A stretch of 48,074 nt of DNA. Source: Anaerolineae bacterium. GTDB lineage: Bacteria; Chloroflexota; Anaerolineae; S140-20. The stretch is taken from positions 1 to 48,074 of the forward strand of contig JALUTT010000055.1 of the NCBI GenBank assembly GCA_027021705.1. Direction: 5' to 3'. Under the pieces are notes generated by a model. That model was given only the letters and a program-made list of their open reading frames with translations, had not been told where the DNA came from and searched no databases. Below are positions 1 through 48,074 of the stretch, one piece after another. The number at the start of each line of letters is the position of its first letter. The stretch's first letter is position 1. Position numbers and translations under genes: made by a program.

Positions 1-137
1 AGTGCCCGCTGGAGTTGGCCGGCTACGACATCAGCCAGGTGCCGATGGCTTCCCTTTGCGCCGGCCTGAGCGTTGTCTGGCCTTTGGAGGCAACTCAGAA
101 TGATGTCCCAAACTCGTGACGGTCGCGCCCTCCCCTG

Positions 138-165
138 TTGCAGTGCCCCAGCCTTGTGGTATAAT
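138..165 (+). promoter_or_regulatory. sigma70-like promoter upstream of the ABC-F gene
   Basis: TTGCAG (138-143), 16 nt, then TATAAT (160-165) with an extended -10 TG at 157-158; AAGGAGG RBS before ATG 189. Confidence 0.55.
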
Positions 166-188
166 CTCCCCCACAAGGAGGTTCCCCG

Positions 189-2075
189 ATGTCGCTGGTC
201 ACGGCCCACAACCTGGCCATCGCCTACGGCGCTCAGGACGTCTTCGCCGGCGTCCGTTTCGAGATCCCCCACCAGGCCCGCATCGCCCTCATCGGCCCCA
301 ACGGGAGCGGGAAGACGAGCCTGCTCCGGCTGATCGCCGGCCTGGAGCAGCCCACCGAAGGCCGGCTCACCCAGGCGCGGGGGCTCGCCGTCGGCTACCT
401 GCCCCAGGACCCCGATCTCACCGGGCAGCGGACCCTCTTCGAGGAGATGCGGGCCGTCTTCGCCTCCCTGGAGGCCCAAGCTGCCGAGCTGCGCCGCCTC
501 GAAGCGGCGATGGCCGACCCCGCCACCCGCGACGAGGCCCTGGCCCGCTACGGCCCCCTGCTGGAGGCCTTCGAGGCGGCCGGCGGCTACACCTACGAAC
601 ACCGCATCCGCCGCGTCCTCGCCGGCCTCGGCTTCACCGACGCGGACCTCCACCGCCCGTTGGACCAGTTCAGCGGCGGCCAGAAGACCCGTGTCCTCCT
701 GGCCCGCCTGCTCCTCCAGGACCCCGATTTGCTCCTGTTGGATGAGCCCACCAACCATCTGGACGTGGAGGCGATGGAGTGGCTGGAGGGCTATCTGAAC
801 GACTGGCCCGGTGCCCTCGTCGTCGTTGCCCACGATCGGGCTTTCCTCGACGCTGTGGCCCATCAGGTCTGGGAGCTCTTCGATGGCCGGCTGGAGGTCT
901 ACCCCGGCAACTACAGCCACTACCGGACGCTCCGGGCTGAGCGGATCGCCCGCCGCCAGGCCGAGTACGAGCGCCAGCAGGCGTTCATCGCCAAGACCGA
1001 GGAGTTCATCCGTCGCCACATCGCCGGCCAGCGCACCAAGGAGGCCCAGGGCCGGCGCAAGCGGTTGGAGCGGATGGTTCGGCTGGAGAAGCCCCGCGAG
1101 TACCGCCCCCCGCGCCTGACCCTCAAGAGCGCCGGGCGGAGCGGCAACCTGGTCCTGGGCTTCTACCACCTGGCCGTCGGCTACGATCCGGCCCGCCCCC
1201 TCTTCACCTGCGACGAGGTGGAGCTGCGCTGGCGGCAGCGGGTCGCCCTCATCGGCCCCAACGGGTCGGGAAAGACCACGCTGCTGCGCACCATCCTGGG
1301 GCAGGTCCCTCCTCTGGCCGGGCGGGTCCGCATCGGGGCCAGCGTTCGGATCGGCTACTTCGCCCAGGCCCACGAGGGGCTGGAGCCCTCCCGGACGGTC
1401 CTCGACCACGTCCTGGAGGCCGGAGACCTGACCGTGAGCCAGGCCCGCCACTTCCTGGGCCGCTACCACTTCTCCGGCGATGCCGTCTTCAAGCGGGTGG
1501 GTGACCTGAGCGGCGGCGAGCGGGCCCGCGTCGCCCTGGCCCTCCTGGCCCTCCAGGGGGCCAACCTGCTCCTGCTGGACGAGCCCACCAACCACCTGGA
1601 CATCCCCTCCCAGGAGGTGCTCCAGGCGGTCCTGGACGCCTTCGAGGGCACGCTGCTGCTGGTGACCCACGACCGCTACCTGATCCAGGCCCTGGCGGGG
1701 CAGGTGTGGGCCATCGAGGATGGGCGGCTCTGGGTCTTCGAGGAGGGGTACGCCCAGTACCGGGCCTGGCAGGCGGCCCGGCGGTCCGACGGGGGGTCCG
1801 AAGGGCGGGCATCGTCGTCCGCGCGGCAGGACGAGGCCCGGCGGGCAGCCCGCCAAGCGGAGCGGGAGGCCCGTCGGCGGGCGGAGCGTCAAGCCGAACT
1901 GGAGAGCCTCATCGCCCACCTGGAGGCGCGGCTGGCCGACCTGAGCGGCGACCTGGAGCGGGCGGGCCGGGCCGGCGACGTGGAGCGGGTGCGCCGGCTG
2001 GGGGCCGACTACGCTCGGCTGGAGGCAGAGCTGGAGGCCCGGCTGGCCGAGTGGGCGGAGGTGGCCGATGGGTGA
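189..2075 (+). CDS. ABC-F family ATP-binding protein (Uup/YdiF-like)
   Basis: Two ABC domains (GPNGSGKT twice, FSGGQ/LSGGE, LLLDEPTNHLD twice), no TM segments, C-terminal coiled coil. Confidence 0.93.
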   Translation: MSLVTAHNLAIAYGAQDVFAGVRFEIPHQARIALIGPNGSGKTSLLRLIAGLEQPTEGRLTQARGLAVGYLPQDPDLTGQRTLFEEMRAVFASLEAQAAELRRLEAAMADPATRDEALARYGPLLEAFEAAGGYTYEHRIRRVLAGLGFTDADLHRPLDQFSGGQKTRVLLARLLLQDPDLLLLDEPTNHLDVEAMEWLEGYLNDWPGALVVVAHDRAFLDAVAHQVWELFDGRLEVYPGNYSHYRTLRAERIARRQAEYERQQAFIAKTEEFIRRHIAGQRTKEAQGRRKRLERMVRLEKPREYRPPRLTLKSAGRSGNLVLGFYHLAVGYDPARPLFTCDEVELRWRQRVALIGPNGSGKTTLLRTILGQVPPLAGRVRIGASVRIGYFAQAHEGLEPSRTVLDHVLEAGDLTVSQARHFLGRYHFSGDAVFKRVGDLSGGERARVALALLALQGANLLLLDEPTNHLDIPSQEVLQAVLDAFEGTLLLVTHDRYLIQALAGQVWAIEDGRLWVFEEGYAQYRAWQAARRSDGGSEGRASSSARQDEARRAARQAEREARRRAERQAELESLIAHLEARLADLSGDLERAGRAGDVERVRRLGADYARLEAELEARLAEWAEVADG

Positions 2076-2697
2076 AGCGCCGACGGAGGACCGGGGGAGG
2101 CAACGGCCCTACCTCATCGGCCTGACCGGCAACATCGCCACGGGCAAATCCACCGTCGCCCGGATGCTGGCGGAGCAGGGCGCGACGGTGATAGATGCCG
2201 ACCGGCTGGCCCACCGGGCGATGCGCCGGGGCACACCGGTCTACCGGCGCATCGTCGAGACCTTCGGCGAGGAAATCCTGGCCTCCGACGGGGAGGTGGA
2301 CCGGGCCAAGCTGGGGCGGATCGTCTTCGCCGACCCGGAGGCGCTGCGCCGGCTGGAGGCCATCGTCCACCCGGCCGTCATCGCCGAGGTCGCCCGGCGC
2401 ATCGCCCAGGCCGACGGGGCCATCGTCGTCGTCGAGGCGATCAAGCTCATCGAGGCGGGGATGCACCGGGACCTGGACGCCCTCTGGGTGACCACCTGCC
2501 CCCGTGAGGAGCAGATCCGGCGGCTGATGGTGGAGCGGGGGATGAGCCGGGCCGAGGCGGAGCGCCGGGTGGATGCCCAGCCGCCCCAGGAGGAGAAGGT
2601 GGCCCTGGCCGACCGGGTCATTGACACCTCCGGCAGCCTGGAGGAGACCCGCCGCCAGGTCCTCGAAGCGCTCTATGCCCTTCCATCGGGCGGATAG
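2068..2697 (+). CDS. coaE: dephospho-CoA kinase
   Basis: IGLTGNIATGKSTV P-loop, IDAD, DRAKLG, LEAIVHP motifs. Confidence 0.95.
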   Translation: MGEAPTEDRGRQRPYLIGLTGNIATGKSTVARMLAEQGATVIDADRLAHRAMRRGTPVYRRIVETFGEEILASDGEVDRAKLGRIVFADPEALRRLEAIVHPAVIAEVARRIAQADGAIVVVEAIKLIEAGMHRDLDALWVTTCPREEQIRRLMVERGMSRAEAERRVDAQPPQEEKVALADRVIDTSGSLEETRRQVLEALYALPSGG

Positions 2698-2740
2698 CTG
2701 TCAGCGGATTTGAGGACGGATTGAGCGGATGGGAGACGAC
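2691..2740 (-). repeat. dispersed ATCCG-rich repeat (family A), inverted copy
   Basis: Reverse complement reads CCATCCGCTCAATCCGTCCTCAAATCCGCTGACAGCTATCCG, near-identical to 24209-24250 and 41631-41671; overlaps the coaE stop codon. Confidence 0.85.
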
Positions 2741-2744
2741 TACT

Positions 2745-2793
2745 CCCTCCCGCAGGTTAGGCGCGTTCGGTGACCTGCGGGAGGGTAGGCTGA
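2745..2793. repeat. REP-like palindrome (family B)
   Basis: CCCTCCCGCAGGT (2745-2757) / ACCTGCGGGAGGG (2773-2785); the arm recurs at 5116-5137 and 5205-5220. Confidence 0.75.
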
Positions 2794-2899
2794 ACACTGG
2801 ATGTGCTTCGGGCGTACCGGCGCGGTCCATCGGTCTGCGGAGGGGCAGGTAGGTCTGTTGTGTCGCTGTTGTCAATCCACGGGAATGGAGTGAGGCGGA

Positions 2900-3394
2900 A
2901 TGATGAACTATCGGGTACGACGAGCTAGACCATCGGATGCAGGGGCCATCGCCCGTTTCGTCGCCGAGGCGACCCACGGGCGGGTGAACCCGGATCGAGG
3001 GAGGGTGTTGGACCGGTTGGGGAGCAAGGGGCTGTGGCTGGTGGAAGGCGAGGAAGGGATCGTGGGGCTGGCCGGCTGGCGGACGGAGAACCTGGTGGCC
3101 CGCATTGACGACTTCCTCGTCCACCCGCCGGCGCTCCGGGAGACGGCCGGCGCGGCCCTCCTGGAGGCCATCGAGGAGGCAGCCCGGGAGCTTCAGTGCG
3201 AGGTGGCGATGATCTACGTCCCGCCCGGCGTCGCGCCGGGGCTCCGGGCCTTCTGGGAGCGCCAGGGCTACCACGAGGGGGATCTCTCCCGCGCTCCCAA
3301 ACCCTGGCAGGAAGCGGCCGGGGAGGCCCTTCAGCAGGGCCGTTCCATCCTCTTCAAGCAGTTGCGTGAGGACCTGGTGATGCGCCCCCTCTGA
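2900..3394 (+). CDS. GNAT family N-acetyltransferase-like protein
   Basis: VRRARPSD start, IDDFLVHP..R..GAALLEAIEEAARELQC motif A, FWERQGY motif. Confidence 0.75.
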   Translation: MMNYRVRRARPSDAGAIARFVAEATHGRVNPDRGRVLDRLGSKGLWLVEGEEGIVGLAGWRTENLVARIDDFLVHPPALRETAGAALLEAIEEAARELQCEVAMIYVPPGVAPGLRAFWERQGYHEGDLSRAPKPWQEAAGEALQQGRSILFKQLREDLVMRPL

Positions 3395-3421
3395 GGGCGC
3401 TCTTGAGGGAAGGAGTTGCCT

Positions 3422-3640
3422 ATGACCCAGATTCGGCTTTTCGCCGAGCGTCATCCCCGTCTCACCGCCTGGATCGTGCTGGCGGTGGGGATGGTGGCCA
3501 TTCTCCTCTGGTCGGCCCGCGATGTGGGGCTCCTGCCGGCCCAGATGCTCGCGTTGGTCATCGCCACCATCCTGGTCGCCGGCCTCTGCGTCTGGATCAT
3601 CAGCTGGGAGGAAGATGAGGAGGAGACGGCGGAGGAGTAG
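3422..3640 (+). CDS. small two-TM membrane protein with acidic tail
   Basis: AAGGAG RBS, two hydrophobic helices, WEEDEEETAEE tail. Confidence 0.7.
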   Translation: MTQIRLFAERHPRLTAWIVLAVGMVAILLWSARDVGLLPAQMLALVIATILVAGLCVWIISWEEDEEETAEE

Positions 3641-3670
3641 GGAGGACAGCCCTGTCCTGTGACGACGCCG

Positions 3671-4933
3671 CTACCCCCGCCGCAGGGCGGCCAGCAGCCC
3701 CAGCCCGATGGCCACCACCTGCAGGACGGCCCAGACAGGGATGGCGAGGGCGGATAGCCGCTTGAGCAGCGACGGCGAGGGTGCCGTTCCCAAGGGCAGG
3801 AGCGTCGGCACCGGCGATGGAGCCGGTTGAGGAGAGGGTGGCGGGGTGGGGGGCCGAGGAGAGGGGGAGGCCACGGCGACGACCGCCGGGGCGGTCGGCG
3901 AGGGAGCGGGCGATGGGGTGGGAGAAGGGCTGGGCGGCGGTGAGGCCGTCGCCGTCGCTGTCGGCGGCGGTAGGGGAGAGGGTGGAGGCGTTGCCGTGGG
4001 CGAGGGCGAAGGGGGAGGGGTTGCCGTCGCCGTCGGTGTAGGGGTGTCCGTGGGCGGTACGGTGGGCGAGGGGATGGTCTCGCCGATGGGCGTCGGTGAG
4101 GGCTGGGCGGGCGTCGTCGGTGCGGGGGAGGGCGTCGCCGCCGCTTTCGCGCCCTCCTCTGTCAGCGTGATCGTCGCCCAGGTCAGGGAGGTCCGCCCCT
4201 GGGCATCCAGCAGTTGGACGTAGACCGTCTGGGGGCCGGCGACCGGCTCCAGCGTGAAAGGCACCCGGGTTGCCCAGGGCTGCCACTCGGCGTTGGGGAA
4301 GTCCGGCTGGGTGCTGGCCCGCATCTGGATCGGCTGTCCGATGGCCAGCCCATCCCCCTGGGGGGCGATCTTCTCCTCCGTCAGCGTCAGCGTCACCTGG
4401 GGGCTGTCGGTGATGCCGGCCCCGTCGTTGATGAAGACGGGCAGCACGTTGGGCTGGGCCCCGAAGGTGAGCGTCCAGTAGGTCCAGCCGTTGCTCCCCA
4501 CAGCCACCCCGATGCCGATCTCTCGGTACTTCTCGTGCAGGATGTTGGCCCGGTGCACCGAGGAGTTCATCCACCAGGTGAAAGGGACGTCCGGGCCGCC
4601 GACCCCGCCGTAGATGTTCTCCCCGACCACCGGGCCGAAGGTGTAGACGCCGTAGCCGGCCTCCAGGATGCGGCTTACGGCGCTGGAGTCGTCGGAGCCG
4701 GTGTGGTCTACGAAGTTGTAGGTTGCCATATCCTCGGCGTGGCGCTGGGCTGCCCGGGTCAACGCCTCGTTCAGCGCATAGGGTGGCAGCCCCTGGCTCA
4801 CCCGGGCCTGGTTGATCATCCCCAGCAGCGTCGTGATCGGGTCCTGGGCCTGGACCGGCCGGGCCAAGAACGCCGCCGCCAGCAGGCTCCCTAACACCAC
4901 CACCCCCCCCATCCATCGCCGCAGGGTCATCAT
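3671..4933 (-). CDS. secreted CAP (SCP/PR-1) domain protein with Pro/Thr-rich linker and C-terminal TM anchor
   Basis: Signal peptide; [40 protein letters not shown] motifs; PT-rich linker. Confidence 0.85.
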
Positions 4934-5035
4934 CCCTCCTTAGCTACACCGCTATGCCGCTACGCCACTATGCCGCTATTATCCCCAAAACCGCCCTCCT
5001 GTCAAGCTGCCCTGGGCCTCCGAAACTACCCCCCC

Positions 5036-5064
5036 TTGCCCTCCTCGCCTGCTTAAGGTACAAT
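5036..5064 (+). promoter_or_regulatory. sigma70-like promoter for the 5266 gene (divergent promoter region)
   Basis: TTGCCC-17 nt-TACAAT; a divergent TTGACA-16 nt-GATAAT lies on the minus strand at 5005-4978. Confidence 0.45.
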
Positions 5065-5115
5065 CCCCTTACCAAACCCACATATGCTCTGGGGAACGCG
5101 CCAGGCAGGTATCTA

Positions 5116-5220
5116 TCAGCCTACCCTCCTGCAGGTCGCCGGTCGAGGGCGTTTTCAGCCTCGACGGGCTATTTGAAACACGGTCTCGCGTCGGAAACAC
5201 ACTTAACCTGCGGGAGGGTG
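5116..5220. repeat. REP doublet (family B)
   Basis: TCAGCCTACCCTCCTGCAGGTC ... AACCTGCGGGAGGGTG inverted arms; left arm matches the reverse complement of 2772-2793 at 21/22. Confidence 0.75.
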
Positions 5221-5265
5221 AACAGTTACCCAGGCAGCACGTAGCACGCAGTACGAGGAACGCCT

Positions 5266-7332
5266 ATGTCGAAGCGAAAAACCCTGGTTCTCCTGACGTT
5301 GTGGTTGTTGGTCACGTTGAGCTGTCGAATGGTTACGGAAGTGCAGACCCCGCTGCCCCCTCCCACAGCGGCCCGGCCCGTCGAGCAGACCCCTTCCCGT
5401 CCGGGTGATCTCCAGCCCGGGCTCACCCCATCGTCGGAGGAGGGTACACCGTCGCCAGGGGTGACCGCCACCGCGCTACCCACGGAGCCGCCACCCACCT
5501 TGCCCCCCGACGTCTCCATCCCCCGTGATCCGGTGCAGCCGGCCGACTGGGAGACCGTGGCCGCCCTGGACCAGGCCGAAATCCCTATGCGTGACCTTCT
5601 GGAACTGGCCATCCGTCTCCAGGGGCTGGACCCCAACACGCCGCGCGTGGTCAACACCACGCCCACCGACTACCCCGTGGGGACCCGGCGCACCTTCCGC
5701 GTCTCCAATCAGGACACTTTCGAGACCCGCACCATCACCGCCGAGTTGGTCTACAAGACCGACCACCTCTACATGTGGGTCGAGGAGGGCGTCGAGGTGG
5801 ATGAGCGCCGGCTGGCCCGGGCCGCGGACACCTTCGAGCAGCGCATCTACCCCGTCGAGCACGAGTTCTTCGGCAGCGAGTGGTCGCCGGGCGTAGACGG
5901 TGATCCCCACCTGAGCGTGCTCCACGCCCGCGACCTGGGGAGCTGGGTGGCCGGCTACTACTCCAGCGCCGACGAGTTCCCCGACGAGGTCCACGCCGAC
6001 TCCAACGAAATGGAAATGTTCTACATCAACGCCGATAATATGGAAGTCGGCTCTGACTTCTACCTGGGCACCCTTGCCCATGAGTTCCAGCACATGATCC
6101 ACTGGTACAACGACCGCAACGAGGACACCTGGATCAACGAGGGCTTCTCGGAGCTGGCCTCCTACCTGACGGGCTTCGACCCTGGTGGGAGCGAATACAC
6201 CTTTGCCCTAAACCCTGACACCCAGCTCAACACCTGGTCCGACGACGAAACCCGCTCGGCTCACTACGGCGCGGCCTATCTCTTCACCGCCTATTTCCTG
6301 GACCGCTTCGGTGAGGAGGCAACTCGCGCCCTCGTCGCCCATCCCGAGAACGGCATCGCGGCGGTGGACGCCGTCCTGGCCGAATTGGGCACCGGCATCA
6401 CCTTCGAGGACCTCTTCGCCGACTGGGTGGTGGCTAACTACCTGGATGATCCCCGCCTGGGTGAGGGCCGCTTTGGCTACGAAGAGATTGATCCCCCCGG
6501 CTTCTGGGCCGAGGAGAGCTACGACCGCTATCCGGTGGAACAGACTAGCGACGTGGCCCAGTATGCCACCGACTACATCGAGCTAGAGGGAGATCGGGAC
6601 CTGGTGGTAGAGTTCATCGGAGCCACCCGCACCCGGCTGGTTAACACCGATCCCCACAGCGGTGACTACTTCTGGTACTCCAACCGGGGGGACGATGCCG
6701 ATATGCGGCTTACCCGGGCCTTCGACCTCACCGGTCTGGAGAAGGCCACCCTCCGTTTCTGGACCTGGTATGACATCGAGGAGGATTGGGACTATGCCTA
6801 CGTGGAGGTCTCCACCGACGGTGGGAAACGCTGGGAGATCCTGCGCGGCCCCTCCAGCACCGATACGAACCCCAACGGCAACAGCTTCGGCTGGGCCTAC
6901 ACCGGCAAGAGCGGCGATGGTCCTGTCTGGATCGAGGAGGTGATTGACCTCTCCCCCTACGCCGGCCAACCCATCCTGCTCCGCTTCGAGTACGTCGAGG
7001 ACGACGCCCTCAACTACCCCGGCTGGGCTATTGACGACATCCAGATCCCAGAGCTGGGCTTCTTCGACGACGTGGAGGGCGGGGAGAACGGCTGGCAGGC
7101 CGAGGGGTTCGTCCGCACCAACAACTTCGTGCCCCAGCGCTACCTGGTCCAGCTCATCACCTTCGGCGACGAGGTCCAGGTACAGCGTCTGCCCCTGAGC
7201 GAGGACCAGAGGGGCCGCTGGGAGGTCCCGCTGGCGAGTGCCCGACTGGACCGGGCGGTGCTGACCATCTCCGGCCTGGCCCCGGTGACGACGGAGCGAG
7301 CGCCCTACTACTACGCCATCCGGGAGCGATGA
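5266..7332 (+). CDS. lipoprotein zinc metallopeptidase with immune inhibitor A-like C-terminal domain
   Basis: TLSC lipobox, PT linker, LAHEFQHMIH (HExxH) plus WINEGFSE, WYDIEEDWDYAYVEVSTDGG InhA-type beta domain. Confidence 0.85.
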   Translation: MSKRKTLVLLTLWLLVTLSCRMVTEVQTPLPPPTAARPVEQTPSRPGDLQPGLTPSSEEGTPSPGVTATALPTEPPPTLPPDVSIPRDPVQPADWETVAALDQAEIPMRDLLELAIRLQGLDPNTPRVVNTTPTDYPVGTRRTFRVSNQDTFETRTITAELVYKTDHLYMWVEEGVEVDERRLARAADTFEQRIYPVEHEFFGSEWSPGVDGDPHLSVLHARDLGSWVAGYYSSADEFPDEVHADSNEMEMFYINADNMEVGSDFYLGTLAHEFQHMIHWYNDRNEDTWINEGFSELASYLTGFDPGGSEYTFALNPDTQLNTWSDDETRSAHYGAAYLFTAYFLDRFGEEATRALVAHPENGIAAVDAVLAELGTGITFEDLFADWVVANYLDDPRLGEGRFGYEEIDPPGFWAEESYDRYPVEQTSDVAQYATDYIELEGDRDLVVEFIGATRTRLVNTDPHSGDYFWYSNRGDDADMRLTRAFDLTGLEKATLRFWTWYDIEEDWDYAYVEVSTDGGKRWEILRGPSSTDTNPNGNSFGWAYTGKSGDGPVWIEEVIDLSPYAGQPILLRFEYVEDDALNYPGWAIDDIQIPELGFFDDVEGGENGWQAEGFVRTNNFVPQRYLVQLITFGDEVQVQRLPLSEDQRGRWEVPLASARLDRAVLTISGLAPVTTERAPYYYAIRER

Positions 7333-8477
7333 GCGAGCCACTGACCCTGCTCCTGCTGGACGTAGATGGGGTGCTGATCCACGATGGGGGCTACCGGGCC
7401 GGCGTCACGGCCACGGTGGACCACTTCGCCGCCCAGATGGGGCTGCGGGGGATGGCCCCCACCGAGGCCGAGGTGGACGCCTTCCACGCGGCCGGCTTCA
7501 CCAACGAGTGGGACCTCTGCGCCTACGTGGTGGGGGTGCTGCGGCTGATGGTGGCGCAGGGAAAGGGGGGGGAGCGGCCCGACTACCGAAGCTGGGTAGA
7601 ACGCAGCCGGGCCTACACCGGTCGCCCGGCCCAGCGGGCTCTGGCCGCCCTGCGGACAGAGTTGCGCCGCCTCGCCCTTCCCGACGGTCGGAAGGAGGCC
7701 CTGGAGCGGGAGTTACGCCTCCTCCTGGCCGATCCCTACGACGTGCCCCGCTCGCCCACCACTCAGGTCTTCCAGGAGTTCGTCCTGGGCTCCCGCCTCT
7801 ACGCTGCCCACTACGGTCTTCCGCCCCGTTTCGAGACCCCGTCCCTCCTGGAGCGGGAGGACCGGCCGGCGCTGACGTCGGCGGGGCGGGCGGCGTTGGA
7901 GCGGCTGGTCGCCGAGGCAGGGGTGCGGGTCTGCGTCTACACCGCCCGGCCCAGCGGGCCGCCGGCCGATGCCGACGGGAGAGCTTCGCCCCTGCCCCCC
8001 GAGGCCGAACTGGGCATCCGCATACTGGGGCTGGAGCGCTATCCCCTCATCGCGATGGGGCGGATGCAGTGGCTGGCCGACCGCCACGGCGAGGCGGTGG
8101 AGGCGTTGACCAAGCCCTCCCCGGTCCAGACGCTGGCGGCGCTGGGCGCAGCGGTGAGCGGGACGGAGGGGCCGGCTCTCGAAGCGGCCTACGCCCTCTA
8201 CCGGGACGGACGGCTCTTGCCCCCTCTGGCCGATCTGGTTGGGCGCTCTGGGCAGCTCTTCATCCTGGAGGACGCCGTGCTGGGGCTCCAGGCCGCTGCC
8301 GGAGCCCTGCGCCTCCTGGAGCGCCACGGCCTCACCCTTCGGATGCGGGCCGTCGGCGTCACCCCGGCCCCCGTCAAGGCCGAGGCCCTGGCCCCCTACT
8401 GTGAAGTCATCGTCCCCGACGTCAACGCCGGCCTGGCCTGGGTGGAGGAAATCGCGGGGACGCCGATTCTTCCGTGA
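7329..8477 (+). CDS. HAD-superfamily hydrolase-like protein
   Basis: LLLDVDGVL motif I, YTARP motif II, KPSP motif III, ED motif IV; ATGA overlap with the upstream gene. Confidence 0.7.
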   Translation: MSEPLTLLLLDVDGVLIHDGGYRAGVTATVDHFAAQMGLRGMAPTEAEVDAFHAAGFTNEWDLCAYVVGVLRLMVAQGKGGERPDYRSWVERSRAYTGRPAQRALAALRTELRRLALPDGRKEALERELRLLLADPYDVPRSPTTQVFQEFVLGSRLYAAHYGLPPRFETPSLLEREDRPALTSAGRAALERLVAEAGVRVCVYTARPSGPPADADGRASPLPPEAELGIRILGLERYPLIAMGRMQWLADRHGEAVEALTKPSPVQTLAALGAAVSGTEGPALEAAYALYRDGRLLPPLADLVGRSGQLFILEDAVLGLQAAAGALRLLERHGLTLRMRAVGVTPAPVKAEALAPYCEVIVPDVNAGLAWVEEIAGTPILP

Positions 8478-8509
8478 TTCGCGTATTCGTGAACTATTCG
8501 TGGATGGCC
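8477..8509. repeat. ATTCGTG-type short repeat unit
   Basis: ATTCGCGTATTCGTGAACTATTCGTGGATGGCC; an inverted homologous copy lies at 26381-26413. Confidence 0.65.
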
Positions 8510-9495
8510 CCCGCCGCCGGCAGCCCGGCCACCGGTCGGGCGGCTCGCACGGCCCGCAGGATGGCCTGGGCAACGACCTCGGCGGCGAAGGCCCCCACGA
8601 TGTTCACGTCGGCCTTCCGCTCCCCGGTGGCCAGGGCGAAGAGGGTGTCGCCGTCGAGCATCGTGTGGGCCGGGCGGATGGTGCGGGCCAGGCCGTCGTG
8701 GGCCATCTGGGCCACCTTGTTGACCTGCTCCTTGTTCAGCCGGGCGTTGGTGGCGACGACGCCGATGACCGTGTGACCCCGGCCGGCGAAGCTCAGCACC
8801 GTCCGACCCACCAGGCTCCTCATCACCTCCAGCGTGTCGGCGAAGTAGCCCGGCGCACCGATGCGCAGCGGCCCCACCCGGGCGGAGCGGGCCCCGGCGA
8901 TGATCTGCCCCGTCGTCGGGTCCATCACGTCGCCGAAGGCGTTGACGGCGACGATGGCCCCCACGACGACGCCGGCGCCGATCTCCATACTGGTGGTGCC
9001 GATGCCCGACTTCATCGCCTGGCCCATCCCCAGGATCTTCCCCACCGTCGCCCCGGTGCCGGCCCCCACGTTCCCCTCGGCCGGCGGCTCCGTGCTGGCG
9101 TTGAGGCAGGCCCGATAGCCCATCGCCGCGTCGGGACGCACGTCGGCACGACCGATCCCCAGGTCGAAGAGGATGGCCGCCGGGACGATGGGGACGCGGG
9201 CGACCCGCACGTCGAAGCCCACGCCCCGCTCCTCCAGGTAGCGGACCACGCCGGAGGCTGCATCTAGCCCAAAGGCGGAGCCCCCGGCCAGCAGGACGGC
9301 GTGCACCCGCTCGACCAGGTGCATCGGGTAGAGGGCGTCGGTCTCGCGGGTGCCGGGAGCGCCCCCCCGCTGGTCCACGCCCCCCACCGCGCCCTTCTCG
9401 CACAGGATGACGGTGCAGCCGGTGAGGGCCTCCTCGTCCTGGGCGTGGCCCACCCGCAGGCCGGCCACATCGGTGATCGCGTTACGATGTCCCAT
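8494..9495 (-). CDS. P1 family (DmpA-like / S58) peptidase
   Basis: ITDVAGLRVGHA, GGAPGTRETD, LAGGSAFGLDAA, AHDGLARTIRPAHTMLDGDTLF; ATG 9495 has a GGAGG RBS. Confidence 0.9.
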   Translation of the reverse strand: MGHRNAITDVAGLRVGHAQDEEALTGCTVILCEKGAVGGVDQRGGAPGTRETDALYPMHLVERVHAVLLAGGSAFGLDAASGVVRYLEERGVGFDVRVARVPIVPAAILFDLGIGRADVRPDAAMGYRACLNASTEPPAEGNVGAGTGATVGKILGMGQAMKSGIGTTSMEIGAGVVVGAIVAVNAFGDVMDPTTGQIIAGARSARVGPLRIGAPGYFADTLEVMRSLVGRTVLSFAGRGHTVIGVVATNARLNKEQVNKVAQMAHDGLARTIRPAHTMLDGDTLFALATGERKADVNIVGAFAAEVVAQAILRAVRAARPVAGLPAAGAIHE

Positions 9496-9557
9496 ATTCC
9501 CTCCACACCTCACGTTTCACGCCCCCCGTTTCACGCCCCACGTTTACGCCTCACGTT

Positions 9558-10334
9558 TCACGTTACGTTCCCCCGATTCATCGCGTAGACCATCCGCAGC
9601 CCGTCCAGCGTGAGCCAGGGGGCGATGATCTGGATCACGGGCGTCTCCTGGGCGATCAGCTCGGCCAGGCCGCCGGTGCCGATCACCCGCATCTCGGGAC
9701 CCAGCTCGGCGCGGAAGCGGGCGACCATCCCCTCCACCAGGGCCACGTATCCGAAGAGGAGGCCGGACTGGATGGCGTGGACGGTGTTGCGCCCGATGGC
9801 GGAGGGGGGGCGGGCGATCTCCACCCGGGGCAGCTTCGCCGTCCGCTGGAAGAGGGCGTCGGCGGCGATGCCGATGCCCGGGGCGATGGCCCCGCCCAGG
9901 TAGTCCCCCTCGGCGGAGAGGGCGTCGAAGGTGGTGGCGGTGCCGAAGTCCACGATGCAGGCGGGGCCGCCGTAGAGGCGGTAGGCGGCGACGGCGTCCA
10001 CGATCCGGTCGGCCCCGACGGCCGTCGGGTCCTCGTAGCGGATGCGCACGCCCGTCTCCACGTGGCCGTCCACCACCAGCGGGTCGCACCCCAGGTAGGT
10101 GCGGCAGACCTCGACCCACTTGCCGGTCAGGGGGGGGACCACGGAGGCGATGGCCACGTCGTCCACAGCGTCGGCGGAGAGGCCGGCCAGGCCCAGCAGC
10201 CCCAGGAGTTGCAGGGCGAACTCGTCGGGCATCCGCTCGTGATCCGTGGCCAGCCGCCAGCGGGGTCCCAGCCTCTCGCCTTCGTAGAGGCCCAGGGTGA
10301 TGTTGGTGTTGCCGATGTCTATGCAGAGCAGCAT
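9558..10334 (-). CDS. coaX: type III pantothenate kinase
   Basis: MLLCIDIGNTNI, ASVVP, GADRIVDA, VDFGTATTFD, GGAIAPG, GTGG; this is the C-terminal part of listed ORF 9558-12083. Confidence 0.95.
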   Translation of the reverse strand: MLLCIDIGNTNITLGLYEGERLGPRWRLATDHERMPDEFALQLLGLLGLAGLSADAVDDVAIASVVPPLTGKWVEVCRTYLGCDPLVVDGHVETGVRIRYEDPTAVGADRIVDAVAAYRLYGGPACIVDFGTATTFDALSAEGDYLGGAIAPGIGIAADALFQRTAKLPRVEIARPPSAIGRNTVHAIQSGLLFGYVALVEGMVARFRAELGPEMRVIGTGGLAELIAQETPVIQIIAPWLTLDGLRMVYAMNRGNVT

Positions 10335-10348
10335 CGCAACGTTCCTCC

Positions 10349-12046
10349 TCAGCGGCGTAGGAAGCGGCGTTCCAGCTCCTCCACCGTCAGCAGGATGAAG
10401 GCAGGGCGACCGTGGGGGCAGGTGGCCGGTGACCAGGCCCCCATCAGGGCCTCCAGCAGCGCCTGCATCTGCTCCGGCGTCAGGTGATCGCCGGCTTTGA
10501 CGGCGGCGACGCAGGCGGCCTTCATCGCCAGCCGCTCTCGCAGCGTTTCCCCGTCGGCGGGGCGCAGGCGGTCCAGCTCCTCCAGCAGGGCGGTCACCAG
10601 GGCGGCGGGGTCCTGGTCGGCCAGGGGGGCCGGGAGCGAGCGCACGAGGAAGCTGTTGCCCCCGAAGGGCTCCACCTCCAGCCCCAGGTCGGCGAAGAGG
10701 GGGAGGTGGGCCATCAGGCGGTCGGCCTCGTCGGTGGTCAGCGTCAGCCGGGCCGGTGGGCTCAGGAGGTGGGGCGGGCCGCCGGCCACAATCCGCTCGT
10801 AGAGCACCTGCTCGTGGGCGGCGTGCTGGTCCACGACGACCAGCCCCTCCGGCCCCTGGGCGACGATGTAGGTGGCCTGCAACTGGCCCATCGCCCGCAG
10901 CCCGCCGACGGCGTACTCGGCTCCCGTCTCTCGCACCGTCCAGGGGGCCTCTGCCTCCTCGGCCACCCCCTCGAAGGGCCAGGTGAGGCCGCCGGCCGGC
11001 CAGCCCACCGCCATCTCCTGGACGGGGAAGGGCTCCAGGGCCTGGCCGACGGCCTGCAGGAGCGCCTGGTAGACGGCCCGCTCCTGGGCAAAGCGGACCT
11101 CGGCCTTGCGCGGGTGGACGTTGACGTCCACCAGGCGGGGGTCCACCTCGATGTGGACGACGGCCAGGGGGTAGCGCCCCGGCGGGAGCCGGCCGGCGTA
11201 GGGCCGCTCCAACATCACCGCCAGCAGGCCGGAGCGGATGGGCCGCCTGTTGAGGAAGAAGAACTGAGCGCGGCGGTTGCTCCGGCCCATCGTCGGGTCG
11301 CTGATGAAGCCGTGTATGCGCAGGTCGCCCGCCTCCCAGTGGATGGGGAGCATCCGACTTGCCACCTCCCGCCCCAGCGCGATCGCCAGCCGGGCCAGCG
11401 GGTCGCCCGGCGGCGCGACGAAACGCTCCCGCCCGTCCACCACCAGTCGGAAGGCGACGTGGGGGTAGGCGAGGGCGTAGCGCAGGAGGGTGGCCTGCAC
11501 CAGGTCCCGCTCCCGCAGGGGCGACTTGAGGAACTTGCGTCGGGCGGGGACGTTGGAGAAGAGGTCGCGGACGGTGACGCTGGTGCCCACGGGGCTGGCG
11601 GCGGGCTCGACGGCGGAGCGGAGGGTGGGGGCTCCGCCGGGGCCGGGCGGGCCTTCGGGGGCGGCCCGCAGGAGGCTCCCCTCCACCTCCTCGGCGGTGC
11701 GGGTGCGGATCTCCAGCCGGGCGACGGCGGCGATGCTGGAGAGGGCTTCCCCCCGGAAGCCCAGCGTCGTCAGCTGCTCCAGGTCCTGGAGGGTGCGCAC
11801 CTTGCTGGTGGCGAAGCGCTCCAGGACGAGGGGGAGGTCCCGGCGGGGGATGCCGTGGCCGTCGTCGGAGACGCGAATGAGGCGCAGCCCACCCTCCCGG
11901 ATCTCGACGCTGATGGCGGTCGCGCCGGCATCCAGGCTGTTCTCGATCAGTTCCTTGACCACGGAGGCGGGCCGTTCGACGACCTCGCCGGCGGCGATCT
12001 GCGAGGCGACTTCGGGAGGGAGGGGGCGGATCGGGTTCGATCCCAT
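10349..12046 (-). CDS. mutL: DNA mismatch repair endonuclease MutL
   Basis: IAAGEVVERPASVVKELIENSLDAGA, GFRGEALSSI, DVNVHPRK, DQHAAHEQVLYE, CPHGRP. Confidence 0.97.
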   Translation of the reverse strand: MGSNPIRPLPPEVASQIAAGEVVERPASVVKELIENSLDAGATAISVEIREGGLRLIRVSDDGHGIPRRDLPLVLERFATSKVRTLQDLEQLTTLGFRGEALSSIAAVARLEIRTRTAEEVEGSLLRAAPEGPPGPGGAPTLRSAVEPAASPVGTSVTVRDLFSNVPARRKFLKSPLRERDLVQATLLRYALAYPHVAFRLVVDGRERFVAPPGDPLARLAIALGREVASRMLPIHWEAGDLRIHGFISDPTMGRSNRRAQFFFLNRRPIRSGLLAVMLERPYAGRLPPGRYPLAVVHIEVDPRLVDVNVHPRKAEVRFAQERAVYQALLQAVGQALEPFPVQEMAVGWPAGGLTWPFEGVAEEAEAPWTVRETGAEYAVGGLRAMGQLQATYIVAQGPEGLVVVDQHAAHEQVLYERIVAGGPPHLLSPPARLTLTTDEADRLMAHLPLFADLGLEVEPFGGNSFLVRSLPAPLADQDPAALVTALLEELDRLRPADGETLRERLAMKAACVAAVKAGDHLTPEQMQALLEALMGAWSPATCPHGRPAFILLTVEELERRFLRR

Positions 12047-12574
12047 TCAGGCGTCCTCGTCCAGGGTGAACTCCCAGGCGCACCAGTAGTCGGGCGGGTG
12101 CTCGTCGGGTGGGCAGACGACGACGCGGGTGCGGATGCGGGGGTCAATGGTGCGGGCGAAGCCGGTGTACTCGACGATGCCCACCCCCTTGCAGGGGAAG
12201 TCGGGCCGGCCATCCCGCTTCCGGGCTTCCTGCACCCGACAGCTCTTCATGCGGAAGATGATCGTCTTCTCGTCTACGTCCACGATCTCCTGGTCGTTGA
12301 TGCGGGCGTAGAGGCGAAGCTGGAGCGCCTTCTTGAGGGCCGGGATGCCGCCGCCGGGCTCGATGCCGTGCCGGCGCATAATCCGCCGCGCCTCGATGAC
12401 GGTGAACCGCTCCCACGCCTTGCGGTCCAGCTCGATGGCCGTCTCCATTCCGAATTTCTCTTCGACGGCCAGGAACCAGAGGCCGTCGTGGGCCAGCCAG
12501 TTCTTGGCCGCATCCTCCAGCATGCCGATCAGCGTTTCCTTGGGCAGGGCTTCCAGAATCGAGTGGTCGGGCAT
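12047..12574 (-). CDS. DUF6125-like protein (Cys-containing, V4R/ATC-hydrolase-like)
   Basis: KNWLAHDGLWFLAVEEKFG, CRVQEAR, FPCKGVG, CPPDEHP..WCAWEF; GAGGAG RBS before ATG 12574. Confidence 0.65.
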   Translation of the reverse strand: MPDHSILEALPKETLIGMLEDAAKNWLAHDGLWFLAVEEKFGMETAIELDRKAWERFTVIEARRIMRRHGIEPGGGIPALKKALQLRLYARINDQEIVDVDEKTIIFRMKSCRVQEARKRDGRPDFPCKGVGIVEYTGFARTIDPRIRTRVVVCPPDEHPPDYWCAWEFTLDEDA

Positions 12575-12664
12575 CGGCTCCTCTCCTGGGGTTGGGGTGG
12601 GGGTTCGATGGGTTGCACAGTCTAATTCTACCCCAACTGGGGCGAGTTCGCCAATGAATGGTAC

Positions 12665-12830
12665 GCGGTGATTACCCACATCTCGGGAATCCGCCCGGCC
12701 GCCCGGACCTGGAAGGTCCGGGCTGAAGGGAGCAAAGCCCTGACGGGCTGTCTCGCAGCCCCCAGAGGGGGCTTTCCCCTTCTCAGCCGGGCGGTTTAGC
12801 GCCCGGCGGCGACTTGTGGGTAATCACCGG
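12665..12830. mobile_element. MITE-like element with terminal inverted repeats and target-site duplication
   Basis: CGGTGATTACCCACA (12666-12680) / TGTGGGTAATCACCG (12815-12829); ATGGTAC on both flanks; internal hairpins. Confidence 0.75.
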
Positions 12831-12847
12831 ATGGTACTAGGTTCCGA

Positions 12848-12876
12848 TTGCGCAGCGGGGTGAAACCCGTTATAAT
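12848..12876 (+). promoter_or_regulatory. sigma70-like promoter
   Basis: TTGCGC-17 nt-TATAAT upstream of the response regulator. Confidence 0.6.
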
Positions 12877-12924
12877 CATCCAGGACGAGAGAGGTAACCG
12901 AGATTTGTGGGCAAAGGGACCGAG

Positions 12925-13305
12925 ATGGCAGGATACGTGTTGGTCGTTGAGGATGATTTAGAGATGGTAGCCCTGCTCAGGTTGATGCTGTCGCGGCGCG
13001 GATTCGAGGTGCGGGCGGCCGTCAACGGTGAGCAGGCGTTGGAGCAGGCGCGGACCGACCCGCCGGTTCTGGTGCTGCTGGATGTGATGCTGCCGGACCT
13101 CGACGGCTACGAGGTTTGCCGCCGACTGCGCAAGGACCCGCGCACAGCCGGGGTGCCGGTGGTGATGCTCAGCGCTCGGGCGCACACTCAGTACCAGGCC
13201 GCGGGCCTGGAGGCCGGGGCCGACGCCTACCTGACCAAGCCCGTGGCGATGGACAATCTGGTGGCCCAGATCCACGCCCTGGTCAACAATCATCGGGCGG
13301 CGTGA
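12925..13305 (+). CDS. single-domain response regulator (receiver only)
   Basis: VLVVEDD, LLDVMLP phospho-Asp, MLSAR, YLTKP; no output domain. Confidence 0.9.
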   Translation: MAGYVLVVEDDLEMVALLRLMLSRRGFEVRAAVNGEQALEQARTDPPVLVLLDVMLPDLDGYEVCRRLRKDPRTAGVPVVMLSARAHTQYQAAGLEAGADAYLTKPVAMDNLVAQIHALVNNHRAA

Positions 13306-14459
13306 CCGGCCTCGGCCTGGAGGGTGAAGAGGGTGATCTCCGGCGGGCAGAGGAAGCGGGCTCGGGGAGCCCCTGCCCCTTCCAGCCCGATCCCCCGGCT
13401 GACGTAAAGGGTCGTGCGTCCCTCCCGATAGAGCCCCATCTCGTACCGTTTCCAGTGAACTGAACTGGTCAGGATCGCCCCGAAGAGGGGAGCCCGTATC
13501 TGGCCCCCGTGGGTGTGACCGGCCAGGTAGAGGTCTATCCCCATCCGGCTGGCCTGGGGCATCAGGTCAGGAGAGTGGTAGAGCAGGATGGTGAACTGCT
13601 CTGTCTCCTGGCCGTTCAGCGCCTGGGCCAGCCGGGGTGCGTCTAGGGAGAGGTCGTGGGTGCAGGAGAGGCCGATCAGCCGGAGCCGGTGCCCCTTGAC
13701 CTCCAGGGTGCGGCCCTCGTCCCGGAGCCAGGTGACGCCGCTGCCCCGCAGCATCGCTTCCACGGCGTGGGGGAGGTCCACGGTGGGGCTGCCGGTGACG
13801 GCGTAGACGCCACCGGGGGCACGGAGCCGGCGCAGGAGCCGCCGCGCCTCGGTCTGGGCGGTCGGGTCCTCCCGGAAGGAGAGGTTGAGGAAGTCGCCGG
13901 TGATGAGGATCAGGTCAGGCTGGAGGCTTTCGACCAGGTGGAGCAGGTGACGCTCCCGAGGGCCGAAGCGCTCCAGGTGCAGGTCCGTCAGGTGGAGCAG
14001 GCGCAGCGGCGGGGCGTCGGGGGAGAGCCGGGGGGAGCGGATCTCCACGTGGGTGACGCCCAGCCGGAAGGGCTCAACCCAGGTGGCGTAGAGGGCGAGG
14101 CCGCTGAGGACCAGGTTGAGGGCGAGCAGGGGTAGAGGAGGAGCGCCCAGCCTGGCGGAGAGGGCGGTCAGCAGCAGGCGCAGGCCGGCCAGTCCCAGCA
14201 GGGGAGGCTGGACGGGGCCGTAGGAGCGGCTGGTGCGGGGGAGCAGGGCCAGCATCGCCCAGTCGCCGAGCAGGAAGAGGAGGGTGAGGCCGGCGACCCA
14301 GGGGGCGGTGGGGGGCCTGTCGCCCCACGTCCAGCCGCTCAGGGCGGCGATCGCGAGCAGCAGGAGCCCGATGGCCGGGCCGGGCAGGCGGCTCAGCCGG
14401 TCGCTGAGCACCAGGGCGTGGTGGAGCACCTTGCGTCGTCGTCTCGTCGGGCCTCTCAT
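13290..14459 (-). CDS. membrane-anchored metallophosphoesterase (YkuE/YaeI-like)
   Basis: N-terminal TMs; DLHL, ITGDF, YHSPD, AGHTHGGQI, YVSRGIG. Confidence 0.88.
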   Translation of the reverse strand: MRGPTRRRRKVLHHALVLSDRLSRLPGPAIGLLLLAIAALSGWTWGDRPPTAPWVAGLTLLFLLGDWAMLALLPRTSRSYGPVQPPLLGLAGLRLLLTALSARLGAPPLPLLALNLVLSGLALYATWVEPFRLGVTHVEIRSPRLSPDAPPLRLLHLTDLHLERFGPRERHLLHLVESLQPDLILITGDFLNLSFREDPTAQTEARRLLRRLRAPGGVYAVTGSPTVDLPHAVEAMLRGSGVTWLRDEGRTLEVKGHRLRLIGLSCTHDLSLDAPRLAQALNGQETEQFTILLYHSPDLMPQASRMGIDLYLAGHTHGGQIRAPLFGAILTSSVHWKRYEMGLYREGRTTLYVSRGIGLEGAGAPRARFLCPPEITLFTLQAEAGHAAR

Positions 14460-14460
14460 C

Positions 14461-15576
14461 TCAGGAGGGTCGGGATTGCTGCTCCCGGCAGCTTTCGTGC
14501 AGGTGCAGGATGGTGCCCACGACGATCTCCCGGTTGCGCAGGTGCTGTCGGCGGTTCTGGTTGCTCACCGAGAAGAGGTAGTGGTCGCCCAGGACGACCT
14601 GGATCTGGTGGGAGGCGAAGCCCAGGTCGTCCAGCAGGTAGAGCATCTGGGAGACGCCGACAAGCGGGTCGTCGTGGCCCAGGATGACGCGAAAGTGCTG
14701 CCAGCGGCGGGGGAGGAGCTCCTGGCGGATGCTCCCCAGGGCGAAGAAGGTCTGGGCCAGGGTGCCCTTGGGGGTGTTCTCGAAGATGCGCAGGTGCTCG
14801 GCCTTCACCGCCTCGCTGGCCTTGCCGATGAGCTGCTCGATCAGAGAGGGGGCTAGGCGGCTCTTCAGCCGGTCCAGCAACCCAATCTGGGAGCCGGCCC
14901 AGATGCCGAGGCCCAGGGCCTTGTAGAACCCCTTGCGCAGGATGTCGTTGATCAGCAGGGCCGGGGCGATGGCACAGCGCGACACTTCATGGGGAGCCCA
15001 TTCCTTTTCGTCGAGGTAGAAGAGGGCGGCCCCGCTCATCGAGTGGCCGACGAAGGTGATCACCTTACGGCGCTGGCGAGCCCGCTGGTCGGAGCGCAGA
15101 CGAAGCAGGTTGACCCAGTGGACGATGGCCTGCATCAGGGCGGGGGGATCGCACTGCTCCAGGAGGGGGATTTCGGCCAGAAAGGGGGAACCGCCGAAGC
15201 CGTTCACGTCGGGGGCCAGGGCGACCAGGCGGGGGTTGGCTGCGCAGACGAGGGCCGGGAGAGGGTCCCAGATAGCGTGACTGCCGTCCCAGCCGTGTAG
15301 GAAGATGACAAAGCCCTGGGCCCGTCGCATCAGGTCCCGCAAGCTGCCGGCCTCCTCGCGGGCCTCTTTGTGCCAGTAGGTGCGCCAGGCGAAGTCGGCC
15401 AGCCCCGTCGCTTCCTGGAAGTCGGCCAGTTGGCGGGTCGTCAGCAGCCCCCGGTCGGCCAGGGTCGAGAGGGCGTAGGAGGCGCTTGCCACGTCGGCGA
15501 TGGACTCCTGACGCAGGTAGCGGTGGCCTTCGGTCCAAGACCAGCGCTGTCGGTATGGGAAGCGTGTTGAGCTCAT
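14461..15576 (-). CDS. alpha/beta fold hydrolase
   Basis: IFLHGW, APDVNGFGGS, GHSMSG nucleophile elbow, DDPLV and GDHY; start taken at ATG 15576 because the upstream ORF extension is antisense to obg. Confidence 0.75.
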   Translation of the reverse strand: MSSTRFPYRQRWSWTEGHRYLRQESIADVASASYALSTLADRGLLTTRQLADFQEATGLADFAWRTYWHKEAREEAGSLRDLMRRAQGFVIFLHGWDGSHAIWDPLPALVCAANPRLVALAPDVNGFGGSPFLAEIPLLEQCDPPALMQAIVHWVNLLRLRSDQRARQRRKVITFVGHSMSGAALFYLDEKEWAPHEVSRCAIAPALLINDILRKGFYKALGLGIWAGSQIGLLDRLKSRLAPSLIEQLIGKASEAVKAEHLRIFENTPKGTLAQTFFALGSIRQELLPRRWQHFRVILGHDDPLVGVSQMLYLLDDLGFASHQIQVVLGDHYLFSVSNQNRRQHLRNREIVVGTILHLHESCREQQSRPS

Positions 15577-15723
15577 TGGTTGCTTCCTAGGTGTTGTCGC
15601 GTGGTGACGGCCGGCCTCCGGCGTCGGTATCCCCCCATCCCTTTGACCTCCAATTATACCTGAGAGGCGAGGATGGGCAAGACCCCATTCGGGGGGTATT
15701 GCGTGCTGGGGGTTTTGTGTTAG

Positions 15724-17681
<1,958 letters not shown>

Positions 17682-17686
17682 GCCCA

Positions 17687-19447
17687 ATGAGCGATTCCCA
17701 TCGGTTGCGTCGTTTCAGAGCCTTCGCCGTCGGTGAGGGAAGAGGCGGTCGGACGATCGTCCCGAACCGACGGGGGAAGGTGGTGGGCTTGTTGCTGGGC
17801 CTCCTGTTGTTGGTGGGGCTCGTCGGCTGTGGGGCGTCGTCCACACCGACGCCCGATCGGGGAGGGGCGACGGTCGCAGTGCCCACGGTGGTGCCTTCCC
17901 CCACCCCCTTGCCGTTGCCCCCCGATGCCTCGGTCGTCGCCCGCATCCGGGCGCGGGGAAAGCTGGTGGTGGGTGTCCGCTACGACCAGCCCCTCTACGG
18001 CTTCGTGACCCCTCAGGGGGACCTGGCGGGCTTCGACGTGGACCTGGCGCGAGAGCTGGCCCGGCGCTGGTTGGGCGATCCCGAGGCGGTTCGCTTTGTC
18101 CAGGTCACCTCGGCGACGTGGCGAGGCCGGCTGACCAGCGGCGAGGTCCACCTGGTCAGCGCGGCGCTGCCCCATACGCGGGAGGCGGAGGCGGAGGTCG
18201 CCTTCAGTCAGACCTACGACTGGGATGGGCCGGCGCTGCTGGTGCGGGAGGACGCGCCCATCCAGGGGCCGGCCGATCTGGTGGGCCGCTCGGCGGCCGT
18301 CGTCTCCGGCAGCGAGGCCGAAGCGGCCCTATTGGAGGTGGTGGGCCGGCAGGGGATCACCGTCACCCTGCACAGCGCCGACGACTACCTGGTGGGTGGG
18401 CAGGCGCTCCTGGCCGGCCAGGTGGACGCGGTGGCGGGGCCGCGCCTGAAGCTGATGGTGGTGGCCTACCGGCTGGGGGGGCTGCGGGTTACGGCCCCCT
18501 TCGCCCAGACCCGCCCTCTGGCCCTGGGGTTGCCTCCTGACGATGGGAGCTTCCGCGACTTGGTCAACTTCACGCTCCAAGAGATGGCAGCCGATGGGAC
18601 CTGGGCGACCCTCTACCGGCAGTGGTTCCACACGGAGCCGCCGGCCCTGGCGCGGTGGCCGGGTTCGCCGCCCTTTACCTTCGCCACGGCCCCGGCGACC
18701 CGCCTGGCCCCTCGCAACGGGCTGGAGGCGATCCAGGGTCGGGGGGTGTTGCGGGTCGGCGTGCGGATGGGGTTGCCGCCCTTCGCCTTCGACGACGGGG
18801 CGGGCAACCCGGCCGGCTACGAGGTGGACCTGGCCCGGGCGTTGGCCGCCCGCTGGCTGGGCGATCCCCTCGCCGTCCAGTTCGTCACCGTCACCCAGGA
18901 GACGGCGCTGGCGGCGCTGGCGGGCGGGCAGGTGGACTTGGTGGTCGCGCTGCCCCACACGCTGGAGGCCGAGGCCCAGGCCGATTTCGGTCCCACCCAC
19001 TATCGAGACGGCATCGGCCTGCTCATTGGCCCCAACATCGGGGCGGTGGAGCCGACGGACCTGCAGGGGGCGGTGGTGGCGGTGGCACCGGGGGCCCAGA
19101 ACGCCCTCAAGGTCTGGGCGACCGGCCACGGGGTGACGCTGACGCCCCGTCCGGTGGATGGGCCGGCGGCGGCCCTGGAGCTCCTGCAGACGGGGGAGGT
19201 CGCCGCCTATGCCGATGAGCGGGTGACGCTGCTGCGGCTCGTCCTGGGCTACCAGGCCGGCACCCTCTGGCCCGACCGGCTGACGGAGCGGCCTCTGGCC
19301 ATCGCCGTCCCCCAGGGGGATGAAGGGCTGCGCGTCGAGGTCGCCCTGGCCCTGCAGGAGATGGCGGTCAACGGGAGCTACGGCGAGCTCTACGCCCGCT
19401 GGTTTGGGACGGATCCCCCGCCGGCCATCGAGATCTGGCCGCCCTAG
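17687..19447 (+). CDS. lipoprotein with two tandem polar amino acid ABC substrate-binding (family 3) domains
   Basis: LVGC lipobox; two IRARGKLVVGV / IQGRGVLRVGV ... G[FY][DE]VDLAR units; start uncertain (17687 or GTG 17780). Confidence 0.8.
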   Translation: MSDSHRLRRFRAFAVGEGRGGRTIVPNRRGKVVGLLLGLLLLVGLVGCGASSTPTPDRGGATVAVPTVVPSPTPLPLPPDASVVARIRARGKLVVGVRYDQPLYGFVTPQGDLAGFDVDLARELARRWLGDPEAVRFVQVTSATWRGRLTSGEVHLVSAALPHTREAEAEVAFSQTYDWDGPALLVREDAPIQGPADLVGRSAAVVSGSEAEAALLEVVGRQGITVTLHSADDYLVGGQALLAGQVDAVAGPRLKLMVVAYRLGGLRVTAPFAQTRPLALGLPPDDGSFRDLVNFTLQEMAADGTWATLYRQWFHTEPPALARWPGSPPFTFATAPATRLAPRNGLEAIQGRGVLRVGVRMGLPPFAFDDGAGNPAGYEVDLARALAARWLGDPLAVQFVTVTQETALAALAGGQVDLVVALPHTLEAEAQADFGPTHYRDGIGLLIGPNIGAVEPTDLQGAVVAVAPGAQNALKVWATGHGVTLTPRPVDGPAAALELLQTGEVAAYADERVTLLRLVLGYQAGTLWPDRLTERPLAIAVPQGDEGLRVEVALALQEMAVNGSYGELYARWFGTDPPPAIEIWPP

Positions 19448-19455
19448 GAGTGGTT

Positions 19456-19789
19456 TTTCACCGCAGAGGCGCGAAGGGCGCAGGGTTTTCTGGAACGCAG
19501 AAGGCGCAGAGGCGCGAAGGGCGCAGGGTTTTCTGGAACGCAGAAGGCGCAGAGGCGCGAAGGGCGCAGGGTTTTCTGGAACGCAGAGGCGCAGAGGCGC
19601 AGAGGCGCGAAGGGCGCAGGGTTTTCTGGAACGCAGAAGGCGCAGAGGCGCGAAGGGCGCAGGGTTTTCTGGAACGCAGAGGCGCAGAGGCGGGTGGACC
19701 GCAGAGGGCGCAGAGGGCGCAGAGAGGATAATGAGTTCTCTTGATGGCTTCGCGTTCTCTGCGTCTCTACGGTGTCTCTGACAGTGAAA
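19456..19789. repeat. tandemly expanded CGCAGAG-type palindromic repeat
   Basis: Five copies of CGCAGAGGCGCGAAGGGCGCAGGGTTTTCTGGAA (period 43-50 nt), bounded by imperfect inverted ends TTTCACCGCAGAG / CTCTGACAGTGAAA. Confidence 0.85.
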
Positions 19790-19799
19790 GGAGTGGGCG

Positions 19800-20654
19800 A
19801 TGCGCGTTCGAGCGTGGTTGCTCCTGCTGATCCTCGGTGTGGGAGGGGTTGGCTGCCGTGCTTCTCCCCCTACGGTTTCCCCCGTTGTGGCGTCTCCTTC
19901 CCCCGCTCCCACCCAGGCCCCTGCTCAAACGATGGTGGCATCTCCCACAACCGGGCCGGCGGCGGCTGTGGAGGCCACGGAGACGGCGGATCCCTACCTC
20001 CAGCGCCGGCTGGCGATGGTGGAAGAGACCATCGTCGCCCGGGGCGTCTCCGATCCCGATGTGCTGCGGGTGATGCGCACGGTGCCCCGCCACCGCTTCG
20101 TCCCGCCGGAGTACCTGGACCAGGCTTACGAGGATCACCCGCTCCCCATCGGCTATGGACAGACCATCTCCCAGCCCTACATCGTCGCCTGGATGACGGA
20201 GTTGCTGGACCTGAAGCCGGGGGAGAAGGTCCTGGAGATCGGGACGGGCTCCGGCTACCAGGCGGCGGTCCTGGCCGAGCTGGGGTACGTGGACGTCTAT
20301 AGCATCGAGATCATCCCGGAGTTGGCGGAGCAGGCGGCGAAGCGGCTTCGGGAGCTGGGGTACACCGAGGTGCACCTCAAGCAGGGAGACGGCTACTACG
20401 GCTGGGAGGAGTATGCCCCCTTCGATGCCATCATCGTCACGGCGGCACCCGATCACCTGCCCCGTCCGCTGGTCCAACAGCTCAAGGAGGGCGGGCGGCT
20501 GGTGATCCCCATCGGGCCGCCGGGGGGCTATCAGACCCTCTGGCGCTTCGTCAAGGAGCCCGATGGGCTGCGGGCCTACAACTTGGGCGGTGTTGCCTTC
20601 GTCCCCCTCACGGGCGAGGGGGTGAAGACGCGGGAGGCGGTGCCATTGCCCTAG
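19800..20654 (+). CDS. pcm: protein-L-isoaspartate O-methyltransferase with N-terminal signal/lipobox-like extension
   Basis: [74 protein letters not shown]. Confidence 0.93.
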
Positions 20655-23085
20655 CCGCCAGCCAGGCCCCGGCGTAGCAGAGGGCGCCGACGACGAGGAC
20701 CCGGCTGAAGCCGAAGGAGAGGGCCAGGAGCGCGGCCAGCACCGAGGCGATGACCGAGGCTGCGCCGTTGACCCCCCAGGCCCAGGGGATGCGCCGGGGA
20801 GCGTGGGCCTCCAGGTGTCGGAGCCCCTTGGGGAAGGGAACCCCCATCAGCGTGCCGACGGGGGCCAGGGCCAGGACGGCGACGAGGAGCCGCCCGGCCA
20901 GGGGGAGCCCCAGCGTTCCGGCGAAGAGGGGGGGAAGGGCCAGGGGGTAGGCGAGGACCAGCGGGGCCAGCAGGGCCAGGACGGGTCGGAGGGGAACCCG
21001 GTCCGACAGCGCACTTCCCAGGCCGGAGAAGAGGAGCAGGGCGAAGAGGACGGTGGTCAGGGCGTAGGCCGGGTGGCCCAGGAAGAGGATGAAGCGCTGC
21101 ATCAGGGGGATCTCGACGAGGAGGTAGGCCAGCCCCAGGAAGCCGAAGTAGGCAAGGGTGGCGGTGAGGGGTGGGGGAGGGGAGGCCGTCGGCGGGGGAG
21201 AGGTGTCGTCCGCTCGCTTCCGGGTCAGGCGGAGCATGAGGGGAGGGAGCAGGACGATGGGGGCGGCGGCGGCCAGGGCCAGGACCAGGAGGGCCAGGAG
21301 GACGAAGTAGCCGGCGCCGCCGAAAGGCTGCCACGTTTTCCCCAGCTCGGCCATCACCTGGCGGGCCTGGGACCTCTTGAAGAAGTGGCCGAAGAAGGGG
21401 TGATCGTCGGTGGGCGGAGTCACGTCGAAGGGGTAGGCGGCGTACCAGGCGCTCCGGTCGGGGGTCTGGAGCAGGCCGGTGAAGGTCTGGTAGTAGAGGG
21501 GTTCGGAGAGGATGTTGTACCGGTTGAGCTCCTCGGGGCGCAGGTCGGGGGTGTAGACCAGGTCGAAGGCCCGTTCGGCGGTGAACCGGCGGAGCGCTTC
21601 TGTCTCGGAGGGGGTGAAGGGGCGGTTTTTGACCAGGATGGTCAGGGTGTTGTAGCTTCGGTAGGCGACGATCTGCCGGGCCGGGTCGCCGCCCCTCCGC
21701 TCCAGAGCCGTCAGGGCCAGGGCGAAGGCCCGTAGGGATTCGCTGGGGGGCATCTGAGCCCAGCGGGTGATGACCAGGAGCCCGTTGGGCTTCAGGCGGG
21801 CCAGGTAGTCCTGGAAGGCCTCGACGGTGTTATGGTAGTCCTCGGCCAGGCTGTAGGCCCCGGAGCGGATGGGGCGGTAGGGCGTCGTCAGGGCCAGGAC
21901 CACGATGTCGTAGCGGGCCGGCGTGCGCCGGACGAAGCTGCGGGGGTCCTCCAGCACCGTCGTCACCTGGGGGTGGCCGTAGATGCCGTCGGCGGCGACG
22001 ATGACGAGGGGGTTAGGGACGACGGCGGTCACGCGGTCGGCTCCCTGGGCCAGGGCGACCCACACCTCCAGGCCGCCTCGGGGGTCCAGGATCAGGGTGT
22101 CGGCGGCGGGGCGGATCTGGTAGGCGAAGGCGGAGGGGAGGAAGCTGGTGAAGGTCAGTTGGGGCGGCGGCGTTTCTTCGCATAGCCAACAGACGCTCTC
22201 CGGCGAGAGGGAGAGGACCGGGCTCAAATCATCGCCGTCCACGAAGAGCCCCCGTTGGGGCGGGGGGGGCTCCGGGTAGCGGTAGCTGAGGCCGGCCAGG
22301 GAGCGGATGCCCGGACTCTCCACCAGGTCAATTCGGGAGAAGCTGTTCCAACGGTGGAAGACCACCCGCGCGCCGGGGTACTGGAGAGCGTAACTGAGCG
22401 CCTTGTAGGGGGAGAGGCGAAGCTCCAAGGGGGCGGGGAGGCGGATGAGGGCGGCCAGGTAACCGAGCACGAGGAGGAGCGCGGTTATTGCCAGCAGAGG
22501 TCGGATCCCTGCGGCCTTGGTGCCCTGGGTCCGGGTTGGTTGCGCGAAGAGCAAGGCGGCCACGCCTCCCAGCGTCCCGCTGAGCAGGACGGTCCCTTCG
22601 CCGCCCAGGGCGATGGGGGCAGCGAGGGCCAGCAGGCAGCCCAGGGCGGAGCCGGACAGGTTGGTGGCGTAGAGGGTGCCGACGGCCTGGGCGTGGAGGG
22701 TGAAGAGCAGCCCCAGGATGGCCCCGCTGCAGAAGAAGGGGGTGGCCAGGGCCAGGTAGTGCAGGGCCAGGATGACCACCTGCCGGCGGTCCCAGGCGAT
22801 GCGGAAGGAATCGAAGGGGAGCAGGTTGGTCAGGGCGTAGGCCCCGACGCTGGTCAGCCCGTAGCCCAGGGCCAGCAGCGTCAGGGTGGTCGAGGGGCGG
22901 CGCCGGCCCAGGCGGGGGAAGAGGGCGAGGACGGTCCCGCTGGCTCCGAAGCCCAGGAGGGCCAGGCTGATGATCAGGAAGGCGAAGTGGTAGAACTGGG
23001 CGACGGAGAAGAGGCGGGTCAGGGTGATCTCGAAGGCGAGGGTGGCGGCGGAGATGAGGAAGAGGCCGGCGCGGGTTCTTCGCAT
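20608..23085 (-). CDS. multi-TM membrane protein with central spermidine synthase-like SAM-dependent domain
   Basis: [68 protein letters not shown]. Confidence 0.8.
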
Positions 23086-23114
23086 AGTCACAAAGCGTGA
23101 AGCACAGGAGGCCA

Positions 23115-23732
23115 ATGATGGTGTCCCAAAAGCTTTCCGACCGGGTTCAGCGGGACCTCCGGGTTCTCCAGGCTATGGTGGACGGGCTGGAAGACTACCT
23201 CAAGTCTCCGGTGCTCTTCTGGCCTTTGGACGAGCGCAGGGTGGGGAAACCTTTGCCCCGACTGACCCTTGGTGGGTTCCTCTATCGCCTGCGTCGGCTT
23301 CGGGCTCTGGCACCCTACCTCTCGGGCAGCGAGCGGGCCCTCCTGGAGGAAGCCGAGTCCCGGTTGGATGAGTTGCAGCGGCGTTTCCCGGAGGCCTTTG
23401 CAGACAAAGTGCGTCGGGAACTGCGCAGTCGCCTGGACTCCTGGCAGTGGTTCCTGGACGACTGTGAAGAGAAGGGGAAGGAGTGCTCGGTTCACTACCC
23501 CCATCAGGTGGATGCCAGGCTCAAGGCCGACCTGCTGCTGGAGATCGGGCGGGAGATGGGCCTGGACCTGCGTAAGGAACAGGAACGATTGGCCTCCCTG
23601 GATGAGCGGCTTCGAGAGGGCTTTGTCCAGGGCGACTTCGTCTGGGACCCAACGTTGGCCGAGGCCTTTCCCCGTGATACCTACTGGTATCTGTACGGGC
23701 GCTTTCAGCTCAAAAGCTCCCAGAATCACTGA
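23115..23732 (+). CDS. hypothetical helical protein
   Basis: AGGAGG RBS, natural composition (YLKSPVLFWPL, LTLGG, FVWDP..FP...YWYLYG). Confidence 0.75.
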   Translation: MMVSQKLSDRVQRDLRVLQAMVDGLEDYLKSPVLFWPLDERRVGKPLPRLTLGGFLYRLRRLRALAPYLSGSERALLEEAESRLDELQRRFPEAFADKVRRELRSRLDSWQWFLDDCEEKGKECSVHYPHQVDARLKADLLLEIGREMGLDLRKEQERLASLDERLREGFVQGDFVWDPTLAEAFPRDTYWYLYGRFQLKSSQNH

Positions 23733-24370
23733 CGCACTGAGGGAAGTGAAGACACTGAACCGTCGTCCCCCATCCGTTCAATCCGTTCCCCAATCCGTTG
23801 ACAGCTCGTCCGCTCCGGCCACGGTGGGAGACACGAAGGGCACCAAGAGCTCAAAGAGCACGAAGCGGTGCGAAGGTCTGGACAAGCCCTCTTGGGAGCA
23901 CCACCCCCCATCCGTTCCAAATCCGCTCAATCCGTTCCCAATCCGTTGACAGCTATCCGTTCCCCAACCCGTTGACAGATTGTCCGTCCGCCAACCAGGC
24001 CCTCAGAATCACTGAAGCACTGAGAGAGGTGAGGACACTGAGCCTTGGGCAGGGCGGCCCAGGTCGTCGGCAAGGCTGTGACCCGACGGCGGGGAAGGGG
24101 CGCACAACCCCTCAGTGCGTTCATTTCTTTCAGTTGCTCAGTGATTCAACAGCTTTTGGTCACGCTCAAACGGACTTCGATGGACCGCCTACGGAGAGCC
24201 GTCGCCTCCCATCCGCTCAATCCGTTCTCAAATCCGCTGACAGCTATCCGTTCTCAAGCACTGAGGAAGGTGAAATCCTGAGCCTTGTGCAGGGCGGCCC
24301 AGGTCGTCGGCAAGGCCGTGACCCGACGGCGGGGAAGGGGCGCACAACCCCTCAGTTTTTGGTCACGCTC
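23720..24370. repeat. composite intergenic repeat cluster
   Basis: Family A units at about 23770, 23910 and 24209; 79-bp direct duplication 24038-24116 / 24278-24356; unit 23815-23877 is homologous to 47717-47781. Confidence 0.8.
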
Positions 24371-24389
24371 GTTCCATTCCTGATCCTCG

Positions 24390-24420
24390 GTAGGGGGCAG
24401 GGCGCAACGCCCTGCCCCCT
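24390..24420. repeat. GTAG-type REP hairpin, possibly acting as a terminator
   Basis: GT-AGGGGGCAGGGCG-CAA-CGCCCTGCCCCCT perfect 13-bp stem just downstream of the minus-strand operon. Confidence 0.6.
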
Positions 24421-24438
24421 TCGTGCTTGCGGGTCGGT

Positions 24439-24627
24439 TCAGGGCAGGTAGGGGTGCAGGGCGGGCGCCTGGCGACAGAAGTCGGGTACCTGTCGGCAGA
24501 AGGCTTCCATCATTGGGTCGCCCAGGACGAAGTAGAAGAGCAGCAGGGTCAGGATGCAGCAACAGCAGAGAAAGATCAGGAGCAAGAGGATCGTGAGGCC
24601 GAGGCGGCCTTTCTTCTCCTGGGCCAC
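24439..24627 (-). CDS. small Cys-rich membrane protein
   Basis: AGGAGG RBS before GTG; TM helix with a CCCC run. Confidence 0.6.
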   Translation of the reverse strand: MAQEKKGRLGLTILLLLIFLCCCCILTLLLFYFVLGDPMMEAFCRQVPDFCRQAPALHPYLP

Positions 24628-24664
24628 AGTGTGTCCTCCTTAAGCAGTAGGCCAAAGCGATGGG

Positions 24665-25357
24665 TCACGATGGGAGTTCGTAGGCCATGGGCTGGCTGGC
24701 AGCGCCGCCGGTGGCGGTCAGGTAGGCCTGACCGTAGGCGTGGCCGATGACCGTTTGAGTGTAGAAGGCGGTGAAGAGCGCACCGATGCCGCAGGCGATG
24801 GCACCTAGCGGGGCGATGAAGCCGGCGATGAGGGCAGCCAGCCAGGCCATCAGAAAGGTCCCGAAGTGGGAGCGCACCATGCTGAAGATCTCCCCGAAGG
24901 CAAGCGCGGCCATGAAGTCGTCGGTGACGGCATAGCGGACCAGGGCAGCCGGGATGACCAACATCATAGCCAGGCTATAGATGATGGCGACGAATGCGAA
25001 GCAGAAAGTGCCTAGCATAGCGATGGCTCCTCCACCGTCGCCACCCCCGTTGCTCATAGCCGACCCAATCAGCATGGTCGGGAAGAGGATGATGCAGGCC
25101 AAAAGGAGGAGAGGGAGGCTGTAGAGGAAGGAGATGATGGCCGCCATCAGCCCTCGGACGATCTTGGTGCCCCAGTCGTCCCATTCGGGCAGGGGCTGGG
25201 CTGCCCCCTGGACCACGTTGCGGGCCACCTCCAGCATGTAGCCTTGGACAAGGAACTGTCCGACGAAGGGGATCAGACCGACCAGGCCGCCGATGAGCAC
25301 TTTGGTCATCCAACGCTCATCGTCGAAGACGAAGGTAAAAGCCTTTCCGATGTCCAT
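24665..25357 (-). CDS. DUF4013-like membrane protein
   Basis: MDIGKAFTFVFDDERW..KVLIGG...IP..G....GY.........LPEWDDWG pattern; AAGGAGG RBS. Confidence 0.8.
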   Translation of the reverse strand: MDIGKAFTFVFDDERWMTKVLIGGLVGLIPFVGQFLVQGYMLEVARNVVQGAAQPLPEWDDWGTKIVRGLMAAIISFLYSLPLLLLACIILFPTMLIGSAMSNGGGDGGGAIAMLGTFCFAFVAIIYSLAMMLVIPAALVRYAVTDDFMAALAFGEIFSMVRSHFGTFLMAWLAALIAGFIAPLGAIACGIGALFTAFYTQTVIGHAYGQAYLTATGGAASQPMAYELPS

Positions 25358-25411
25358 TTGAACCTCCTTGACGTTCTGCTGACGAGCTTATGGTATGGTA
25401 GCGCTTGGACC

Positions 25412-25439
25412 GTTATACTGCGCCAGTGGCCGCCGTCAA
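25412..25439 (-). promoter_or_regulatory. possible sigma70 promoter for the DUF4013 gene
   Basis: Minus strand TTGACG-16 nt-TATAAC. Confidence 0.4.
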
Positions 25440-26260
25440 CGTAGGGGAAATTGCATCGCTCCCCGGGTGATCGCGTAGCGGAGAGCATCTATGCCTCCGA
25501 TTAACGTCAGGCTGAGGGCCAGCCCAACGAGCAAGGAGGGAAGGGCGTCCCGCCACCGCACAGCCCGATTTTCCTGGCGGGTCAGTACCAGGACGAGCAC
25601 GGTGTTGAGGCCGGTGAGCATGGCCAAGACCCCCAGCGCGCCGGTCAGAGCCAGCGGGTAGAGAAGGAGTGGGTGGCGGCTCAGGACGATGAGGATGAAG
25701 AGTCCTCCGATGGCCAGCAGGCCGGCGAATTCTCCGAAGTCCCGGACGACCGGCGTGGAGTCAGGAGATCGCCAGAGGCTGAAGTTGAGGAGCGGGTAGA
25801 CCAGCAGGCTCAGGGAGAGGCCGACGAAGGTGCCGGTGGTCAGCCGTAGCTCGTTGCGGGGCGTGTAGAGGTGGGGAGCATCGGGAAAGAAGGTCAGGTA
25901 GGAGTTCAGGCCGTCGAAGGCCCAGGCGAGGAAAAAGAGGGCCATGACCAGGAGCACGCGCACGGGGGGGAAGCGGCTAGCTCGACGGCGGCCTGCCAGC
26001 GTCAGGGCGATGATGCCCAACAGCGCGCCGCTGAAGGTGCCCGTGCAGCGGGCGCAGAGGGGGAGTTGGCGTCCGGCGATGAAGAAAGAGTGGCTGGGGA
26101 TCCGGTGGCAGACGGCGTAGCCGACGTAGTCCGCTTTGTCCAGGAGAGCCGGCGGGGTGAGGGCCAGCCAGGCGATGATGACGCCGGCGGCGAGGCCCAT
26201 TGCCAGCCAAGCGCGTCGGGCGGGATGGGCTGTGGGAAGTGGGAGGGAGGTTCTTTCCAT
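25436..26260 (-). CDS. DUF2085-like membrane protein
   Basis: VCHRIPSHSFFIAGRQLPLCARCTG, DGLNS, NELRLTTG. Confidence 0.8.
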   Translation of the reverse strand: MERTSLPLPTAHPARRAWLAMGLAAGVIIAWLALTPPALLDKADYVGYAVCHRIPSHSFFIAGRQLPLCARCTGTFSGALLGIIALTLAGRRRASRFPPVRVLLVMALFFLAWAFDGLNSYLTFFPDAPHLYTPRNELRLTTGTFVGLSLSLLVYPLLNFSLWRSPDSTPVVRDFGEFAGLLAIGGLFILIVLSRHPLLLYPLALTGALGVLAMLTGLNTVLVLVLTRQENRAVRWRDALPSLLVGLALSLTLIGGIDALRYAITRGAMQFPLR

Positions 26261-26460
26261 AGGCTGCTCTCCTGTCGGAGAGTATACTCGCTTTTGGATT
26301 TTGGGTCAAGGGCCGGTGAGGCGCTGAGGTAAGGAGAAGAAAAAGCGGTGATTACCCATATCTTTGGAGATAGGGAGACCGGCCGTCCACGAATGGGGCA
26401 CGAATACACGAATTAAAGACCGCACCCCGGAATGGCTCAGACCCCCGCAGGTGTATGAAT

Positions 26461-26750
26461 TGGACTTTGGACAAAACGTCCCCTATCCTCGACGTGGATC
26501 GAGGGTCAATCTAGCACCTTAACATCCGAGCAATCGAGCCAATGGAGAGAATCAAGCCCTCGACCGGGCTTTTCTGACCACCGGGTGGCGCTGACGCCGG
26601 GGTAAGCGTGTCCCTTTTGTCCGTCCAGGGGATTTACCCCGCGGTTTGGCAGCCCGAGCCGGGGTGCCCAACTGGCGGATAATTCGCGCGAAGTCGCGCT
26701 GCACCAGGGTGGGCGAGAGGGGGCGCTCTTTCCAACGCGGGAGATACCGC
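26461..26750 (-). pseudogene. transposase C-terminal remnant (IS4/IS701-like DDE) with probable terminal repeat
   Basis: RYLPRW..SPTLVQRDFARIIRQLGTPARAAKPRGKSPGRTKG..RHPVVRK resembles such transposase C-termini; TGGACTTTGGACAA at 26461 is a candidate IS end; N-terminus absent. Confidence 0.6.
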
Positions 26751-26921
26751 GCACGGTCTGACATCGGGCGAGTACCGACCGGAGGTGTGGGCGCTCCTGA
26801 AGGGTGGCAAGGAGGTGCGTCGCGGGCGGGGGGATGAAGTGCTCCCCTGCACCGACTACATTTGCTTTCTTGGCTGACCGTTTTGCCTGCAATGCATTTC
26901 AAATTTTTAAGGTTCTCCCTC

Positions 26922-26949
26922 TTGACTTGGAGGCCAAAATCCATATAAT
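26922..26949 (+). promoter_or_regulatory. strong sigma70-type promoter of the putative ncRNA
   Basis: TTGACT-16 nt-TATAAT with AT-rich upstream sequence in an otherwise very GC-rich genome. Confidence 0.75.
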
Positions 26950-26955
26950 GGAAAT

Positions 26956-27240
26956 TGAAGCCCCGAGAAACTGGACGATACAGTAGGGGAAGGTAACCGA
27001 AAATAACCTGAAGTTGGTAAGCGGTGGAAACCTGATCCTTCGGGAGGGGGTGGAAGCCGTAAGCCAGGGGAAAGGTGGCAACATCGGGAGACTGGCAAGC
27101 GGAAGGTTGAATCCGCAAGGAATCAACCAACCGGGAACCAACGTAGGGGGTCTTCCTCAGAAACGAGGAAGTAAGTAGGTTATCGGAAACTACTGGGTGA
27201 TCGGAAGGTTACTTGGGGCTTCACCTTTGCGACAGGGTGA
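26956..27240 (+). ncRNA. putative large structured non-coding RNA, family not recognised
   Basis: Closing helix TGAAGCCCCGAG / CTTGGGGCTTCA, at least 8 nested helices, UUCG and GCAA tetraloops; own promoter and terminator; no credible ORF. Confidence 0.75.
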
Positions 27241-27280
27241 CCGCCGGTTCCTCCCACGGGGACCGGCGGTTTTCGTCTTT
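27240..27280 (+). terminator. intrinsic terminator (+ strand)
   Basis: ACCGCCGGTTCC / GGGACCGGCGGT stem followed by TTTCGTCTTT; no U-tract on the minus strand. Confidence 0.75.
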
Positions 27281-27332
27281 GGGGTATCTGCTCGCTCAGG
27301 ACCCGGAGGGGTTCGGGGGTGGGGTAGGGGGG

Positions 27333-27914
27333 TCAGGGCAGGTAGACCTCCGGGCGCAGGACGCCGATGTAGGGCAAGTGGCGGTAGTGCTCCCGGTAGT
27401 CCAACCCGTATCCGACGACGAAGTAGTCCGGTATCTGGAAGCCTCGGTAGACGATGGGGAGGTCTACCAGCCGGCGGCGGGGACGGTCCAGGAGGGTGCA
27501 GATGACCACGCTGGCCGGATTGCGTTGGCGCAGCCAGCGCAGCAGGTAGTGCAGGGTGAGCCCCGTGTCTATGATGTCCTCGACGAGGATGATGGAGCGC
27601 CCTTCCGCTGGCTCCTCCAGGTCCTTGAGGATCTGCACGTTGCCACAACGGCCCCGGTGAGCCCCGTAGGGGCAGATGGCCAGGAAGTCTATGGTAAAGG
27701 GGATGGTGATCGTCCGGCAGAGGTCGGCCAGGAAGGGCACAACGCCCTTCAGGACGCCGACGAGCAGAGGGTCTTGGTCGGCATAGTCCTGGGAGATTTG
27801 GGCTCCCAGTTGGCGGACGCGGCCGGCGATCTCATCAGGGGCCAGCAAGATGTGGGCGATGTCCGGGTGACGTTCAACGGTCGGATTGCTGATCGTCGGA
27901 GCGGTCGGATTCAT
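27333..27914 (-). CDS. hpt: hypoxanthine phosphoribosyltransferase-like protein
   Basis: VGVLKG, ILVEDIIDTGLTL PRPP loop, FVVGYGLDY..YRHLPYI. Confidence 0.88.
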   Translation of the reverse strand: MNPTAPTISNPTVERHPDIAHILLAPDEIAGRVRQLGAQISQDYADQDPLLVGVLKGVVPFLADLCRTITIPFTIDFLAICPYGAHRGRCGNVQILKDLEEPAEGRSIILVEDIIDTGLTLHYLLRWLRQRNPASVVICTLLDRPRRRLVDLPIVYRGFQIPDYFVVGYGLDYREHYRHLPYIGVLRPEVYLP

Positions 27915-28293
27915 GCTGGAGGGCCTTCTGGCCGATCAGCTCATCGTGGCGCTCGATCATGCCCCAGCGGGCTAAGAGGGTGCGGAAGTCCCGTCGGGTG
28001 AAGAGTTTGATGTTGATGTGGGGATACCGGGCGCGTAGCCGTCGGATCTTGCGGTTCTTCTTGGTAATGAGTTCCTGGCGCATTGTGGTGACTTCGACGT
28101 AGAGGTCTTGTTCGGGCAGGTAGAAATCGGGGGTGAAGGCTTCGATGACCTGTCCCTCTTCGTCCTCCTGCAGGACGAAGGTGTGGGGCTCGTACTCCCA
28201 GGGAATCTCGTAGTAGTCCAGGAGGCGGGCGAACTCTGCCTCGCTGGGGTGGCTGAAGTGGGGTTGGGATCGGCTTTTTTGGTCGGCGTCCAT
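27874..28293 (-). CDS. small PD-(D/E)XK nuclease-like protein (T7 endonuclease I-like)
   Basis: SEAEFARLLDYYEIPWEYEP...FTPDFYLPEQDLYVEVTT; overlaps the hpt start. Confidence 0.6.
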   Translation of the reverse strand: MDADQKSRSQPHFSHPSEAEFARLLDYYEIPWEYEPHTFVLQEDEEGQVIEAFTPDFYLPEQDLYVEVTTMRQELITKKNRKIRRLRARYPHINIKLFTRRDFRTLLARWGMIERHDELIGQKALQHESDRSDDQQSDR

Positions 28294-28294
28294 G

Positions 28295-28804
28295 TCAGCG
28301 GATGTGGAACTTGAGCACGAGCCGGCCCAACTGGATCTCGTCCCCATCGCGCAGCCCCTGGGGGACATAGGGAGGGAGCCGGCGCTTGTTGATGTAGGTG
28401 CCGTTGGTGCTCAGCAGGTCTTCGATGTAGAAGCCGGTCTTCTGGCGATGGATGCGGCAGTGGTAGCGGGAGACACCGCCCTTGAAGGCCCCGTAACGGG
28501 TCAGGTCCACCATGTGGATGGACTGGTCGGGGGGATGGCCTCGACCCAGGTTGACGGTGTTCACTTTGGGGAGGACGATTTCCTGGCCATCCTCGGTGAC
28601 GAGGACTAGGGTAGCATCTAGGGGAGAACCGGGTGGTCGCTCCGGCTCTCGGGTCTCCCAGGGACTCCGGGTTTCGGTGGGGAGCTCTTGCTCTGGGACT
28701 TCATCGGTGGTGAGTCGTCGGCCGCTCTGGAGATGCACGCCGCACTTGGCGCAGAAGATGGTGCCGGGAGGATTTTCATGTCCGCATGCTGGGCACTTGG
28801 TCAT
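28295..28804 (-). CDS. zinc-ribbon plus FHA domain protein
   Basis: CPACG..FCAKCG; LGR, GVSRYH, EDLLSTNGTYIN, LRDGDEIQLG FHA motifs. Confidence 0.9.
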   Translation of the reverse strand: MTKCPACGHENPPGTIFCAKCGVHLQSGRRLTTDEVPEQELPTETRSPWETREPERPPGSPLDATLVLVTEDGQEIVLPKVNTVNLGRGHPPDQSIHMVDLTRYGAFKGGVSRYHCRIHRQKTGFYIEDLLSTNGTYINKRRLPPYVPQGLRDGDEIQLGRLVLKFHIR

Positions 28805-29072
28805 CGTTATAAGACCTTTCTCCAGGTTGAGAATGGGTAGGTGGATTGGTAGGTGGATTGGCAGGTGAAACGGACCACCTTATGATTATAACGTGCTCTG
28901 CGTGCCTTTGCAAGTCTCTTTTGATGAGAGTTTCGTGGTCCCCAGTCCGTAGTCCACGGTTAGGGGGTCTTTCGGGGCTGCTTCGCATAGCCACTTCGCA
29001 TAGTCGCAACCCCCTTTACCAGATATTCTCAAATTTTGTTGCCTCGAGGGCTCTCTTTGGCTATGCGAAACG

Positions 29073-29900
29073 TCACCACGCTGCGTCGGGAAACGTACAC
29101 ACCCCCGCATGACGGCCCACCCGCTTGTACATCTGCACCCCCGTGTACGGCTCCCCCAGAATGCCATCGTGGATCGCCCAACTCCGCCCCCGCACCGTCC
29201 TCTCCATCCCCCGACGCCGGAAGGGGGTCGAACCGTCCAGCCGCCGATAGAGCAGCCTCCCCGGCGCAAACTCCGCGTGAATCCACTCCATCTTGCGCCG
29301 GCCCCGCAGATAGTTGAAGCCGTATCGCTCCAGGAGGATCGCATTGTGGTAGGCCAGAGGCTCGGCGAAGAAGATGTCATGTCCCAAACGCCAGACAAAG
29401 CGCTCAAAGAGCGGGATCAGCTTCTTCGTCAAGCGAAGGCCCCGCCGCACCTGGCCCGGCGCCAGCCCAGCCTCCATCGCCGCGATTTCCGCCGGGATGT
29501 TGCGGCTCAGCGTGCCGAACTTGGTCCGCTCCCCCCGCCAGTCCCGATCCACGTCGAACCGGGGCGAGGTAGGGTCGTTGACGATGAAAAGCAAGACCTC
29601 TAGCTGGTTGTTCGGCGTGTCCGCCAGGTGCAGGTAGAGCAGGGGGTCAACAGTTCCCGGCTCCGGCAGGACCTCCACCTCCACCGACCCGGTCCCCGGC
29701 GTCGCCTTGAACGACACAAGCCGATTCCCATGGCGATCCGTCAACGTCCGAGGGTCTATGTGAAACCGCTCCAGCAGCTCCGTGGGAATCAGCTCCCGAT
29801 AGATCGCCTCCTTCTCGCTGTCCGGGAGGCTGTTGATCTCGTGAATGGAGGAAAGGGCCACACCGTCCACAACAAAGGGAGGCGGAGCGCCGGCTACCAT
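29073..29900 (-). CDS. hypothetical protein (possible AcuA/GNAT-like fold)
   Basis: Long ORF coupled to smpB; GLAPGQVRRGLR, EPLAYHNAILLERYGF, LDGSTPFR, RSWAIHDGIL; function uncertain. Confidence 0.7.
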   Translation of the reverse strand: MVAGAPPPFVVDGVALSSIHEINSLPDSEKEAIYRELIPTELLERFHIDPRTLTDRHGNRLVSFKATPGTGSVEVEVLPEPGTVDPLLYLHLADTPNNQLEVLLFIVNDPTSPRFDVDRDWRGERTKFGTLSRNIPAEIAAMEAGLAPGQVRRGLRLTKKLIPLFERFVWRLGHDIFFAEPLAYHNAILLERYGFNYLRGRRKMEWIHAEFAPGRLLYRRLDGSTPFRRRGMERTVRGRSWAIHDGILGEPYTGVQMYKRVGRHAGVCTFPDAAW

Positions 29901-30358
29901 GACCGCTCCTTCAACGCCCGCTCGATCTGCCGCCGAGTCTCCCGCTCCGCAATAGCCCGCCGCTTGTCATACTTCCGCTTCCCCCGCACTAGGGCGATCT
30001 CCACCTTGGCCAGCCCCCGCTTCAGGTACATGCGCAAGGGGACGATGGTATAGCCCCGCTCCTGCACCCGCCCCAACAGCCGGTTGATCTCCCGCCGATG
30101 GAGCAGGAGCTTGCGGGGCCGACGGGGATCGTGCTGACCATGCCGCCCCGCCGGCTCATAAGGCGCAATATGCACGTTGACCAGCCATAGCTCCCCATCC
30201 CGAGGTTGGACATACCCCTCCCGCAAGCTGACCCGCCCCATCCGCACCGACTTGATCTCCGACCCCTTCAGGGCGATGCCGGCCTCGTAGGTATCCTCGA
30301 TGTGGTAGTCGTGATACGCCTTGCGGTTGGTCGCCACAACCTTGACCGGCTCCCCCAT
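29894..30358 (-). CDS. smpB: SsrA-binding protein
   Basis: NRKAYHDY, EAGIALKGSEIKS, RKLLLHRREI, GKRKYDKR. Confidence 0.97.
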   Translation of the reverse strand: MGEPVKVVATNRKAYHDYHIEDTYEAGIALKGSEIKSVRMGRVSLREGYVQPRDGELWLVNVHIAPYEPAGRHGQHDPRRPRKLLLHRREINRLLGRVQERGYTIVPLRMYLKRGLAKVEIALVRGKRKYDKRRAIAERETRRQIERALKERSW

Positions 30359-30359
30359 C

Positions 30360-31937
30360 TCACTCTCCTGTCAGCAGGTACTGAACGGCCCGCTGTACCA
30401 CCGGATCCTTGTCCAGGTTCGCCAAGTCCCCCATCCCCCCACCGGCATCCGCCTCCGCCAGGAGCCGCTCCAGGCGCGCCTTTAGATCGCTGAGGGACCC
30501 CGTATCCAGGTCCGCGATCAGGCTCCCAACCTCCTCCTTCGCAGAACCCTCCACCACCTCCAAAGCCTTCTGCAATTCCCTCCCAGCCCCCTCACGATCA
30601 CCCTCCTCCAGCAAGGTCAAAGCCTTCTGCAGGAAGTCTCGCGCCTTCATCAGGCCGGCTCCCACCTTGATATTTGGCTCCAGCCCCTGCCCGTGGATCG
30701 CCCGACCGTTGGGCGTGAACCACCGGGCGATGGTCACCCGCAGCTCTGACCCATCGGAGAGGGTACGGGGAAGCTGAACCGACCCCTTGCCAAAAGTCTT
30801 CTGGCCAATCAGAACCCCTCGCCCCCGGTCCTGGATGGCACCGGCAACGATCTCGGCCGCACTGGCGCTTCCCCCGTTGACCAGCACGACCAGCGGGATC
30901 TCCTGAGCGATCCCTTTAGGGCCGGAGCGATAGACATTCTCCCCCCCATGGGCATCTCGCTCGATCAGCACCACCCCCTCATCCAGGAAGAGATCCGCCA
31001 CATCCACAGCCTCCTGGAGGAAGCCACCCGGGTTGCCCCGTAGGTCAAAGATCAGCCCCTTAGGGTTCTGAGCCAACAGGTCCTGCAGCGTCTCCTCCAA
31101 CTGCTCCTTGGCATGGCTGCTGAAGTCGAAGAGGCTCACGTAGGCAATCCCTCCCTCCAGCATCGTCGAGCGCACCAGAGGGATGTCAATGCGAGCCCGG
31201 GTCACCACCACATCGAAGGGCTCCTCCACCCCCTCCCGCTGGATGGTGAGGACCACATCGGTGCCTTCCGGCCCCCGGATGAGGGTGATCGCCTCGTAAA
31301 CGCTGTACCCCTCAATGGACTGCCCATCCACCGCCACGATCACATCGCCGGGCCTCAACCCAGCCTTGTCCGCCGGCTGCCCTTCGAAGGGCCAGACAAT
31401 CTCCAGGAAGCCCTGTTCGTTCATCCGCACCATCGCCCCGATCCCCTCGAATGTTCCCGAGGCATCTTCCCGCTCGATGGCCGCGATCTCCGGCTCCAGG
31501 AACGAAGTGTAGGGATCGTTCAAAGTCTCCAGCATCCCCCGGATGGCCGCATAGGTCATCTCGCGCTCATCGGGGAGTTCGCCGTAGAAGTCCTTCTGCA
31601 GGATCTCCCACACCTCCCAGAAGACACGGAACGTCTCCTCGCGAGAGGAGGGGGTAGGCGAGGAGACGAGGGGCGTAGGGGAAGGTTCGGCCAGCGCAGA
31701 CGGCGTCTCCTCCGACGACGGAGGGCGCGTTCCCTCCACCGGGGAGGATGTCGGAGCCTCACCCGGCGTCGCCGTCACCTCCACCCGCACAGGGGTTCCC
31801 CCAGCCCCAGCAGCGGTCCGCTGCTGGAGCACCACCATCCCGCTGACGAACCCGCCGGCAAAGGCCACAACCGTCAGCGCCGAGACCAACAATGCCAAAG
31901 CGACCAGCTTGAGAAACGCTGCCAACCGTTCGTTCAT
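30360..31937 (-). CDS. S41A carboxy-terminal protease (CtpA/Prc-like), copy 2
   Basis: DPYT, PDZ domain (GIG), DLRGNPGG, SASAAE, TFGKGSVQ, TPNG. Confidence 0.92.
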   Translation of the reverse strand: MNERLAAFLKLVALALLVSALTVVAFAGGFVSGMVVLQQRTAAGAGGTPVRVEVTATPGEAPTSSPVEGTRPPSSEETPSALAEPSPTPLVSSPTPSSREETFRVFWEVWEILQKDFYGELPDEREMTYAAIRGMLETLNDPYTSFLEPEIAAIEREDASGTFEGIGAMVRMNEQGFLEIVWPFEGQPADKAGLRPGDVIVAVDGQSIEGYSVYEAITLIRGPEGTDVVLTIQREGVEEPFDVVVTRARIDIPLVRSTMLEGGIAYVSLFDFSSHAKEQLEETLQDLLAQNPKGLIFDLRGNPGGFLQEAVDVADLFLDEGVVLIERDAHGGENVYRSGPKGIAQEIPLVVLVNGGSASAAEIVAGAIQDRGRGVLIGQKTFGKGSVQLPRTLSDGSELRVTIARWFTPNGRAIHGQGLEPNIKVGAGLMKARDFLQKALTLLEEGDREGAGRELQKALEVVEGSAKEEVGSLIADLDTGSLSDLKARLERLLAEADAGGGMGDLANLDKDPVVQRAVQYLLTGE

Positions 31938-33118
31938 CGCTCCCTCAGCAGGTATTCCAAAGCGGCTTCCAGTTGCGGATCCTGCCCAGCCTCGTGGGCC
32001 TCACGCTGCCAGGAAACCTCAATATCGGGTGTCAGTCCGCTCCCCTGCAACCGATGGCGGTTCGGTGTCAGCCAGATCGCCGCCGTCACGTGGAGGGAAG
32101 AGCCATCGGAGAGCGGATAGATCAACTGCACCGAGCCCTTCCCGTAAGTCTTCTCCCCCACCAGCACACCTCGCCCCCGATCCTGGATGGCACCGGCGAC
32201 GATTTCCGAAGCGCTGGCCGTCTGACCGTTTACCAGCACAGCCAGGGGCAGGTCCGTCGCCACCCCGCCCGGGTGGGAGCGATAGGTCTCCTCCGACCGC
32301 CCCCGGCGCTGCTCGTAGAGGATCACACCCTCGTCCAGGAACTCGTCAGCCACGGCGATGGCCGACTGCAGCAACCCCCCGCCATTGCCCCGCAGGTCCA
32401 GCACCAGGGCTTGAACCCCCTGAGCCTTCAGCTCCTGCAATCCCTCGGCCACCTCCTGGGGTGTCCGGTCGGTGAAATTGCTGATGCGCATATAGCCGAC
32501 CTGAGGGGCTTCTTCCAGCACACGCCACTCGGCTGAGGGCACCTGGATCTCCTGGCGGACAACGGTGAAGCGCAGCACCTCCCCATCCCGCCGCACCTCC
32601 AGCACGACCGAGGTCCCCACAGGCCCACGGATCAACTCAGCCACCTGACCCTCGTTCATCTCCGGCGTGACGGGCGTGCCATCCACCGAGAGCAGGACAT
32701 CGCCCCTCTGGAGACCCGCCTGGGCCGCCGGGCCATCGCGGAAGGGATCCAGGTAGATCTCCCCGGCCTCATTGCGGCGGATGTAGGCCCCGATGCCGCC
32801 GAAGAAACCCTGCAGCCGCTCTTTCTCCCGCTGGGCCGGCTGAGGTTCCAGGAAAACGGTGTAGGGATCACCCAGGGTCTCGAGCACGCCCCGGATCGCC
32901 CCATAGGTGCGCTCGCGGGGGGAGGGCAGGGGCCCATAGAAGTCCCGCTCCACCCAGTCCCATGCCTCCCAAAAGACATCGAAGGTGGTTGGACGACTAG
33001 CCTCCGCCCGGTTGGTCACCAGCCAGGAGGCCCCAAAGCCGGCAGCACAGGCCACCAGCACCACGACGACAACCACCCCCACCAGCAAGGGTGGAGAGAT
33101 TCCAAAGAATCGGCGCAT
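31934..33118 (-). CDS. S41A carboxy-terminal protease (CtpA/Prc-like), copy 1
   Basis: DPYT, PDZ domain, DLRGNGGG, TASASE, TYGKGSVQ; start taken at ATG 33118. Confidence 0.92.
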   Translation of the reverse strand: MRRFFGISPPLLVGVVVVVVLVACAAGFGASWLVTNRAEASRPTTFDVFWEAWDWVERDFYGPLPSPRERTYGAIRGVLETLGDPYTVFLEPQPAQREKERLQGFFGGIGAYIRRNEAGEIYLDPFRDGPAAQAGLQRGDVLLSVDGTPVTPEMNEGQVAELIRGPVGTSVVLEVRRDGEVLRFTVVRQEIQVPSAEWRVLEEAPQVGYMRISNFTDRTPQEVAEGLQELKAQGVQALVLDLRGNGGGLLQSAIAVADEFLDEGVILYEQRRGRSEETYRSHPGGVATDLPLAVLVNGQTASASEIVAGAIQDRGRGVLVGEKTYGKGSVQLIYPLSDGSSLHVTAAIWLTPNRHRLQGSGLTPDIEVSWQREAHEAGQDPQLEAALEYLLRER

Positions 33119-33223
33119 ACCTGTCACGTCTTTCCCCTTCGCACGGTGTCCTCCCTCTGACTCCAGAACAGTCACAGGTATTCTAACACACAACAGAAAG
33201 CACGCAAGTGGAGGGGAGGGCCT

Positions 33224-33280
33224 GCGGTGATTACCCACGGGCGGTTTAGCGTCCGGCGTCGATCTATGGGTGATCACCGC
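33224..33280. mobile_element. internally deleted MITE (same family as 12665-12830)
   Basis: GCGGTGATTACCCA ... TGGGTGATCACCGC; flanks GAGGGCCT / GAGGGCTT. Confidence 0.7.
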
Positions 33281-33536
33281 GAGGGCTTTCCAAGCCCGCC
33301 CTTCCCAAGCCTGCCCCTTCCGGGACACTTGTCACCCCTGATCCTCGACATCCATCCCTTGACCCTCCACCGGTTTGCTGTATACTTCTTCTATCCCCCG
33401 CAGCGCCCCGGCCCCCACCGGATGCTGCGAGTGAAGCCCCGCCAACCGGGAAGAATGCCCACAGCAACGCCCATAGGGACACAACCAGCCTGGTGCCCCA
33501 CCGGACACACCGGACACTCCTGAAGGAGGTGACGCG

Positions 33537-33842
33537 ATGACCCGCCTGATTGCCGGTGCCCAACCGGACACGTCGGACATCCCCAGCGAGGCCTCGACCG
33601 AGGAGCGGCTGGAAGCCCTCATCCGCATCTTGAGCGACTACATCGAGCACTACCACGGTGGATGGGTCAAGATGGTCGCCCTGGAGGGAGACACGCTCAA
33701 GGTCAAGATGGGCGGCGCCTGCGAGGGCTGCCCCCTCTCGGCGACCACGCTGCATGGCTGGATCGCCGGCACCGTGACCCAGTTCTTCCCCCAGGTCAAA
33801 TCGGTCGTCGCTGTAGAGACCACCAACCTGGCAGAACCCTAA
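33537..33842 (+). CDS. NifU-C/NfuA-like Fe-S cluster carrier
   Basis: HGGWV, MGGACEGCPLSATTL; AAGGAGG RBS. Confidence 0.85.
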   Translation: MTRLIAGAQPDTSDIPSEASTEERLEALIRILSDYIEHYHGGWVKMVALEGDTLKVKMGGACEGCPLSATTLHGWIAGTVTQFFPQVKSVVAVETTNLAEP

Positions 33843-33893
33843 GCCAGCAGAACTTCTGGGAGCTTCCACCTCCAACCCTGAAGGAGAGAGCCA

Positions 33894-35678
33894 ATGGAGA
33901 TCACACACGACATTGTCATCGTCGGAGCCGGGCTGGCGGGAACCTGGGCCGCCCTGGCCGCCAGCCGGCAGGGGGTCACCAACATCGGAGTCATCTCCAA
34001 GATCTACCCTCTGCGCTCCCACAGCGGAGCGGCCCAGGGCGGCATCGCGGCCAGCCTGTCCAACGTGCGTCCTGTCCCGGGCAGCGGCCCCCGAGGCCCC
34101 ATCGAGCCCACTCCCGAGAACGATCCCGAGGCCATCCCGGACAGTTGGGAGCTGCATATGTTCGACACCATCAAGGGCTCCGACTGGCTGGGGGACCAGG
34201 ACGCCATTGAGATCTTCGTCAAGGACGCACCCCACGTCATCTACGAGTACGAGCATATGGGCTGTGTCTTCAGCCGGCTGTCCGACGGCCGCATCGCTCA
34301 GCGCTGGTTCGGCGGCCACTCGGCCCCCCGCGCTTGCTACGCCGCCGACCGGACGGGCCACGTGCTGCTGCACACCGTCCACGAGCAAGCCCTGCGCCAC
34401 GGCGTGACCTTCTACAGCGAGTGGTACGCCCTGGACCTGATCATCGAGGACAACGTTTGCCGGGGAGTCATCGCCCTGGAGATCAACACGGGCGAACTCC
34501 ACGTGATGCGGGCCAAGACAGTGATGTTCGGCACCGGCGGCGCAGGCCGGGCTTTCAAGATCACCTCCAACGCCTACGCCAACACCGGAGATGGGGTGGC
34601 CATCGCCTACAACGCCGGGGTCCCGCTGATGGATATGGAGTTCTTCCAGTTCCACCCCACCGGCCTCTACCGCCAGGGCATCCTGATGAGCGAGGCCTGC
34701 CGGGGCGAGGGCGGCTACCTTATCAACCGCGACGGCGAGCGCTTCATGGAGCGCTACGCCCCCGACCGGATGGAGCTGGCTCCCCGCGACCTGGTGAGCC
34801 GGGCCGAGCAGACGGAGATCAACGAGGGCCGGGGCATCAACGGTGAGGACTACCTCTACCTGGACCTGCGCCACCTGGGCGAGGAGAAGATCATGTCGCG
34901 CCTCCCCCAGATCCGCCAGCTCGCCATTGACTTCATCGGCGTGGACCCCATCGAGAAGCCCATCCCCATCCAGCCGACGGCCCACTACACGATGGGGGGC
35001 ATCCCGACCACCGTGGATGGTGAGGTGCTGGCCGACGCCAAGGGGAACCTGGTGACCGGCTTCTACGCCGCCGGCGAGTGCGCTTGCGTCAGCGTCCACG
35101 GGGCCAACCGGCTGGGCACCAACAGCCTGCTGGAGGCCTCCGTCTTCGGGAGGCGCGCCGGCGAAGCGATGGCCCGCTTCGTCCAGGATGGGGCCAAGCT
35201 GCATCCCGTTCCCGGCGGCACCCTGGAGCGGGCCCAGGAACGGATCCGGCGGCTGATCGAGAGCGACGGCAACGAATCACCTTACAAGATCGCCGAAGAG
35301 CTGAAGGAGACGATGACCAACTACGTCGGCATCTTCCGCGATGAGGAGAAGCTGAAGCACGCCCTGGAGAAGATCCGCTCCCTGCAGCAGCGGTTCCGCA
35401 ACATCCGCATGATGGACAAGAGCCGGCGCTTCAACTCGGAGCTGCTGAACGTGCTGGAGATCGAGCACCTGCTGACCTTCAGCGAGGTCACCGCCGCCGG
35501 TGCCCTGGCCCGCCGGGAGAGCCGGGGAGCCCACTACCGCACCGACTTCCCCAAGCGGGACGACGAGAACTGGCTGAAGCATACGATGGCCCACAAGACC
35601 GAAGAGGGCCCCCGCCTGAGCTACAAGCCGGTGACCATCTTCTGGGATCGCTACCCGCCTCAGGAGCGAAAGTACTGA
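33894..35678 (+). CDS. sdhA: succinate dehydrogenase/fumarate reductase flavoprotein subunit
   Basis: [16 protein letters not shown] (covalent FAD His), [26 protein letters not shown]. Confidence 0.96.
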
Positions 35679-35701
35679 ACGCATCAAGAGGAGATAGCAG
35701 C

Positions 35702-36481
35702 ATGGGCGCCAATCGCACCGTAACCTTCCGCATCAAACGGTTCGACCCGGAGAAGGACCGCAAACCCCACTTCCAGGAGTTCCGGTTTGAGCTCCAGCCG
35801 GGCATGACGGTCCTGGACAGTCTGCTCTACATCAAGGCCGAAATAGACGGGAGCCTGACCTTCCGCTACTCCTGCCGGAGCGCCATCTGCGGCTCCTGCG
35901 CCGTGCGCATCAACGGACGGAACCGGCTGGCTTGCAAGACCCAGGTGGAGCCCCTCCTGGACCGAAAGGGACGCCTCACCATCGAGCCGCTGCCCTACCT
36001 GCCCATTCTCAAGGACCTGGTGGTGGACCAGACCGCTTTCTGGGAGCAGTACGAGCACGTGAAGCCCTGGCTGGTTCCCCCTGATGAGGTGCCCGAGAAG
36101 GAGTTCCGGGTCTCTCCCGAGGAGGTCGCTGCCTTCGAGGATGCCGAGATCTGCATTATGTGCGGCGCGTGCTACTCGGCCTGCACCGTCGTCGCCTTCA
36201 ACAAGAAGTACATCGGCCCCCACGCGCTGCTCAAGACCTTCCTGCGGGTGATGGACCCCCGGGACAGCATCGTGGGGGAGCGGTTGGAGATCGTGGGGGG
36301 CAGCGAGGGGGTCTTCCGATGCCACACCATCTTCAACTGCATCGAGGCCTGCCCCAAAGGGCTGAACCCCACCAAGGCCATCGAGACCCTGCGCAAGATG
36401 GTCCAGAAACGAGACCAGATCGTCGCCGCCCGGGCCGAGCGCCAAAAGCACCTCACCGAACCGATCCGGCCGGCGAGCTGA
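35702..36481 (+). CDS. sdhB: succinate dehydrogenase iron-sulfur subunit
   Basis: CRSAICGSC, CIMCGACYSAC, CHTIFNCIEACP. Confidence 0.96.
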   Translation: MGANRTVTFRIKRFDPEKDRKPHFQEFRFELQPGMTVLDSLLYIKAEIDGSLTFRYSCRSAICGSCAVRINGRNRLACKTQVEPLLDRKGRLTIEPLPYLPILKDLVVDQTAFWEQYEHVKPWLVPPDEVPEKEFRVSPEEVAAFEDAEICIMCGACYSACTVVAFNKKYIGPHALLKTFLRVMDPRDSIVGERLEIVGGSEGVFRCHTIFNCIEACPKGLNPTKAIETLRKMVQKRDQIVAARAERQKHLTEPIRPAS

Positions 36482-36508
36482 GCAGACACCGGCAGAAGGA
36501 GGGGATTG

Positions 36509-36862
36509 ATGTACAAGACCACAGGCTTCATCAGTTTCCTGCTGCGCCGCATCACAGGAGTAGCGCTGGTCATCTACCTGTTCCTGCACATCCTGGTGAT
36601 CGGCTCGGCCACGGGAGGACCGGACTCCTTCAACGCGACGCTCGACTTTGTCCAACAGCCCATCTTCAAGCTGGCCGAGGTTGGGCTCCTGGCGGCGGTC
36701 GTCTACCACGCCGTGGACGGCATCCGCCTCCTGATCGTCCACTACTTCAACGTGCCGGAGTACAACCGCAGCCTCTTCTACGCTATCTTCGTCGTGGCGG
36801 TGATCCTGACCATCGCCGGCGGCGTTCCCATCCTGCTCTTCATGCTCGAGGGACAGGGGTAG
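36509..36862 (+). CDS. sdhC: succinate dehydrogenase cytochrome b556 subunit
   Basis: RRITG..LFLH, YHAVDGIR; three TMs. Confidence 0.88.
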   Translation: MYKTTGFISFLLRRITGVALVIYLFLHILVIGSATGGPDSFNATLDFVQQPIFKLAEVGLLAAVVYHAVDGIRLLIVHYFNVPEYNRSLFYAIFVVAVILTIAGGVPILLFMLEGQG

Positions 36863-36880
36863 GAGGAAAGGAGTCGAACC

Positions 36881-37207
36881 ATGCGTCTCTGGCAGATTCA
36901 GCGCTGGACGGCCATCGCGCTGCTCGTCTTCCTCACGCTGCACATGATCGTGGTCCACTACCCGCCCTTCCACATCACCTTCGAACGCATCCTGGAGCGG
37001 CTGGCTCGGCCCGAGTGGAAAGCCATTGACATCGCCTTCCTCTTCGTCGTCCTGCTCCACGCTCTGACCGGAGCCTGGGCGGTGCTGACCGACTTCGAGG
37101 CGGTCCACCCCTTTAAGCGATGGATCGCCATCCTCGGGATCGTCCTCGGCGTGGCTGCTTTCCTCTACGGCACCCAGACGATCCTCAGCTTCCAACCGCC
37201 GGCGTGA
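36881..37207 (+). CDS. sdhD: succinate dehydrogenase membrane anchor subunit
   Basis: W.IQRWTA, HMIVVH, HALTG...LTD; three TMs. Confidence 0.85.
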   Translation: MRLWQIQRWTAIALLVFLTLHMIVVHYPPFHITFERILERLARPEWKAIDIAFLFVVLLHALTGAWAVLTDFEAVHPFKRWIAILGIVLGVAAFLYGTQTILSFQPPA

Positions 37208-37284
37208 GCCGGATGCGGACGGCAACCCACGGTCGGCAGCCTACGAGGCAGGATGCGGGCGGTGATGCTTAGGAGAGATGGACC

Positions 37285-38913
37285 GTGAAAGCCGACCGGG
37301 TGCTCTACAACGGTCGCCTTTACACGATGGACCCCGCTCGCCCCCGGGCCAGCGCCATCGCCATCGCCGGCGAGCGCATCCTGGCCGTCGGCGACGACGA
37401 GGCGATGCGCGACCTGCTGGACCCCGGGGGCGAGGCGATCAACCTGGAAGGGCGAACGGTCGTACCGGGCTTCGTGGACGCCCACGTCCACCTCTTGCAG
37501 ACGGCGCTGCTCCAGGATAGCCTCTCCCTGGAAGCCCTGCCTTCCCCCCAAGCCATCCTCACCGCCGTCGCCGGTTGCCTGCGCCGGACGGAGCCGGGCC
37601 AGTGGCTCGTCGGCTTCGGCTGGGACGAGCACCGCTGGCCCGGCTGGCGGCCCTCCCGAGCCCAACTGGACGGCGTTTCCCCCCACCACCCGGTCGTACT
37701 GCTGCGCCACGACGGCCACACGGCCTGGGCCAACAGCCGGGCGTTGCTCCGGGCCGGCATCACGGCCCAAACCCCCGATCCCCCCGGCGGCCTGATCCAC
37801 CGTCTCCCCAACGGCGAACCCAGCGGCCTGGTCAGCGAGGCCGCCGTGGACCTGCTGATGCAGGCCATCCCCCCGCCGCCCCCGGAGAAGCGCCGCTCCC
37901 TGCTGCGCCAGGTGATGGCCCGGGCCAACGCGGCCGGCCTGACGGGCGTCCACGAGATCCCCTTTCGCAACGACGTGCCGGTCATCAGGCAGGACTACCA
38001 GGCCCTGGCCGATGCCGGCCAGCTCACCCTGCGCGTCACCCTAATGCTCCACAGCGAGCAGTTCGAGGAGGCGATGGCCTCGGGGCTGCGGACAGGGGAC
38101 CCGGTAGTCGTCGGGCAGCCGGCGCTGGCGACCTGGCTGCGCTGGGGGCCGGTGAAGTGGTTCACCGACGGAGCGCTGGGAAGCGGGACGGCGGCGATGC
38201 TGGAGCCCTACGTGGGGCGGGGGGAGGACCGGGGGATCCTGCGCCTTTCCTCTGAGGAGATCGCCGGCATCCTGCGCCGGGCCAACGCGGCGGGGCTGGC
38301 CTGCGCCTTCCACGCCATCGGCGACGCGGCCAACCGCCACGTGGTGGAGGCGCTGGAGCGGGTGAGGGGGGAAGGGGGAGAAACGGGAGCGCCACGCCAC
38401 CGGATCGAGCACGGTCAGCACATCCACCCCGACGACGTGGTGCGGATGGGCCGGCTGGGGGTGACCGTCGTGGCCCAGCCGACCCACCTGGCCGACGACA
38501 TGGCGCTGTGTGAAAGGGCGCTGGGAGAGCGGGCCCGTTGGGCCTACCCCCTCGCCGACCTGCTGCGGGCCGGCGTCCACCTGGCCTTCAGCTCCGACAG
38601 CCCCATCGCCGACTTCTCACCGCTGACGGCCATCTACCACGCCGTCACCCGCCGCCGGCTGGACGGGCACCCCGGCCCCGACGGGTTCGAGCCGGCCCAA
38701 CGACTGACCATCTCCCAAGCGGTGGCTGCCTACACCACCGGTGCTGCCTACGCCTCCGGCGAGGAGACGGTCAAGGGGAGCCTCACGCCGGGCAAGCTGG
38801 CCGACCTAGTCATCCTCTCCCAGGAGGTCTTCGCCCTGCCGCCCGTCGAACTGCTGAACACCGCCGTCGTGGCCACGATGGTCGGGGGCCGGTTCGTGCA
38901 CCGGGGGTTCTAG
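37285..38913 (+). CDS. amidohydrolase 3 family (YtcJ-like) metallo-hydrolase
   Basis: PGFVDAHVH, KWFTDGALGS, HAIGDAAN, HRIEH, SSDSP, GKLADLVIL. Confidence 0.92.
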   Translation: MKADRVLYNGRLYTMDPARPRASAIAIAGERILAVGDDEAMRDLLDPGGEAINLEGRTVVPGFVDAHVHLLQTALLQDSLSLEALPSPQAILTAVAGCLRRTEPGQWLVGFGWDEHRWPGWRPSRAQLDGVSPHHPVVLLRHDGHTAWANSRALLRAGITAQTPDPPGGLIHRLPNGEPSGLVSEAAVDLLMQAIPPPPPEKRRSLLRQVMARANAAGLTGVHEIPFRNDVPVIRQDYQALADAGQLTLRVTLMLHSEQFEEAMASGLRTGDPVVVGQPALATWLRWGPVKWFTDGALGSGTAAMLEPYVGRGEDRGILRLSSEEIAGILRRANAAGLACAFHAIGDAANRHVVEALERVRGEGGETGAPRHRIEHGQHIHPDDVVRMGRLGVTVVAQPTHLADDMALCERALGERARWAYPLADLLRAGVHLAFSSDSPIADFSPLTAIYHAVTRRRLDGHPGPDGFEPAQRLTISQAVAAYTTGAAYASGEETVKGSLTPGKLADLVILSQEVFALPPVELLNTAVVATMVGGRFVHRGF

Positions 38914-39011
38914 CCTAACGGTCTGGCGGTCCACGGTCCGCAGTCCACAGCCTGCAGAAGTAGGGCAGCTTTCCGTAGCTGCCCGGCTTGGTTTGTTGAA
39001 CCTGAGGACTT

Positions 39012-40253
39012 ATGCAAGGGATTCCGTGGCGGCGCAACCTCATCCTGTTGGTCGTCGTGCAATTGCTCTCCACCGCCGGCTTCAGCCTCGTCTTCCCCTT
39101 CCTCCCCCTCTACTTCCGACAACTGGGCGTCGCCTCCTCCGGCCCCGTCGAGTTCTGGGCCGGCGTCGTCTTCTCCTCCCAAGCCGTGGTGATGATGATC
39201 GCCGCCCCTATCTGGGGAGCCCTTGCCGACCGCTACGGACGCAAGCTGATGATCGTGCGGGCCACCCTGGGCAGCGCCCTCCTCCTGGCCCTGATGGGAT
39301 TCGCCCGCAACGTGGAGCAACTGGTCCTCCTGCGCACCCTCCAGGGCGCGGTCACCGGCGTCATCCCCGCCACCAGCGCCCTGGTTGCCGCCTCGACGCC
39401 CCGGGAGAAAACGGGGATGGCCTTGGGATTGTTGCAGATGGGCCGCTGGCTGGGCGTCGCCGTTGGCCCCCTCATCGGCGGGCTCATCGGCGACACCCTC
39501 GGCTTCCGGGCGAGTTTCTGGGTGACCAGCGGGATGCTGGGGCTGGCGGGGATGGGCACCCTCTTGGGGGTGCAGGAGGTCTTCTCCCCGGGCGAGGCGG
39601 CCCGCCGGCCCCCCATCTGGGAGGCCTATCGAGCCCTCGTCGTGGCTCCGGGGATGAGCCGGCTCTACACCATCGTCTTCTTTCGGGAGCTGGTCCGTAC
39701 CCTCGTCTTCCCTTTCGTCTCCCTCTTCGTCGCCGAGCTCCACGGCTCGGAAGCGGGAGCTGCCTCCCTCACGGGGCTCCTGGTAGGCAGTACGGCCATC
39801 ACCGGGGCGCTGAGTGCCTTCGGGTTGGGACGCCTGGGCGACCGGCGAGGGCACGACCGCGTTCTCCTCGCCTCGGCCGTCGCCGCCGTCCTCTTCTACC
39901 TGCCCCAGCCCTTCGTCGCTGCGGTAGGCCCGCTGATCGCCTTTCAGGTCGCCGCCAGTGGGGCTGCCGGGGGGATGATCGCCTCCGTCGCCGCGCTGAT
40001 GAGCCTGCAAGCTCCCGACCAGAGCCAGGGGAGCGTCTACGGGCTGGAGAACGGGATCACCTCGGCGGCTCGGATCCTGGCGCCGATGATGGGTGCAGCG
40101 CTAGCGATCCGGTTCGGGCTGCGGACCATCTTCGGCGGCGCGGCCGTCCTCTACGCCCTCGTGGTGCTGTTGAGCTGGCTTCCCTGGCCCTCGCCGGACT
40201 CCGGAGACTATGCCTCTGCATCCTCGGCAGCCTCGGCCGCCGAGCGCCCGTAG
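39012..40253 (+). CDS. MFS transporter (MdtG/DHA1-like)
   Basis: WRRNL, PFLPLY, WGALADRYGRK motif A, about 12 TMs. Confidence 0.9.
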   Translation: MQGIPWRRNLILLVVVQLLSTAGFSLVFPFLPLYFRQLGVASSGPVEFWAGVVFSSQAVVMMIAAPIWGALADRYGRKLMIVRATLGSALLLALMGFARNVEQLVLLRTLQGAVTGVIPATSALVAASTPREKTGMALGLLQMGRWLGVAVGPLIGGLIGDTLGFRASFWVTSGMLGLAGMGTLLGVQEVFSPGEAARRPPIWEAYRALVVAPGMSRLYTIVFFRELVRTLVFPFVSLFVAELHGSEAGAASLTGLLVGSTAITGALSAFGLGRLGDRRGHDRVLLASAVAAVLFYLPQPFVAAVGPLIAFQVAASGAAGGMIASVAALMSLQAPDQSQGSVYGLENGITSAARILAPMMGAALAIRFGLRTIFGGAAVLYALVVLLSWLPWPSPDSGDYASASSAASAAERP

Positions 40254-41287
40254 GTCTCCAACTGGTCCCGCACCTTGGCGATCTCGGTGTGGGGGGCGTA
40301 GATGCGCCGCGTCGTCGAGATGTCGGCGTGGCCCAGGTAGGTCTGCAGCACGTCCAGGTCCATCCCCTCGTGGAGCAGTTGCTGGGCCCGGTAGTGGCGG
40401 AAGTCGTGGGGCGAGGTGCCCTGGTAGAGCCCCAGGGCTTTGGCCGCGTCCTTGACGATGCGCCACAGGGTCCAGCGGCTCAGGGGCTTTCCCGCACCGC
40501 GACCGTGGGAGATGAAGAGGGCCGGGTGGTTGTCCTCCCGCTCCCGCAGGTAGTCGGCGATGGCCCGCTGGGCCTCCGGCGTCAGGAGGATGATGCGCTC
40601 CTTGCCCCCTTTGCCCTCGATGCGCACTTCCCGCTTGCGCCCGTCCAGGACCATCTCCCGGGTGAGAGAGGCGACCTCGCTGACCCGGCCGGCCGAGGCG
40701 TAGAGGGTGTGCACCACCGCCCTCGCCCGCAGAATCTTGAGGCGTTGCAATTTGTTTTGCCTAGTCGTGGGCTCCGGCAGGGGCAGGCTGTCGTAGTAGG
40801 TGACGATACGGGGCAGCCCTGGGTCGGGATCGTGGGCGGTGGCTCGGGGGCCACGGAAGCGCCCTCGGGCGGCGCGGAGGCGGTTCTGAGCCTTGCCCAG
40901 GTGGAAGCCGGGGGCCAGACGGTCGTGGGCGTCCAGCCAGACCAGAAAGCGCTGGACACCGGCCAGGTAGGTCTGGATGGTGGCGGGGCTGTAGCGGCGC
41001 TTCTGGACCATCCACTCGTGGAAGGCGACCAAGAGATCGTCGCGGAAGCCGGTGACGGGGATGGGGTGGGGTAGGGGGGCAGGAAGGTAACCGGTTTCGG
41101 CGATGAACTCGGCCAGCCGCTTGAGGGCGTGGCGGTAGGTCTCCACTGTCTGCTGCCGGCCGGTCAGCGTCTCCAGGAAGGCGTTGGCGTATTCCACCTC
41201 CGGGGTGGGGGCGTCCCGGCCTTGCCGTCCCGTTCCCTCGCCGACCTGTTGTCCTTCTGACTCCGTCGGTGCTCTCTGCTGGCCCAT
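40208..41287 (-). CDS. tyrosine recombinase (XerC/XerD-like)
   Basis: LYASAGRVSE (R), GKGGKER (K), HDFRH (HxxR), LGHADISTTRRIY (H, Y). Confidence 0.9.
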   Translation of the reverse strand: MGQQRAPTESEGQQVGEGTGRQGRDAPTPEVEYANAFLETLTGRQQTVETYRHALKRLAEFIAETGYLPAPLPHPIPVTGFRDDLLVAFHEWMVQKRRYSPATIQTYLAGVQRFLVWLDAHDRLAPGFHLGKAQNRLRAARGRFRGPRATAHDPDPGLPRIVTYYDSLPLPEPTTRQNKLQRLKILRARAVVHTLYASAGRVSEVASLTREMVLDGRKREVRIEGKGGKERIILLTPEAQRAIADYLREREDNHPALFISHGRGAGKPLSRWTLWRIVKDAAKALGLYQGTSPHDFRHYRAQQLLHEGMDLDVLQTYLGHADISTTRRIYAPHTEIAKVRDQLETYGRSAAEAAEDAEA

Positions 41288-41390
41288 CGCACGCTCCTCG
41301 TTGCCTCGCTGGCTCGCTGCCTCGCCGACTCGTTGCCTCGCCGACTCGTTGACTCGCTGACCCGCTGACTCGTTTCGTCGCTTCGCGGTT

Positions 41391-41418
41391 TTCCAACATA
41401 AGGTGCATTATGTTGCAT
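41391..41418. other. dif-like Xer recombination site
   Basis: TTCCAACATAA-GGTGCA-TTATGTTGCAT: 11-6-11 layout with the canonical CATAA-N6-TTATGTT core, about 100 bp upstream of the recombinase. Confidence 0.7.
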
Positions 41419-41621
41419 TACACACAGACCCTATGATACCACAAAAGAGGGAAAGAGGCAAAGCGGGCTGAGAGGTGGTGATGAGGCAATGAGTGATGAG
41501 TGATGAGTGATGGGGCAACAAGGCGATGGGGATTTGGGTGGGCGGCCTGCGAGTATCCGCGAGTGTGTGAGGGGCGGGCAGCAAGCAGCCTCTCTGCAGG
41601 AGGGTGTTTGCCTTATGGGAT

Positions 41622-41675
41622 CGCCGTCTTCCATCCGCTCAATCCGTTCTCAAATCCGCTGACAGCTATCCGCTC
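41622..41675 (+). repeat. family A dispersed repeat
   Basis: CCATCCGCTCAATCCGTTCTCAAATCCGCTGACAGCTATCCG, matching the core of 24209-24250. Confidence 0.85.
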
Positions 41676-41854
41676 CAAAACGGACTGTTATCGGCGGATA
41701 GGGAGAGCGGGTTGTGTAGAGGTTGGTCCGGCATCGGGCCGGGGCCGAGGGTCTGTGCGACGGTTTGTGACTATGCGAAATACACCTACCCTCCGAGACA
41801 GAGGAGATGCCCTCCGGCATCGCGCCCCACCTCCTCCCAAGCAGAAGCCCATCT

Positions 41855-42014
41855 GGTGATTACCCGGCCCGAACCTGGAACGGGCTGAGAGCTATCCCTA
41901 CCACAGGCTGCCTCATCGCCCCCGGATAAGGGGCAGCCACCAATGCCACCCCCCACTTCGCCCTCGCTGCCGGGCGCTAAGCCGCCCGGCAGCCGGCACT
42001 TGTAGGTAACCCCC
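41855..42014. mobile_element. degenerate MITE copy (12665 family)
   Basis: GGTGATTACCC start, GCCCGAACCTGGAA..CGGGCTGA, GCCGGGCG-N6-CGCCCGGC hairpin, ACTTGTAGGTAACCCCC end. Confidence 0.6.
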
Positions 42015-42158
42015 AACTCTCCTCGCCTGCCCCCTTCCCTCCCTCAGCGCCGGAAGGGGGCACGAAGAGAGGGCAAAAAGGCCCTTCAGGCAGCCTTCTT
42101 CCCCCTGAGAGGCAGTCTCATTACGCCGCTTATGACTATGCGAAACAAGCTCCGTCCG

Positions 42159-42827
42159 TCACGAGTGCTCCGACCCCCGCAGGAGCCGCACGAGCCCCCA
42201 TCCCGCCACCCCAGCCCCGACCAGGATGACCACCCCGGCAAAAACGGCCGTCATAATGGACGTCGTGGTCAGCGCGTTCAGACAAGCCTTCCGATCACCA
42301 CCACAGATTACCTCGGCCTTCACCTCCGGTGGGGTCGTCAGGGCCGCCACGGTCCCCATCACCGTCACCTGGTCGCCCGGTGCGAACCCCTTCAACTGGG
42401 CACGGGAACCGACCCAGACCACTCGCTCATTGTACAAGACGGCCCGCCAGCTCTGCACCGTCACGCTTTGGCCGTTCAGCAGGAGCGGGAACGGCGGTTC
42501 AACCTCGGACTTCAACTGCCACGAATAGTACCGTTGTCGCTGCCCCCCGCTCTTGTACCGATACCGGACCTCCTTTTCCCAGTAGGTGTAGAGCACAAGC
42601 CCCTCCCGGGCGACCGGCGCATCGGACGAGATGGTGCCAGTGAGGGCTACGTCCCTCCCCTCACCCAGGGTTCTCAGATCGCCGGCCTCCTGCACGACGG
42701 GGGCCGCTTTCCAGCGCTTGAGGTCCTCCTGGCCGATCCGGCCCATCATCGCACAGACGAGACCGCCGCCGATGATGAGCAACCCCAGGATCACGCCGGC
42801 AATCCAGTTGAGCTTCTGTTCCCGCAT
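42159..42827 (-). CDS. two-TM membrane protein (weak GIDE-like pattern)
   Basis: AAGGAG RBS; N- and C-terminal TMs around a beta-rich domain (VALTGTI ... GDQVTVMGTV). Confidence 0.65.
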   Translation of the reverse strand: MREQKLNWIAGVILGLLIIGGGLVCAMMGRIGQEDLKRWKAAPVVQEAGDLRTLGEGRDVALTGTISSDAPVAREGLVLYTYWEKEVRYRYKSGGQRQRYYSWQLKSEVEPPFPLLLNGQSVTVQSWRAVLYNERVVWVGSRAQLKGFAPGDQVTVMGTVAALTTPPEVKAEVICGGDRKACLNALTTTSIMTAVFAGVVILVGAGVAGWGLVRLLRGSEHS

Positions 42828-42977
42828 CGCTCCTTCGCCTTTCTTGTCACTGAGGCACCGAGGCACTGAGGCACCGAGGCGCCGAGGACGGGAGAAGGGG
42901 AGGCTTCGCACCCGGCGGATGCCGGCCCCCGTCGGAGCTCGGCCCCCGCCGGAGCAGGAAGCCCCCCTCCCGAGTCG

Positions 42978-43397
42978 CTACTGGGAGACCAACAGCTCCC
43001 TCACCTTCTTGAGCTTGCCCAGGCGGATCCTCGGACAGGCCAGGGCGTAGTGGGTGCCGTCCCGAAGGACGAAGTGCACCGTCGGGATGAAGCCCCCCTC
43101 GATCTCCACCGCCTGGACCTCACTGCGGGGATACTGGATGAGTAACCGGTCCAGCGACGGCCTGAAAAACCCCCGCTTCATCGCGAAGAAGCCCACTTTG
43201 GTCGGGCCGACGGCCACGTAGTGGATTCCCGGATGGTCCCCGGGGAGGGAGGCCGGTTTGGCCGCTGCTTCGGCCAGAAGCCCTCCCACAATGCCTCCCA
43301 CGCCGGAGCCGATGGCCTTGAGGAGCGACGACTTGGCCTCCAGGATCACCCCGGCGATCACAGGCTCCCCCAACAGCTCGCTGGCTTTCTTGTTCAT
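42978..43397 (-). CDS. hypothetical protein (Gly-zipper plus possible PH-like domain)
   Basis: GGAGG RBS, GSGVGGIVGGLL segment, co-oriented in the operon. Confidence 0.65.
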   Translation of the reverse strand: MNKKASELLGEPVIAGVILEAKSSLLKAIGSGVGGIVGGLLAEAAAKPASLPGDHPGIHYVAVGPTKVGFFAMKRGFFRPSLDRLLIQYPRSEVQAVEIEGGFIPTVHFVLRDGTHYALACPRIRLGKLKKVRELLVSQ

Positions 43398-43428
43398 TGT
43401 ACTTCCCTCCCCTCAGATGAGCAACCTC

Positions 43429-44985
43429 TCACTTGAACTCGAAGGCGGTGATGTAGGTGAAGTAGGATGACTGGTCGGCGACGAAGACGCGGGAGCCGTC
43501 GGCCAGGACCGCCGCACCGGTGGGCCGGTAGAAGCCGCCCTCCGGCCAGGGATGCTCACCACCTTCCACAGGGACGCCGAACTGAGCCAGCAGGTTGCCC
43601 ATCGGGTCCAGCTTCATCACCCCTGCCGGATACCCGACCGCCAGGTACATGTTCCCCTCGGCGTCGAAGTCCAGGCTCGTGGGGGAAGCCCCGGCCAAGG
43701 CGCTTCCGGCCAGCCTCCCCAGGAGATTGCCCTCGGGATCGAACTTCATGATCTCACCGGCCATCCAGCCGACCACGTAGAGATTGCCGTCCGGCCCCAC
43801 GTCCATCGCCGTCGCGCCGAAGAAGGCCCCGGGGATGGGGAACGCCCCCACGAAGGTGCCATCGGCGCCGAACTTCTGGACGCGCACGAGCTTATCGCCC
43901 GCCTCGTCCTCGTTCTCATCCAGCACGTACACCGAGCCGTCAGGGCCTACGGCCAGGGCCTGCGGGCTGAACTCGCCGAACTGCCCATCGCCAGTGCCGG
44001 CCTCCCCCCAGCGGGTGACCAGCGCCCCACCAGGGGTGAAGACGAAGACTTGGTTGTTCCCCCAGGCCGCCACGTAGACGTTGCCATCCGGCCCGATCTT
44101 CACGTCGGTGGGGTTGTTCAGGTCATCGTGGATGATCCGGTTGACCTGATTCCCCTCGGCGTCGAAGACCCAGATGCCCTCGAGGGCGTCTGTGACGTAG
44201 ACCAGGTTGTCGGCGCTGGTGTCCATCTTCCCCAGGTTCGTGAACTGGTCCGAGGAGATCCCCCCTTCCCCCTCGCCACCCAGCCGCCAGACGAAGCCCT
44301 CCGGCGGCGGGAAGGGGGTCGGCGTGGCCGTCGGCTCGATCACCGGTCGCTTCGCCACCCCTTCTCCCGGCAGACCAACCAACTCGACGGCGTCAATCTC
44401 GTTCCACCCCAGCCCTAACGCCGACTGATCCACCGTGATGCGGACGCCCTGCACCAAGAAGTCGGTCTGGTCCAGCGGGATGGAGAGGGTGTAGGGGCAG
44501 GGCTTTTCCACCAGGTGGGGCTCCTGGGTGTAGACGGTGACGAAGTTGCCGTCCTGGTCCACCAGGTCCACCTGCACCACCTGATCGGCGTTGTAGTTCT
44601 GGACGATGTTGACCTCGGTGGCGTAGACGAGGGTGTCGTAGTAGACGATGAGCCACTCCACCGTATCGCCCCGCTCCGAAGCCCAGGCTGCGTCGGAGTC
44701 GCCACACGCCTCGGTATCGGGCTCTCCGACGGCTTGGAGGGCCGACCAACTGGGATCCCCGTACTGAGAGCTGGCGATGGCGTCGCCGGCCCACTGCCGG
44801 AGGTACGGGATGGGCGTCTCGGTCGGCGTGGGAGACGGCCTGGGGGTGGGCGTAGGCGACGGGATCGGTGTGGCCGTAGGCGGTGGCGACGTGGGCGTGG
44901 GCGTCGGCGCAGCCCCTCCACACGCGCCGATGGACAACGACAACGCGACCAACAACCCCAGCACGATACCCTTTTTTGCACTCAT
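43429..44985 (-). CDS. lipoprotein with galactose-binding/discoidin-like domain and NHL beta-propeller
   Basis: IGAC lipobox, PT linker, RQWA..ASSQY...WNEIDAVELVG domain, repeated P..AVGPDGNVYV NHL units. Confidence 0.8.
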   Translation of the reverse strand: MSAKKGIVLGLLVALSLSIGACGGAAPTPTPTSPPPTATPIPSPTPTPRPSPTPTETPIPYLRQWAGDAIASSQYGDPSWSALQAVGEPDTEACGDSDAAWASERGDTVEWLIVYYDTLVYATEVNIVQNYNADQVVQVDLVDQDGNFVTVYTQEPHLVEKPCPYTLSIPLDQTDFLVQGVRITVDQSALGLGWNEIDAVELVGLPGEGVAKRPVIEPTATPTPFPPPEGFVWRLGGEGEGGISSDQFTNLGKMDTSADNLVYVTDALEGIWVFDAEGNQVNRIIHDDLNNPTDVKIGPDGNVYVAAWGNNQVFVFTPGGALVTRWGEAGTGDGQFGEFSPQALAVGPDGSVYVLDENEDEAGDKLVRVQKFGADGTFVGAFPIPGAFFGATAMDVGPDGNLYVVGWMAGEIMKFDPEGNLLGRLAGSALAGASPTSLDFDAEGNMYLAVGYPAGVMKLDPMGNLLAQFGVPVEGGEHPWPEGGFYRPTGAAVLADGSRVFVADQSSYFTYITAFEFK

Positions 44986-45041
44986 ACTCCAACTCCTCCG
45001 CGTATTCTTTCTGGGTTGTGACTATGCGAAGAAACATCCCC

Positions 45042-46655
45042 TCAAGGAACGACCAGGCTCTTCACCATCGCCTCGAAGATCGGGCGAACCTCCCCCCACG
45101 TCCCCGGCGGTGCCATCCCGGTGAAGGTGAACCCCCAATCCCCCGCCAGGACGAAGGCCAGACTCCCCTCGAAGGGCACGTCCTGGAGGGTGCCGGAGAT
45201 CTCCACGATGCCGGCCGAATGGCCCCCTACCTCGAAGAAGGCCATCTCACCGGCCTCCGCGCCGAAGTGCCCGATCCCCCCCTGCAACGCCCCCTCGACG
45301 CTGGTGATCTCGCCGATCCCCAACCCCTCGGCCAACTCGTCCAGAGGGCCGGCCCGCAGGACGATGAGCGGCGCTTCCTGAACGGCCACGCTCATATCCT
45401 CTTTCCGACGGACGAAGGCGATCTGGTTCTCCTTCAGCTCGACGTAGGTCCAGCCTTCGGGATAGCCCAGACGGTAGCCGGCCGGGGCCTGGTACTCGGC
45501 CCCCAGCGCCGTCCCCGCTTCTCCGCCGAGTTCGGCGATCCACTGCTCCACCTGAGCCCGGTTGGGGGCGTCGGGCCGCAGACGCAGATAGGTCTGGAAC
45601 TCGGCGACCGCTTCCGCCGCCCGCCCCAGGTTGGCGTAAGCCACCCCCAGGTTGTAGTGGGCGAAGGCGTGATCGGGATTGATCTGAAGCGCCCGCTGCC
45701 ATTCGGCGATGGCCTCGTCCAGTCGGTTCTGCTTGGCATAGGAGATGCCCAAATCCACGTGAACCTCGACGTTGTCGGGGTCCACGCGCAGGGCCTCCTG
45801 ATACTCGGCGATGGCCTCCTCCTCGCGCCCCATCTCGGCGTAGGCCAGCCCCAACTCACGGTGGGCAGGGGCGTAGTCGGGGTTGAGCCGGATCGCTTCC
45901 TGCAGCTCGGCGATGGCCTCCTCCGTCTGGCCCAGGTCGTTGTAGGCCACCCCCAGGTTGTAGTGGGCGAGGTAGTGATCGGGGTTGAGCCGGATCGCCT
46001 CCTGCCATTCGGCGATGGCCTCCTCCGTCCGGCCCAGGTTGGCGTAAGCGGTGCCCAGGTTGGCGTGGACGTTGGCATCCTCCGGTGCCAGTTCCAGGGC
46101 CTTCTCCAGCTCGGCGAGGGCTTCTTCGTATTGCCCTTGATCAAGGAGCGCAACCCCTCGCTCGAGGAGCTCCTGGGCCGAAGGCGTTGGAGTGGCCGGA
46201 GGCGAAGTCGGCTCCTCGGCGACGGGCGTGGATACGCCGGGGGAGCCGGCGGCATCCGCCATCCAGGAGAAGGTGCTGCTCATACTGCTTCCCTTCTTGG
46301 AGAAGGACCCAGAGCACTCGATGGACCGATGGCCCTCGGCATCACCCAGCGACTCCCCATCCACCAGCACCTCGCAGGTGACGGTGCCGCTGCCCGACGG
46401 GTTGACGGCAACGACCCGGAAGGAGAAGCTGCTCCCCACCGCGATCGTCGCCTCCCAGGGAAGGCTGACCGTGTCCTTCCCAACGCTGCCATCGGCCTTG
46501 GTGTATTCGACGTCGGCCTTGGACGCGGTACCGCCGACCCGGTAGGTGAGCTCCGTGCGGCCTCCGCCGCAGCCGGCCAGGATCAGCACCACGACCAGGG
46601 CGAACAACCCAACAACGATCCTCAGAGATTTCCCCCCACTCCGCAGCGCTTCCAT
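45042..46655 (-). CDS. lipoprotein with MmpS-like domain, TPR array and C-terminal PsbP-like domain
   Basis: LAGC lipobox; TYRVGG...VSLPW...TVTCEVLVDG..C; about six AHYNLG.AY..LG..EEAI TPRs; YRLGYPEGW. Confidence 0.8.
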   Translation of the reverse strand: MEALRSGGKSLRIVVGLFALVVVLILAGCGGGRTELTYRVGGTASKADVEYTKADGSVGKDTVSLPWEATIAVGSSFSFRVVAVNPSGSGTVTCEVLVDGESLGDAEGHRSIECSGSFSKKGSSMSSTFSWMADAAGSPGVSTPVAEEPTSPPATPTPSAQELLERGVALLDQGQYEEALAELEKALELAPEDANVHANLGTAYANLGRTEEAIAEWQEAIRLNPDHYLAHYNLGVAYNDLGQTEEAIAELQEAIRLNPDYAPAHRELGLAYAEMGREEEAIAEYQEALRVDPDNVEVHVDLGISYAKQNRLDEAIAEWQRALQINPDHAFAHYNLGVAYANLGRAAEAVAEFQTYLRLRPDAPNRAQVEQWIAELGGEAGTALGAEYQAPAGYRLGYPEGWTYVELKENQIAFVRRKEDMSVAVQEAPLIVLRAGPLDELAEGLGIGEITSVEGALQGGIGHFGAEAGEMAFFEVGGHSAGIVEISGTLQDVPFEGSLAFVLAGDWGFTFTGMAPPGTWGEVRPIFEAMVKSLVVP

Positions 46656-46679
46656 CGTTCCTTCCTCCGGCGATCTCTG

Positions 46680-47282
46680 CTAGTGAATCTTGGCCTCCAG
46701 CTTGCGGGCGTAGCCCAGCGCCACGTCCTCGGCGGTTGACTCCTGGGGACCCATCACCATAAGCATCGCGATGACGTTGGCCTTGCGGAAGGTGATCACG
46801 TAGACGTTGAGGCTCAAGGTGGATTCACTGCCCCCGATCATCACCGCCTCATCGCCCACATTGGGGGGGCTCAGCGACTCCATCGTCGCGCTGGGCACCT
46901 GCTCCTGAAACGCCTTCGCCAGGTCCCGGATGGTCCCCCCGGCCATCTCCTCCTTGGCCGAATCCACGGACTCGGTCGTGAAGATGATGCTCACCACGAG
47001 GTCGCCAATCCGCTCCGTCTCAAAGGTGCGCATATTGGCGTCCCGGAGGTAAGGCGGGAGATCGGCCTCTTCCCCCTGCTTCATCGTTTCCATCGTCTCC
47101 TCGCCCGTCAGCGACCAATCGGAGCCCAAGTCGGCAGCCGAGAGGTTCATCGCTGCCGCGGCCGTCTCGATGATCGGCTCCGGGGTTGGCGTCGGCGTCG
47201 CCGGTTTCCCACCCCCGCAGGCGACGGTCGAGAAGAGCAAACAGACCACCAATAGGCTCAGAATCAGACGAGAGGGCTTCAT
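46680..47282 (-). CDS. hypothetical lipoprotein
   Basis: TVAC lipobox, AGGAGG RBS, PNVGDEA motif. Confidence 0.75.
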   Translation of the reverse strand: MKPSRLILSLLVVCLLFSTVACGGGKPATPTPTPEPIIETAAAAMNLSAADLGSDWSLTGEETMETMKQGEEADLPPYLRDANMRTFETERIGDLVVSIIFTTESVDSAKEEMAGGTIRDLAKAFQEQVPSATMESLSPPNVGDEAVMIGGSESTLSLNVYVITFRKANVIAMLMVMGPQESTAEDVALGYARKLEAKIH

Positions 47283-47284
47283 AG

Positions 47285-47554
47285 CTACACCTCCTGACCA
47301 CAACTACCGGACAAGTCCTTCCTACCGGGGCCTACACCCCCATCTGCTGCCCCCTGGTTTCCGGGCTCCAAGCTCCCCGTTTGGATTTGGATGAAGCGCA
47401 GCAGGTCTTCCAGCGATTGGAAGGCGACAGAGCGACCGCTGGTCACATGCTGCACGTATCCCCGCCAGAGAGGATGGCCACCGGGCCGCGTGAGGCCCGG
47501 CTCCCACCAAATGCGGACGATGAACGCATGGCGGTCACCGGAGGGAGAGGTCAT
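47285..47554 (-). CDS. small hypothetical protein heading the lipoprotein operon
   Basis: AFIVRIWWE...WRGYVQHVTSG....FQSLEDLLRFI, a pattern I recall from small Chloroflexota proteins. Confidence 0.65.
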   Translation of the reverse strand: MTSPSGDRHAFIVRIWWEPGLTRPGGHPLWRGYVQHVTSGRSVAFQSLEDLLRFIQIQTGSLEPGNQGAADGGVGPGRKDLSGSCGQEV

Positions 47555-47626
47555 CTACACACCCATCACCACAGGCCTCCTGGCAAGGGGGAACGACAGA
47601 CGGCGGTCGGCCTCCGTTACACTCGA

Positions 47627-47680
47627 AGTGTATCACAGGGGTATCGTAGGGGTATCGTAAAAGCGGGGAAACAAGCGGGG
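47627..47680. promoter_or_regulatory. phased direct repeats, candidate activator-binding site
   Basis: GTATC at 47630, 47641 and 47652 (exact 11-bp period; AGGGGTATCGT twice), then AAGCGGGG twice. Confidence 0.5.
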
Positions 47681-47716
47681 GGAAAAGAGCGGCAGGTCTA
47701 TTGATAGCTACCCGAT

Positions 47717-48074
47717 CCGGCCCCAGTCAGGGAAACACGAAGGACACCAAGAGCTCAAAGGACACAAAGCGGTACGAAAACTCGGATTTCGATAAGCCGC
47801 TTTTGCAGTCGTGCCCCCCCATCCGCCGACGGCCATCCGCTCCAAATCCGCTCAATCTGTTCCTGAATCCGCTGACAGCCATCCGCTCCAAATCCGCTCA
47901 ATCCGTTCCTGAATCCGCTGACAGCTATCCGCCGACAGTCATCCGCTCCAAATCCGCTCAATCCGTTCCCGAATCCGCTGACAGCTATCCGCTGACAGCC
48001 ATCCGCTCCGGCCCCGGTGGGGAACACGAAGGACACCAAGAGCTCAAAGGACACAAAGCGGTACGAAAACCCGG
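47717..48074. repeat. composite repeat cluster (family A plus ACACGAAGG unit), running off the window
   Basis: AACACGAAGGACACCAAGAGCTCAAAGGACACAAAGCGGTACGAAAAC twice, enclosing three ATCCGCTCCAAATCCGCTCAATC.GTTCC.GAATCCGCTGACAGC units. Confidence 0.85.

Follow-up and report, generated by a model that had tools for sequence, protein, structure and literature searches.

A modular structured RNA family of Chloroflexota found convergent to an hpt operon

Positions 26956-27223 (+) of the window—the whole 48,074-nt stretch of Anaerolineae DNA analyzed here, from genome G000—hold, as judged from sequence, a real stand-alone structured ncRNA gene with its own predicted promoter and terminator. The RNA is a member of an undescribed family, found in no catalogue so far and absent from Rfam 15, that has strong covariation support, occurs in two or more classes of a phylum from which few members are in culture, and shows an unusual modular design: a near-invariant terminal platform closing an interior of variable size. 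Our best explanation, to which we give a probability of about 0.45, is that this stable ncRNA would act in trans as the RNA of a ribonucleoprotein, with the terminal platform as the docking site for a protein and a function tied to the convergent operon for a nuclease-like protein, here called X, and an HGPRTase (Hpt) paralogue. Few large bacterial RNAs are known to have a conserved complex fold, and each earlier find of this kind (riboswitches, 6S, OLE, ROOL/GOLLD, and raiA/ModT) has opened new biology.

Gene boundaries and fold

The structured core, 268 nt long, begins and ends with the outermost bases of the closing helix P1. A predicted sigma-70-type promoter at 26922-26949 (+; TTGACT-16-TATAAT, score 11/12) places the start at ~26955-26957 and is the sole promoter-like site in 26300-27900, where shuffled sequences hold 0.5 on average; a −10 box also lies ~7-10 nt 5′ of P1 in stand-alone homologues and ahead of the first units of arrays. 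Downstream, terminator scan and folding both point to an intrinsic terminator at 27239-27281 (+), with a 14-bp stem (27239-27271) followed by a T-run. Beyond it lies the convergent hpt gene, and no + strand gene follows in the window; the neighboring genes are DUF2085, hpt, X, and FHA.

Folding of 26956-27275 (+) gave a minimum free energy (MFE) of −144.2 kcal/mol, compared with −105.7 ± 5.2 for shuffled sequences (z −7.39; equaled by 0 of 100 shuffles), and the minus strand of the same stretch reached a z of only −3.88. Homologues carry the structure further: in a 32-sequence alignment, 79.5% of cells pair versus 66.2% after shuffling, and the covariation score is 0.399 versus 0.201, a value that none of 500 shuffles reached and that slid controls (0.08-0.15) did not approach. 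The first-pass annotation had proposed a stand-alone structured ncRNA with this promoter, a start near 26956, and a + strand terminator, and promoter, terminator, fold stability, and covarying homologues together uphold that proposal.

The platform is assembled from both ends of the RNA. Its 5′ half (26956-26975, +) comprises the P1 5′ strand TGAAGCCCCGAG, an unpaired A, the P2 strand AACT, and the GGA of a G/A loop; its 3′ half (27203-27223, +), GGAAGGTTA plus CTTGGGGCTTCA, is conserved more strongly than any other stretch in the family. P1, the 12-bp helix TGAAGCCCCGAG / CTTGGGGCTTCA, is present in the MFE, and the corresponding alignment helix has 16 pairs, 94.7% paired, of which 11 show changes on both sides. 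The inner domain (27003-27151, +), supported by homologues found with a model of it and by invariant columns, leads through two helices into a four-way junction from which three hairpins branch (loops TTCG, GCAA, and GCAA); most nucleotides that are invariant in the core family lie here. On its 3′ side, the hairpin CTTCCTC-AGAAAC-GAGGAAG (27152-27171, +), with the fourth loop, AGAAAC, is found in the MFE and as helix 15 of the MAFFT alignment, where it is 70% paired with both-sided changes at 7 of 7 pairs. Both the MFE and the covariation-supported structure are multi-branched, with a four-way junction.

Most of the nested pairings proposed earlier recur in the MFE, namely P1, CGAT/ATCG, CAGTAG/CTACTG, GTTGGT/ACCAAC, and the four inner hairpins; two long-range ones are reassigned. 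The partner of AGGTTAT(C) at 27177 is GGTAACC at 26992-26998, not ATAACCT at 27003, according to MFE and covariation alike, with both-sided changes in 6 of 7 pairs. Likewise, the pairing CGGT 27022 / ACCG 27130 gives way to two helices: GCGG at 27021 and CCGT at 27056 close a hairpin of their own (MFE and covariation), and the partner of CCG at 27131 is CGG at 27099, every pair of the latter helix being changed on both sides.

A conserved platform around a variable interior

The family occurs in several Chloroflexota families and at least two classes. All prevalence figures given here are lower bounds, owing to the limited reach of the search model R1, a 164-position covariance model of the inner domain built from 4 sequences. 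A table of 5′ and 3′ ends shows the platform to be near-invariant across 51 members of 118-422 nt, with P1 CCNRAG / CUYGGG, a 1×1 A/A mismatch, a 4-bp P2 (AAYY / GGUU), and a purine G/A internal loop. The interior that it closes ranges from ~60 to ~360 nt and is not homologous throughout; the window RNA carries the conserved four-way-junction domain, and other members take a ~120-nt mini form or ~420-nt double-domain forms. A platform common to members of such different lengths has the pattern of a binding site rather than of a ligand pocket.

Copy number and arrangement vary as well. The window RNA is single-copy in G000, and elsewhere copies are single, dispersed, or in tandem arrays of 2-4 units. 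Genome G015 has three dispersed copies, each with its own promoter. In the arrays (of 4, 2, 2, 2, and 2 units), closely packed units of ~260 nt are joined by 5-8-nt A-rich linkers, with a promoter only at the first unit and a T-run only at the last, an arrangement that suggests co-transcription. Such variable gene dosage fits an RNA that works stoichiometrically. A T-run lies within a few bases of the P1 3′ strand in most stand-alone members and last array units, and a few relatives precede a gene on the same strand (G015b and G061a, 5′ of a glmU-like gene).

Several candidate members were set aside. R1 matches at loci L081, L082, L083, and L088 (E 5e-5 to 2e-4 on the locus sequences) were taken as false, being apparently coding and without P1; the strict-motif matches L276, L287, and L291 were judged to be chance; and the loose pattern CCTGAAGNTGGNNAGCGG, searched with one mismatch in 401 genomes, mostly matched coding sequence and was discarded; G388, an unpublished genome among the 401, underlies none of the claims made here.

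The convergent operon and candidate functions

The gene facing the RNA, at 27333-27914 (−), encodes an HGPRTase paralogue (TIGR01203, 183 bits against a cut-off of 150), one of three in G000, the other two copies lying on contig C92. Directly upstream of hpt and overlapping it, 27874-28368 (−) encodes protein X (164 aa, core ~125 aa), which matches no Pfam or NCBIfam family. A profile match to T7 endonuclease I (E 1e-4), an AF2 model (pLDDT 83.5), and structural matches to Bax1, I-Bth0305I, Vsr, VRR-NUC, TnsA, and RAP/FASTK domains (Z 5-8.2; Foldseek E 6e-3 or worse) agree on the αβββαβ core of the PD-(D/E)xK nuclease superfamily; relatives of this fold include the RNA-handling RAP/FASTK and tRNA-splicing endonuclease domains. 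E8, D46, and E57 are invariant, as are K69 and K72 in the next helix and a basic helix KNRKxRR. The profile alignment places a T in the 'VELTT' of X where the 'VETKG' of T7 endonuclease I has its catalytic Lys. X, a single-copy protein, shows 50-65% identity across families, and the domain has >4,000 short homologues; in other phyla it is fused to Hpt or cytidylate-kinase-like proteins. We therefore regard X as an uncharacterized, very conserved protein domain that, on the modeled structure, is probably PD-(D/E)xK nuclease-like.

The RNA lies just past hpt, convergent to the X–hpt operon, in at least 24 genomes from several families and a second class, and the distance to the hpt stop codon is 22 to ~70 nt in several loci. 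In a 151-genome sample of the class, 23 of 51 X-bearing genomes have the RNA compared with 2 of 100 lacking X. Because the genomes are related, neither the synteny nor this co-occurrence amounts to a set of independent observations. From this genomic arrangement we infer that the function of the RNA is tied to the convergent X–Hpt operon. The association has exceptions. G041 (96% complete) has a family member and no X at E ≤ 1e-5; G147 has the RNA and no X was seen, its contig ending right after the array; and dispersed copies in G015, G061, and G088, together with copies in a low-GC clade, do not adjoin X–hpt. Conversely, at 80 metagenome loci encoding cytidylate-kinase-like–X fusions from other phyla, nhmmer gave 0 matches at E ≤ 1 and a regular-expression search gave 1 chance match, so the X domain works without the RNA elsewhere.

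On the explanation we favor, the terminal platform would dock a protein and the RNA would serve as a regulator, decoy, or scaffold for X. The scaffold half of an earlier suggestion of a protein sponge or scaffold thus stays our best guess; the sponge half, which had pointed to CsrA, does not survive (see below). Against this explanation, X is not obligatory, some copies also lie away from X–hpt, and the strict convergent orientation would fit a cis or antisense mechanism too. The genetic link nonetheless gives both the RNA and X a testable partner.

A more specific and more doubtful version joins all three genes in one module, in which the structured RNA would be a subunit or regulator, X would bind the platform, and the Hpt paralogue would be the third component. 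The interchangeable interior, from ~60 nt to two junction domains or four-unit arrays, might then tune or target the activity, which might link the RNA to purine-nucleotide salvage, for example through nucleic-acid cleavage gated by the RNA or base salvage under its control. Should the link prove functional, a structured RNA would be connected to nucleotide salvage, a connection that we did not find in the parts of the literature covered by our search.

The orientation that fits an antisense mechanism also frames a riboswitch-like sensor, which we consider unlikely. Here P1 and the T-run would form a ligand-dependent terminator; with P1 unformed, polymerase would read into the convergent X–hpt operon and, through antisense RNA or transcriptional interference, reduce expression of that operon, and the ligand might be related to purines or PRPP. 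The always convergent placement close to the hpt stop codon, the T-run soon after the P1 3′ strand, and the invariant junction nucleotides of the core family, which resemble an aptamer core, are all consistent with such a sensor. Riboswitch-controlled antisense RNAs are known, as S-box/ubiG in Clostridium acetobutylicum and B12/AspocR in Listeria, and share with the window RNA a structured RNA convergent to an operon that it could control; unlike them, the present family shows none of the known aptamer folds, its interior varies, and many of its copies face no conserved gene. Conservation of the platform around a non-homologous interior is likewise unlike a ligand pocket, arrays of up to four units are unusual for aptamers, and the window RNA is followed by a separate strong terminator. 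Nor does it occupy the 5′ leader position, with an expression platform, of a riboswitch, as no + strand gene follows it.

A large catalytic or self-assembling RNA that needs no protein of its own, comparable to ribozymes or to ROOL, GOLLD, and OLE, is quite unlikely in our view. The ordered fold with GNRA and UUCG loops, the invariant junction nucleotides, and the close tandem units with their short linkers would suit one, but no Rfam ribozyme or large-RNA model matches, and an interior that varies across the family speaks against a single catalytic core.

Tandem arrays and co-occurrence with a PD-(D/E)xK nuclease-like protein also recall type III toxin–antitoxin systems, in which an endoribonuclease toxin shares a transcript with RNA repeats upstream of it and processes these repeats. 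By analogy, an abundant, sometimes tandem RNA would bind X and neutralize its nuclease activity, a reading we find improbable. ToxI arrays likewise consist of tandem structured RNA units near a nuclease-like gene; their units are ~36 nt, compared with ~260 nt and no short repeats here, and the present RNA is convergent to X–hpt rather than 5′ of it on the same strand and transcript. X itself does not resemble a sporadic toxin, being conserved and single-copy, with fusions to metabolic enzymes known from other phyla; the position of the canonical catalytic lysine, as aligned to T7 endonuclease I, is T; and PADLOC returned only marginal matches for X (E 0.0018 or worse) and likewise for Hpt.

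That the RNA belongs to a mobile element, whether as a working part or as a remnant (omega RNA, bridge RNA, retron ncRNA, or group II intron fragment), is highly improbable. Repeats do lie just upstream: a ~80-nt element occurs at least 40 times, and a segment of 293 nt has a 98% identical counterpart on another contig. No ORF in 26261-26950 (the ORFs there span 26309-26898) matches Pfam at E ≤ 0.1, so the transposase remnant reported there is not confirmed. The idea of domestication from a mobile element also runs against the single copy in G000 and the synteny with hpt across families and classes. Among 28 family loci whose flanking ORFs were compared with Pfam, none had an adjacent transposase, IscB/TnpB, IS110 recombinase, or reverse transcriptase, and none of 38 exact matches to a 15-mer motif in viral contigs extended into the family profile.

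Finally, a CsrA/RsmA-type sponge acting through single-stranded GGA is scarcely credible: the 13 GGA triplets noted at first pass are there, and the MFE leaves 8 entirely unpaired, but their enrichment is weak against the 9.6 expected from base composition, conservation follows the helices and junctions of one fixed fold, not a series of GGA loops, and a search for CsrA (PF02599) that matched the control genomes found no gene in G000, which is 94.9% complete.

Relation to known RNAs

A search with Rfam 15 covariance models gave 0 matches at gathering score in the whole window; for 26800-27400 only three matches appeared, to unrelated sRNA models (E 1.8-6), and among 10 diverse relatives the only match was an unrelated Moco riboswitch elsewhere in locus L297. 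A full-text literature search yielded no description of the RNA, and the passages retrieved from bioRxiv 10.64898/2026.10.21.760802, PMC5737381, and PMC2864571 do not mention it; the supplementary motif lists of these three papers could bear on its novelty.

The housekeeping RNAs of G000 sit on other contigs, in agreement with the first reading that this is none of them: RNase P (RF00010), SRP (RF00169/RF01854), and tmRNA (RF00023) on C76, C59, and C90, and 6S (RF00013) at C108:38164-38342 (84 bits), with no match to any of these models in the window. Like 6S RNA, the window RNA is a stand-alone ncRNA of an abundant type with a closing helix formed from both ends. 6S RNA is a long rod, double-stranded over most of its length, whose central bubble resembles an open promoter, whereas the window RNA is multi-branched; with the RF00013 match of the genome elsewhere, we rejected 6S identity.

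With raiA/ModT, OLE, ROOL, GOLLD, and HEARO, the family shares a complex, conserved fold that includes GNRA loops, a dedicated promoter and terminator, and a function that is unknown or has only recently begun to emerge. It differs from them in matching none of their Rfam models, in its occurrence in Chloroflexota beside other genes, and in conserving a terminal platform around an interior of variable size.

A parallel in design exists with Y RNAs. Those of the YrlA type have a conserved terminal stem and a variable modular interior, often in several copies, sometimes adjacent, beside the gene for their partner. A terminal stem of both ends as the hallmark and a variable modular interior characterize the present family as well, as its 51 tabulated members show; it too can occur in several copies, sometimes adjacent, and beside the gene for a candidate partner. 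The window RNA is much larger than Y RNAs, has no recognized tRNA-like module, and neighbors X and hpt rather than rsr, the gene of the YrlA partner Rsr/Ro60; Ro60/TROVE (PF05731) was not found in G000 (control genomes matched), and no Rfam Y_RNA or YrlA model matches, so we rejected membership and take the resemblance as one of design only. If the RNA does form a three-gene module with X and Hpt, the family would represent a new kind of bacterial ribonucleoprotein, built on a modular 'platform plus payload' RNA that is analogous but unrelated to Y RNAs.

An independent gene with a conserved fold

The RNA (26956–27223, plus strand, 268 nt) is an independent gene with a conserved fold and represents a real, well-supported new family of structured noncoding RNA. 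Its promoter, terminator, and 12-bp closing helix are all as the first-pass annotation described them: TTGACT-16-TATAAT at 26922–26949 (plus strand, score 11/12) is the sole promoter-like site within 26300–27900, a 14-bp stem with a T-run lies at 27239–27271 (plus strand), and TGAAGCCCCGAG/CTTGGGGCTTCA closes a multibranched fold spanning 26956–27223. The 320-nt stretch folds at −144.2 kcal/mol versus −105.7 ± 5.2 in dinucleotide shuffles (z = −7.39; 0/100 shuffles as good); its opposite strand reaches z = −3.88 only. The annotated long-range pairings stand except for two, for which minimum free energy (MFE) and covariation agree on other partners: AGGTTAT(C) (27177) has GGTAACC (26992) as its partner instead of ATAACCT (27003); GCGG (27021) and CCGT (27056) form the stem of a hairpin, and CCG (27131) and CGG (27099) pair with each other.

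BLAST against 60 relatives turned up a single further genome, G015, with three copies that each have their own TTGAC-N17-TAnnnT promoter and the fold of the window RNA; compensatory change affected 26/68 pairs across these first four sequences. R1, a covariance model built on the inner domain, had matches in 13/151 genomes of the class at E ≤ 0.01. Four matches were dropped as coding-like sequence without the closing helix, and ten genomes were kept (G000, the genome of the window, and G015, G030, G041, G061, G074, G088, G106, G114, and G147). An exact-pattern scan of one genome per species (185,579 species) gave 26 stretches, 25 of them from metagenome-assembled genomes (MAGs) labeled Anaerolineae, Anaerolineales, Chloroflexota, or Chloroflexi; one labeled “Paludibacteraceae” lacked a model match. 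R1 matched 20 of the 21 stretches on which it was run, the remaining five being duplicates of loci already in the set.

We aligned 32 full-length units with MAFFT, without fitting to any structure, excluding a contig-truncated unit (L100), a near-duplicate pair (L078), a unit with a degenerate 3′ part (L116), a double-domain unit (L079), and a distant one (L080). The window MFE structure was mapped onto this alignment, where a structure from one aligned sequence is somewhat favored; paired cells amounted to 79.5% versus 66.2% in shuffles, both sides changed in 66/82 pairs, and the covariation score was 0.399 versus 0.201 ± 0.007 (0/500 shuffles as high). Sliding partners by 1–3 columns lowered the score to 0.08–0.15. 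The two outermost helices, P1 and P2 (16 pairs), were 94.7% paired, with both-side changes in 11 pairs.

The earlier view of an undescribed noncoding RNA is right. No match reached the gathering score in Rfam 15 over the whole window, and a permissive scan of 26800–27400 gave three matches only, at chance level (E 1.8–6). Among ten diverse relatives no family matched the RNA; the only hit was an unrelated Moco/tungsten riboswitch (RF01055, 69.7 bits, L297:1670–1784 on G568:C54), ~150 nt downstream of a ~160-nt family member. Separate contigs of G000 encode its housekeeping RNAs (C108 for 6S, C76 for RNase P RNA, C59 for SRP RNA, and C90 for tmRNA). Membership tests run for every known family considered came out negative, and neither full-text literature searches nor term searches of main texts found a published description.

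A terminal platform enclosing a variable interior

The family is modular, and its dosage varies. A terminal platform, built by the 5′ and 3′ ends, is common to 51 tabulated members, except a few with variant motifs. Its 5′ part reads ...CC(Y)(R)AG followed by N-A-A/G-Y-Y and a G/A-rich segment, and its 3′ part a G/A-rich segment with GGUUA followed by CUYGGG...; together they form P1, a 1×1 mismatch, a 4-bp P2 with G-U pairs, and a purine internal loop with G opposite A. The interior enclosed by the platform is, in members of the core family such as the window RNA, a conserved four-way junction, with invariant nucleotides (RNA numbering) at G33, A46, U60, G61, G66–G68, C103–U105, A107, G108, A116–A118, G120, G133, A134, C141, A190, G220, A232, and A233. 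A −10 box lies a few bases before P1 in all stand-alone members, a T-run falls within a few bases 3′ of the P1 3′ strand in most, and some clades carry a small 5′ hairpin ahead of P1.

Members occur as a single copy, as in G000; as scattered copies, each under its own promoter (three in G015, two in G061); or as head-to-tail arrays with A-rich linkers of 5–8 nt (four units in G147; two each in G030, G074, G114, and L102). Because a promoter precedes only the first unit and a T-run follows only the last, each array is one transcription unit. A wider family of 187 to 422 nt, barely detected by R1, was uncovered beside homologs of X, the protein encoded next to hpt. Three of its members, from one family of genomes, hold two inner-domain modules within one P1 (L133, L138, and L146, from G066, G106, and G020; 393–422 nt), which is internal duplication and not a tandem array. 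A strict search for the 3′ motif found members in further classes of the phylum, including mini forms of 118–130 nt in three genomes (G471, G495, and G527) and two ~160-nt copies in G568.

Convergence with hpt and a nuclease-like protein

All genes neighboring the RNA in the window lie on the minus strand. Upstream are DUF4013 and DUF2085 membrane proteins; facing the RNA are hpt (27333–27914, minus strand; HGPRTase equivalog, 183 bits versus a cutoff of 150) and X, an unannotated 164-aa ORF (27874–28368, minus strand), then an FHA protein and, farther on, ctpA. This hpt is the lowest-scoring and most divergent of three HGPRTase genes in G000 (183 bits versus 225 and 212 for the other two, in tandem at C92:76228–77436). 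At 2.7 kb from the RNA lies smpB (29894–30358, minus strand), the tmRNA partner, the tmRNA gene itself being on another contig. An ~80-nt element at 26342–26424, with at least 40 copies across G000 contigs at 91–98% identity, looks MITE- or REP-like. A 293-nt segment (26458–26750) is 98% identical to G000:C126:2244–2536 on the opposite strand, and may have prompted the earlier report of an upstream transposase remnant; no ORF of this intergenic stretch matches Pfam.

The RNA co-occurs with X and the hpt paralog, and its convergent placement relative to them is conserved. In the class sample, hpt lies directly downstream of X in 23 of the 29 best X loci, with a family member convergent just past hpt in 13 of those 23. 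The same placement is seen in the window, G030, G074, and G114 (G106 is already among the 13), in MAGs L102, L107, and L109, in G130, and, in another class, in the three genomes with mini forms, for at least 24 genomes in total. X is present in 51/151 genomes and a family member was identified in 25/151; 23 of these 25 carry X, the exceptions being G041 and, with its contig ending right after the array, G147. Conversely, the RNA was seen in 23/51 X-bearing versus 2/100 X-lacking genomes. The synteny and co-occurrence figures are both lower bounds, since inspection covered only 29 of the other 50 X loci, and related genomes are not independent observations. Genomes with the strict 3′ motif were X-bearing in 16/16 cases; two of the 16 motif matches were chance hits, and 6 hits came from the pattern reversed as a control.

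That the link is not obligate is indicated by copies away from X-hpt in G015, G061, G088, and a low-GC clade, and from 80 metagenome loci of cytidylate-kinase-like–X fusions, which held no such RNA. In the low-GC clade (L101, L105, L098, L121, and L122), the RNA lies ~100 nt downstream of, and on the same strand as, a gene for a 639–670-aa protein of the NYN (PIN-like RNase) type; one of these proteins (639 aa) also has an OST-HTH/LOTUS domain. At L135 (G039:C171), tandem ~30-nt GC-rich repeats (GGATGTGAGGTGGGCTTTAGCCCGCCATGT-like) occupy the place of the RNA downstream of hpt; the family member of G039 is on another contig.

X is an uncharacterized, very conserved PD-(D/E)xK-like domain (core ~125 aa; 50–65% identity across families of the class) that matched no Pfam or NCBIfam family. 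Several lines place it in the PD-(D/E)xK nuclease-like superfamily: a profile match to phage T7 endonuclease I (E 1e-4), an AlphaFold model (pLDDT 83.5), and best structural matches that all have this fold (Bax1, I-Bth0305I, Vsr, VRR-NUC, TnsA, RNA-handling RAP/FASTK domains, and tRNA-splicing endonuclease), with middling but consistent scores (VIA Z 5–8.2; Foldseek E 6e-3 or worse). The acidic residues E8, D46, and E57 are invariant; T occupies the canonical lysine position, followed by an invariant basic helix, KNRKxRR. X is often mislabeled “hypoxanthine phosphoribosyltransferase” in one source. Homologs number 4,468 among short proteins and 1,055 among longer proteins, of which the 120 listed are mostly fusions: C-terminal to cytidylate-kinase-like proteins (PF13189) in Acidobacteriota, Desulfobacterota, and others, and N-terminal to Hpt in Dehalococcoidia.

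Proposed role and relation to known RNAs

We favor, at a probability of roughly 0.45, an RNA that acts in trans, binds protein, and is functionally linked to the X-Hpt module. By analogy with Y RNAs, the invariant platform could be a protein-docking site bearing the variable interior as scaffold or “payload”, and variable copy number would fit stoichiometric action. X would be the most plausible partner, given its nucleic-acid-enzyme fold, RNA-handling relatives, and conserved basic helix; we rate it as less likely than not that X is the direct partner. The main rival, a ligand-responsive terminator gating antisense transcription into X-hpt, is one we consider improbable. It would suit the T-run that follows P1 and a placement that is strictly convergent; against it stand the lack of conservation in the RNA interior and the many copies that do not face hpt. 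The mobile-element origin once proposed finds no support in the single copy of G000, the neighbors of family loci, or viral contigs. The CsrA sponge suggested from the 13 GGA triplets, which are indeed present against 9.6 expected from base composition alone, is unsupported, no CsrA gene having been found in G000.

Brought out here are the platform-plus-variable-interior architecture, the forms it takes (tandem arrays, mini, and double-domain); the occurrence of the family in other classes; X with its fold and fusions; and the co-occurrence figures. The family is of high interest for RNA biology. Y RNAs carry a scaffold or “payload” interior on a terminal protein-docking site. The likeness to them is in design only, and membership is unsupported, as no TROVE gene was found in G000; in status, the RNA resembles orphan large RNAs such as raiA, OLE, and ROOL.
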